Assembly (NCBI GenBank): GCA_965202585.1
Contig: OZ241829.1
Span: 66,898,001 to 66,962,000, forward strand
DNA length: 64,000 nt
DNA from: Thalia democratica
Lineage: Eukaryota
Direction of reading: 5' to 3'
Numbering within the stretch: the stretch's first letter is position 1; each line of letters starts with the position of its first letter. Below the pieces are notes generated by a model, which was not told the DNA's origin, made no database searches, and saw nothing but the letters and a program-made list of their open reading frames with translations. This document shows positions 1 to 64,000 of this stretch, piece after piece. Both the position numbers and the translations under genes were made by a program.

Positions 1-310
1 TTAAATAGTATAAAAATATTAAAAAGATACTGTAAAGTTACTTTAAATGTGTTTTTTAATAAAAAAAAAAATTTGATGATGACAAAAATTCTTAATTATA
101 TGATAGATTTTTTGTATCAAATCAAAATTTTACTACTGAAAATGTTAAAATTATTAAAAATTCCAGGTTTTTCCAGGTTTTTTGATCGAAATTCCAGGTT
201 TTTCCAGGTTTTTTTCAAAATTTCTCAAATTCCAGGTTTTTCCAGGTTATTTTAGCCTAAATTGTCAAATTCCAGGTATTTCCAGGTTTCCAGGTAAAGT
301 GGCAACCCTG
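1..310. mobile_element. Non-autonomous hAT-like MITE, right part (family with CAGGGTTGCCAC TIR)
   Basis: Ends AAAGTGGCAACCCTG at 310 and has subterminal TTCCAGGTTTT repeats. Body matches the copies at 671-1003 and 4805-5145. The left end lies outside the window. Confidence 0.75.
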
Positions 311-670
311 AACTAAACGAGAGTGCGTAAAGTCACAAGTGTGTAAAGATGCGAGAGGTTACTGTATTGAAAAATATACAATATCAATAATAATTAGCAT
401 TTGAACCTCCAAGTTTAGCTAAAACATTTCACAAATCACTTATAACTTTGAAAAAAAAACTTAAGGGCAACTGATATCATAATTAAAAATAGAAAAAAAA
501 TATTCATAACAATGCTTCACCGATCAAGACATTAATTATCAACTATTTACAAACTATTTTTTTCACTAAAAAATTATAAATAACTTCAACTTTTTTTTAT
601 GTAAATATATTTAAAAATGTTTTGATATAAAGTGGTTGGAGAATTTAAACTTTAGTTATTAAACTAAACA

Positions 671-1003
671 CAGGGTTGCCACTCGTTTTTTCCAGGTTTT
701 CAAGATTTCCTCCAGGTTTTTAAAATACACATTTTTGTATCTATTTTTAGTTTAAAGTTAAGTCTAAGGTAAAAATAAAATGTTTAAATAGTATAAAAAT
801 ACTGAAAAGATATTAAGCTACTTCAAATGTATTTTTTAATAAAAAAATGTTTGATGATGACAAAAAAAAATTTATCAAAATGTTAGATTTTTTGTGTCAA
901 ATCAAAATTTTTCTACTTAACATGTGAATTTTTTTTTTTAATTCAGGTTTTTTTTGCATAAATTGTCAAATTCCAGGTTTTTCCAGGTAAAGTGGCAACC
1001 ATG
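671..1003. mobile_element. Non-autonomous hAT-like MITE (CAGGGTTGCCAC family)
   Basis: TIRs CAGGGTTGCCAC / GTGGCAACCATG (1 mismatch) with internal TTCCAGGTTT repeats. No clean TSD. Confidence 0.8.
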
Positions 1004-1021
1004 TTAACAAACTCTAATTTT

Positions 1022-2035
1022 TCAAACCTTTTTCTTTGTAGGTAAAATAATATTTTCAGGGCGGTTGGTAATACCTTTGCTGGCAGCTGCCATCTTCAAC
1101 CCCTGAGATAGACTTGTCGGATTTTTGGTGTGACTCTCCTGATAAACAACATTTCCACCTGGTGGCGCCACACCGTACACTAAACCTGACTCCATGCCCA
1201 GGTTCAACGAGTTCAGGTTGGTATTGCTGCTTTCAACTTCCATGTCCGGGTTGAACATTACCATTTCAGGCGATTCCCTGTTTTCGGGGGCAGGTTCAGC
1301 TGGCTCCTCTTTGACTTCCTGCTGTTGGGCGTCAGCTGCTGATTGGTTGATTTCCATGTGAAATCCTTCAGTCAACTGGATAACGTTGTCAATTGAAGTT
1401 TTAGCTGCTTGAAAAACTTGTTGAGGTTGCTCTTCAGCTTTAGATGATTCTGCGTCTAGTTTCTGCTCAGATAAGGTTAGGGTTGGTTGATGGTTTGCTT
1501 CAGGGGCAGCTTTTACTACAGCCTCTTGGATTGTTACAGCTTCAGTGGCGTTTTCCAATGGAGCATTAACTGTATTGGTTGAAACTTTTTCAGGAGCTTG
1601 TTGAGGCTGGACTGAGTCAGCAACAGCTTCTGGACTGGCTACATTTGCAGCAGTTTCTAGAATTGAAGTTTCCTGAACTTCCTGAGAAACTGTTTGGATC
1701 GCTTCAGTCTCAACCTGAGATGCAACTTGTTCTGAATCAACTGCAACTGCTGCTTTTTCAGCGGAATCTCCAGCTTCAACTTGAGTTTCTGAAGCAGTTT
1801 CAGGCTGTGTTTGTTTTGTTTCTGTTTGCTCCACAAGCTTTGCACAGTCATCTTTGTGTGCAGATGTTTCAACCTGAGTTTTAGGTTCATCTTGCTGTGC
1901 TTGCTGAGGCGCAACTTCAGAGCTTGTGTTTGCTTCAGTATTTTCAGTCACTTTTGGTTTTTCTTCAATGTCATTGGGTGGCTTTGGATCAGTGACAATT
2001 AAGTTGTCCACTTCCATAGGTGTAGTTTCTGACAT
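1022..2035 (-). CDS. Large coding exon, acidic E/Q/A/T/P-rich low-complexity N-terminal region of an unidentified protein
   Basis: Uninterrupted 337-aa ORF, clearly GC-richer than its flanks. Upstream acceptor TTTTAATTTCAG|G at 2152. Possible donor AAG|GTTTGA at 1028/1027, so the gene may continue left of the window instead of stopping at 1022. Confidence 0.8.
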   Translation of the reverse strand: MSETTPMEVDNLIVTDPKPPNDIEEKPKVTENTEANTSSEVAPQQAQQDEPKTQVETSAHKDDCAKLVEQTETKQTQPETASETQVEAGDSAEKAAVAVDSEQVASQVETEAIQTVSQEVQETSILETAANVASPEAVADSVQPQQAPEKVSTNTVNAPLENATEAVTIQEAVVKAAPEANHQPTLTLSEQKLDAESSKAEEQPQQVFQAAKTSIDNVIQLTEGFHMEINQSAADAQQQEVKEEPAEPAPENRESPEMVMFNPDMEVESSNTNLNSLNLGMESGLVYGVAPPGGNVVYQESHTKNPTSLSQGLKMAAASKGITNRPENIILPTKKKV

Positions 2036-2793
2036 TATTTTTAATTATCTGTGATTTTATTGCGGTTGAAAAAATACTAATTAAAGTATTTTCATAAAAA
2101 AAGGGTTGCTAAAAATAGAAGCAAGAAGCTAGCCTAAGTGATCAAAAATAACCTGAAATTAAAATAAAAAACAGTCAGAGTTTATATATTAAAAAATATA
2201 TTTGCACCGAATCTAAAAAAAATTGAAGTAGCTGAAGATTAAGAACAATCTTTTTTTGTCTTTATGAAACATATGTTCAAGAATTTTTTAAATCGCATTT
2301 TCCTAATAAATTATTTAAAATTCCTTTTAAGTTGGCTCTGTAGAAAGTGATTAATTTTAAACAACCAACTTATTTTCTACATATATATATAACATAAGAA
2401 TTATGTTAATTACAGTAATTTTACTACTTCTACATTTTGTTTTAATATTGACTTATAAATTGTATATTCTTGTTTATTTTTGTTGAAAGGGCAACAAGAA
2501 AAATGTGAACCTACATTATTGTGAAAATTGAAATATAAGGAAGGAAGTATGTACAGCAATTAAACCACTTAAATATAAGAAACTGATAATGTTAAAAAAA
2601 AATATTTTAAAAAATAATGAAATAACATGATGAAAAGAAATTTTGTAAACTAAACATGTTAAGAAACAAACAAATATACTTACATTGGTTTTAACACTTT
2701 TTAGCTTAGTATTAATAATAAGTTTATGATTCTTAAAAGTAAAAAGTTCTTGTGAATAGTTTAAAATTTTGTTGAACAACTGCTTATATTTAA

Positions 2794-3502
2794 GGCCATA
2801 TGGGGGGGGGGGGGGGGGTCCACTTTGTTTTTTACAAATAGATCTTATTTTGTAGAATTTAATCTGAGCTATCAGACACTTTTAACCGCTTAAAAAAACT
2901 CAAAGTAACTTTTGAGATATAAGCGATCAAAGAAAGGGCGTTCAATAGGTTCCTTTTGGAAGGCAAAAACTAAAAATGCGAAAAAAGACTATTTCACTAA
3001 AAATCTATCTCCTCCTTCATTTTTTGAGTAATCTTTCTCAAATTTTTACAGAATGTGTATCATTAAACTTTAAAGAGATCTATTGTAGGATTTTTTTTAA
3101 TTTTGAGTAAAAAAAAATTATTGTCAAAAAACTACCCTTTTTTTTAGTTTTTTGTGGATAAAATTTTTATTTTTCAAAATTTCAAAAATTCCAACATTCA
3201 GATTCTTCAAAATATAAAAAGGAACATTTCCTGAAAATTTGAAGTCTCTAGGTCAAAAAATGAAGGAGGAGATAGGTTTTTGGTGAATTTTTAAATTTCA
3301 GAGAAAATTGACCCCAAAATTTGCGGTCCATACGTTTGTATCGGAAACTTTTTACAAAAAATAAAATATCTCAAAAGTTAAATTATATTTTTGTATTCTA
3401 TAAAAACAGGCTTGTAGTTTGTATTTAAAGCTTTCATATAAAAGCCAAAGTTATTTTTTGTAAAAATAAAAGTTGGACCCCCCCCCCCCCCCCCATATGG
3501 CC
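2794..3502. mobile_element. TTAA-flanked MITE with poly-G TIRs (Kolobok/Harbinger/Zator-type termini; superfamily unresolved)
   Basis: TTAA|GGCCATAT(G17)TCCACTTT ... AAAGTTGGA(C17)ATATGGCC|TTAA, with internal inverted segments. Confidence 0.85.
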
Positions 3503-3695
3503 TTAAATTGATGCTAATATGTGTCATATATAGTAAAGTTATTATAGGTTAGGGTAGGAAGTACTTAGGTGATGTTTGCTAGACTTATAAGTCAATATGA
3601 TTTGGAAGTGTTTTTGCGTCATTAACAAGATTTTTAAAAAATATTGTAATTTTTCTCACAATAATCATAATTTCTAATAATGGAAAGTGATTTAA

Positions 3696-4379
3696 GGGCA
3701 TAGGGGGGCGTAAACACCCTTTTTTGGTTTTTTATCTTATTTTACATAGTTTTTACTAAGCTACAAGATGCTTTTTACAAATTTAAAAAAATCAAAATAA
3801 TTTTTGAGATATAGCCGGTCAAAGTTGGAGGCAACAATAGGAACCTTATGGGAGGCGCAAACTAAAACGGCAAATAACTAGAAATCACTAAAAATCTATC
3901 TCCTCCTACGTTGTTTGAGATAACTACCTCAAATTTTCAGGAAATGTTCCTTGCAATATTTAAAAAATTCTGTCAAAACAGAATTTTTAAAAATTCAAAA
4001 ACAAAAACTTTATAACAAAAAAACTAAAAAAAAACTGTTTTTTTTTTGTTTTTTTTTTATATAAAATTTCAATTTTTCATTTTTTTAAAAATTCCTTCTA
4101 ACTGAATTTTTTAAGTATATCAAGGATCATTTCCTGAAAATTTGAGGTAGTTATCTCAAAAAACGTAGGAGAAGATAGATTTTTAGTGAAATATTTTATT
4201 TTTGCTGTTTTAGTTTGTGCCTACCATATAGAATCTATTGTTGCCTCCAACTTTGACCGGCTATATCTCAAAATTTATTTTGAATTTTTTAAATCAGAAA
4301 AAGCATTTTGTAGCTTTGGAAAAAATATATAAAATAAGATCAAAAACCAAAAAAGGGTGTTTACCCCCCCCCTATGCCC
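3696..4379. mobile_element. TTAA-flanked, almost fully palindromic MITE related to 2794-3502
   Basis: TTAA|GGGCATAGGGGGG ... CCCCCCCTATGCCC|TTAA. Arms of about 300 bp are reverse complements (GAGATATAGCCGGTCAAAGTTGGAGGCAACAATAG vs CTATTGTTGCCTCCAACTTTGACCGGCTATATCTC). Shares CACTAAAAATCTATCTCCTCC with the neighbouring element. Confidence 0.85.
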
Positions 4380-4804
4380 TTAAAATGTATTTTATATATA
4401 TATCAACATGCAATTGAAATGACATTACATCAATAATATTATTCTGCCTAGCTGACTTGACACATTTTATATTCTAAATCAAAAAACTAAAAGTAAAACA
4501 GCAGAAGAATTTGCTTATTATATAAGAGCAAAAAAAGTACAATTTTAGAGAAAAAACTTGAATATTTAGTGTAATAATGATGTCATAGTACAACAAAAGC
4601 AGTAAGTATGTCTTTAATTCATGCCTATAATTATATAAGCTTTCATTTAAGACATAAATTATTAAGTCTAGGACATGTATAAGTGATTTTATTACTGTTT
4701 AAGTCAAAAAATCAAAAAGTATGTGATTTTTAGGGTTGAAATTAGTTTTTAGGGCAGCAGCTTTTTTTTGATTAGAATTTTTTTTTTAGATTCTTCTTAA
4801 TGAA

Positions 4805-5145
4805 CAGGGTTGCCACTTCATTTTTCAAAAAAAAATTTTCCAGGTTTTCCAAATATCTTCCAGGTTTTTCAAAGTACATATTTTTGGATTTTTTTTTAGT
4901 TTCAAGTTATGTTTAAGGTAAGAAAATGTGTAAAATAGTATAAAACCATATAAAATGATACTGTTAAGCTACTTTAGATATGTTTTTAAATTAAAAAATT
5001 TTGTTGACAACAAATTTTTTTTTTTAATAGATTTTTTTAGTTGAATCGAAACTTTATTACTGAACATGTGAAAATTGTTAAAACTCCAGGTTTTTCCAGA
5101 TATTTTTTGCCTAAATTGTCAAATTCCAGGTAAAGTGACAACCCT
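4805..5145. mobile_element. Non-autonomous hAT-like MITE (CAGGGTTGCCAC family)
   Basis: TIRs CAGGGTTGCCACT / AGTGACAACCCT, with near-perfect 8-bp TSD TTAATGAA / ATAATGAA. Confidence 0.85.
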
Positions 5146-5489
5146 ATAATGAAGCATAAACGCATCCAAATCATATTGACTTGAATGAATATTACAATAT
5201 GACCGAAAAAATGTGCTGTACTCCCTACCATATTACAGGTTCAGGTTTGCCACTCTTTGAGTCAAAAAATCTTCCCTGAAAGTGAGTGACTAGTTTTTCA
5301 AATCCTTTATTTTTTTGTTTCTGGCGCAAACTACTAATTATAAAAGGAAGGTTGAATGTGTATGCTTGTGTGGTAGACTAATACTAAAAATATGAAAAAA
5401 CTGTTTACAACAATTCAATGTTAAAAGGTTAAATCAATTGAGATTAAAAAACAAAATTGTGCACAATTTTGTGTAAACATGTTAGTTAA

Positions 5490-5570
5490 GGGCATAGAGG
5501 GGGGGGTCGACATTTTTTTTACTAAATATAACATATGATCTTATATGAAAGCTTGAAGTACAATCTACAA
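5490..5570. mobile_element. Truncated left end of the GGGCATAG poly-G MITE family
   Basis: TTAA|GGGCATAGAGGGGGGGGTCGAC, abutting the LINE fragment. Confidence 0.6.
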
Positions 5571-7090
5571 TCCAGTTTTTATAGAATTTCAGCTTAAATT
5601 TGCTGAGGTAATCCCTATTTATAAAACTGGTAAAATAATGAAATTCATAACTACAGACCTATTTCTCTTTTATCCCCATTTTTGAAAATTTTGAGTTTTT
5701 AGTGTGTAAGAGATTGAAAAAATTCTTTTTGTTGAATGAGGTGCTACATGAAAAACAATATGGGTTTAGAGAGAATAGTACGACTGAACTTGCTGTGAAT
5801 ACAGATTGTTGATGAATTAATTGAGGCTGGTGAAAAAAATTAGTAAAATTGCTCTGTATTTTTGGATTCGGCTAAAGCATTTAACACAGTTTATCATAAA
5901 ATTCTAATATCTTAACTTAAAATTTATAATATAAAAGGTTCATGTTAAATTTACTTAAAGATTATTTAAAAAGAGAGAAGCCAATCAACTGTCATAAATA
6001 ATGTTGGATCTGAGCGTGAAACTGTAAATGTTGAGATACCACAAGGTTCTTGTTTGGGTCCTTTGTTGTTTTTTGTGTATATAATGATATTTTTCCTCTA
6101 CTGAGATAAAATGAGATTGTTTGCTGATGATGCCTGCTTGAGCTACCAACGTAGTGATCCCAAGTATCTAAATGAAATTATTGATAAGGAGTTGGTTAAA
6201 GTTTATAAATGGTTGCTTGCTAATAAACTTTTTATTAATTATTCAAAAACTTTTGCTTTTCAATAAAACTTCAAAAAATTGTGAATTTAGTGTTAAGTTT
6301 AATGGTTTTCTTTTTGAGCAGAGTGATAGTATAAAATACTTAGGTGTGGTTTTGGATATTAAGCTGAATTTGAAGAAACATTTGAGTTCTCTGAAATCGA
6401 AATTGGCTAGGAGTTGTTATGTTTTGTCAAAATTAAGATATTATTAGGACATATTTACACTTTAAGTGATTTATTATAAATTGTTTTATACGCATATCCA
6501 ATATTGTATATCTGTTTGGGGTGGTGCTGCTGACTGTTACTTAAAACCAATTGTTTGCATGCAAAAAAGAATGATCAGGTATGTTTGTTATGTGCCTGCC
6601 TTGACCACAACAAACCCTTTGTTTAAAAAACTGGTGTGCTTAAATTAAAGGATGTTTATATATTGCAAATTTGTAAGTTGATACGTAATACTATAACAGG
6701 GTTTGATGTAGAACACAATAGATTAACACTTGCTAGCTCCTTTCACTCACACAATACAAGATTTTCAAAGAAAATTAATTTTATAACTGAAAGACCTAGA
6801 ACAAGACTTAGCCTAAACTGCTTTAGGTATTTGGGTCCCAAGTTTTGGTCTAGTGTCCCTGACACCTTTAAAAACTTAAAAAATATCCTTTTAAATTTAG
6901 ATATAAAAACTTTTTGTTGAATAACTACATGGAGTAGATCTAGAGTGCTTCTACATGTATGTTTTGTTTGTGTTGAAATTTGATTGATGTTATTTGGGCA
7001 TCAGATTGTGATGTGTAGGTCTTTATTTTATGAATGTCCTGGTAATGAAAGAGTGATTGTTATAAATTATTGAAATAAATTTAGTTTATT
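5570..7090 (+). mobile_element. Decayed CR1/L2-type LINE, 5'-truncated reverse transcriptase and 3' end
   Basis: Frame-broken RT motifs: VIPIYK, NYRPISLL, KQYGFR, FLDxAKAFNTV, IPQGSCLGPLLF, FADDA, IKYLGVVLD, HIQYCISVWG. Confidence 0.92.
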
Positions 7091-7644
7091 GTTAAACTAT
7101 TTTACTTGTTTTCATTTTGTTATTGTGTTAGATTTAAGATAATTCATTTTATTTATTCATTTTTATTTATTTTCTATTAGAAACTAGAGGTAGAAGTATA
7201 AATTTAATATAAAATTTTTATTTATTTTATTTTTTATTTTTTTTATTTTAGTATTTTTATTTAATTAATATCTATTTTATTTATTTTACTTATTTTATTT
7301 TATTCTTTTTGAGTTTTGTACAAAGTTAATACTAACAAATTTGTAAAACTCTTTTTATTTTATTGTTGATATTTATATATATATTATTTTTTCAATACAA
7401 ATAGTATCTTTTTTTCCTACTTACAGTACTTCTTTATTTTAGTTAGTTTTTCTAGAACTAAATACTTAAAATTAAATACTGGTTTATTTGTGTTTGCAAC
7501 AGCTGATTGTTAGTTCACACTGGTGGCAGTGATCACATGATTGGATTGTTGGTGTGTTATTTGTTATAGCATCCGAAAATACTTACTTGGGGATTACAAG
7601 GCTAAAAAATTTCTAAAGAAGCACTTTAAAATAGATAAACTGAT

Positions 7645-8636
7645 GGTAATTACCTAGGATGATGTTGCACCAATATCAAGCTGAAACGATATTATATTTG
7701 ATGTGTTCTTTAACAATAATTTTAGGCTAAAAATTAATAATTTATATATACATTAATATAATTAAATTTATTTATCATAAACTTATAAAATGTAAATATT
7801 TAATCACTTTTATTTTACAATATAAAGTGATGATATCAACACAATAATTTATATTGATTTTGTTTTAGTAAAATAAAATTAATTTAATATTTTAGTTTAT
7901 AATAAACAAATTAATTCTTATTGTGATTTTTTATAGCTTGTTTAAAAAAAAGTTTGGTTGTGGTTAACTTTAGGTGAACACCCATATCAACTGAAAATAT
8001 AATACATTTGGTGTCTTATATAAACCATAATTTTAGGCTAAAAAAATGATACTTTGTTTTAAACAAGCTATATAAATTCATAGAAAGGCTAAATTAATAT
8101 ATTATAAATTGAAGTATTTAATCAATTTTATTTTACAATATCATAATCAATATATATTATTGTATTGATATAATCACTTTATATTGTAAAACTAAAGCAA
8201 TTAAATATTTAAGTTTATTATTTTAAAATATATAAGTTTAATTTTATTCCTGTATTTTCAAAAAATAAATTTTTAGTTTAAAATTATGATTAAATAAGAC
8301 ATCAAATGTATTATAATTTCAGCTTGATATTGGTGCTCACCTAAAGTTGACCACAACCCAAAGTTTCTTTTCAGATTAAATATATTAAGTTTAAAATATT
8401 TATTTTTAGTCTACAATTATATGGTCAAAAGAAACACCAAAAATAATTTAATTTCAGCTTGATATTGGTAAGACATCAAACTAGGGTTCCCATTGAGTTC
8501 CCTTCATTGGGTTCCCAAATTCCCTGAGTACGTGGCAAGTCAGTAGATTATTTATTTAGCCTAAACTATAAAAAAGACATTGAATAAAATAAAATTTCAT
8601 CTTGATATTAGTGCAACATCATCCTAGGTAATTACC
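7645..8636. mobile_element. Foldback-like non-autonomous DNA element
   Basis: About 36-bp TIR GGTAATTACCTAGGATGATGTTGCACCAATATCAAG vs CTTGATATTAGTGCAACATCATCCTAGGTAATTACC. Internal diverged copies of the ATATCAAGCTGAAA...TTTTAGGCTAAAAA module occur in both orientations. No clean TSD. Confidence 0.7.
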
Positions 8637-11084
8637 CATAACTCTTATATTTTTTAAATTGAGCAGTATACTTTTATTATATTAGTTTAATCTATTGAGC
8701 TGAGATAGAGAGTTGACTGTATGAGATTTATTTACACTCTATAGTAGACATGTGTGAACATAAATGAAGAGTTTGAAATTTTACAGTTGTTTTACATTCA
8801 AGGGGTTATGTAAGTAACAATCACTTTTATTTAGTATTTAAAATCACAAAACTGTTAATTCAAAAGTTTTAATTGAAGTATGTATTTTAGTTTAACAATA
8901 GTTGATAAATAAGTTTAATTTAAAAACAATAAAGTAGAGAAAAATTAAACCAAGTTCTATAACAACTCATAAGTATTGTTTGAAATCAACAAGTTTGTGC
9001 CTATTTTCATAACACTTGTGTTTATTCGAAGCTTGAAAACAATATGGTTGTTTTACAATAAGTTTTTTATCTCTGGGCGCGAACTAGCAAATTTAACAGA
9101 GCTAAACTGTAATTCTCAAATCAATATGACCAAATTTGTAAAGTATATCTTTATAAACTTAAAGACATAAGAAACAACTATATGAAAAATGTAAAATATT
9201 AAGTAAAAATTTAGTTTTTTTTTAATTAAATAAAAATTTTCAATAAAAACACTGACGTTAAATAAATCAAATTTTCAAGATTTAGAGTTTTCAAACCCGT
9301 ATGCAAATATGCATTTTTTATCATTTTAAAACAACTGTCTGAAAGTTTTTGCAAGCTATTCAAAAATATAAAGGAGTCTTCTTCTAAAGTACGTAACGTA
9401 CTTAAAGTACGGACATTAAGTATTTAACAAAAAGTGCGTCTTAGAGCATTCCTAGTCAATACTTTTTTTAAACAGACAAATTTAATATTTCTAAATCTCA
9501 TTAGTGTTATGAAGTTTTTATATAAGATATGCTATCGTTTCTTTTCGGCTTGGCATAAAAAGTTAGAGCTTTTTATAAGAAATGTTTACAATTTTGCAAA
9601 ATATGTTATTATATAAATCTCTTAAACTACAATATTAAATAGTAAGTAGCATAATAAAATAAATAAAAAAAGAAATTGACTATTTTTTAAGACAGTTTAG
9701 AGAATAAATTTAAAAATTTGAAAAAAATAATAATTGTTGTCTTTATACATCAATAATACTCAACTCATACAACTAATGCGTTCAGAAAAAATTTATCTTT
9801 ACAAAAATTGTTTTAATATTTTTTTTATATATTTTTCTATATTTTCTATTCTCAGAATCAACATTCTTAAGTTTATTGATATTGCAAATCAGTAGTACTT
9901 TTGTATTTATTTATTTTTATATCGATAAATAATTAGCTCATAAAATGACGTAGAACTAAAAATATGGACAATTATACAACTTAAAAAAAATCCTTAGTTA
10001 TATATTAAAACTACTTTTTCTGTATTTTCATACATTAAAAAAAGGTATGTCTCTGTTTATTTATAAATACGTTAATTATTTTTTAAGCTCTATTTTCTGA
10101 GTTAAGTTTTTTTGGTTGTGTTACAAACTTAAAAGTTTTAATTTAGTGTATAGCTATATTGGTTTAGTCGTTTATTTTAACTAATTAAATGTATGTAAAC
10201 TTTATTTTTAAAACAACGTTTACGTATAAGGTGCTAATTTTAAACATTTTTATTTAACGCTAAGAAAATTAGTTTTGAAATTTAAAAGTGCATCCAATTT
10301 TTTTTCTCTATTATCATATTGTTAATCTAATTAAGATAGAATTAAAGTCATCAATAGATCCACGATCTACTGGTTTTGGTGCATTTTGTTTTAGATTACT
10401 TATCTTGGTTTATTTTTCGTCTTTATGTTTTAATGTCTTGTTAATAACTATTATTTTGTGAAAATTGTTGATATTAGTTGCACTTTATTTGATTTTTTAT
10501 GAATATTCGTTGTAATTGGAATATAATTTTTGCCTTATTTTATTAAAAGCATAACGTACTTTATAAACTTTTATCAAAATCGATACTTTGTTAGATTTTC
10601 AAATTAAACTATATTTTTTTATTATTCTTTAAGTGTATGTTTTTGACATTACACTTTTGTCTTAAATCATAACTAATAATGATAAATGTATTTGAAAATT
10701 AAAAAAATCGACAAATAGTTTAATATAAAAACAAAATTTGTAAGGAAGGTATATAAATAAGGACCTATTTTGTACATTAGTAAAATATTGCTGTTTTTTC
10801 TTTTAACTTACATTATTAATCAAAAACCTTAACAAAAATGTATCGATGATTAAAAACACGAAAATAAAAGCTCGTTTACTAATTATGATTAAGGTAGTAT
10901 TTTAATCAAACCTCAATCACTTTAATGTATATAATTTTATTGAAAAGCTCTGATATACCATTAACAGTTTTCATAAAACAATTATTGTTTGAGTCACGAG
11001 AGTCAAACTTTTAAAGTTTAAAACTTTTATAACTTAGGGAATAACATATTATTAAATTAAGTAACAAGAAAACAATGATTTAGT

Positions 11085-11330
11085 ATGTTTCCACGTCAGG
11101 CGAGAGCAGCATGTCACTAAAAAGCTAAAAAGGTTTATTTCAATGACGGCGTTAAGCCAAAAGGTGAACAATCGTTTATTCATTATCATCTCCTCAAAAC
11201 CCTAGTTGGGCTGAGAACTACGTGGATAGTAGGTTCAAAATTCTATCCAGAGCGAGAAACTCCTACCATCTCACAGTTCTAGAATCTTTGTTTATTAGAA
11301 CTCGCGAGCCGAAAATTTGCAGAAAAGAGA
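11085..11330 (+). mobile_element. Penelope-like retroelement remnant (GIY-YIG endonuclease C-terminus)
   Basis: Translates to ...FHVRREQHV...WAENYVDSRFKILSRARNSYHLTVLESLFIRTREPKICRKE, the typical FxIL...LxxLEsLfI...P tail. Confidence 0.75.
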
Positions 11331-14300
11331 TTTTTACAATTTAAAACTTTATAAATAGCGCATTTTTAGTATTATTATAGTCGCTTTTTGTCGTAACTTG
11401 TAATGTACTGTTTATTTAATTTAGTTTCAAGTAAATATTTCCACTATCTTTAATATTTTTTCATTAACAATTTTGATTTATAAATAACTAAAAATTAGCA
11501 AAGTATAACTTAACTCTATTTTAAACCTTTTAAACAGACTTTTAGACTTTATGACATAACTATTTTTAGCTAAACTTTTTAAATTCATTGTATATAACTA
11601 AATTTACACTATACTATTATCAGTTTTTATCAAGATTATTCTGATGATGCGCTTAATTAAATTAATTAATAAACCTTTTTAAATGAGTGACTTGTGTTTG
11701 AATTTTGATTTAGTATGACTTGTTTAATATTATAGTATTTATACAATACTAAATAGTAAAATAGTATCTAATAAAAAGTTTTTTTTTTCCTAACTAGCAA
11801 ATTTAATAAACTAAACAACAAAGTGGGAATTAAAAAAATTAAACCTGCAATTCCAAAACGCCATTGTTTAGCCGCTCATAGCAAAAGGGTTACAATCAAT
11901 TTATAAAATAATCAGGTTTTCAAGTTTATCATTTTTATTGTTAATTTGGTTATAGGTAGTAATAATAAAAAAAAACTTTTATTTAAAAATAAAAAATCGT
12001 AATCTTTTTATTAATTAAGAGCTATGTTTATTATAAAATTTGTAAAGTCTGTGACTATAACTTTTTTTTAATGAGTAAATACAAAGTTTTAAATTAATAA
12101 CTTTGCTTTACTCTTTAAAAGGTTTAATAGTTTTTCAAAATTACCTACAATGCTGAAAAGTTAAAATCGATTAAAACCGTTTAAACTCTAAAGATAAGCA
12201 TTACGAAAAAAAAATATACTCAATATGTATTGAATTATACATTATCTTAACTTAACATTATAAAATACTCTAACTTAGGTTCGAGAATTCAACCAATTAG
12301 ATAAGCCGATAGACATTTGTTTCGATCCGAACATAGTTCCAGATGATAAAGTACTGAAGCTTAGAAACAAGTAAAGAAGTCGACACTTGTAAAAGAAGTT
12401 TAAGGTTTTTTTTTGATATGCAAAAGAGTTACTAACGAACCAGAGATGAATCAAGTTTGATAAATAGTCTGTTTTTATTTGTTATTAAAGCATGTATTTT
12501 GTGAAAGTAAATGATGCAACTTACTAAACTGTTTTTAGAGTTTTAGAAGTGGGTTTGGTATAAAGTTTTGTATGAATTCAATATTGTCAAGTGTATAATG
12601 GATTTTAATATTACTAACTTAATTCTTAAATAAAAATAATTATATAAGTTATAAAATTAGTTTGAAAAATGAAATATTTAAAGTAGTTTAAAAAATTTAT
12701 ACATAGAACAAACTAACATTTAGAAAGTTATGTTTTATAAATGACTTAGTAACATTGCTATATTCAAATTTAGGTTAGAGAGTTCAACAAATTAGAAAAG
12801 CCAAGATACATAGTTTTCGATCCGAACTTAGTTCCAGATGATGGATTAATAAAGAAATGGATAAAATTTAATTTTTATTGCTAATAAGTTATAGTTTTGA
12901 TGATACTTTTTTTTTCATATGAAAACCAATTTGTTTACTTAATCTTAGTGTAATAATTTTTTTTATTGATACTAATAAAACAAACATATGCGTTAATCAG
13001 CTGTAACTGGATGTTTTTGTCGTGCTCAAACAGTTATTTATGTGTAGAAAATCAAAAAAAAATATTTTAGATAAGATGCAACATAACAATTAGTACAGTT
13101 ATTAGATTACAAAGGAAAAATCAGCATTGAAAACTTGATTGATTTCGTCGTCTGTTTGAGCTTCTTGAAATTTAAGAAGTTTTAAAAAACCACTGTTTGT
13201 CGTGAACAGTAGTAGAAAACGTTTCCTAGTTGTTAGACTAAAAATCAAGTATCGTTTTCACATATTAGCTTATAGCAGCAGATACTACACATGAAGGTAT
13301 AACAAGCATTAGACTTTATACAGATAGTATTATTAGAGTTAAACTAAACTTTGACAATTGGTCGAATGTGCCTGAAGTTTTACGAATGAAACAACTAGTT
13401 TTTGTGTCCAATAACTTGTTTGACGAAGTAACAGGGTTTAAGTATAAAAAGCATTATACGTTTATAAAGTCCTTGTCATCGATTTGATTGTTGGTTAAAT
13501 ATGTGTTCATTTGCCTAAGACTTTGGTTTTTAAAAGAGTATTTCCTGTAGGGCTGTAACCTGCGCATGCTGTCAAAACCTGATTGAAAGTTGTACACTAA
13601 CATTAGATAGTATACAACCAAACTGCTATCAAATTTTAATAAAATAGATTAATATATATTTGTTTAGATTATAATGATAATATGAAATTTACGTTTTAGT
13701 GAAGAAATTTGATACAAGAAAATGAAAGTTTAAACTGTTGAACGGAAATATATTTCACTTTTGCTTTTATAACTCGACGGCAATTTAAATTCCCACTGGT
13801 TTGTTTGTATATTTAGATAATACGGTGTTTGAATAAAAAAGCATTTAAAAAAAGTCTTTCTAACTATTATAGTATCGCATTAGACTTATACTGTTTTGTT
13901 TTTTAATTGTGACACATAAGTTGATTACATTGTCTTTGCTAAATTTTTACTATAACGTAACTATTTTCATTATATACCAATACATTATTTTATTTGTACA
14001 CTTTATTAGTTTAAATAGCACAAAACATTGAAATAGACCAGACTAAATTAATAAAAAAGTTAAATAAAAATTTTGTAAAGCTAACAAAGTTAATAATAAA
14101 AATATAAAATAAGCAATTACTCATGAAATTTAATCTATGACGAAGTAATTTTTTCATGAACAAAGTATGAACTTTGTACAAAACTATGAATAAAAATGAA
14201 TAATTAATTTCAAAACGAATCAGTTTTGATAAATTGCTCTACTTTCTGAAACCATCATAACTCAAGTTTCTGCATCAGCTTAAGTTTATTCTTTATGTGT

Positions 14301-17031
14301 CTCAATGAAAGCTTTTTTGTGAATTACTGTATTCACATTAAGTCAGTTTGGTCACATGGAAATTGCACTAAAATCTTTATTTTCTGCATAAGAATAGTCT
14401 TAACTTTTTTTTTTGCCTATTGAGTTATAATAATATCAGGGACAAGTTTTGAACACATAAGAATGACAGAAATATTTTATTTACGGAGTTGACCTAATAA
14501 GTAAAGTAAAAACCTAAATATAATTTGCACTTTTGCTAGTTATACACTTTATAACTACAAACATCCTGGACAAGACATTAGAAGGTGTCCGTAGTGTGCA
14601 AATCGGTAACCTAAATGCTCTTTGTGAACCAGGTCCTTAAACTAAATATTTTAAGCTTCTTTTTTTTGATATTCAATAGATTACAACATCCAATAATATG
14701 CAATAGTACGTTAAGCAGGCATAAAAATCATTTGTAGCATAAGGACTTGCTGCAACACAAACAACTAATTTTATTTTATTTTTTTTCAGTAAATTAAGTT
14801 AATTACAAGTTGAAGCAACATTTAATTATTCTAAAAATTGTCTGTTGAATTAACTACTGTTTTTCTTATAAATTAGAATTTTCAATGATTGTATTTGTTA
14901 ACAAAGTAGCTTAGAAAATGTGTTAAGTAAAATTTTAAACCTTTTGCGTTAAAAAACAAAATCCATCGTAAACATTGCTAAATCTTAAACTCAATTTTTT
15001 TTATGGGTTCTTAAAAAACCCATAATCCAAAATTTTTTCAAAACATAAACTAATAATAGAAGTTTTTTCTATTTTGTTATTTTTGCTACCATTTAGAACG
15101 CCGTAAGATTTTTCTTTCTAATGTATAATGATAGGTAGCAAAATATAAAAATTCCACACTTCTTTTACCATTTCATATTTCGAACAATGGGTGGCTTAAA
15201 ATAATTAAACAAAAATAACTAAATTTCAAAAATTAAATTTTACTATTTGGTGATTATCTACTAGAGCATCGGACTATAAACTAAATTTATCTTTTTACAA
15301 AGTAGACCTTTCATTTACAGTATTCGTAGTTTTCTTCACGTTATAGTTTATATATGAATAAAAGTATAATAAGACATAAAGTCAATTTTTGTGATTAGTC
15401 TATTAGAATTTCTAATACACATATATATATAAGCCTCTTATAAACTATCTAATTGATCTTTTGAAATTATACAACCAACTAAAGATAAAACATAGAACAA
15501 CCGTTTACTTCCAGATTCTATATCGACTGAATATCTATACTTGATATAGAAAGTGTGTGATGTGGCGACGGGAACGCAACTGTAACTGCTCATAAGGTGG
15601 TTACGTTGGGTAACGCATTTGAAACGGAAGACGCCATTGTAACCAACTGAAGAGGTGGATACGGAGGTGAAGGACATGTTTAGGGACGATTTTGGAAAGG
15701 TTAAATGTTATAATATTATTACTGCAATACTGAGTAATACAAAGATTGTATGAGAACACTTAATCAAATTTATCGGTTATTATAGAAGCTCAACAACATA
15801 ATCTATACAAAATCAAAATCTTCAAAGAGTAAGTATACTAAACTTTTGTAGTATAAGAAAACCCGAAAACTAACAAAGTTAAGAGGCTGATTTTAACTTG
15901 AATAAAGTATTTACGTTACGGTTAAGTTTAAATTAAAAAAAACACAACAAAATATTTATTGCTACTTTTTTAATACAAATTTTAGCTTAAATAAATTATT
16001 TACGTAACGGTTAACTTTAAACGAGTAAAAACACAACAAATGTCAATCATTACTTTTTAAGTACTAGTTTTAATTTAAACCATTTATTTAATTTATAGTT
16101 AAGTTTAAACAACTAAAACACACAACAAAAAACTTATTACTACTTCTTAACTACAAAAGAAAAATACAAAAAAACGACACTAACTCTTTCAACTACGATT
16201 GGATACTTCGCTGAAGAACCCTTAAATGAAAAACACTCAGAAGTTTGATCTGGAAGATAAAATGGGACAAAATTTCTCGAATTTAGGATGGTTAACTGCT
16301 TAAGTCGGGCAAAAGGTTCATTATCCGACTTTTGTAGCATTTTTGACCCCTCCTTACTTGATTAACAAATAGAATAACAGCGAACTTCAACTAAAATGAT
16401 GCAACAGATGACGTTAATATAAGAAAACTTTACAATTTGAAATAAAAAATACTGACAACTTTGACCCTTACACTACATGAAGCGCCCTGCATTAAGCAAA
16501 ACTAAGCTTATAAACAGAAATGACTCGAGAAAATTACCTTTTTGCTCGGAGAAAATTTCCATTTGCGCGAAAACTTTCCATTTTTAAATTAAGTGCATAT
16601 GAAAAAGTTCCCAAGACGGAAATGTTTTATAAATTTTAAAGAGGCGGTGAAAATGACCAGCCTTTGATATTAGCATTTATTTTTACTTTTCAAAGAAGAA
16701 TAAATAGAACACATTGTCGTAACACTATGCGTTACATTTCAGTTTTAAGTTATGGTTATACCAATTGTTGTAATATATTCAATAATACAATAAAAAAACC
16801 GTTTTTTTTAATTAGCTTTGTAATTATTGTTATTAAAAGTTAAAGTTTGTACGTTGTTTTAACAAGTCATGATTTATTTAAGTGTTGGGTTTTTATGTTT
16901 GCTCTTAGTTCAATATAATTTAAGTTTAATTTTTGAGATATTAAGAACATCTGTTAAGTTTTAAGTATATGGTACGTCTTTTATAGATTTGCGTCGAAGT
17001 TAAATTTAAATTATGAAAAACCTTTAACGTT

Positions 17032-17437
17032 ATAGTTGTAGTATTGCGGTCTACTGTGATGTGATAGTTGTATTGTTGCAATCTACTGTGATGTGATAGT
17101 TGTATTGTTGCGATCTACTGTGATGTGATAGTTGTATTGTTGAAATCTACTGTGATGTGATATTTGTATTGTTGCAATCTACTGTGATGTGATAGTTGTA
17201 TTGTTGCAATCTACTATGATGTGATAGTTGCATTGTTGCGATATACTGTGATGTGACAATTGTATTGTTGTGATCTACTGTGATATGATAGTTGTATTGT
17301 TGCGATCTATTGTGATGTGATTGTTATTGTAGTATTGCGGTCTACTGTAATGTTATAGTTGTATTGTTACGATCTACTGTGACGTAAAAGTTGTATTGTG
17401 GCGATCTACTGTGGTGTGATATTTGTAGTATTGCTGT
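17032..17437. repeat. 32-bp minisatellite, left block (about 12 units)
   Basis: Consensus CTACTGTGATGTGATAGTTGTATTGTTGCGAT. Confidence 0.95.
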
Positions 17438-19153
17438 TGTAATGATATTTTCATTTTATTTTTTTATTTTAAGGGGTAGTTGTAAACTGTTTTAGGCATT
17501 TTTCATAAAGTGCTTCCAGTATTAAAAAAACAAACCATTTTAATATAAAAAACAAACATTTTTTTTTATTTTTAGAAGTTAATGTTCATTTCAATGCGTA
17601 TATATTTGCGTTTGTCTTTCAAATACGCGCAAAGTTGGTAAAAAGCTAGTTGTTTTACTTACTAGAAGACGCTTTATTTCTTGTTTCTAGTTTCAAGAAA
17701 ACGTCTACATTGCGGAGTTGATGTTAGTATTTTATATAACTTTACGATTGTGAATACTTTTTGTAGATTTTATTTGTGTCGTGATTTAATAGTTTCTTTC
17801 TTCAGAACTAAGAATTCTTATTGAAAATAAAGTAAATTGCATTTATTCAAAGTGTGTTTTATTTATAACTTAGGAATAAGTTTGTAACTATGTTGAGCTA
17901 CTTGTAAGTAAATAGCCTATTTGGTTAACGTGGAGACCACGCAGTGTCGATCAAGAACCTTGTATCTTCTGATTTAGGAATCTATGAGCAGTCAACAGAA
18001 GTAATGCACACGAACAACAATGACGATCGCAATCTTAATAACCCTCATCAAGCGGAGATGATGGAAGATAGTATTGAATTTTGTCCGTCGAATAGTATTC
18101 AACATTATTTTAGAAAATCAAGCGACGTTAAGCAGCTAACAAATGAATAAGAGTTAAGAAAATTGCAAAATGAAATTCAAAATTTGAATACTATATTAAA
18201 TAAGTCTAGATCACAACGTTACGAACGAACGATGCTAAAAAAACGCGAACCTTTTTACGATGATTAAAAAAATAGTATTCAAAATAGTTTTGTTAGCTTT
18301 AACGACACATTTAAAGCGCAAAGACTAAGTAAAAATTTAAAAGGTTAGACTTCGAAGAAACACTCGTGATATTATAAGTCTTTGCTATGAGGAAATGTTT
18401 AATGAAGGTATTTCTAGTAATATAGATAATTATAGGTTTTTAATTAGGTTTTGGCCAAGAGAAGAGTTTTCAGACTATTATAAAATGACAGAACGGTCTG
18501 AAAGAAATTACAGTTCTTGAAGAAACTTTTTTATTAATAGGGACAATCACTTAGCTAAAATTTTAGATTTTTAGATATTTTAGTTTCGAATGAGCGTACA
18601 AACTTTAATGAAATATTTTCTACAGCCCTAAGTTGGACTAAATGTCCAGAGCAGAACAGAATTAAGTTTTTTATTGCATAATTAACACCCTTTTCGATCA
18701 AAGATAAGATTAGGGAACATTTTAATGAAAGCTTAGAAGATTTTAAAGGAAAAGAACAAGCCATATGGAATGCTTACAAAGAAAACGCATTATTACCTGA
18801 GCAAGTTAATTACGATAGACTACAGCAGTACGAGCAAAATCATTATAAGTCTAAAATAAATTACCATAAGCAAGTTCGTCCTAATCATCAACAAAATTTT
18901 CATTTAAGAGATAATGGTATTAATCATAATTACAATTATCGTCAACATAATCAAGATAGAGATAATTTTAAACCAAGAAAATCATACAATGGGAACAGTA
19001 GTAATAATATTAACGTAGTACAGTGTTTGTCATATCATCAAAACTTACCTACAAAAACATCTAATACAACCAAATAGTTTCAAACAGTCAAAGAAAAAGC
19101 TCAAGTAGTCAAAAAAACTATAGCAATTGTTATGTCGCAAGGATTAGGGTTTT

Positions 19154-19381
19154 ATTCAACGTGATGATCGGAACAGCGATATTTTTGTTCATTATACAGC
19201 TATCATCAAAAACAACCCAAACAAATTCTTAAGGTCTCTTGCACAAGGAGAAAAAGTCCAGTTTGATATTGTTGTAGGTAAAAATAACATGTCAGAAGCC
19301 GCAAACGTGACAGGTCCTAATGGTAAAACAGTTGAAGGGTCTAAGTATGCTGTAGATAAGAATTCAAACTACAACCAGTAG
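19154..19381 (+). pseudogene. Y-box (YB-1-like) cold-shock domain inside the LTR element
   Basis: (GF)[66 protein letters not shown] aligns to the YB-1 [70 protein letters not shown]. The N-terminal KWF strand is eroded and there is a frameshift at about 19153. Confidence 0.9.
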
Positions 19382-20899
19382 TTTCAACAAAAAATTTTAA
19401 ACGGAAACTATTATTCAAGTAATCTCCAACAGCAGAAAATAAAAGCTAGTAGAGCTTATAAGCAAGCTTTTGCTTTTACAGCTAAACAAGGTAAGCTCAG
19501 CAAAGAAAACATCAGAACTAACAGCAGAAAAATAGCAGTTACAATAAAAAATATGACAGCGAACCAAAACATAAAGTGCCAACACTGCAGCTTAAAAGTT
19601 ATAAACAAGACTGAGGCTATTACAATTCTTCAAAAATAAAATCAGAGACTAGTGTATCAAGCAACATATTAGCTTAAAAGAAAAAGAATTTGGCAATATT
19701 TGATTCCTTTAACAAAAAAGCAATTATAACACAGAGTAGAAAAGTGTCGGAATTACTAATAGCAGGTCTAAAACTTTTAACATTTATCAGAAAGCCATTT
19801 TGAAGATAAATATAAATATTTTAACAGAACTAACATAACAGACTTTAATAAAGGTAAAAAGTATTAACTTTTTATTAACATGAAAATCTATCTAAATATT
19901 TTTTGAAATCAGGTAATATTTTTCAGAAGTTAAACTGAAAGAAACTATTAAGTGTGTTTGTTTTGTATTTTTTTCTAATAAAATTTTTGAATTGTAAAAC
20001 TTTATAGCTTTTTTACTTTAAATGATGTGTTATAAAGTTTTTTATATTAAAAATTACAATTTAATAATTGAACTCACAATTAAAAGCTATGCCATAACAA
20101 TTATACCATAGAAAAGTTTTTTATGCCTATTTTTTATATTAAAATTTTAGTAACTACATTTTTCTTTAATTTTAAAACAAAACTAAATTACCAGATTTTT
20201 TTGCTTGTAATATAATCATGTTCAAGTTTAAAGCTTTCAAATTCGACTCGTGATAAATTTTTCTATAAATTTCGAATTTAAAAGTGCTTTCAACTCCCAT
20301 TTATTTTTTACTGTTAACGATCGAAAAAAGCACTCGCAAAATTTTTCTCTTTATAAATTTCTATAATGCATAAGTTTTGTGTCGCTTTAAAAAGAAATAC
20401 TTTATACTTGAATTCTCTAAAAGTTTGTGCATAAAAATACTACTTATTGTTTTGTAAAATACTTTAAAGAAAATGTCTTCTGTTTTGTTTATTAAAGTTT
20501 GCGAGTTAAATACTAAGAAAATATGTTTTATTAAGTTAAAAACAAAATTAAAATGTTTCAAGCGTTTAAAACTATTAATTTTCTATTCAATGCATTTTTA
20601 AATGCTTAGTTTTTTTGTTTTGTATAAAATAATAGGTTTAACATTTAATACTGACAGTTTAGTTATTGTCTTTTGGTATAGTAACATAATAGCTTTTACT
20701 GAACTTTCTCGAAAGAATATCTCAAAATTATTTTTTGAACCGCTTATTTTTGTATAATGAATTATTAGTACAATGGTAGACAATGAAAAAATGATTTTTT
20801 TCTATGTCGACAAGTGACTTCGATGAATTTTTACACTTGAAGTTTAGAGAAGAACAAGCGAATTTAAACAATTCGTTCCTGCTAAATAAACCTCCGTAA

Positions 20900-21000
20900 A
20901 AGAAGCAGCCCGAGAACAAGAAGCCCGAGGACAAGAAGACCGAGAACAAGAAACCCGATGACAAATAGGGATGCCTGAGGACAAAAAGCCGGAAGACAAC
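20900..21000 (+). repeat. 15-bp tandem repeat AAGAAGCCCGAGRAC (reads KKPEN/KKPED), about 6 units
   Basis: GC-rich direct repeats near the 3' LTR of the element. Confidence 0.8.
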
Positions 21001-21797
21001 TAATGACTATCATTTTTACTTTGTCCTTATGTTGTGTTTTATCTTGTTTTTTGTAAATTATGTAATTTTTGAGATAATAAGTATTACAGTTTCTTTTTCT
21101 TACTTTTTTTTTTTGACCCGCCCTTTTAACACTTATATAAAAGTTTAAAGTTAAGTAGGATTTTAAGGATTTAAACTATTTAAAACCAGGCTTTAAAAAC
21201 TAATTTGAAAAGTAAAAGTGAAATAGTGTAATGATATTTACATTTAATTTTTTTATTTAAAGAGGTAATTGTAAACTGTTTTACGCAGTTTTCATAACGA
21301 GCTTCCAGTATTTTTATTAAAAACAGTATTTTTATTAAAAACAAACATTTTTTTATTATCAGGAGTTAATATTCTTTTCAATGCGTATATATTTGCGCTT
21401 ATCTTTCAAATAAGCGCTAAGTTGGTAAAAAGCTAGTTGTATTACTTACTAGAAGACGTTTTATTTCTGGTTTCGAGAATCAAGAAAACGTCTACATCGC
21501 GAAGTTGATGTTAGTATTTTATATAACTTTACGATTGTCAATACTTTTTATAGATTTTATTTGTGTCGTGATTTAATAGTTTCTTTCTTCAGAACTAAGA
21601 ATTATTATAGAAAATAAAGTAAATTGAATTTATTTAAAGTATGTTTTATTTATAACTTAGGAAAAAGTTTTTTAACGTATAACTGTTAGCGTATTATTTA
21701 CTACTCGTAAGTTTAGCAGTCAGTTAGTAAGTTACAGGAGACCACGTATCTAATACAGAAACATAACCAACATTAAAATATAGCCTAATTGGTTAAA

Positions 21798-22290
21798 CGG
21801 TCTACTGTGATAGGAAAGCTGCATTGTTTCGATCTACTGTGATGTGATAGTTGTAGTATTGCGGTCTACTGTGATGTGATAATTGCATTGTTGCAATCTA
21901 CTGTGATGTGGTAGTTGTATTGTTGCGATATACTGTGATGTGATAGTTGTATTATTACGATATACTGTGATGTGATAGTTGTATTGTTACGATCTACTGT
22001 GATGTGATAGTTGTATTGTTGCAATATACTGTAATGTGATAGTTGTATCGTTGCGATCTACTGTGATGTGATAGTTTTAATGAAGCGATCTACCACGATG
22101 TGATAGTTGTATTGTTGCCATCTACTGTGATGTGATAGTTGCATTGTTGCAATATACTGTGATGTGATAGTTGTAGTATTGCGGTCTATTGTAATGTGAT
22201 AGTTGTACTGTTGCAATCTACTGTGATGTGGTAGTTGTATCATTGCGATCTACCATGATGTGATAGTTGTATCATTGCGATCTACCTGAT
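21798..22290. repeat. 32-bp minisatellite, right block (about 15 units)
   Basis: Same unit and orientation as 17032-17437; resumes in register at CGGTCTACTGTG. Confidence 0.95.
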
Positions 22291-22954
22291 GTGATTGGAG
22301 CTAGCACATAAACTTCTATGACGGTTTGCAAACTGTTGATGAAAAATCTCAAGTGTATATTAAAAAGGAGCATGAAAACAATAAACTTACAAAACTTCGT
22401 TTAAATCAGCAGCATAATTTTTTTTACGAATGCCGTAAAATTCATCAATCATGAACAAAAAGAACAGGAGAATAATACTTGTCAGTTGCATCATTTTATG
22501 ATGAAATTACCAATCGTTAAACAAAAATCCTTGAAGATTTGAATAAAAACAATCGTAACGAACATTTCACACTTATCCTTCAAATACGTTTTAATTAGAT
22601 ATAAAAATTTGAAAACAAGCTAGTAATTTTTTAATACATAAAAGTAAATTGTCCGATTTAAGAAATGAAAATCTCAAGGATACGTTTGATTATCTAAAAG
22701 CTATATTAGACATCGTTTAGGAGTTAAGATTGCTTTGAAAAGAATTAATATAACGCTAAAGTGTATAAATGAAACAGATGAAAATTAAATGACTATTTCC
22801 CTTAAATTAATAAGAAATATAAATGTGATGATTATAAATAGAATGCATAAGTTCAAAATAACACTTCAAGTTTTTACAAACCATAACAGTTTTTTAGTTG
22901 AAGATGTAAATACCATTTTAGATAGCTTGACAAACTTGTTTCGCAAGTTCAATC

Positions 22955-23833
22955 ACATTTGTTCATTGAACCAGAGTGGCACTCATCCACGTAACGTAAA
23001 TGGGACAGAAGCGGAATGGTAATGGAGGTGCTTCCACATGATCAGTATGTAGTCAGAGTTGATGGTTCATGGAGACTTACTCGGAGGAACAGAAAGTTTT
23101 TAAGGATATATAACCTAGCCTCAACAAACATTGAAGCAAAAACTTCCCATGGTTGGAGCAGTAATCTACCAAGCTCATATGAGTGCAATGTTGGTCATCA
23201 ACGTCCTGATTCTTCTGTAAAGATTACAGAGGATTGCAACGGTGCCAATACTGGTAAAACCAGTGAGGTTGAAGCGGATCATGAAGAGATTGAGGAAGAG
23301 TACATTCCTTCACCTATAGTTCCCAAAAAAAAAGGTGCCACATGCTTTGTGTAGGTTGAAAGACTTGAGAGCGGAGTACTCCAAAGTAGAAATCACCATA
23401 AGTGAAGTCTGTTTGTTCGTGTTTATACAACAGTTGGTGCTGAGAGTTCAACTGCTGCTGATAGTGATACTTGCTGAGCCAGGAAGGATTCAGCACGGAA
23501 TTACATGAATTTGAATTGTTTTGGAATTATTTAGTGCGTTTTATTGCAGTTTTGTTTTTCTTCAAATAAATCCCTTGTTTAAAGATTTTTTATTTATTTA
23601 AGCCTATTGAGCTTTGTTAATGCATAAAATTTAGTTTCATTTTAGTAAACTATTTCTGTTACTTTTTTAAAAGAGCTATGTCATTGCCTTAAACTTGTTA
23701 TTATCTTAAATGAGCTGGAGGGGATGTAGAATAAATAGCTCATTTTAGTGTTTATATTTATACTTGTTTTCGTTTCAGATTTTACATTGTTAATAAATTA
23801 TTAAGCTAAACTAACAAGGAGTTATTCTTCACA
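22955..23833 (+). mobile_element. Gypsy-type LTR retrotransposon 3' fragment (integrase C-terminus, PPT, short LTR)
   Basis: NQSGTHPR(K)WDRSGMVMEVLPHDQYVVRVDGSWRLTRRNRKFLR integrase-tail motif (frameshifted). PPT GGAGGGGA followed by TGTAGAAT at 23725, with AATAAA and ...TTCACA at 23833 as the putative LTR end. Confidence 0.8.
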
Positions 23834-24469
23834 GTCTTAATTTTCTTACTTTAATTAGCTAATTATTACAAGCATACCACAATTTAAGAAAATACATTTG
23901 TCATTTAAATATAAATATTTAATAATTATGTTTTGTTTTTGTGTTAAAACTTTATTCCGTCTAAGGGCGTTTCACTGCTCGCAAATAAATTTAAGAACAG
24001 ATCTACGGAGTCTATATAATATTAGCACGCATTAGAAAAAAAGCATGTATAATTATGTATAATGTTTATGTGAGTAGTAACTATAAACGAACTTTACGGT
24101 TTAAAAACAAAGTTTGGAATAAAAACATAAAAATATAAAATTGTCTACTAAAACTACACATTTAATAAAAGCATGTACTAACCTCAAAAAAGCTCTAATA
24201 ATAGGCAAGTTTTATAAAAGGAACATAAATTAAGTTGTGCAGAAATGTTACGCCATAATAAACTTATAAAATAATCAATAAGTTATTCAGCTTTAATACA
24301 AACTATGCAGCAAAATGTTTACAAAAAATTAAAACTAAATTTAAAATGTTTATACATACCATATACACGGTATATAATGAAATAGAGGAAACATGTAGTA
24401 ATAAACTTAATGTTTGTGGTTGCATATGAAAATGTTTTGAAATAAATAAGTGCATAAGTAGACAGAGTT

Positions 24470-24790
24470 ATTTAAAGTAGAATCGTCGGTTGTTAGGCAA
24501 TTTATCGCTAAGTTTTGTCGCTTGTTCAGAAGTAGGTCTTTATGTTCTGCTGCAATTACTGCTCTTTCTGTATTGCAAATTGGGCAAATTCTACTTACTC
24601 CGTTGGATGTATGTTTGATCTTTCAAACAATACTCCACTCCATGTTTGGCCTTTTACCGTACCTATGAAAAAGCTCCAGACATAATCCGATAAACGCGTG
24701 CTTTGTTTTTTATTTATATTTTTAAAAGTATGTTTATGGTTAGCATATCTATCTTTGAAACTACCTGCTGTACTTCTAATATAAATTTTA
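24470..24790 (-). mobile_element. Penelope-like retroelement remnant (GIY-YIG and C-terminal Cys module)
   Basis: Minus strand reads IRSTAGSFKDRYANHKHTF...STRLSDYVWS...MEWSIV.KIKHTSNGVSRICPICNTERAVIAAEHKDLLLNKRQNLAINC across frameshifts. Confidence 0.8.
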
Positions 24791-25027
24791 GATAAAATTT
24801 AAATTTTTGATATATTGTAACATTTTTATCTAAAAAAGAAATGTAACATGCAACAAAAATTAATAGATACTTAAATTTAACTAAAAATAAAAAAAAAGAA
24901 GTTTTGTCCTTTTATTTTCGTACAAAGGCTTAAATTGCATTTCGCTTTACCACAAGCTGGAAAAAGTATTTCGAGATGAAACTCATACTGGCGAAAATGA
25001 TACTCGTGTGCATTTGTGCTTCTAAGG

Positions 25028-25379
25028 CAGGGGTCGGCAGCCTTATGTAACTCGCGGGCCAATACTCCTAGGATAAATTTCTCGTGGGCCGCACTATTTA
25101 GAAAAAAACCTTTGAGGGCCAAATTTATTTGAAAAAATTCTTTTAATCAGTAGAAAATTTTTATTTGAAATAAAAATATGGTAACTTAAGCAACTTAATA
25201 GCACTAATAAAGAGTATATGTTGAATTAAGATCGTAACTGTAAGTTTGTATTACAAAATCTTTAAATTTATTTCATTGTTTTAAAACTTAACATTTTTGT
25301 CTGAAAAGGAGCTCTCGGACCGCGTATTTTGACTTTTAGGGCTGTATTTGGCCCGCGGGCCGCAGTTTGCTAACCCTTG
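25028..25379. mobile_element. hAT-like MITE (CAGGGGTCGGCA TIR)
   Basis: TIR CAGGGGTCGGCA / TTGCTAACCCTTG, subterminal GCGGGCC motifs, 8-bp TSD TTCTAAGG / TTCTAACG. Confidence 0.85.
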
Positions 25380-25440
25380 TTCTAACGCTACTAGGCTGAT
25401 TGAAATAAATGATGACCAAATTCACCCGAACAAGTTTTTA

Positions 25441-28400
25441 TGCAAACTGCTTTCTTTAAACTCAATTCGATGCAACTTCAAGCACGAGCCTGTTTTCTAG
25501 TCTGACAACAGGACGTACGGGAACAAATGCCAACTTGCTAAATGTTCCTACCAAAGTGCGAAGCCTTTTTAGGCTGGCAAGTTTAGCGAAATGCGATTTT
25601 CGGGAATGCTCAAGGTCCTGTTCGCTGGAGTGCGAACCGGTCTGCGCAACCAACAACATTTCAACAACAGGTGCTTTTTGAACATGGCAGATTGCAACGC
25701 GGTGAAAAGAGGCGGTGAAGGATTTCCTGCCAAGCACAATGGTAGATGCCTTGCCTGCAACAAAGTGCGTTTTAAAATTCACCTGTCTGTTTGCGGTTCC
25801 AACGGAAAATCGTACGCTGACAAAAAGCTTCTTTTTTTAGCTTTGAGTTAAAAGCGTTTTAGAAGGGGCAAGGTAGTTTTTTTTTTGAAATGTTTTATTT
25901 ATGTTTTATAATGACTTTTATTAGAGTTTTCTAATGTTTTTTTGGGGAACGGGTCTAAATTGCGCGAAGACAAAAGTGCACGAGGTTACTAAATTGCACG
26001 CGGGGACTAAATTGCACGAGAACAGAATTGCACGAGTGTACAAAATTGCACGAAGATACTTTTGCACGAAGACTAATCTGCACGCGGGCACAAAATTGCA
26101 CGAAGACTATTTTGCACGGAAGGTCGATTTTGCATGAGTTACAATTTTGCACGGAAGGTCAATTTTGCACGACAGACAGTTTTGCACGGAGGGTCAATTT
26201 TGCACAAAAAATGTAAACTTAAAATAACTAAACAAAAAATATAATAAAATCTTTATGTTTTATAAAAAAATAATAATAAGCATGTGCTAATGTAGTTCAT
26301 TCTAATTTAAACAGGTATAAACTAATTTTAATTAATTTATTAAATATGTATAACCTTTTTTTAATTGAAACTAAATTAATGTGTTTAAAAACTATTCTAA
26401 ATTAAAATTTTATTTTAATAAAAATAAAACTAGAATTTTATCATACTTCAAATAATCCTTATTTAAAAATAGACATGTATTGATGTAAACATAAATTATA
26501 TTATAATTATACTAAATTTAAATTTGAAATAAAAAAGATTAAAAATAAATAAATAAAAATTTACATGGGTAGGTGTTAAAATTGCGCGAGTGTACAAAAT
26601 TGCACGAGGAGACAAAATTGCACGAAGATACTTTTGTACAGAAAAAACGAGCTTGCGAAATTACAATTAAATAAATTTAGAAAAGAGAAAATCCGTCTTT
26701 TGAAATTTTTATTGTGCATTGTACAAAAAGTTCTGTTACAGCTTTGTACTTCCATAAATTATACTTAAAATTGTACTTTTTTGTTTTATATAAAAGTTTT
26801 AAACCTAATTTATATATCATTATTTTATATTTTTCTAAACTTTATCTTAGTTGCATCAGTATTTGCACGCGTTTTAGTCTAATCAGCTCTTAAGTTTCTC
26901 CTGCTCTGTATTTTCTCTTTATCTAACCAAGACTTGCGAAAAAGCACTGTCAGAAGCAATTTTATTTATACATTTTTAGAAGAAAAAGGAAATATAAGCT
27001 TTTGACTTAAATGAAACAAACAAAATAATACAACAGCTACAATTAGTTAATTTCTATTTTTAACAAAAAATAATAGTTTAAACAAAACTCTTATTTTGGT
27101 AATTAAATTTTAATAACGGTTAGAATCTAATTTTATAATCTAGTTTTTATTTTTATTTATATAAATTTTTTTGATAGATTTTTGTTTATTATTTAAATTG
27201 ATCATTTTAACTTTAATATTTATTATTATTTCATTTAAATTTATTTAGTTATTTATTTCATTTAATTTGACTTTTTATATTAATTTTAATAACTTTTGTT
27301 TTGGATTTTTATTTAATGTATTTATTATTTAATTTTTAATTTTTGTAAATCTTAAATGTTTTTTGATTTAAAATAACTTTTTTATTATTAAGTTAGTTGA
27401 TTTTTTATATTCTTACATTTTTATTATTTAAAAAAATGTAATCAACATTTAATTTATTTTTACTGGAAAATATTTTTTTTTACTTAAAAGTAATATATAT
27501 ATTTTTTTATTTACTTAAATTTTCACTATTTTATTTTATAATTTTTACTTAATATTTTTTTCTTAAATTTTCCTTATTTAGTTATTAAATTTTATAATTC
27601 AGATTTTTTTTATTTTTTTGAATAATATGTAATTTTGTTTCGTATTTTTTATTATTAAATTATAAAATTTTTAATTTTTTTTTTTTTTTTAATTTTTTTT
27701 TATTTTTCGTCATTTAGTTATTAAATTTAATAATTCAGATTTATTTTTTTGAATATTATATAGTTTTGTTTAGAATTTTTTTTATTAAGTTATAGTTTTT
27801 TTAATTCTGATTTTTTTATTTTTTAAATAATATTAAAAAAATTCGTGCAATTTTGTCCCCTCGTGCAAAAATGTCTACGCGCAATTTTGACCCGTCCCTG
27901 GGAAGGAAACAAAACCCGTGCAAAATTGACCCTCCGTGCTAAGTTGTCACTCGTGCAAAAATGACCCTTCGTGCAAAAGTGTCTGCGTGCAAAATTGTCT
28001 GCTCGTGCAAAAATATACCCTCGTGCAAAAGTGTCTTCGTGCAAAAGTGAGCCTTCGTGCAATTTTGTCTGCGTGCAATTTTATCTTCGTGCAATTTTGT
28101 GCTCTCGTGCAAATTAGTCTTCGTGCAAAAGTATCTTCGTGCAATTTTGTGTTTTCGTGCAATTTTGTCCCCTCGTGCAATTTTGTACGCTCGCGCAATT
28201 TAGACACCTACCCGTTTTTTTGATACCTAAAGGGAACTTTACAAAAGTAAACTACAGGCTTTTATATAAATTAACGTTTTAAAAATTTTTTGTGGTTTTT
28301 TTCATTCTAATATTATTTTTAATACAGGTTTTATTTTGGATATTACCAGAAGTTGAATAGTAGTACATAATTTGTATTGCAAGTTTGTTTTAAGCTATTT

Positions 28401-28692
28401 TTTGAATAATCGAACAGTCAAACTTAAATTAAAAAAAAACATTTCGCTTCAACATTATTAGTGTAGTTTAAATTTAAAAAAAACGTTAAGTATAGACGTT
28501 TTCACAGATGTTTACTGGAAATTGAGCAATGCTTGGCAAAAAGACAAGGAAGAAAAGTGGCAACAGTTGAGAGCATAGGGAGATGCAAAAAGGGTGTCCT
28601 ACTCTTGCGCAGAGTTTTACGACCTGGTGTGTGCTTCTAATGGCAGGACTTACTCGAACACTTGCTTCTTCAAAATTGCAGTTAAAAATTAA
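25441..28692 (+). pseudogene. Multi-domain Kazal-type serine protease inhibitor pseudogene (about 4 domains, two blocks: 25441-25823 and 28508-28692)
   Basis: Kazal motifs CNFKHEPVF*SDNRTYGNKCQL; CSRSCSLECEPVCATN(fs)FNNRCFLNMADC...HNGRC; CNKVRFKIHLSVCGSNGKSYADK|CLLEIEQC...SIGRC; CAEFYDLVCASNGRTYSNTCFF. TAG stops at 25498 and 25570, several frameshifts, and no GT donor after 25823. Confidence 0.85.
25945..28213. mobile_element. Foldback-like Mutator (MULE/Phantom-type) non-autonomous element
   Basis: Perfect 9-bp TSD GTTTTTTTG (25936-25944 and 28214-28222). GGG termini with core GTCTAAATTGCGCGA. Inverted arrays of about 19-bp AAATTGCACGAGG.. repeats at 25955-26210 and 27915-28200. Extremely AT-rich interior. 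Confidence 0.85.
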
Positions 28693-29101
28693 ATTTTTTA
28701 ACTTATATTTATAACAACAATTGTTTGTATGTTACGCAAAAAGTATAAATTTTAAGTTATACAAATTAAACGGTAATACTAGACAATAATAACTAAAATA
28801 AACTACTTTAAAAGAAGTAATGAATTTTTAATTTTAAAATAAAACACACGCACATTTTACCACGAATAAAGAGCTTGCATCTTTATTTTGTAATAATTAT
28901 CCATTACACTAAAATCTTACTTGCTCACAATGGTTGAAAAAGATAGAAAGTAAAGTAAGTTAACGGATTCTTCCTTTTTCCGGTCTTTTCTCATTTAAAA
29001 AGTTCGAGACGTGCTAGTTACTGTTCGAATACGCTGCAGTTACTAGAGGAAAAGTAAAAAAGGAGTGCTTATTGAGCAACTACTTTTAAATACCTTTTAA
29101 T

Positions 29102-30893
29102 TAGTGATGTACCGGACTCACTATCCGGGTCCGGGTCCGGTCGGATATTGCCATTTTTGTCTGATATCCGGATCCGGCCGGATTCTAATTTGAAAAAAAA
29201 GTCCGGATCCGGTTCCTGCCGGACTTTAATTTGAAAAAAAAGTCCGGGTCCGGTTCCGGCCGGATTCTAATTTGAAAAAAAAAGTCCGGATCCGGGTCCG
29301 GCCGGATCCTAACAGAGATCCGGCCGGACCCGGTCTAGTTAGTAAAAAAGAGCATACTGAAAAGTATTTTTTCAAAAACAAACCCTGTGTAAATTAACAA
29401 GAGTCATTTTCGTCAGTTAAAATTAAACACCTACCGTGATTGGCTCATTTTGTACACATGACTAATTTACATTTGTTTACATTTAAACTATGAAATAAAC
29501 ATTTCATAAAATGCAACTCTTTACATATGTTGTAAAATTGAAAACTTTGGAATGAATACTTGCATTATTTATTGTTTAAAGTTGAGCTCAGAGAATATTT
29601 AGAGTTAATACGGTTGAATGTACGAGCCAATAAGAATCTTCTGACGAAATGTTTTAAACTAAATACTGATGCAACAAAACATCAGAACATGACAGGCAGT
29701 TTATATGTAATCAGTTAGTTAGTTTGGTGTGTAGCTTGAAGCAACAAAATATCTTGAACTTTTTTGTGAATGCTTATTGTAAGTAGTGTTTTGTTTTAAA
29801 AGTGAATATTTCATCAAGTGTTTAATTGTTTAAATATTTAATACAGGTTTGTAGTTTAATAGTTTATTAAAAATTTTTCAGTTTCTTGTTTACTAATAGT
29901 TTAATTTAATTTTAGTTTTTTGTTTTAAGTCTTTTGATATAGATTTAAATAGTTTCCAGTTTTTAAAGTGTTACCAAAGTAATTAATAATTTTGTATATG
30001 CTAGTATTTCTTGTTGTGTTTTATATAAAAGATTCATCACTCAAAACTGTCGTGTCTGATTATAGAAAGTAGTCTCAGTTATAATTTAGTATTTGTTAGA
30101 TATTAATTAAATAAGGTAGTATTTAAATATGATGGGTAGTACTAATAAGTTAAGTGTACCACAATCAGTCAACAACTTTACTACCAAATTGTCAACCTTT
30201 GATAGCTGTTTTACTGATTATTAGATTAAAGTATTTTTTTCAGTTTTTAAAATCTCTTTCTGACTCAGGCTTATTTATACTCATTCTAACTAGTTTTATT
30301 GACTTAAACAGTGGCAACCTTGCTAATTTGAAAATTTTTGGGAATTTTAGAAAATCTTGGACTACCTCAGGCTAGTTTAGTTTTATATAAAAATTCAGGC
30401 TAGTTTTCTTTTAGATTTGAATGAGTTTGAGCTGATCCAGTTTCAAATATTTTGTAATTTTCTAGTGTATTTTGTTTAAGAACTTGATTTCAGATTTTTA
30501 ATTGTAAATAACACCTAAATTTGTAAATCTTGTGGCTAGCTGTTCTACTTATTATTAGATTAAAGTTCTTTTTTTTTAAGTTTTAAAAAACCTCATTCTG
30601 ACTTAGGCTAGTATATTATAGTGATGTACCGCACTCACTATCCGGGTCCGGGTCCGGCCGGATATTGTTATTTTTGTCTGATATCCGGATCCGGCCGGAT
30701 TCTAATTTGAAAAATAAGTCCGGATCCGGTTCCGGCCGGACTTTAATTTGAAAAAAAAGTCCGGATCCGGTTCCGGCCGGATTCTAATTTGAAAAAAAAG
30801 TCCGGATCCGGTTCCGGCCGGATTCTAATTTGAAAAAAAAAGTCCGGATCCGGGTCCGGCCGGACCCGAAATTGTGGGTCCGGTACATCACTA
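29102..30893. mobile_element. hAT-like element with TAGTGATGTACCG TIR and duplicated left end
   Basis: Left ends at 29102 and 30619, one right end CGGTACATCACTA at 30893. The 8-bp TSD CTTTTAAT flanks 29102 and 30893. About 42-bp CCGGATCCGGTTCCGGCCGGATTCTAATTTGAAAA repeats. Confidence 0.85.
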
Positions 30894-31634
30894 CTTTTAA
30901 TAGAAAGTCCTAAGGAAATAATAACTGTTTTATTTTTATATATTTTTTCTAAATTTAGACATGGTTATATTTATCAAAACTTCTAATAATAATTTTGTAT
31001 AGTTGAACGTACATTTAGCATTGAGCATAAAGTTTTAGCAGTCTTGTTTTTATGATATATATTCATTAGTTTATTTATTAATCGTTAAAATTTAATACTA
31101 AAATAAATAAGAAGCGTACTTTATTTTATGTTTAATCTGTTTTTAAGCTTTTAAACCATGTTAATCATTATCTGGATTTTTATTGTAGAAAAAAGTTGAA
31201 TATCATTGTACAGGGTTTTACTTTTTACTAAGTAGGTCAAGTTTATACATAATATAAAATACTTTTAGTATGCATTTAAGAAAAAAAAAAGTTTATTTTA
31301 TATATTAACTTTTTAATATAAGAGTTTTATTTATATGTAAATAAAACAGAGTTTAGGTATGTAAAGATACATAAAAACTTGCATTTTGTTCTTCTTAATG
31401 AAACTACTACAACACTTGTTATAAAACTTTGGTTTTATATCCACTTATTATTTTGTTTTTCCGTATATTAATTTTAATTAAAAGCTTAGATAGTATTTAG
31501 TTGTAAGTAATATTAGTAATAATTTAAATTAAATTAATTAAATGGAAAGTTACGGCTTAAACGCGATAACTAATAAAAATAAGTTCCAAATTTGTTTAAT
31601 TTATAACAACTTAACTTTTATTTTACCGTCGGTT

Positions 31635-33377
31635 ATGTTTAATTTGGCGATTTTTACGTATTTGGTTATACCAACAGTTTCCAATGCGAAACAAAATATC
31701 CTCGATTCTATCTACTGGAATACAACTAATTCTGAGTAAGTTAAAAAAAAAAACATACTTCATTTATTTTACTTAAACTTGAATTTAACAAAGCAGTACT
31801 ATCGATTTAGTTTTCTTTTCTCATAGTTCGTTAAAAGTGTTTTAAAATGTTAATTTTAATTTCAAACAGAATTACTACAAAATATTTTATTATGAGCGTG
31901 ATCTTGTTTGACACTCTGCCGTTCAAATGTCCATATGTCAGTGGCAAGGAATATAGAAGTGAAAACCTGTTTGTTTCAATCTTTTTCGTCGACGAGTGTG
32001 GCTACCAGAACTGCGATTCTTCCGGCGGAATATTTTTGAAAAGCTGCTCGCGTCCTTTTGACGTATTAATGCCGTACAACTTCTACTTTACCGACGTTTC
32101 TCCTTCAGAGTACGTTCCTGAGGTGTACCCGAACAAACTTACTATTTCATATGTAAGTAATAAATTTTGATAAAGGTTTTTTGAAGAAAAAGTTAGACAT
32201 TTGATATGTTGTTATCTCGTTTCGAACATTAAAGTTTTAAAAGAACTTAAATTAAAATAAAAAATAATCATATAAAAAAACATACAACATATTTATTATT
32301 AAAAAAAATTTTTGAGAACAATCATTTTATTACAACTTCCACCGGTAGTAAAAGTGGTTTAAGATATATGAAAGAAGGCTTATGCAGGAAAAATAACCTG
32401 CGAATAAACGATCACGTTGAACTTCCTACAGAAGGTATGTATTTTATAGAAAAAAATTAAATATTTAACTGAATAAGATACTCAAGAAGGTTGTAGAAAA
32501 TACTTTAATGTGTTAGTATGAGTGTTTTTAGACATTAAACTCAAAATTTTAACGGTAGTATAAGAAAGTTTTTAATTTTAGTTAGAACCACAAAATTTGA
32601 AAAAGTATAAACATTTATCACATTAATTTGAAAACACTTAAACATTTTTTTATATATTTAAATAAACTACTCAAGATCTCCTATAGTTTTGTTTTTATGT
32701 TCAATTTTTTGTACGAAATTAAAATAAGGCAACTGCAAAAGATAAACCTGTTTTTTGTATTTAAAAATATGTTTCTTTTAAAACAAATCTTATATGTTAG
32801 TAGTGAAGAAAAGCACAAAGTAGATTCAGGCAAAACATCCACAGAACTCTCAGAAAAATCACAAAAGATCTCATAAGTTTGGGTAACAGACTATTTAGAA
32901 AAACTGAGATATGACTTTAATAATATTCAAGAAAACAAACTAAACAATACAACGTTGACAAAGTATTCAGAACAAGTAAATCAACGAGACTTGGTCGGAG
33001 TGACTGCCGTTATTATCGCTTTGACGTTGATTTCCCTTATGATTCTAATTGTTCACACTATAAAAAGCAATAAAAAGAGAAGCAAAGACTACATATTCGA
33101 TCAGTGCTACATAGACAAGCAAATCGACAATAAAAATTCACAGTTTACGCAAATAAACAGAAGCAACTTAAAGAGAAATCAAGCACCAAATGAACCAACA
33201 AGCAATCTTTTTAACGAACACATTTATAACTCGGTCAACAATGAAATATCATCTCTGCAAAAATCGAGACGTTGTAGTTGTACTAGATCTAATGAGAGTA
33301 ACTATTCTAATCATTCTGCTTATCGCACGTCTAACGAAGGTTACTATAGCAACGGTAGTACTGTAGTTCATGTGTAA
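31635..33377 (+). pseudogene. EFNB: Ephrin-B-type gene copy 1 (transmembrane, PDZ tail); disrupted, or rescued only by non-canonical splicing
   Basis: Exon 1 31635-31735 (signal peptide, IYWNTTN); exon 2 31870-32152 (LFDTLPFKCP...CDS...CSRP); exon 3 about 32317/32333-32434 (TSTG..GL....EGLC); exon 4 to 33377 (TM VGVTAVIIALTLISLMILIV, tail GYYSNGSTVVHV). Four ephrin cysteines present. Lesions: 1-bp deletion near 32140, missing CAG at the exon 3 acceptor, TAA at 32874. Confidence 0.85.
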
Positions 33378-36300
33378 TAACAAATGGTTTGAGCAATCTG
33401 CTTATTTGATATTGTAATTTTTTTTGTATAGATTATGAAGCACAATATTATCAAATTTTATTCATACTTTAATAAATATTAAGTTTTTGAATTTAGATAT
33501 CACGATAATAAATTGATATATTTTGAATAACAGATTGTTGTTAAAAAAAATTGAAACCAAATGTAAAATATTTTTTGTTAATTTTACTATAGGTAAATGC
33601 AGTCATTTGAATTATTACTCACATGTTTACAACTTAAAATTTTTAATTCCTATATTAACGTTATGTTTTTTTTCAACCTTTTTATTTGAGTTATAATTAT
33701 TTTATTAAAAAAGAGCAGTTTTAAACTTTTCTCATTATAACAAGAGTTCAATTATAATAAATGATTAATTTAAGTCTAGTTTTTATTTTATTTTTAAAAC
33801 TTCAAGGATTAAATATTCAAAAGTATATTGCGACTAGATAGAGCCTTGGCACTGATTAAGTTTTCTTCAGGAGATCATCGTTATAGCTATAAATTATTAA
33901 AGTTGTTAAACTTTGGCTCTATTCATGACAAAATTTGTTTGTGTTTACTCAAGTTTTTTTTTCTTAAGTAAAATAAAAAAATTCGTTTCTTCTTTGTAAA
34001 GTTTTAATTTTAAGTACTTTATTGTTATCAACACAGAGTTTATCTAAGAAAATTGAGTACTAAATTACATATAAAAAGAAGTTATTTGTGTTTGAATTGT
34101 ACGAAAACGTTAGTTTAAAATTAAATATTAAATATCTAAAATATTTGTAAATTTAAAATACTATTGTTTAATAAAGAATTCATACATAGATTAGTTATAT
34201 CGATAAATAACAAATAAAAATACTTTTTTGTGCTACATTATCAAAATATCAATATAACAACTTATTTCAAAACATAATACTCTAAAATAAATTAAAACTG
34301 TGTATGTAAACTAAAACTGTTATCTACTTGCAATAAGTTATTTAAAGTTTTTTCTAAAAAATATCAAAAATTAATAGCAAAGAGTCGAAAAATCTTAAAT
34401 GATTACCATTTTGTTTAAAATGTTTAAAATCATAAAACTTTATAGATTATCTTATTGAAACTATGATTAAGTACTTAACAGTAAAATAGAGTATAATATT
34501 TCTATTCTTAATGATGAAGCAATAAGTCAACTTTGCTGCAAAATATATTTTAAACAATTTTATATAAGTATGTACATTAAAACAGAGTAACAAGAGAAAA
34601 ATGTTATTTAGTAAAAAGTGTATAACAATAAAAATCAACGAAAAAAATAATCTGAATAAAGTATCTAACTAAGCAAATAATATTCTGGTGAAATCAAAAA
34701 CTTTGTTTTATAGTAGAGTTTTTTAAAACTTTAATAAGTTTAAGGTCAAAAGTTCTCACTTAAATATCAATATTTATTTCATTATTTTAATTTTATTAAT
34801 TTGTTATACTATATATGTTTTAGGTTTTTACCTGAATTTGAATAAATATTTTTTTTGAATAAAAAGTACATTTTATGAGTCATACCTAATATAGTGCAGA
34901 ACTGTTTAATTAAAAACATACACACATAGAGTTTATAAAAGCATAAAAAATAATAATTAATGAAAGTTATAACTTATGTTTTGCTTATTCGATTTTAATT
35001 TAACATTAATACTGTAGCTTACAAGTGTTATCAAGAATCTCTTTTATATATTAAAATAAAATTTACTTATTGATACAAAAAATATATAATCTGGTAGTTT
35101 TTTCTTATATTCATTTAGCTATTGTTTATAAAAACTTCGTTTCTTTGTCTAAAAAAAAAACAAAAATAAAGTTATACTTGTTTAACAAGAACTATATACA
35201 GTGTATCAAGATCTATAAACATTTAAAGTTTGTTTCGTTTAAGTAACCCATTTATATAGAAATGTTTATACAAAATGTTTAAAGTAAATAAGTTTCTTTG
35301 GTATAAATTACTATTAATAAATAATTCATTGTTGTGAAGAAATTAAACTGTGGAATAAAAAAAGCTATTCTACTGCTATCAAGTTAGTAAAGTAGCTTAG
35401 TTGAATTTCACATATGAGTCACTATAGTTAGTTCCTATACAGACTAAAAAAATCAATATCTGGCTTTGATAAAACGTATTTTTAAGTCATCAAAGTTTAA
35501 TCATTATTAGCTATACCATGTGAAACTTATTTAAACCTTGAGTTTGTATCGTCGAATAAGTTCAGTCATCACTCAGTTTTTATAAATTACTAAGCTGAAC
35601 TTGAATGACTGTTTTACACAAAAATAAAACTGACACTTTTGTTTTAAAGCCAAAAATTTTGCTTTGGTAAAAATTCATTGCGGTTAAAATATATTTTGTA
35701 TATTAAAACAGGATAAACTCCAAATATTACAATTTTTAGAATAACGTTAGGTTTAAAATTTAAACCATAACAATTTTTTAAGCAAAATTAGTCCATACTA
35801 AAGTTATACTCAAGTTTAATATGTATTTGTAGTATATATAACAAAATTTAATGTTTAGAAAGAGTTAAGTGAAGGTTTCAATGTCAAAATACTTATTTAT
35901 AGCAACTATTTAATTAAGTGAGAAGATTTTTTCTCAAAAGGTCTAGTTTGATTATATAAACTAAAATGAACGTAAAAATGCTGTTTTTACAATTATTTTT
36001 CATTGATTTAAACATTAGCAGTAAATTTAAAATACGAAAGTATTTTATATCTATACTGTAGGATTTGTATACTATTGATTTTATATATTAGGGTATACAA
36101 AAAAATATTACCAACATTTAATTCTTATCTGCTTGATAAATCTTTATAGGTACCGTAGTTTTATTAGTTACGCTAAAAGTAAAACAACAGGCACACGTTA
36201 AGAAAAACATGCATTTGTGAAACATGCATTTGTAAAAGAAAACTAGGTTTCACCTTTTCAAACAGGACAACTATGTTGCTTGTTAACTTATAAATAGTAA

Positions 36301-36599
36301 AATATTTAATTGTTAGTGTTAGTCTTTAGTTCATTTATTAAAATAAAAACTTTACTAATAATATTTAAAGTTGACTTTATACTCAGTGAAGAAAGTGCTC
36401 TCTTAAAACATAATAAACCTATACTGTGTTTGCATATTAAAAGTTATTAGCAATTTAACTAATTGTCTAACTCCTAAAAATAAACATTAGTGTTGTTTGT
36501 TTAAAAAAAAAAAACAGGAAAGTGTCAAAATAAGTGAGATAGAATAAAATCTGTTTGTAAACTGTTTTTGAATTGCAATTTATAGCATGTTCATTTTGT

Positions 36600-37400
36600 T
36601 TTCACAATAACACCATGAGTTTTTAAGGAGCATGTAATCTTGTAAGTTACTTTAGACGCCGTTTATAGCATTCATATTGGCGCGACTGTGTTTTAGTTCA
36701 GCGATCATATTTAAGAGTCTTCAAGCGTAAAGTTTCCCTTTAGTTTTCTACACTTAGAAGTGTTAAAGATTTATTAAAGTTATACTTCACATGTTCTTTT
36801 GTTAGAAACAGAGTCTTCTGTTTTGCATATTTTCTTTGAAATAAGTTTTTGTTTTAAATATAATTTAATACTTCGGGCCACTGAATCCATAGCATTTTTT
36901 CGTTCTAAACTCAATAAACACTTTTATTTTCGAAAATTTAATTGGGCTTAGTAAAAAAAAAATCTTGATTTTTGATAAAAAAGTTATTATAGTAATTTAG
37001 TTTAAAAATTGGAAAACTTTTAATAAACCAACTTCAAAGCTTGGTCAATTGGAAAATTTTAAAGTTAAATAAATCTAGCTAAAAAAGTTGCTTTGGTACC
37101 AAAACATAACCTTTATTTTAATAAACAGCAGCTTGAAATATTTATTTTCATTTGCTGTGATGATTTCAAAGAAACTTTTTTTTAACTACGTGTTAGTTCA
37201 AAAATCATAAAATATTTGTACTATTAAGGAAGTTATTTTTAGCTGCCAAATTTAAAGCTGAAAAAGCATTTTTATTACGATAGCTGTTTACGTTACAGTC
37301 TTTTGTTGCAGACATATAACGACGTTTGAAATGTGTGTAAAAGTTCATATCTAGCCACAACAAAAGCTTCGTTTCTAAAATATCACACACGTAAACAAAT
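36600..37400 (-). pseudogene. Decayed ankyrin-repeat-like coding remnant
   Basis: DCNVNSYRNKNAFSALNLAAKNNFL and LKHSRANMNAINGV resemble ankyrin GADVNAKD..G.TALHLAA; broken by stops. Confidence 0.35.
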
Positions 37401-40400
37401 TTCTCAAAACAAAGCTCTATAAATTTTTGAAAAATGTTTAACATGTAGTAAGATAATGTATTAAAGTGTTTAAAGACACCTTTTGCTGGTAAAACGCTCA
37501 TTAATAATTCATTGATGTCGTTTGTTGTTAATTTTAAAGTTAAAATTATATATAATACTCAAGTATTTTTAAAATTTCTACAACTTATGAAAAAAACTAT
37601 ATGAAGGCTTATTATAAGTTTATAATACAAAACTAATAAAATATGCTAAAAACATTATAAACACAGCAATATATCTAGTTTATAATTGCAAGTTAGTTAT
37701 TTAACCAAGGTCCATTATTTAACAAAACATAGACTTTCTTAACTTGAGTGGAGTTTTGCTAAAATGTTGTAAAAAACTATATCTACTAAAAATTTTCAAT
37801 TTCTTATAAGTATTTATCAACACACGATAAAAAATAATGGAAATATTTTGATTAGAAATAAATTTATAAAAACAAGTTACGTATAAGCACAATTAAACTA
37901 ATATTTTTTGAAGCACATTACGGAATTGTGTTCAAGCGAGTCTTTAAATCATTTCAAAAGAACTTTTAAGTTGTTTAATTGTTGATCAAAAATAGCTTTT
38001 ATTTAAAACAAACATAGAATTTAAAAAGAAGTTTTTACACTTAACTACTAAATTATATAACTTATTTTTTAAATGTTTATATCTGTTTTATTTCTTATAG
38101 CCTGTTTAAGTGTTTCTATTTTTGTTATCCTTTTAAACATTATCAGCTTGTTTTAGACTCTGTTCCTTGTATTAGTTAGTTACTAGTGTTAATACTTTGA
38201 AGCTATTTAAGTTCTATGATTTAGTTTTGCAGTTTTTTAGTCTGCACAAAAATAAAACTTTTTTTTATAAAGTAGGATATCATATCTTTTTGGTAGTAAG
38301 TCAAAACGAATAAAACTTTTACATCCGATTTATTGTTGGATTAACTTTGTTTATATATCTTTTATGAATCGTTTGAATCAATTCAAGTAAAGCAAGCTTC
38401 AATTGTAAAATTATTCTAGAATATACACTCTACCTAGACTTCCTAAAAAGAACATAACCTTGTTACAAATACTTGATATTTTCAATTGCAAATACAAAGT
38501 TTAAACTTAAATAATTTATATTTATAATTTGTTTTTTGCAACTTGTTTCTGTTTCTAAGCTTTTAATTAATCAAAAATTCGCTAAGAATTATAAAAAAAA
38601 AGCTAATTTAAAAAATGCGTACATTTACATATGATAAACAAACACATATTTTTACTTGAAACTATTCAATTTGATTTGAAAATATCTTATAAATTAGATT
38701 TGGGTCTATGTTAGAAGGTTTTGTTCAAAAATAGTTTGTTGCAGTATAAAGTAAATGTCATCAAAAATAATACGTTTTTTGAATATAAACACTTATGTTG
38801 TTTCTTCTAGAAATTTTGTTTGGATACATGTTTGAAGTAATTGAATAAATGTTTCTGACAAACAAAAAATGTGAAATAATTGTATTTTATTGTAGCTTAA
38901 AATATACTAACTACAATAGATTATCAAAATACAAATTATACGCTTTTTAATTTACAATTTATTTCTAAAACTAAATTTTAAATGTATTACCCTTTAAAAT
39001 TTGATAAATCAATACAGCAATGACGTAAAATTAAACAGCGTGAAACCAACGTAAAAATCAAAATGTAAACACTACGCAAAATATAAGTGTTGTAGCGAAT
39101 GACATTTAGTCGTTGATTTTGAAAAGTAAAACATAAAACATTGCAACGATTAATGTTTTGATGCTTACACTGTTCTTTAGTATATTTTTTTTTTAAAGTT
39201 ATTACAAAGTTTAAACTTTTTAGATAAAATAACTTGTTTTTAAAAGTATATTCTTTTAGTATATGTGATATCTTTTAAAAATATTGAATTTTTGTTTTTT
39301 ATAATGACTCAGTAAAGCTAAAATTTAGATTTTACATATGATCATAAAAACAATTAGATTAAAAAACTAGCCTATATGAATATCAACTTAAACTTCTTTT
39401 TTTACAATGGCATTCGAGTCGAATTGTTTGGATTTCTAATGTTTTTAAAAACACATCTTTTGATTAATTAGCATAAAATGCTATGAAACGGAAAATTAGG
39501 TGACATTGATGAAAAAAAATAAGTTGTAAACTAATAACATGCTTATCGTTTGAAACGAAAAGATTTATTACATGCATGTTATTGTTTTTGCTTAATTAAA
39601 CAAAAAAGCTACTATATTCACATTTTAATTTTGTCTTTTAGTAAAAATATCTATTGTGCTTTAAAACTGTTTAGGACATAGTATGCTTACTGATAATAGT
39701 TGTAAATTATTAGAAATAAGTTAAACAAATATAGTATACATTTAAATTTAAACTCTTTACTTTAAAACTTTGTGCTTAATTAAACTTGTGAGCTAGCAAA
39801 ATTTTTATCAAAAGCCAAAAATATACATAACAGTTTATTTACAGAGGCGTTTTTAAAGTAAGAAGCATAATAAATTATTTTCTATGTAATAAACATCATG
39901 TTTTTATTCCGTTATTTAACTATATAATATTTACTATACTTAATGTGCTAAACAAATTTAAAAGTGTTAAAGTATTTAATAAGGTATCTAATTTATATTG
40001 TAACTGTATTGACAATAACGGTTTTTGTAAAAGTTCCTTTTTAACAACCTTTAAGTAGTTGTCTAGAACTATTTAACTTTAAATTACTTGTATATCCTGT
40101 TATGTTCAAAGAATACGAACCTTAAAAACCTTTAATGAACAGTTTAAGTATTTAAAGTGAATTTAAGATTTAAGTTAAATTCTGAAGAATAAAAAAAAGG
40201 ATCGAAATATAAAGTACGTTTTCTTTTGATCATAATGCAATGCTGAATAACGTGTCTACAAAGCAAATTGAATTTTCCCTCCTATGTTTAACTAATTTTG
40301 CTCACCTAGATATATTGCTGAAATTCCCACTTACAAAATACCTTTGTTTTAACTTCTGGCAACTTTGCTATTTTTAGCAAAAAAAAACAAAAGTCAAACT

Positions 40401-41815
40401 TTCCAGTTACTAATTCTCAAGTGCAATACATCTTGAATTTTTATGTTAGACTTTCTTAGCAACACTTGAGAGACAATCAGTCACTTTGTCAAACTGGTAG
40501 TAGAATATGTCAAGGTAGAAATGCAGAGATTGATGTCACGAAAACTTTTTACTTTCTTTTCTTTGTTTGTTTCTTTTAGGCGTGTGGTCATTCTGACAAT
40601 TTCAACTTTTTATATATGTTAGTGCAAATGAATCGTTGAACTCAAGAAGAAGACTTTGGAAAATTGTTTGTTATGTACAATACAATGAGTCAAAAAAATT
40701 CTTAAACTCAATCGCCAGTAATTTTATAAAGATATTTTAAATCATCTTAAACATATATATGCAAAAATATAAACTGTTTCGTTAAGCATATAACTAAATA
40801 ACACTAACTTATATGCAATTGTTTTAACATAACTGCAAAACACTTACTGTGAAGTGTTCATAAAAAACTTTGTTTTGAAAATCGGCAAAACTTTTAAAAA
40901 CTTTAAATATTTTTAGATAGAATAAAAGCTGTAATTACATCTTAGTAAAAGCTTAATTGCTTGAATTTATTTTTTTCTGTAAAAGGTTTTTATAAAGTGT
41001 TATAAAGGTTCTTTTAACTGAAGTATTTGAGCGTTGATTTTTCATCGCGTTTATTAAACTTTATTAATTTTTAGAAATCAACGTTTGATAACAAAAGTAT
41101 GAAATATAATTTTAATTACGGTAAAATTTCTGAGCCTTTCTGTTCCTACGGCTGTGGCTGTTGTAGATAACTAAATAAATAAAATATTTAAACTTGTTTT
41201 TTATTTTGATTTGCTTGCGAATGTTTCAAAAGTCATACTTTAAGTTTGTAATGCACTAAAACTAAACAACCATCGAAAAAAAAATTAAAACAAACAGAAA
41301 GAAAAATTGTTTGGGCATAAAGAGTCTAGATTTAAAAGTTTTATAGAACACAAATTTACCATTTGTTTTAACTTTAAAGTCAATTTTAAAATTTTAGTTG
41401 TTTTCATTAGTTTCAAAACCTACCATTTTTATTTTGAAATCAAAACAGAATTCAAAATTATAATAAAAAAAATCAAAGTTAAAATCGAAATCTTAATTCA
41501 ATATATTTACTATTTAATTAACAGTTTAGTCATAAAACTATGATATTTTCAATTGAAGCATATTAAGCTAAAGTTTATTATTCCTAAAAAATATTCTATC
41601 AATTAATTGTCTATGTTCTACGTTTTAAAATAAACTAATAAGTATTTATAAATCAAGTAGAAATAAACTAATGGCAACAATTCTGTTTATTGATTCGGAT
41701 ACTAACTGAAAAGTTTGTTACTAGTATGTACTTTTAAAAGTTTTCATAGGATTAACTCTTTAAAATCAGCTTATTCACAAAATGTAACAAGTACGTTAGT
41801 AAAATTGTGCAAAAT

Positions 41816-42122
41816 TGTTCTTTATTTTAGGATTATATTCACTATGTTTATGACAAAAAGATTGTTTTTTAATCATTGAGTATTTTAGCAAGATAAAAAT
41901 ATTCTCATGAAGCAAAAAGTAAGTACAAATGAAAATTTGAAATACAAATGAAACACTTAAGCAAGTATGTTCTTTATTTTAGGATTATATTCACTATGTT
42001 TATGACAAAAAGATTGTTTTTTAATCATTGAGTATTTTAGCAAGATAAAAATATTCTCATGAAGCAAAAAGTAAGTACAAATGAAAATTTGAAATACAAA
42101 TGAAAAACTTAAGCAAGTATGT
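41816..42122. repeat. Near-perfect tandem duplication, 2 x 152 bp
   Basis: Unit starts TGTTCTTTATTTTAGGATTATATTCAC at 41816 and again at 41968; one mismatch seen. Confidence 0.95.
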
Positions 42123-42470
42123 GCCTTTTTTAATTCAAACGTAAAAAAGTATGCTTACAAAACAGAACTTTGTATACAAAAAAAAAGTTCTTTTGCATTA
42201 TCTAATATTTCGTTTTTAAAACTTTTTATTTAAATATTATAAAAAGAAAATTTTAATCACAAATAAAATCTTAAGTTTTAATCTAAAAATTTTTCATGCT
42301 TTGAACAATCAGATAAGATAATAGGTTTTCATACTTCTTTTTATAACAAATTTTAAACTAATAGACAAAAACTGTATATGATTGAAAAAACTCGCAAGCG
42401 CGATAAAATATTAATTAATCTTCTAGGCTAAATTAATTTTCCTACACCAGCTAACTCGTGCTTATTTTTG

Positions 42471-44875
42471 TCACACATGAACAACGGTGCCCCCGTTGCC
42501 GTAGAAACCGTCCATAGGCGCACGATTGTTCGTGTAATCATAGTAATCGAACTCGGTCGAGTTGGTCATCTCTGAGGTGCAGGAGGAGCAGCTCTGCGTT
42601 TTGCTTCGATGCAGCCTCCCACGGTGTCGTTCCGGACGCGGCAGCTTTGCAGGTTTTTCCCGTTGATGGGCACGGTGGTGAACTGCGAGCTGCTGATTGG
42701 GTTGCTGTAGACTTTGCTTTGATGCTCGTCGTCTTCGGCTCGTCGCTTCAACGCGTATATCACGACCGATACGAGAGCCATCAGTGACAGAGCCGCTGTG
42801 GTGACTGATATTCCGATTATCACTCGCGACCTGTCAGTTTTTGTGACACTTTTTACTTGTTGATCGTGTTGTTGTGTAGCGTGACCTTTTTGGAAACTTT
42901 GAAAATTATTATTTTGTAAGCCTTCAACAGATTGTTTAAATAGATGGTCTAACTCTTTGACATCTTGATTTTCTGAAAAAAAAAACAATATAACTTTCTG
43001 AAATGCAAGCGTTTTAAGTTTATTTTTAAACATTTGTAAATATAAAGAAATAGTATCTATATTAATTTTTCTTTTACAGAAATCAAAGTTATTTAATAAG
43101 AAATATGAAAGAGAACTATATAACTGATCTACTTAATTTTAGCTGCTAAGAAGCAAAATACATTTTTTTTAAAACTTAAATAGTTTTAGACTAACTTGTT
43201 TCACTTGAGTCGACTGACACTTTTATTTTGTCGTCAGATAAGACGTTGACTTTCAATCTTAGGTTGTATTTTGCACATAATCCACCAAATAAACTTTTGC
43301 AACATTCTTTTGTTCCCGTTGAGGTTGCTGTAAAAATAAAATAGCATTTTATTTGACATACATATTGTTTCGTTATCTAGATATTTGGTCTTCAGCCTTT
43401 CTAAAAGCTGTGCACAGTGAACTACTTGAAAACAAAATATTTGCCTATTAGATTGTAAAGTATATAATTTTATTAATTTTATGTTTTTTTTAGCTGTCTT
43501 AACAAACAACGTGTCAAAAAACTGTTAATGATACGTTTAGCTTTTTTTAACAAAAAGCGACAAAACAAACATAATTAAAAAAAGTAATCTTTGTGTGCAG
43601 ACTATGAAAAATATTAAATTTAATCATATAAAACTTACAGCTGTTAATATATTAGTAAATTTTTGAAAACTTTTATGACAAAACTCATAACCTTTATAGC
43701 ATCGCGTGCGCTGATAAAAATGTTAAATTTAAATTACCAACAGGTTAACAACTAGTTACTAAAATGACTATAAGTTTTATGACCAAAAGTAAACAGATCT
43801 AACACTTTAACATTTACTGTTTAGTTACAATTATTAGGATGAGTCTATAAAACGTTTAAAAAAATTATAAACTTTGAAAAGCTTTTAATTTTAAGTATAT
43901 AAAATTTTAATTATAGAGCAAATAAAACTTAGTAAATTTTTATTGAGATTCATCTTTTCTTATTATATGAAAAAGGTTCTGTTTAAATATTTGCTTTGAT
44001 GCAATATTTATTTTGACTTCAGTCATGAACAAAATTCTTTCCGCTTCGTAGGACATAACACGGAAAGCAAATAATTACTGTGTTGATATTGAGACAAAAG
44101 TAAATAAATTTTGTCCCTCAGTACAATATGCCGGTTAACCAGCCATGCCAAAACTGAGGTCGAACAAGGGACAAAATGAGCTGAAGATAACCAGACTTTG
44201 CGTTTAAAAGATGGTATGTTCAAACATTAGAAATAGTCTTAATTTTAATAACTGCACATAAAAAATTATAACACGCATTAATTTTAAGCTCATTATTATT
44301 GTATTGGAATAGCAATTTTAGAAACTTGATTATTATAATACTATTACTGTACTTCAATGAATAAAATTTACAAATAAAATAGTAGCTTTTCCCAGGCACA
44401 AAATAGGGAATGTGTTCGGAGGCTGACACGTTCGTAAAGTAAAAATCATATGGCATTATTGCGTCATAGGGTCGCAGGCAGCTCTTTAAAAGTATTCCGT
44501 CGGAAGAGTCGCAGCTTTTGTGGTCGTTTTCATTTACAAAGAAAATAGACACGTACAAGTTTCCATTATGTTTTGAACTTTTTTCGACATATGGGCAGCG
44601 AAACGGTAGAGTGTCGAATAATTTCACATTGACTGATAAGTCCCTTGGCCTAAATCTGTTTTGAAAATTTGTTCTAGTGAAGTGTTTAATGTTTCAGAGC
44701 TTACTAGCAATTTCAAACCTTTTAAAATTTCCTTTTAAATTTTATGCTTAACTTGATGATTTTAAGAGGCTTTTATAACTAACTCAGGATTTGTAGTGTT
44801 CCTTTATACAGCATCGTGCTGCTCACCAAAGACATACTGCACAAAGTACAATATGATAACCATGGAAGACATCAT
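42471..44875 (-). pseudogene. EFNB: Ephrin-B-type gene copy 2; nonsense codon in exon 1 and frameshift in the tail
   Basis: Exons 44875-44784, 44655-44372, 43327-43205 and 42972-42471 have canonical GT-AG sites and matching phases (2,1,1). Exon 2 is 52/94 aa identical to copy 1, ungapped. TAA at 44806-44804 (V*RN in place of VYWN). The tail ...GFYGNGGTVVHV* lies in another frame. Confidence 0.88.
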
Positions 44876-47800
44876 ATTTAGTTTATTTAATTGCAATTAG
44901 TTTAAAGTAAGACTGATCTAAAACATTTAAAAAAAAATTTGAGAGTTGTTGTATGATAAACAAAAATGTGCTTAACAGTTTTACTTGTTGATATAATACG
45001 CTTTTTAATATTAGAACAATTTTAAAAGAATAATATAAAGTAAAGTTCTCACATAACTCAGTTAGTTAATTTATTTGTAGCACATAAAGTCTGTGGTTCA
45101 TTAAGCTTTACAAAAAACCAAAACGTAACGTATAAAAACTTCAAAGTATTTAAAAAATCAAGTGGAAAAAGTTTTGTGTTTTTTTAACTTTTTTAGTTGA
45201 TTTTAAAATGACCTGTAAATAGTTCACTATAAAATACCAAATTTTACAAAAATAATAGTAAATTCTATAAAACATTTTTTATTAAAATTATCTTTTTTGA
45301 CCCTAATATTGAGAACTTTAATATTAACTTTAGTATTATAAAAATAAAAACTTAAGTATTCATTTTTAAAGTTCATTAAACATGTAAAACCGTACAAAAA
45401 TAGCTTGTTAGCAAAACAAAAAATCTACCAAGAGAGCTCTTAATTACTGTCTTATTTCCCAGTAGAGCATATCCTTAACATTTGATTAGTAAATAATCCA
45501 GTCTTGAAAAAAAAGCATGTGTACTGTAATCTCATTAAAACAACTTTCTTGTTAGGAAGCCAACGCTTAATTTAAATCATTAGCAGTAACAATAAAACTA
45601 TAAGAAAGAAAGCTTAACACAAATTAAACAAAAATCAAATATTTCTGTTTTTTCTTATAGCTTTTTAAAACGCAAAAAATATTTTTCACTAATCAATTCA
45701 AAATATTAAATACTCACTAAGGTTAACGACATATGCTAAATCTATTCTAGTTGATATTTTTGAAAAAAAAAAATTCAAAAACCTGTGCTTGAAAACATAA
45801 ACTCAATAATGATTGTCAAACTTTGTTCAGTTACAGTAAAAAAAAACTAACTACTTTTGGTCAAACAATAAAAGCTTGGTATAAAAACTATCGACAATAA
45901 ATTACAAAATTATTTTTACTTACTTATCAATCCAAACTTCCGCGTCTTACAACAACAAAACTGATTTCTACATTTCTTACCGCGGCGCAGCCGCACAAAA
46001 CTAACGCTTGCAAACCCTGTTCGATTGTAAGACATGAGGAAAAAATAGTTTAGTGTAAACCGGCGCGGGCATGCTTACTATGATGTAACACAAAGGTCAT
46101 CTGATGTTTCGCTCGACATCAACGCGCTGCTGGCTATGTGGTCAATTCGAGATCACAACTCTTTTGCTCGGAATTAAAAGAATCGCATGACAAGGCGTGT
46201 TTGTATGGAAATTTTCAGCTTTGCGGTATGCAAGTTGTTACTTTTCGTACATATTAACGTTATCGGACGATGTATGCAAGGTTATCATTTTCTTGTTTCG
46301 AGAAGAAACTTCTTAATTTGCGTGTTTTAAAGAATCAAAGTATAGAAGTTTTTACCGGATTATTTTTTTATCATGAACTCTTATTGCTTTTATATTTGTA
46401 TGTGTTTAAGAAATTATTATTCTTCATTTAAGTGTATAACTGTCAAAATATACCCGAAAATGAATGCCGATGTAAAAAATTACACGCTCAAAAAATACAT
46501 TTTGAGCTTAAATTCTTTTTTTAAAGAACTTACTATAACGAAAAATTCGTTAAATAGTTAATTTTTGTTAACTATTTAAACAACGAATGTAATTTTAAGT
46601 TTCTAATATCATCAATATGTTGTCATTGAACTTAAAGTAGTAGAAAATGTATTAAAGAATGAAAAATAAATTACTGCAAGTACTTAATTAAGTATTTGCT
46701 ACAAACTATTAACTAGAACTCTTATCAGTTAAAAATTTTGTGTGCTATCCACCTGCGTTCAAAATCCACCCAATTTTTTTTATTCTTTATTTTTAATCCA
46801 TTTTATGTAATTTTGCATTTTATTTTTTATTTTTCATTTTTCACTCTCACTGTTACCCCTAATTTTTACTCTCGATCGAATTTGACTGGATGGATTTTGA
46901 ATGTGTCCTAAAAATTTAACCTAGTTATTAAATAGTTGCGCATTTGTTATTTTTCATTCACTCATTTTGAATTCAAAAAGTTATTTGTAACGACATTTGA
47001 ACATTTTTTTTGTTAAACTGAACAGTAAACATGAACTATAAAAGGTCGTGAAAGAATTTTGGGTTGTAATTAAGGTTACAAACAGTAAAATAAAATTAAC
47101 TTTAAAACTTATTTCTTAAATTTATTCTCTTAAAGATGTACCGTAAGTAATAAATTCAAACTTGTCAAGTTTGCTTACGAGTTTTAAAGTTAAACAAACG
47201 TTTGAAAGGTAAAAAACTATTTATCAAACGAACAACATTTCAAAATTGTTTTTATTTACTCACCTGGTCAAATACCCAAGCATACGTCGAAAACCAATCA
47301 ATCGTTGTTAAAGTTTTCACTATATTGCACTATTTTTTTTTACAATTTTACGATACTTTTTTACTACACCATTTAACGATTTTTTATTATGACACTTTTA
47401 ACTTAGTACCGTCAAAAAGTAGTTTGTTACTAAACTACGACAACTATCAAGTTGTACAGAGCGAATTGGTTTATAATACTTATTTATATGAAACTTTATT
47501 ATCTCATTGGTTTTTGCTTAATTTTATAAGTTTTGTTATAATTTTTCACTTAACTTAGTTCATATAGTAGTAATGTTAAATTATATCTTTTCTACAATTT
47601 TTAATTAATATAGTTTACGACATTTTTTTTGTCGATGATTAAAAAAAAATCTTTAATACTTTAAAACATGAAATAAATATAGCTTTATATGCTCAACATT
47701 TTCTAATACTTTGGTTATTTTAGTTATTTCCAACTACTAAACAAATACTATTTATAAATGTTAGTCAATTTTAAAGTGTTTCTGTAAAATTTAATGTACA

Positions 47801-49254
47801 TTTAACATAACTGTTAGTGTTATAAAGGATTTAAATTTCTTTAAATTATTCAAAAACGTTCGTTTTTAATGATATACTATACGAGAAATACTAAACAACT
47901 AATTTTAAAGATGAGTATTTAATAAAAACCAACAAGTTTACAGTTTTAATAGTAAATTTAAATTAATTAAAAGTAAACACTATAACCAAACTTTTTTATT
48001 TTGACAATAATTAGTTTACCTTTGCGTTTATTTAGTTTCATAATATTTGCTTAGTGAAAGTTTACGCCTTAGTAGTTCCTTAGTAACGACGACTTGAATC
48101 TTTAAATTGAAGTACACAGCTTTTGTATTAGTTACAAATTAAGTCATAGTTCTGGTATAACTACTATTTTAACTAGCTCTGCTTATTTTTTTTGTTTTAT
48201 TACACATTTCCATTGTTTTAGAGTCGTTAAAGTTAAAGTATTGTTTTTTTAACACCTTAATAGTGAGCTTTACAATATTTTATAGTTAGTTTTTGTACTT
48301 TTAACAGCAGTATTGTGAGAGAGTATAGTGAGCTAAATATAAAGTTTAAAAATTTAAACAAGTATAGAGTAATACGGCAACTCCTTTAATTGTAAAAATT
48401 GTTAAAAAACTATTGTTAAAAATAGAAAAGAAAACTGAAAAACATATATCATATAATTAAGAATTATTTTTAGTTTAAAGCTTTTTTATATCAGTTCTTA
48501 ATCAATTGTTAACTTAAAAGATATATATTTATTAAAACCATAAATAAAATTTGAAATTTATTCGTAATGTAGTATGTTTAAAGCATTATTAACCAACTTA
48601 TATTACATTAACTTTAGCTAATAACAGTATAAAAGGAAATAAGTTTATGTCAAACAAAATTCAATCAATATGCTAAATGAAATTTTTCTTCATCAATCAG
48701 TTAGTGCTAATAGAGGACTATTTGTGATTATCGTGAGTTTACTTACAAGTACTTATCGACTAATTTTCATCATAACTTTTTAATGTTTACTGACAAAAAT
48801 CTTTTTTTTTAGTTTACAAATTTACAAAAAAAAAAAACATTGGTAGCAAAAAAGGAAGTGATTTTCTAGTCATTAAAGATGATATAAAATATCTTTTATA
48901 GAGAATTGAAATCACGAAGTTTTCTGAAACAAAAAAAAAATCGTATCAATTTAAATTATTCCTAGTATAACTTTTTTATTGTTTTATTATTAAATGAACG
49001 AAATAAATAGTTTTTACGTGTTAATTCAGAAATAAATATTTGTAAAATAGTATTGAAGTAAACTATTAGTATAAAAACAACTGTTTACTTTTTTACAAGC
49101 TCTTTTTCAAAACTTATAGTAAGATAAATTTTACTTTTAAGAACATTCCGCCCAAATGCTTTAACTAAAAGCTTAAAGTTAAAAAGAATTTTTACCTAAA
49201 AACAAAACAAGTTAAATTATAACATTAAGATTGAATCTGTGGCAAAGTTTACAT

Positions 49255-52200
49255 CAGAGTTTCCCAAAGTGGGCGATATCGCCCCCCTGGGGGCGATTTT
49301 AGTATTTTGGGGGGCGATAATTAGTAAGGGGGCGAAAGGGTGGGCGATAACTAGTAAGGGGGCGAAAAGGGGGCGATTTTAAAATTTTGAGTTGTCATAA
49401 GATTTTTACTTTTTTTCTTGCTATTTTACTATTTTTAGCTTGCTATGAAATTATTTGACCCTGAGGTAAAACTTAAACAAAAAAGTTTATTTTATTTATG
49501 AAAAAAAAAGAAAAAAATTCTAGTGCTCATGACTCCTACTTTCAAGTAAATACTATATTTACATTTATATATTTGCATATTTAACAATTACATATATCCT
49601 AGACGATTGGAATCCCTCTCACTATTTGTTATTTTGGGTTATAAATGGTTTGTAAAAATCTATGTTATCTATTACTAACTATCACCTCATAATATTTCCA
49701 GTTGCTTTTTGAAAAGTCACTAAGTTAGACTAAGAAATAAAACTATACAGGGTTGCCAATTTACCTAGAAACCTGGAAAAACCTAGAATTTGACAATTTA
49801 AGCAAAAAAAAACCAGGAAAAAATTTGGAATTTTTAACAATTTTAACATATTAAGTAGTAAAATTTAGATTTGACATAAAAAAGCTATCATATAGATAAA
49901 AGTATGGATCTCTTCGAGGCAAATACTTTTGAAGTAAACGACTCACAGGAAACCTTCTCAGACTTACAAACTGACCTTGAACTTAAAGTAAATTCTTCCA
50001 AAGAACGATATGAAAGCTTTTGAACTCAACAAAAACTAAGGCAAAAGTATCCAATCATTTAAGAGGAATTTAGATTGTTGTTTATATTTTTTCCTTCTAG
50101 CTATGTTGTTAAGAAAGCTTTCTGTTCAGTTATCAAGATCTTGAGCAAAAGGTCTAATCTAGATATTTTAAAGGAGGTGACTTAAGGCTCTATTTTACTA
50201 ATTAAGAATCAGATTAGAAAAACTTGCAAGCAGTCAAATTCCTCATCCTTCACATTATATTAGACTTCAGTAGCAGACATTATTTTATGAAAGTTTTTTA
50301 ATTTTATTTGATCTTTTGATGTATTTCTTATTTAACCTGGTTTGTATTGTATTTAAGTAGTCTTTTTATAATAACAACTTTATTAAGCTATTTATTCTAC
50401 AACAGGTTTGCATAATGCCTAATAAATATTATTTACGGTAGACTTCCTTTTAAGTTCGCAGTTTTTACCAAAATAAAAGTGCAAATTTATATTTTCTTAA
50501 ATTTAACTAAAGTAAAGTCTATTACTAACTAAATATTAATAAAACAAAATATACATAATATTTAATAGCTTATATAGAACTTTTTTTTATGAAAGTTTGT
50601 TTTATGTTTTAGTGGATTTCATGTTTATTCACAACATCATTGCATATAACATATTGAAACTTGTCATTTTGTAAAAAAAAATATGGTAATAATTTTTTGA
50701 GTTTGCACTTTTTGATTTTTTTTAAAGTGCGAACTCAGGCGGAAGTCTACTATATTTATTAAATGGTTTATGTTTTAAAGATTTTAATAATTTTATTTTG
50801 ACCTGGTTAATTTTGTAGTTAATGTTCGTTGTTTTACATTATACTAAAAGTTTTTATAGCATAGTGATTAAAATATTTGTTTGAAAGACCTTTATTTGAC
50901 AGGTTTTTGTTATCACTAGTTTAATCTGTATACAACTTATATCACTATAAAACTATTATCTGATTGTAATATTTTGACAACCATTAAAGTTTTTATTTAT
51001 AAAAAGATTCTGTTTTTTGTTTTATCTTAATTCAATATATATTAGCAATTAGAATATACTTAGTTTATTTTAATACTTCAACACTAGCTTTTAGTTTTTC
51101 ACTATTTTCCTCTGTTAAATTATTGTAGGCTAATAGCTAGAAAAATAACTTTTTAAACAGAATTAAATAAGCAATCAAAAAGACTGCTACAGTTACAAAA
51201 CAAAATTTAAACCTAGTTAAAAGTCTTTTTTAATTGATTACTTTCTGTTCACAGAATTAATTGTAAAACATTTAATTTTTTTTTGAATTTAAATAAAGAA
51301 CAAAAAAGTTAGAATTAAGGTTTAGTTCCCTAAAGATTATTCCAAGTCAGTGCTATTTCATGGTATTCTCCTACAAAACAAATAGTTTAAAAAGTTAAAA
51401 ATTAAATTTTTAACTTTACAACTAACTTGCTTACAATATATCTTAGCATTGAAATTAGTAAATTTACTACATTAACTGAAGCTGTTGATGAAACCACTTT
51501 TCATGTGAGATAATCAACCAGTCGGTCAAACTTCCTTTAACTAGATCAGAAATAATGTTTTAATATTTATTTCATTATGTGTAAAATAGACTATTAATTC
51601 TTTTATAGTTTTTTAATCTCTGGTATAGATATTTTAAAAAGCCTATTTATAAAGTAATTTATGTATTTTGTGCGGCTTAAATAAGTTACTTAGTATGAAC
51701 TTTTAAATGTCCGAAATTTGTTATTTGAGATATTATTAAAATGTCAGGTTTAAGTTAAGATTTCAGGTGGGTAACGTACGGCTCAGATCCAGTCGCAGAT
51801 CAAGTCGAATTTCGACCCACTAAGTAAATTGATAACTACTTGTGCAAAATAAATAAAATTTAGTTTTTTGATATTTAATATTTTGGTATACGCTTTCATT
51901 TCGTTTTCAGTTCACAAAAGTATTTCCTAGATCACAATAATACTAAATCATTTTATTACAATTTTGCTCGAGTTTTTTAATTTTCTTATTTGTAATTTTC
52001 TAAATCATGCAGCCCGCAATTACATTTTCTAACGAGTTGAAAATAGAAAATATTTTTTAGTAAATATGAATTGCTGACTACAAAAGTTGTCCACCACTGA
52101 CCTAAAAGTTTCAATACTTTCAAAACAGATCATATTTAAACAGGATTGATTACAGATTACTCAAGGCTTTTTAATAATTAAGTATTTTAATACACTTTAC

Positions 52201-52431
52201 TGGGCTTCTGAGAAAATAACTGTAAATTATTTTCTCAAGCCCTGTAAACTACTTTGAACACAAAAGTGCGTGCATAAGAAGTACAAGACTAAATTACATT
52301 TCGAACACAACTTTTTTTAGCTCAAAAGTTTGTACTCAAAAGAAAAACTACTTTGTAAAATCGTGGGGGGCGATTTTTTTTTCAAGTTACTGAAAAGGGG
52401 GCGATTTAGTAAATGAGTTTGGGAAACCCTG
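49255..52431 (+). mobile_element. Internally deleted hAT (Buster/Charlie-type) transposon with nested insertions
   Basis: TIR CAGAGTTTCCCAAA / TTTGGGAAACCCTG, perfect 8-bp TSD GTTTACAT, subterminal GGGGCGA repeats. Transposase dimerisation-domain remnant at about 49900-50260 (FPSSYVV.KAF...GDLRLY...QIPHPSH). Confidence 0.9.
49748..49895. mobile_element. Partial inverted copy of the CAGGGTTGCCAC MITE nested in the hAT element
   Basis: CAGGGTTGCCAATTTACCTAGAAACCTGGAAAAACC is the reverse complement of the family's right end. Confidence 0.75.
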
Positions 52432-52951
52432 GTTTACATTTTAGTTAAGCTCCAAAATCAAAGAACAACACAAATAATAATAAAAAAAAATTGTATGTAG
52501 CTTTCTATTTTCTTCTAGTTATTTTTAGGTAAAAATTTGTTTTAACTATAAGTTTTTATATAAAGCATTTAGGTGGGATTTAAAATTTTCATAGCTATTA
52601 CAAGCACAAGATTGTTTAATTTTTCAATAGTTACGTCACCATTAAAATAAGCTACCTTAAATTGGACCTCAATTTTAAGCTCACTTTATTAATCACATTT
52701 TTGCTTAAGCAGTGTTTAATTTGTAATTGAAAAAACTGAGAAAGCTACGTAAAGCTTTTATTATTATTGTTTTTATATTGATTTTAAAACTCAACTAAAA
52801 ATTAAACTTTACCTTAAACTCAATTTTAATATTAAAATTTGATTTGTTTAGTTCTTTAATAAAAATTTTGAGTAAACATTTGGTTTTATTTTAATTAATT
52901 GTTTAAATGCTATTTTCCATGAATGTAACATATATTTTTATATTTATTTAA

Positions 52952-52986
52952 GCACTGACGAGATCTTTGACCGAAACTTAGTTTGT
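52952..52986 (+). ncRNA. Candidate minimal hammerhead ribozyme (Penelope-type)
   Basis: GCA-CTGACGA-GATC TTT GACC-GAAAC TTA GTT|TGT: intact core, 3-bp stem I, one mismatch in stem II, minimal stem III. Confidence 0.55.
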
Positions 52987-53134
52987 AAAATAAGTTCTTG
53001 AAAGAATAAGTTCATTATTTCTCCTCCAGTAGTTGAGATCTCTCTAGTTGATTTCTTAAAACCAAAACATACAATATTAATTTGACTAATTTAAGTTCTA
53101 GTTATAAAACAATTAAAACGATTATTAATAACAG

Positions 53135-55104
53135 AATTTAGGAGCATTTGACGTTCAACATTTCTCAAATAACTGTAATGATGTAGAAAACCTGAAAAGT
53201 CTGGCAAATCATTTGAGGTGTGAGTGTTACGTTTATTCCCCGAAAGAAGCTTTCACAAGTGCGAGTAGGAAGCGTTTCACTAAAAACTACTTGCTTGAAG
53301 GTTTTGATTTAAGTGTTGTGATAAGTTAAAAAGTCATATTGAGTTTTGTAAAAAATTTTGTAGCAACTAAAACAAAAATGAAAACTTAATTAGTTGTAAT
53401 AAAAAAAAAATAGAGGTTACACAGTAGGTACAGACTAATTTTCTGGTTGACATTGCAAGAAAAAGAAAGTTTTTGAGGTACCAGAACTTTCACGTAAATT
53501 CCTTCGTTGAGCATGTATTAAAAAAAGAAACTTTAAAAACAAGAAAAGAGATTTTCAAACATCTTTAACAAAAATATAAATAAATGAGAGCTAATAAATA
53601 CTAAAAAATTAACTTAGAGCACGTCAAAATGTTTATGTTTCTAAAAATTTTAATTTTAGCTAGATAAAATCTATTCTTGCGTGTGCTTGTTTTTTTTTAA
53701 GATAAAAAACACGCATCCGCATAAGTTTTCTGTCGACAGGCTGAATTTGGGCCGCAGGTTGTATTTTCACTTCTATTTTTAACTGATGGTTTCAAAATTA
53801 AAATATTCTAAATTATTTATCCATCATAAACGTAAAAAGAACCGGAACAACTTTAGACTTCACATAAGTAATTGAGTCAAAGTGTAATGAGTTTTAAATT
53901 TGTTATAAGTTTTTGCGTATTGTGTGTTTATATATACCACTCAACTTAAAATAACAATACACTTTTATACAACTTTTAGAAACTGTTTCTCAATAACTTT
54001 TAAAATGTTATTTCTAGTTACAAAGTATATCGTTGACAAACTTAAAGAGGGAAAGCATTTCAGCTGCCTGATAGCAGTTATAATAGCAAATAGTGAGCAT
54101 GCAAGATCTAAGAAAGCTCTCTCGTTCTTTGATAATTCAACAAGTAGAATGGACTTGTACTTGAACGATCTGACTGAAGCTTTTACTAAAAATAATTTTC
54201 CTTGTTTTGTACGAAAACCGAAAGTATTTTTTGTTTATGTGAGTTGCTTTTTATGTCGCTGCATGTCATTAGTCATAACTTTAGTTCTAAATTATCTTAA
54301 AGATAAATGAATTCAATTTTTTTTTAAACGCTAAGGCACCTGAAAAAGTGAGAGCCCAAGAAGGCGGGATTCTCAACCCTGGTTACGTAGAATTCCCGAT
54401 TATACTACCTAGAGATGAAGAGTTTTTCCTGTGCATATCAAGACCTTATGGTATCAAAATAATAAGTTATATAAAACTTTCTTAAACAGTAACGTTTTCA
54501 TTAGTTTGTTTGTAAATATAAAACTTGTTCTCTTATATTGGAAGCTTTAATGGAAACTAAAACATATCTTGTTCTAATAGAAGGAGCCGCTTTGATAAGT
54601 GAAAGAAACAGACAATCACATTTCATCTCTCGACTTTGCAGTATAATTACAGATGCTAATATAAGAATAAATATTTTCCAAGTAAATTATAAATTTTCTT
54701 AAACTCCTATGATATAAAAACATTGTTTGAGAATGAGTTATTGAGTTCAGCTTTAAATAAACAATAAGAAGTTAAATACAAAAACAATAATTATTTAATC
54801 GGAAACACTATTTTTTTGGTTTAAACTTAATTTAAACATGTTATACCATTTTATTACTTTTAGATTTAAGTTATAGGGTATAAATAATTTAATTTAAATG
54901 CTTATTAAACCCGTCTTTCTGCTTCAGTTTTATACATATTTATTACTTATATTTTATTTTGTGTAGGTAATGATTATATTGCAAAATGAAACAAATGAAC
55001 ATAGTGAAAGTCGAATCAGAGATTTAGGTCTAGAAGGTCGTTTTGTACCCGCTCCTTTTAGATATGTGAATTCTCTAACACATGTTCTAACTTTCAACAA
55101 CTGA
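53135..55104 (+). CDS. Caspase-fold protein 1, predicted catalytically inactive (5' exon not found)
   Basis: Exons 53135-53300, 54018-54238, 54336-54450, 54581-54681 and 54967-55104 are all GT-AG, open and phase-compatible (1,0,1,0). Motifs: DVENLKSLANHL, FSCLIAVIIANS (SHG site), KPKVFFVY|APEK (QACRG site), LPRDEEFFLCIS, SHFISRLC, YVNSLTHVLTF*. Confidence 0.8.
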
Positions 55105-56458
55105 AAGCATATCGAGTATTAGAATATATAAACAAGAAGCTGAAATCAATTTTGAAACATTTGTATTTACTGTTTGCCATAAAAAATTAGAAAACTATAA
55201 TTTTATTTTTGCTTTTAGTCACACTGTCATAAACAACTATTTCTTAAAGTACCTCTTATTATATTTTTACTTACTTATAGTTTTAAAATTAAAATCAAGA
55301 TAAGAAATTGATAAAGTTTTATTTGAAATTATGTTAAAATCTTTCTGTATAATCTCAATTGTTAATAAGGCTTATTTTTGCTCGTTCATACATTTGTACA
55401 TATAGTTGCGCATCAAATAATTGTAAGTATATAGTTAAATGATAGTTAAATTTCATAGAAAGTTGCTTGTAAGAAAAACACTTACAAAATGCATTACACC
55501 TACCAAGTAAAAATTTGTATATTTATATTATAATTTCAGAGATATTGTTGTAAAAAAATTGAAAACGTATTTACGTAATGGAAGAAGGTTTGGTTTTGTT
55601 GTCTCGTAAAATTTTACCTTAAAATGTAGTAAAGTTTATTAGTTTAACTAAACACTTTAAAATTTAAATAAATTTTAATATATATTTGTCAATTTATTCG
55701 GTTTTTTCTCTATGTTTACTGTTCTTACCATGAGCACATGACAAACCGTTAAATGGTATCATAAATCACTTATTTGTTTAACAGATTTATTTGTTTGAGA
55801 CGTTTTTATCGTCTGAATGAACTTGATTGTGTTTATTTATAAAACACTTTATGATTTTTTTTATATTTAACAGGTAAGCTTTCTTACTATGAAGTAATTT
55901 GTGCTTTAGCTTGTAGATTAAAGAACTTAATCATCAAGTACATAACAGTAAGTTACATTTTAAAAGCTTTTTATATTTACAAACAATATTTAGATTATTT
56001 GTTTAAGGTAAATATTAACCAAAACCTAATACTCAAAGAAGTTATTAATAGTTTTTTTGTGATCAAACTTTGTTTTTCTTATTCAAGTTGTAATTTTACT
56101 ATATTAAGTTGGATTTACTCTTACTGTATAACAGACTAATGAAGTATTTAAATAACTTACTGCTTAAAGTTTTGAATATATACTTTCTTCCTTAATTTTT
56201 CAATTTGTATTTCAAAAAAACACAGAGTATGTTGATAGTTACTGCAATAAAGGATAAAAAGTACACTCAAAATACAAAAAGGTAAAATTATCGTAATTTT
56301 AAAAAAGTTATTTGGGCTGTAAATTCAAAATATAGTTTTCAACTTAACTACTAACTTATTATTACAAAGTTTTGAAGTTGAACGTAAAAATCAATTAAAA
56401 ACCTAACTATCATTAAGTAAAATCTTTTACTTCAAATAAGTTTATTTTTCAAAAACAG

Positions 56459-57939
56459 TGGATTAAATGGCAGATTAATCAAAGAAAAAACCGAAAAAAT
56501 TAACATATACCAACTAAATCGTCAGCTTAAAACTGCAATGGATAGTCAAGACAAAAACGAAATAAGTACGAAGTTCAAAGGAACATTTTTTACTTTTTCC
56601 ATGGTAGTGAGTTTTGAAATATTTAACTAGTATAAAACTAGTAATGTACTTTTTAAAATATTGTGTAAAACGATACAGTGAATTTCTGTAAATTTTAAAA
56701 ATTTTGGTTTATAACTAACATTTAACTATTAAAACTGACGGAAAAAAATTTCCATTTTAGGTCCCACAAGAACTTGATATTGTACAAGATTTTGAGCAAG
56801 AATACTTCTCTGAAATTGCTAATTTGTTTGGTTTTGAAACCATAAGAAAAACTAAATGCACGAACGTTAATGAAATAATCGAGGCACTTCATCACTGTAG
56901 TTTTTTAAAACTGTTTATTACATGTTTTATAATCTAGCTGTTTTAAGTAAAATTTCTCTATTAAGAACTAATTTACAATATTTACCTATGTTTTGTTTAC
57001 TTAAGTGTAAACTAAAAGATATTTCAACATCAAACAAAATTTTAATTTAAAGTAAAATGAGTTAAGATATCAAAACATCTAACATCTTAAATAAAAAGTT
57101 TTTTTACTAAAAACAGTTTTATTTATATTTAGATAATACAAAGGCTGATAGTCACGACGCTTGCTTTGCGCTGGCTTTGATAGTTCATGAAAAAGACACT
57201 CGTTTTACTAAAAGGGGCGGAATGAAGCAAATATTTGATGAGTTGTTAACCTTGAGAATTCCAAAAGATATTCCAAAATTAGTATTTATAGAGGTTTAAC
57301 TTTTAGTTTTGTGAAAAAAAAATTTAAACCTAACTTATTTTCTCTGAAGATTAAGCAATTATAAAAAATTAAAACTGTTAATCAGTTTCAAAAACATTGT
57401 TCATTGTAATAAATTGATTTAATTAATGTAGGTAATTTCTAATAAAAATTTTATATAAATAAAGTTTTTTTTTTTTTATGCAGTCATTTAGAGGAGGAAA
57501 CTACGAAACAGAACCAGGTTCAATAAATGACAGTATTTTAAGCTACGAAATGAAAAACAGTTTTGTTGCTTATTCAACTATAAACAGTTAGTTTTTGTGT
57601 TTAGATTAAAAATGTTTTTTTTTAATTTATTTAATACAACTCTTGTTTAAGTTAAAAATTAAAAAATTATTTTTATAAATAACTGTATAATATATGTCTT
57701 ACCTTACAAGAACAACTAAATATCTTCTTAGACTTTTTGTAAACACCTACTTCTTATACTTAGCTTTAAATTATTATTTTTAAAAACTCTATAATTTATA
57801 ACAAACAGATAAAATCTTTAGCCAAAATAGAATCTATTGTTCAAAGTTCACTAAGATTTTGTTAGATGAGGTCAAAAAGAGTGGATTTAATTCCGAAATT
57901 CATAAAGTTTCTGCTAGTTTTAATCATTTAATTACATAA
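56459..57939 (+). CDS. Caspase-fold protein 2, predicted catalytically inactive (ends uncertain)
   Basis: Exons 56459-56606, 56761-56896, 57133-57293, 57484-57586 and 57809-(57939) are open and phase-compatible (0,1,0,1). Motifs: FSEIANLFGFE, CTNVNEIIEAL, HDACFALALIVHE, IPKLVFIE|SFRGG, NSFVAYST, SKFTKILL. Candidate 5' exons at 55540-55587, 55785-55828, 55874-55947; candidate last exon at 59351-59536 (KQEQSVIISTLKIIFY). Confidence 0.8.
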
Positions 57940-58153
57940 CTAAATATTGTACTTCTAATTTCAAATTATTTCATTTACCTTATATATCTAAGTTAGAACA
58001 AAAAAAAATTTTGTTTTATTTAGCATTAAAAATATAGTCTTAAACAAAAACATTAAAATGTTTTTAAAAAAGTACGGAACAAAAAAAAGATTAACATATT
58101 GGTAGTCTGAATACTATTTATATTTAAACTATTTATAGTGAAAATCAGTTGTA

Positions 58154-58679
58154 CTTCACAACACGACCATCAACAACAGCATTCAAGCCAACCTACAACC
58201 AGTTTCGTCCTCATTAGGGCTCATTAGCTACGCGTAGTCGCGAATAATCGTTGTTGAGGTCTAGGTAAGCAGGTTTAAGTACATAAGCGATTAAGCGACC
58301 GTTTGTGGGTAAGGTCCGAAATATTATTGTTGTTTGTTGTATAGTGTAATTTATTTTTTTATTATTTATGGCGTCAAACATCACAACTTTGTTGATGATG
58401 GCCGTAAAAGTAAACGGCTAAAACTGACAAAACGAGCGTAGACTAATATCTCACAATATGCTGACAAAATCTGTTGACCTTGAGTTGTGAACGATTTAGC
58501 TGCGTCAATTTTTCAGACTTTACCTACAAACGGTCAATTCAGCGCTTATGTACTCAAACTTGCTTGGGTTAGACATCAACAACGGCTTTTTGCGACAAAG
58601 CCTATATGATGCGACCTAACGAGGTCGAAACTGGTCGTAGATTGTCCCTTTTGCTGTTGTTGTTGGTCGTGTGGTAAAG
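58154..58679. mobile_element. Penelope-like terminal-repeat remnants in inverted orientation, each with a degenerate hammerhead
   Basis: About 75-bp imperfect inverted repeats (CTTCACAACACGACCATCAACAACAGCA...CCAGTTTCGTCCTCATTAGG vs CCTAACGAGGTCGAAACTGG...TGCTGTTGTTGTTGGTCGTGTGGTAAAG), both containing GAAACTGGTH|GTAG. Confidence 0.6.
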
Positions 58680-59988
58680 TTATTTATTATTGATGGCGCG
58701 AAACATCTCAATTGTGTTGATGGTCGAAGTAAAAAACTAAATTTTCACAAATTGTTTCAAAAAATGAGTCGTAGTTTTTGCAAGCTGCTTACTATAACGA
58801 ATTTTGTTTATCATAAATAACATGTCATAAAATCTACAGCTACTAACACGAGTTAACAGATCACTTTCAGAAGAAAAATCAACTCGACTTAAGCAATTCT
58901 CCAGTTTTAGAAGTAGCCTGACTAAAGAGTTATATTTTAAAAAGTAGTTTTAATTTAAACGATTATAAACTATCAATATACTCGTTTTATCTTGTCATGA
59001 CACATAAGACGCGTTTTAAATGTTTAATTTTGATAAATGTAAGAAAAGTACCTTTATATGTTATATCAAATTGTGATTTATCTCTAATATAACTTACAGT
59101 TTTTTAATCTAGTTTAATTACTTTGTTTTTGAAATTTTTAAAATTATTTGATTGATTACATTTTGAAAGCCAAACATAAACCACCATTTTTTTTTAACTT
59201 TTAAAAGTAATAAAATTGTATATTAACTTTTTTATAATTTTTAGCTTGTTTATAAATGATATGCAAATGCTTTTTTCCATCTATCCTGCCACTAAAATTT
59301 TGTTTGTATTTTTGTTTAATCAAATGTTTTTTTTTTTTTTGCTTTTATAGTTAAAATACAAACAAGAGCAATCAGTCATAATTTCAACACTTAAAATCAT
59401 TTTTTATCAACTAACACTGAAATCCAATTTACAAGTTGGTTCGTTTTTATCTCTAATTGCGCCTTTTTCAAACCTCAAACGTAAAATACATCACTCTCAC
59501 TGCGAAATGTTGTGTTTATTTGTACAAACAATGTAACTACTATTTTCTGAATGTAGCTAATAATTAATTTCGTGTACAATATGATTTCTTAATACTTTAT
59601 TTCTAATTTTAAGTACTACTTGGTTATTTTTATACACATTAACACTCTTTGAAAATGTATTAGTGATTTTGTAGAGAGATACGTAGTTTGCTTTTTCAAT
59701 TTATGATGAGTTCTTTACTTTAATTCTACTTGTAAACTTCTAAGAAATTTATAAATAAACACCGCAAGTTAAAAGTTGATGTAGACTCGCATAATATAGT
59801 AGTATAAGTTAAACAAACAAAATTTTAGAAAAAAACAAAAGATTTTCTTAAACACACAGAGTTATATTCAATTTTTTGTTTATGCTGACTTGAACTTTTA
59901 CTGACTCGTTTGCAAAAACCTGTTTTGTAGATTTCTCGTGGCAATACTCTTAATCTTTATAGTTCTTAGTTCTTCTGTATCAATAGAG

Positions 59989-60130
59989 CAGGGGTCGGCA
60001 AATTGCGGCCCTCGAAGTCTAAATCTGCAGCCCGCGAGCATGTTTTTTATTTAAATGCAATGCGGCCCGCGAAAGAAAAAGCTGCGGCCCGCGAGCATGT
60101 AAATGTGGCCCGCTGAGCAAAAATATATTT
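59989..60130. mobile_element. Left end of a CAGGGGTCGGCA hAT-like element
   Basis: CAGGGGTCGGCAAATTGCGGCCC followed by repeated GCGGCCCGCGA; no right end found. Confidence 0.7.
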
Positions 60131-61679
60131 TGATTTAATTTTTTTCGGTAATTTAGTTTAATTTGATTAGTTTCGTCTTAAGTTTCTGTATAACATTTTG
60201 AAATAATTAGAAGGCTCGACGTATTAGCATTAGAGCAGTGTTTTTTTGTAAATTTCATAATAATCTTCTTTTTGCAATAGTAACTTTTGATCTAAAAAAG
60301 AATTTAAAAAGTAATTGAACTCAGTTATTTTAACAACACCTATTAAGTAAATAGACTAAATGTAAATGTTTTCCATTGTGTACGAAAGTAATGCACAGTA
60401 ATTAACTAAACTGTCTTTTCTTTACTTTTTAGGTATTTTGTTTAATATTTAATCTATATCTAAGTTTCCTTTATAAATATTTTGTCAAAATATGGTATGT
60501 TTGAGTGTACACAAAATCTTTTAAAATAATACGAAATAAGGTTTTTTTTTGGCAAATTTTTATTGTTTTAGAAGTTTTCTGTGCACTTTAAGTAAATTAC
60601 TTGAACATCAATGTACATACATGCTTATTTTCAAACAACTTTCTCATTTGATAATCAAATTAGAAATTTAAGTAAAACTCTCTATTACAGTTATTTTTAT
60701 ACATAATGTCTAAGTGTGTACAGACAAATTTAAAATAAGATGTATGACATAAATTAAAGTGGTTTTTGTTTTGCATTTATTTTCATATTTCAAACAAATA
60801 TTTTTGGAAAATTAAGTAAGTTTTTATGCGGTGAATACTAATATAGACAGATGCTCCTTTTTGAAACTACTTATTTAATACAAACTAGAATTAGGAATTG
60901 GTAAACTTTTTGATTCATTTTTTTGTTATTCAAAATAGTTTAAACTTAACCAACTAAACAATTTACCATCGCCACACATTTGCAAAGTAAAAATATGATG
61001 TACTATTACTATTATTGAAATTTATTTTCAAACAAAGGACCTAGGCATTAAAACCTAAGTCACTTAAATTGAAAGACACTAACACTCAAAGAAAAAACAA
61101 ATTACAGTGTTAAAACAAACATAAAACCCATACAAGGCACAAACTGAAAAAACTAAAACTTTCACAACCAAAATATTCAACGATTCCAAAGTCACCAATC
61201 TCCAATTATACATTCCAAAACAACACATCTTTGAAACAAGCATCTCTTGTCAAAATTCTTAAGGACCTGGCTCGAAATTCTAGGAAACATCTTGAAGACC
61301 ACTCTTTATTAAACAAGAACTTTTAAAACGGCATTTATTTTCAACTTTAGACAGAAATCTTCATCTTGTAGAACATTTATCTGAACAACCATTCGCCATT
61401 CATCATTTTTTCAAAGTTTCACCACGGCAGGATCAGTCAAAAATCACTTCAAACATTTGGCAGCAACAATTCACAAATCTAGCTTACGAATCAACTCAGC
61501 ATCCAATAGTTTTAGAATCTAAAGCCCCTAGCACATTAACAATAGACCGGCCAAAAAATTATAATTTTAAATACTTAAGATCTATAAGAGGAAGGTGTTG
61601 CTTAGAAATCAAACTACTAATAAACTACATACCACACATCAAATCAATGTTTAAAGAGATGAACAAAACTAATTATTAT

Positions 61680-62095
61680 AAATTTAACTGGTAAATATTT
61701 TATTTAAAGCAAATTTTATTGAGTTTAATCGAAAATGTTCCAGATTTTTGCACGATACTAAGATTTCTGAGAAAAAAGATTTTTGCCAACTAACATTGTT
61801 GAAATGATATATGCATGTATATTTTCTATTATTACCTCTGAGTGAGTAACTATTTTTATAAGGTTTAAAGAAAGTTTAAGAATCAATAGTAGTTTTATTC
61901 TTAATCAGTTTAAAAAAAGTAATAAGATCAAATTCAAGTCTTCTGTACTCTAAAGTTTTTATATTAAGCTTTGTTAGTCTGTCTATGTAAGACGTATATG
62001 AAATGTTGCACCGATTAGAGATTGATCTTGTAAATTTTCTTTGAATAGATTCTAGTTGGTTGATGTATTTTATGTGTGTTTTGTACAATTCAGAA
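61680..62095 (-). mobile_element. CR1-type LINE 3' fragment
   Basis: INQLESIQRKFTR...SYIDRLTKLNIKTLEYRRLEFDLITFFKLI...YSLRGN, the typical post-RT tail. Confidence 0.85.
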
Positions 62096-64000
62096 CTTTG
62101 GTTTTAATTATAATATATGTTAACATTTAAGTCTTGCAGGTTCTATAATTTGAAATATCTTTATTTTATTGTAATCATATAAATGTGAACAATAAGTTTT
62201 GCCAAAAAACCTTGAACTATGAAAAACGTCGAATTTGACTATTTAGGCTAAAAAAATCTGAAAATATCTGAAGATTAAGAATTTTTGAAAACCTAGAGTT
62301 CATAACAATCTTTACATGTGGAGTAATTAAACTTCGATTTTACACAAAAAATTTATTATATAATTATTTCTTTATGTTTTCACCAATTTTTTTAAACACC
62401 TTCAAAATAGCTTAATAGTATCTTTTTAATGTTGCTATACTATTTAGAGAGTTTTTTCTTGTATTTAATTTATACTAAATTAGACCAAAAAAGTTGTACT
62501 ATAAACAACTTAGAAGAAAATCAGAAAACCTGGAAAAATTTCATTTTTTAAGGGTTAAAAGTAGCAAAAATATTTTTTGTTTGACATATATTATGTTTAA
62601 ACAACACAGGAAAAACAAGGACTTGAAAAATAAATAATAATGGTGGTTTTAAGTATAATGACCAACTATTTTAATTGTCTTATATTTAATATCCCTCGTA
62701 GGTAAACACATTATAACGTTTTTTATTAAATGTAAAACCTTAGACAGAAATTATCATAGTTATTATGTTAGTGCACGGTAGTTAACTAAACTGTCATCTT
62801 TTTACAATTTAGGTAATTTATTTAACATGTAGTTTATACCTAAGTTTATTTTATAGATGTGACTATATGATAGACTATATGTTATATTTGAATGTACACA
62901 AAAACACTTAAAATAAAATAATAGTAAGAAATAAGGTTTATTTCATTTTGCTTTCGACATATTTAGATTTGTATAGAAGTTTTTTGTATACTTTAAATTA
63001 ATCCCTATACACACCAATGTACAGAGGTGCTTATTTATTAACCAATGTAAAAAATAATACTTAAGTTAATAAAAACACTTCTAATAAGAATTCCCAGGTA
63101 AGCCGTATTCATTGTAGCAGTGGTATCATCTTAAAAGATCGATTAAAGTCCTATTTTTATTTATGCGGCCTAATTATCTTCAGACATTTCCTAAACACGA
63201 CTTTTTGTTGTCATTGAAGAAATAAACAAATCACCTTTACTACCGCCAACACAAAATATTTAAAAACGTTTTCAATTCTGAACGGTGTCTGCTTTTTAGT
63301 ATTTATTTTTGCTACTTTATAACTCGCCTTGATACATTTTTCTAATCTGTCTGTAGTTACTGAAGATCATACTGAAGTTACTGCATACTTGTTTGAACTA
63401 ATTTAGGCGCTTTATTTTTTGTGAGCACAAATCCAAACCAAGTTTTGTAATTCTTATTCGTCTTTTATTTCCCATTTTCTGTTTTTAAATGCAATATTTT
63501 TGTTGCAGATAAAGCAACTGATAATCGCTACATTAAAAAAGCTCTACTTTATTAATAGCTTAATAAATTTTTATACTTTTGTTAAAAGTTTTTAAGAAAC
63601 TCAACTGTCCATTCAAGCTGACTTATAATAATATTTTTTTTATGTATATATTTATTTCATTGCTAAAACACTTCGTCTTTTTTTTAATTTAAAACAGGGT
63701 TTTCAAACAAACAGCCTAGTTTGAAAATTTAAAAAAACTTACACTAGGTAAAACCTGTTTTTGACATTTTTGAAAACTTAGGTGTGCGTGTGTGAATTTT
63801 TATTTCAAATTACCTTGAATAAATCTTGGAATTCTCAGAACAGTTTTTGTTACTGTTGTGTAGTTTAATAATTGTTATTTTTAGTAGTCTTTTTACATAC
63901 TATATACTTATTTATGATGATGATATTTTATTTATGTATTTAAGCTTTTGTTTTTTAAAGTAAGTTTTTAGATTTTAAGACTTTTAATAAACTGAGGCTG

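Follow-up and report, generated by a model that had tools for sequence, protein, structure and literature searches.

What is a caspase fold kept for once the residues that cut are gone? The question is raised by two adjacent genes in the AT-rich genome of a marine animal, which encode caspase-fold proteins minus the catalytic residues and are selectively retained. Pseudo-caspases are few and known mostly from cFLIP. In the window, i.e., the whole stretch of 64,000 nucleotides that was analysed, gene 1 consists of six exons (48670–55104; 267 amino acids) and gene 2 of seven (56229–58947; 268 amino acids). In line with the preliminary description of this DNA, both multi-exon genes can be spliced in frame without stops; all introns are canonical GT–AG introns, and all modelled exons are open. 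At the base composition of the window, a fraction of 0.086 of random codons are stops, and 535 stop-free codons would occur with a probability of about 1e-21. The open frames are thus beyond chance.

Exon structure, transcripts and paralogous loci

The two genes had been described as a tandem pair. They belong to a set of four paralogous pairs, found in the same order and orientation in the window (locus W) and at three loci (A, B, and C) on contig C4, with a spacer of 1.1–1.5 kb between the genes at W, A, and B. Altogether, the family comprises at least six gene 1-type and at least four gene 2-type dead caspases; its kinship with the active caspases of the genome, among them a DED-caspase at C7:48309104–48310867, is only distant. 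Pairing is not obligatory, given that two additional gene 1-type loci, at C8:16.12 Mb and C1:53.36 Mb, lack a gene 2 neighbour within 10 kb. Dispersal of the copies by a transposon was considered and found to be unsupported, since W shares nothing with B or C outside the two genes and no terminal repeats were noticed in the locus alignments.

A start of gene 1 at 53135 and an end of its second exon at the first GT (53219), both proposed earlier, had to be given up: the first exon, with the ATG, lies 4.4 kb upstream, and exon 2 extends to 53300. For annotation, this means that both genes exceed the local reading, gene 1 by its first exon and gene 2 by a last exon 0.9 kb further downstream. The exons of gene 1 are given below (a slash within or after a motif marks an exon boundary).

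48670–48732, forward strand: gene 1 exon 1; ATG, 21 amino acids ending in strand beta-1 (GLFVII), donor GTGAGT
53135–53300, forward strand: gene 1 exon 2; starts in phase 0, one extra base at its end, AG acceptor and GT donor
54018–54238, forward strand: gene 1 exon 3; SHG site reads VIIANSEH (His to Asn), junction confirmed by transcript L029
54336–54450, forward strand: gene 1 exon 4; APEKVRAQEG replaces ACRG (Cys to Pro), ends in the beta-5 strand FFLCISRPY
54581–54681, forward strand: gene 1 exon 5; SERNRQSHFISRLC, the counterpart of SWRN..GSWFIQSLC in the PDB alignment
54967–55104, forward strand: gene 1 exon 6; TGA stop, shared with loci A and B and with transcripts

This structure is confirmed by L029, a spliced environmental transcript from a close relative, which corroborates the start, the stop, and all five junctions of gene 1 and whose protein, P0002, is 85% identical to that of gene 1. 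Bases 1–157 of L029 align to 48576–48732, placing the 5′ UTR back to at least 48576, and the N-terminus of P0002 shares 81% identity with exon 1 (tblastn). Exon 2, which has conserved counterparts at A, B, and C, is matched by bases 158–323 at 90%, and exon 5 by bases 659–764 at 91.5%. Bases 761–1193 align to 54967–55423 and extend the 3′ UTR to at least 55423. Exon 3, ending in KPKVFFVY where caspases have KPKxFxxQ, is 75%, 56%, and 48% identical to its paralogues. Two more transcripts, L031 and L032, confirm the locus B copy of gene 1 in the same manner. With four gene 1-type transcripts found in relatives, expression of the gene 1 type as spliced mRNA in these relatives is supported.

The exons of gene 2 are as follows.

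56229–56281, forward strand: gene 2 exon 1; MLIVTAIKDKK..., ATG 3 nt after AG, phase-2 junction with exon 2
56459–56606, forward strand: gene 2 exon 2; ends in strand beta-1 (KGTFFTFSMV), open with usable splice sites at all four loci
56761–56896, forward strand: gene 2 exon 3; contains ANLFGFETI (helix-strand region), conservation extends to A, B, and C, aligns to the caspase domain of L001
57133–57293, forward strand: gene 2 exon 4; CFALALIVHEK, ends in PKLVFIE
57484–57586, forward strand: gene 2 exon 5; SFRGG replaces ACRG (Cys to Phe), ends in the beta-5 strand FVAYSTIN
57809–57906, forward strand: gene 2 exon 6; ends in EIHK/, GT donor after HK conserved at all four loci
58840–58947, forward strand: gene 2 exon 7, probably terminal; LLTRVNRS...KQFSSFRSSLTKELYFKK and stop, conserved at A, B, and C

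The least certain of these is exon 1, which is 71% conserved at locus A and was not found at locus B in a search confined to these two of the three loci. Exon 4 is 92%, 72%, and 42% identical to its counterparts at A, B, and C, respectively. For exon 6, an alternative acceptor at 57821 is likewise in frame. The C-terminus of gene 2 had been called uncertain, and the TAA at 57937–57939 that had been taken as its end probably does not mark it: gene 2 would end instead with exon 7, joined to the conserved donor after 57906 and carrying a caspase-3-like terminus (LLTRVN...SLTKELYF). Between the two genes lies a weakly conserved open block, 55873–55950, whose frame would fit gene 2 exon 1.

The constancy of order, orientation, and spacer at W, A, and B would also be expected if both genes formed one transcription unit, either operon-like and bicistronic or encoding a single two-domain protein through unrecognised splicing, which would explain their joint copying and retention. 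The ATG of gene 2 immediately past an AG acceptor and the intergenic open block fit such an arrangement. However, the phase of this block suits no donor in the last exon of gene 1, and the conserved stop of gene 1 is placed after a complete caspase fold. Furthermore, L029 and L032 end in the 3′ UTR, 0.13–0.3 kb past the stop, and do not run on into gene 2, and the 5′ ends of the transcripts showed no shared leader sequence. A single unit is thus very unlikely.

Caspase homology and the loss of the catalytic dyad

Both genes had been described as caspase homologues, an assignment that is borne out along different lines of evidence. For gene 1, it rests on its relatives P0002 and P0003, which score 32.4 and 35.9 bits, respectively, on the Peptidase_C14 profile (Pfam PF00656), above the curated cut-off of 21.4. 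In a phmmer search of the PDB with P0002, all 44 matches are caspases, and YAPEK stands opposite QACRG of caspase-3 and caspase-7. The AlphaFold2 model of this orthologue (pLDDT 72, pTM 0.78) adopts a caspase fold; its best 50 Foldseek matches in the PDB, with E values of 5e-10 to 2e-8 and TM values of 0.5–0.7, comprise caspases only. An atlas search with the gene 1 type returned caspase clusters in 93 of 100 matches.

For gene 2, caspase homology is supported at the sequence level by three observations. First, the family HMM matches L001, a DED-DED-caspase open reading frame of this genome resembling caspase-8, with 27.6 bits (E 2.6e-7) among 2927 fragments; the alignment is collinear over 185 positions and includes both dyad positions, and the caspase domain of L001 is certified by Pfam. 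Second, the best 60 of 95 PDB matches to an exon 7 profile are all C-termini of the caspase-3/7 type (best E 0.012). Third, exon 4 of the locus C copy falls on positions 61–124 of PF00656, its collinear place, at 14.6 bits, below the 21.4-bit cut-off. The exons of the window, scanned singly, all remain below this cut-off as well, with gene 1 exon 3 at 13.6 bits (positions 63–124) and gene 2 exon 7 at 14.3 bits (positions 203–233, again collinear); single exons are mostly silent against Pfam because they are too short. Profiles of gene 2 exons 3, 4, 5, and 6, searched one at a time, returned no caspase matches from the PDB, and the atlas search with exon 4 gave no usable match.

The introns of gene 1 and gene 2 occur in the same order and phase, with a break exactly at Q/ACRG as in the active caspases of this genome, which points to a shared origin of the two genes. 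Their divergence is as high as had been stated: an hhalign comparison of the gene 2 and gene 1 families is collinear over 204 columns, with a marginal score (E 0.1) that is reached by 3 of 60 column shuffles.

The motifs quoted in the preliminary description are present, i.e., VIIANSEH and FFVY/APEK in gene 1 and LIVHEK and FIE/SFRGG in gene 2, and the His-Cys dyad is missing as described. Gene 1 has Asn at the position of the catalytic His and Pro at that of the Cys. In gene 2, the His within LIVHEK aligns with the catalytic His of L001, the flanking Ser and Gly being lost; SFRGG lines up with FFFQACQG of L001, placing Phe on the catalytic Cys. Neither gene therefore carries the dyad of an active caspase (MEROPS C14A), nor does any paralogue possess both residues. 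All six gene 1-type loci read APE(K/L) instead of ACRG, and YAPEK is invariant in all eight full-length gene 1 relatives compared. In the S1 pocket, gene 1 has Tyr and gene 2 has Glu in place of the Gln. Some gene 1 copies possess the SWR-type Arg (SERN), but the locus B copy has lost it (SEVN), and no counterpart was seen in the gene 2 alignments. An Asp in the inter-subunit linker is not conserved between paralogues, and the combination of an Asp-specific S1 pocket with such a linker was not found. Strand beta-1 is preceded by 15 residues in gene 1 and by about 55 in gene 2; the latter have no Pfam match, and a tandem DED is absent from both genes.

Could the proteins still be proteases, employing a non-canonical nucleophile or a dyad assembled in a heterodimer, e.g., from the His of gene 2 and a nucleophile supplied by another residue or a partner? 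Gene 2 retains the His at W, A, and B; its copy at locus C has RCHGG, with the Cys present and the His absent. In both families, moreover, conservation is highest in the loops surrounding the active site. Yet no copy unites the two residues, the His position varies in the gene 1 family (N, S, R, K) alongside the invariant Pro at the Cys position, and the His of gene 2 has lost its neighbouring Ser and Gly. A dyad shared across subunits is unlikely as well, since the two active sites of a caspase dimer lie far apart. Retained proteolysis is accordingly an extremely improbable explanation.

Selection on the two genes

In all 11 pairs compared, dN/dS ranges from 0.18 to 0.39 (Fisher p 2e-4 to 2e-20), which indicates purifying selection on both genes and agrees with the selective retention proposed earlier; nonsynonymous divergence is well below that of introns. 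For W and A, introns and spacer differ by about 0.19, equal to the pS of 0.19, while pN amounts to 0.083. A pseudogene reading was rejected on the grounds of dN/dS and of open frames at four loci. As judged from their sequences, gene 1 and gene 2 are real, selected pseudo-caspases and not decaying pseudogenes.

A narrower version of decay concerns the window copy of gene 2 only: gene 1 would be a working pseudo-caspase, and gene 2 a silent or recently relaxed relic whose open frame reflects past selection. In support of this reading, neither transcripts nor outside relatives of gene 2 were found when metagenome contigs were scanned twice for motifs of exons 4 and 5 and proteins were searched with an exon 4 profile, as opposed to the four transcripts of the gene 1 type; the metatranscriptome searches, for their part, rested on four short peptide patterns only. 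The gene 2 copy at locus B has lost the GT donor of exon 4, and the W–A value of 0.39 is the highest dN/dS of all pairs. Moreover, among the differences listed between the window and a near-identical strain, none falls in the exons of gene 1 and six fall in those of gene 2 (five nonsynonymous, one synonymous), which could reflect relaxed constraint or gene conversion in the window copy. Three of the five nonsynonymous differences match the state of locus A, however, and fit polymorphism or gene conversion rather than decay. All seven exons of gene 2 are open with intact GT–AG sites, and pN between W and A is less than half of both intron divergence and pS (Fisher p 2e-4). It therefore seems unlikely that gene 2 is a relic.

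Candidate mechanism and relation to known pseudo-caspases

It is moderately likely that gene 1 and gene 2 represent two separate pseudo-caspase genes that arose by an old tandem duplication, have been kept by selection, and were later copied as a block to give four pairs. According to this scenario, a prodomain-less caspase gene most similar to caspase-3/7 would have been duplicated in tandem. Protease chemistry would then have been lost in both copies, through both dyad residues in gene 1 and through replacement of Cys by Phe, with the His kept, in gene 2. Purifying selection would have preserved both proteins, each about 267 amino acids long and with a caspase fold, and the two-gene unit would later have been duplicated as a block to yield the pairs now present in the genome.

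How such proteins might act is a more tentative matter. Possibly, they function without cutting, via the caspase dimer interface, by pairing with each other and/or with active caspases and thereby tuning caspase activation, an effect reported for cFLIP-L, CASPS18, and CSP-3; the invariant YAPEK loop and the conserved strand KQFSSFRS would be putative binding surfaces rather than catalytic elements. A more specific and rather doubtful variant holds that the two proteins are obligate partners in a heterodimer whose remodelled loops (YAPEK; H..FRGG) bind a ligand or an active caspase. If so, subunit matching would explain why both genes were copied together and kept together at four loci. To our knowledge, no heterodimer of two dead caspases has been described.

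Gene 1 and gene 2 are comparable to the known pseudo-caspases cFLIP-L, CASPS18, and CSP-3. The C. elegans proteins CSP-3 and CSP-2 are likewise caspase homologues. CSP-3 resembles the small subunit only, whereas the full p20 and p10 fold is still present in both gene 1 and gene 2. In one study, the reported anti-apoptotic phenotype could not be reproduced. The protein cFLIP-L (CFLAR), which has lost its catalytic residues, maintains a p20/p10-like caspase fold and heterodimerises with a caspase; cFLIP is the only human pseudo-caspase according to the same review (PMC7586951). The likeness lies in a caspase-fold domain devoid of catalytic residues and kept by selection. In contrast to cFLIP-L with its two N-terminal DEDs, gene 1 and gene 2 are without a prodomain. 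Furthermore, cFLIP-L is a paralogue of caspase-8/10 located beside them, whereas the best PDB scores of gene 1 and gene 2 are to caspase-3/7 and the neighbour is dead too. According to Bryant et al. 2010, cited in PMC4840389, Aedes aegypti CASPS18 is a caspase-like decoy of CASPS19. CASPS18 is similar in being an inactive, lineage-specific, effector-type paralogue with a short prodomain and a reported modulator of a paralogous caspase. Its partner is an active paralogue; here, no closely related active paralogue was found, each dead gene is paired with another dead one, and the pair itself has multiplied to occupy four loci. The effector caspases-3/7 (MEROPS C14A) provide the best matches in sequence and fold, are similar in length (about 267 amino acids), and share the absence of CARD, DED, or DD; the C-terminus of gene 2 resembles that of caspase-3 (LTRVN, LTKELYF). 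They differ from the present family, which has no His-Cys dyad, no conserved linker Asp, and S1 arginines that are not conserved family-wide.

The four-fold preservation of the pair suggests a lineage-specific, non-proteolytic caspase module. A selected family of dead enzymes whose YAPEK motif is invariant over deep divergence points to reuse of the caspase fold beyond cleavage in a marine invertebrate. That two different dead paralogues were repeatedly kept together offers a concrete, testable hypothesis on heterodimeric pseudo-enzymes, and the family provides a clean system for determining which surfaces of a caspase remain important after the loss of catalysis.

Structure of the two dead caspase genes

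The 802-Mb assembly represents a metazoan genome, since a DED-DED-caspase is encoded in it. The window (G000:C5:66898001-66962000) has a G+C content of 25% and canonical GT-AG introns. The nearest outside sequences are intron-less contigs from JGI environmental samples and one Logan assembly and are therefore taken as transcripts of related species. A search of 1.8 billion representatives with the 73-aa third exon of gene 1 returned four matches, one of which, the 267-aa protein P0002, is encoded on such a contig of 1193 nt (L029). At 82-91% identity, L029 covers six contiguous stretches of the window.

Blocks of gene 1 aligned to L029
48576-48732 (coding 48670-48732), +, exon 1 and 5′ flank, with start codon and strand beta-1
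53135-53300, +, exon 2
54018-54238, +, exon 3
54336-54450, +, exon 4
54581-54681, +, exon 5
54967-55423, +, exon 6 and 3′ UTR, with TGA at 55102-55104

Every one of the five junctions is thereby confirmed, as are the TGA at 55102-55104 and a 3′ UTR some 0.3 kb long; the alignment also reveals the first exon (48670-48732) with the start codon and strand beta-1. The product comprises 267 aa. The exon starting at 53135, which the preliminary description closed at the first GT (53219), extends to 53300, as the frame requires.

Exons of gene 2
56229-56281, +, exon 1
56459-56606, +, exon 2
56761-56896, +, exon 3
57133-57293, +, exon 4
57484-57586, +, exon 5
57809-57906, +, exon 6
58840-58947, +, exon 7, a block conserved against a paralogous locus, with an AG acceptor, reading LLTRVNRS...KQFSSFRSSLTKELYFKK and then a stop

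The product of gene 2 is 268 aa long. Its end had been placed at a TAA (57937-57939), which most likely represents intron read-through, since the GT donor after EIHK in exon 6 is kept at all four loci bearing the pair. Between the genes, at 55873-55950, lies a stop-free block (KLSYYEVICALACRLKNLIIKYIT) flanked by AG and GTAAGT and weakly conserved at the paralogous locus B (34% over 38 aa); its frame agrees with that of gene 2 exon 1 but it lacks an ATG, and it may represent the 5′ UTR of gene 2 or one of its alternative exons. Summed contig depth rises from about 100-300 to 4,000-34,000 at 58000-58800, within gene 2 intron 6, and exceeds 150,000 in the bin 53000-53199 (noted for 53000-53080). 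Both stretches contain numerous joints and strand switches, look like high-copy repeats and are probably transposon fragments.

Caspase identity and state of the active sites

The caspase identity proposed earlier for gene 1 is borne out by several lines of evidence. P0002 and P0003, a second full-length relative, score 32.4 and 35.9 bits against Pfam Peptidase_C14 (PF00656; cut-off 21.4 bits). A sequence search of the PDB with P0002 gave caspases in 44 of 44 matches, caspase-3 and caspase-7 on top, with Y-A-P-E-K covering the caspase Q-A-C-R-G. The AlphaFold2 model of P0002 (pTM 0.78, pLDDT 72) retrieves caspases from the PDB in all 50 top Foldseek matches (E from 5e-10), and caspase clusters account for 93 of 100 language-model neighbours.

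For gene 2, the terminal exon matches PF00656 positions 203-233, and exon 4 of the locus C copy matches positions 61-124. As a four-sequence profile, the terminal exon matched 95 PDB sequences (best E 0.012), and the best 60 of these are all of the caspase-3/7 type, aligned at the caspase C-terminus. An HMM built from the four spliced paralogues was run on 2927 ORF fragments, translated in six frames from the window and from caspase loci of the same genome. The first non-self match (E 2.6e-7, HMM positions 69-253) is the intron-less ORF of L001, a DED-DED-Peptidase_C14 protein (195 bits) with THG and QACQG present. Its catalytic His aligns with the His of LIVHEK and its Q-A-C-Q-G with E-S-F-R-G, so that the original assignment of a kept His and a Cys-to-Phe substitution holds. 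Neither a transcript nor an outside homologue of gene 2 was found among metagenome contigs by exon 4 and exon 5 motif patterns or among proteins by the exon 4 profile. The L001 ORF itself (L001:541-2304; G000:C7:48309104-48310867) encodes 588 aa that comprise two DEDs and an entire caspase domain; this caspase-8-like gene lacks introns, whereas the other caspase genes of the genome are split into exons.

YAPEK is unchanged in all eight full-length gene 1-type sequences, and L012, a genomic contig from a different species, likewise reads Y|APEKVRAQEG; the His position varies (N/S/R/K). Gene 2 carries LIVHEK and (S/A)FRGG in the window and at loci A and B; at locus C it carries VVQEK and RCHGG, the Cys being kept and the His lost. 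No copy of either type has the complete His-Cys dyad, and, as first described, both genes are thus predicted to be catalytically dead.

Origin and multiplication of the pair

As originally noted, the two genes are highly diverged: hhalign aligns them collinearly across 204 columns at E 0.1, and the score is reached in 3 of 60 column shuffles. They have five introns in common, identical in order and phase. Three lie at exactly matching residues (Y|APEK and E|SFRG; a codon split after RPY and after TIN; IFQ|VMI and IHK|LLT), the other two at most three codons apart in regions of variable length. Active caspase genes of the same genome have the corresponding phase-0 intron, Q|ACRG, and all five caspase-type genes examined (L002-L005, L009) have an intron directly after the Gln codon of QACxG, equal in position and phase to that of gene 1 and gene 2. 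Since the gene structures agree and this intron is common to active caspases, we conclude that gene 1 and gene 2 are probably old tandem duplicates of one caspase gene. L009 has ISKEK in place of SHG and is another dead copy.

Whole-genome exon searches located both genes at three further loci, in unchanged order and orientation.

Additional gene 1 + gene 2 pairs
Locus A, C4:78.29 Mb
Locus B, C4:23.11 Mb
Locus C, C4:56.04 Mb

Gene 2 exon 1 at locus B and gene 1 exon 1 at locus C were not found. Modelled exons are open with usable splice sites at all loci, except for the donor of gene 2 exon 4 at locus B (L024 near 7795), which reads CT instead of GT after ...VFIE. A GT 12 nt upstream would drop VFIE in frame; either a cryptic donor is used in this copy or the copy is damaged. 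Introns remain alignable between the window (W) and A, which are recent copies, and exons alone are common to W and B or C. Among the relatives' transcripts, L029 matches W/A, L030 matches C, and L031 and L032 match B (81-94%); the split into these types therefore appears to predate the source species. L031 runs on from the B-type gene 1 transcript into unrelated sequence (949-2460) whose ORF matches PF20256 (MoCoBD_2); it is probably a chimeric assembly, since that part has no match to locus B.

Two additional loci are of the gene 1 type, both dead, with LA(E/R)CEN at the His site.

Solitary gene 1-type loci
L018, G000:C8:16117705-16117881 (16.12 Mb), H|APEKVRGQ at the Cys site
L017, G000:C1:53356950-53357129 (53.36 Mb), H|APELFRAE at the Cys site

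The 10 kb downstream of each contained no sequence resembling gene 2. These solitary loci show that the link between gene 1 and gene 2 is not absolute.

Selection and possible mode of action

Nei-Gojobori dN/dS is 0.18-0.39 over 11 comparisons, not near 1 (W-A: gene 1 0.36, gene 2 0.39; W-B: 0.25 and 0.21), and nonsynonymous changes are significantly under-represented in each pair tested (Fisher p 2e-4 to 2e-20). Between W and A, pN is 0.07-0.08 against a pS of 0.19, the latter similar to the divergence of introns and spacer (0.15-0.26, one outlier 0.37). Over the time sampled, neutral decay is therefore rejected for gene 1 as well as for gene 2. Among the differences listed between the window and a near-identical second sample (run X3), none falls in gene 1 exons and at least six fall in gene 2 exons; five of the six listed (56261-57892) are nonsynonymous by codon reading, and three of these five (Y12N, Q47L, S228T) equal the locus A residue, a pattern suggestive of gene conversion or of shared polymorphism.

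Gene 1 and gene 2 thus form a tandem pair, as first observed, whose products have the caspase fold, are catalytically dead and are maintained by selection; the gene limits are corrected here. Selection for a non-proteolytic role, suggested at the outset, is supported by the dN/dS and Fisher results; heterodimerization remains putative. Catalytically inactive precedents exist: cFLIP-L forms heterodimers with caspase-8 (PMC7586951); CASPS18, a decoy in mosquitoes, enhances its paralogue according to the statement in PMC4840389 that cites Bryant 2010; and for C. elegans CSP-3, in which the active site is missing, an anti-apoptotic role has been reported and also disputed (PMC3591282). Because of these precedents, the most likely mode of action would be pairing without catalysis via the caspase dimer interface. 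That both members persisted through every block duplication is consistent with a matched heterodimer or with shared regulation. The pair is a new, expanded lineage-specific addition to the pseudo-caspases, and its paired architecture is worth a bench test.
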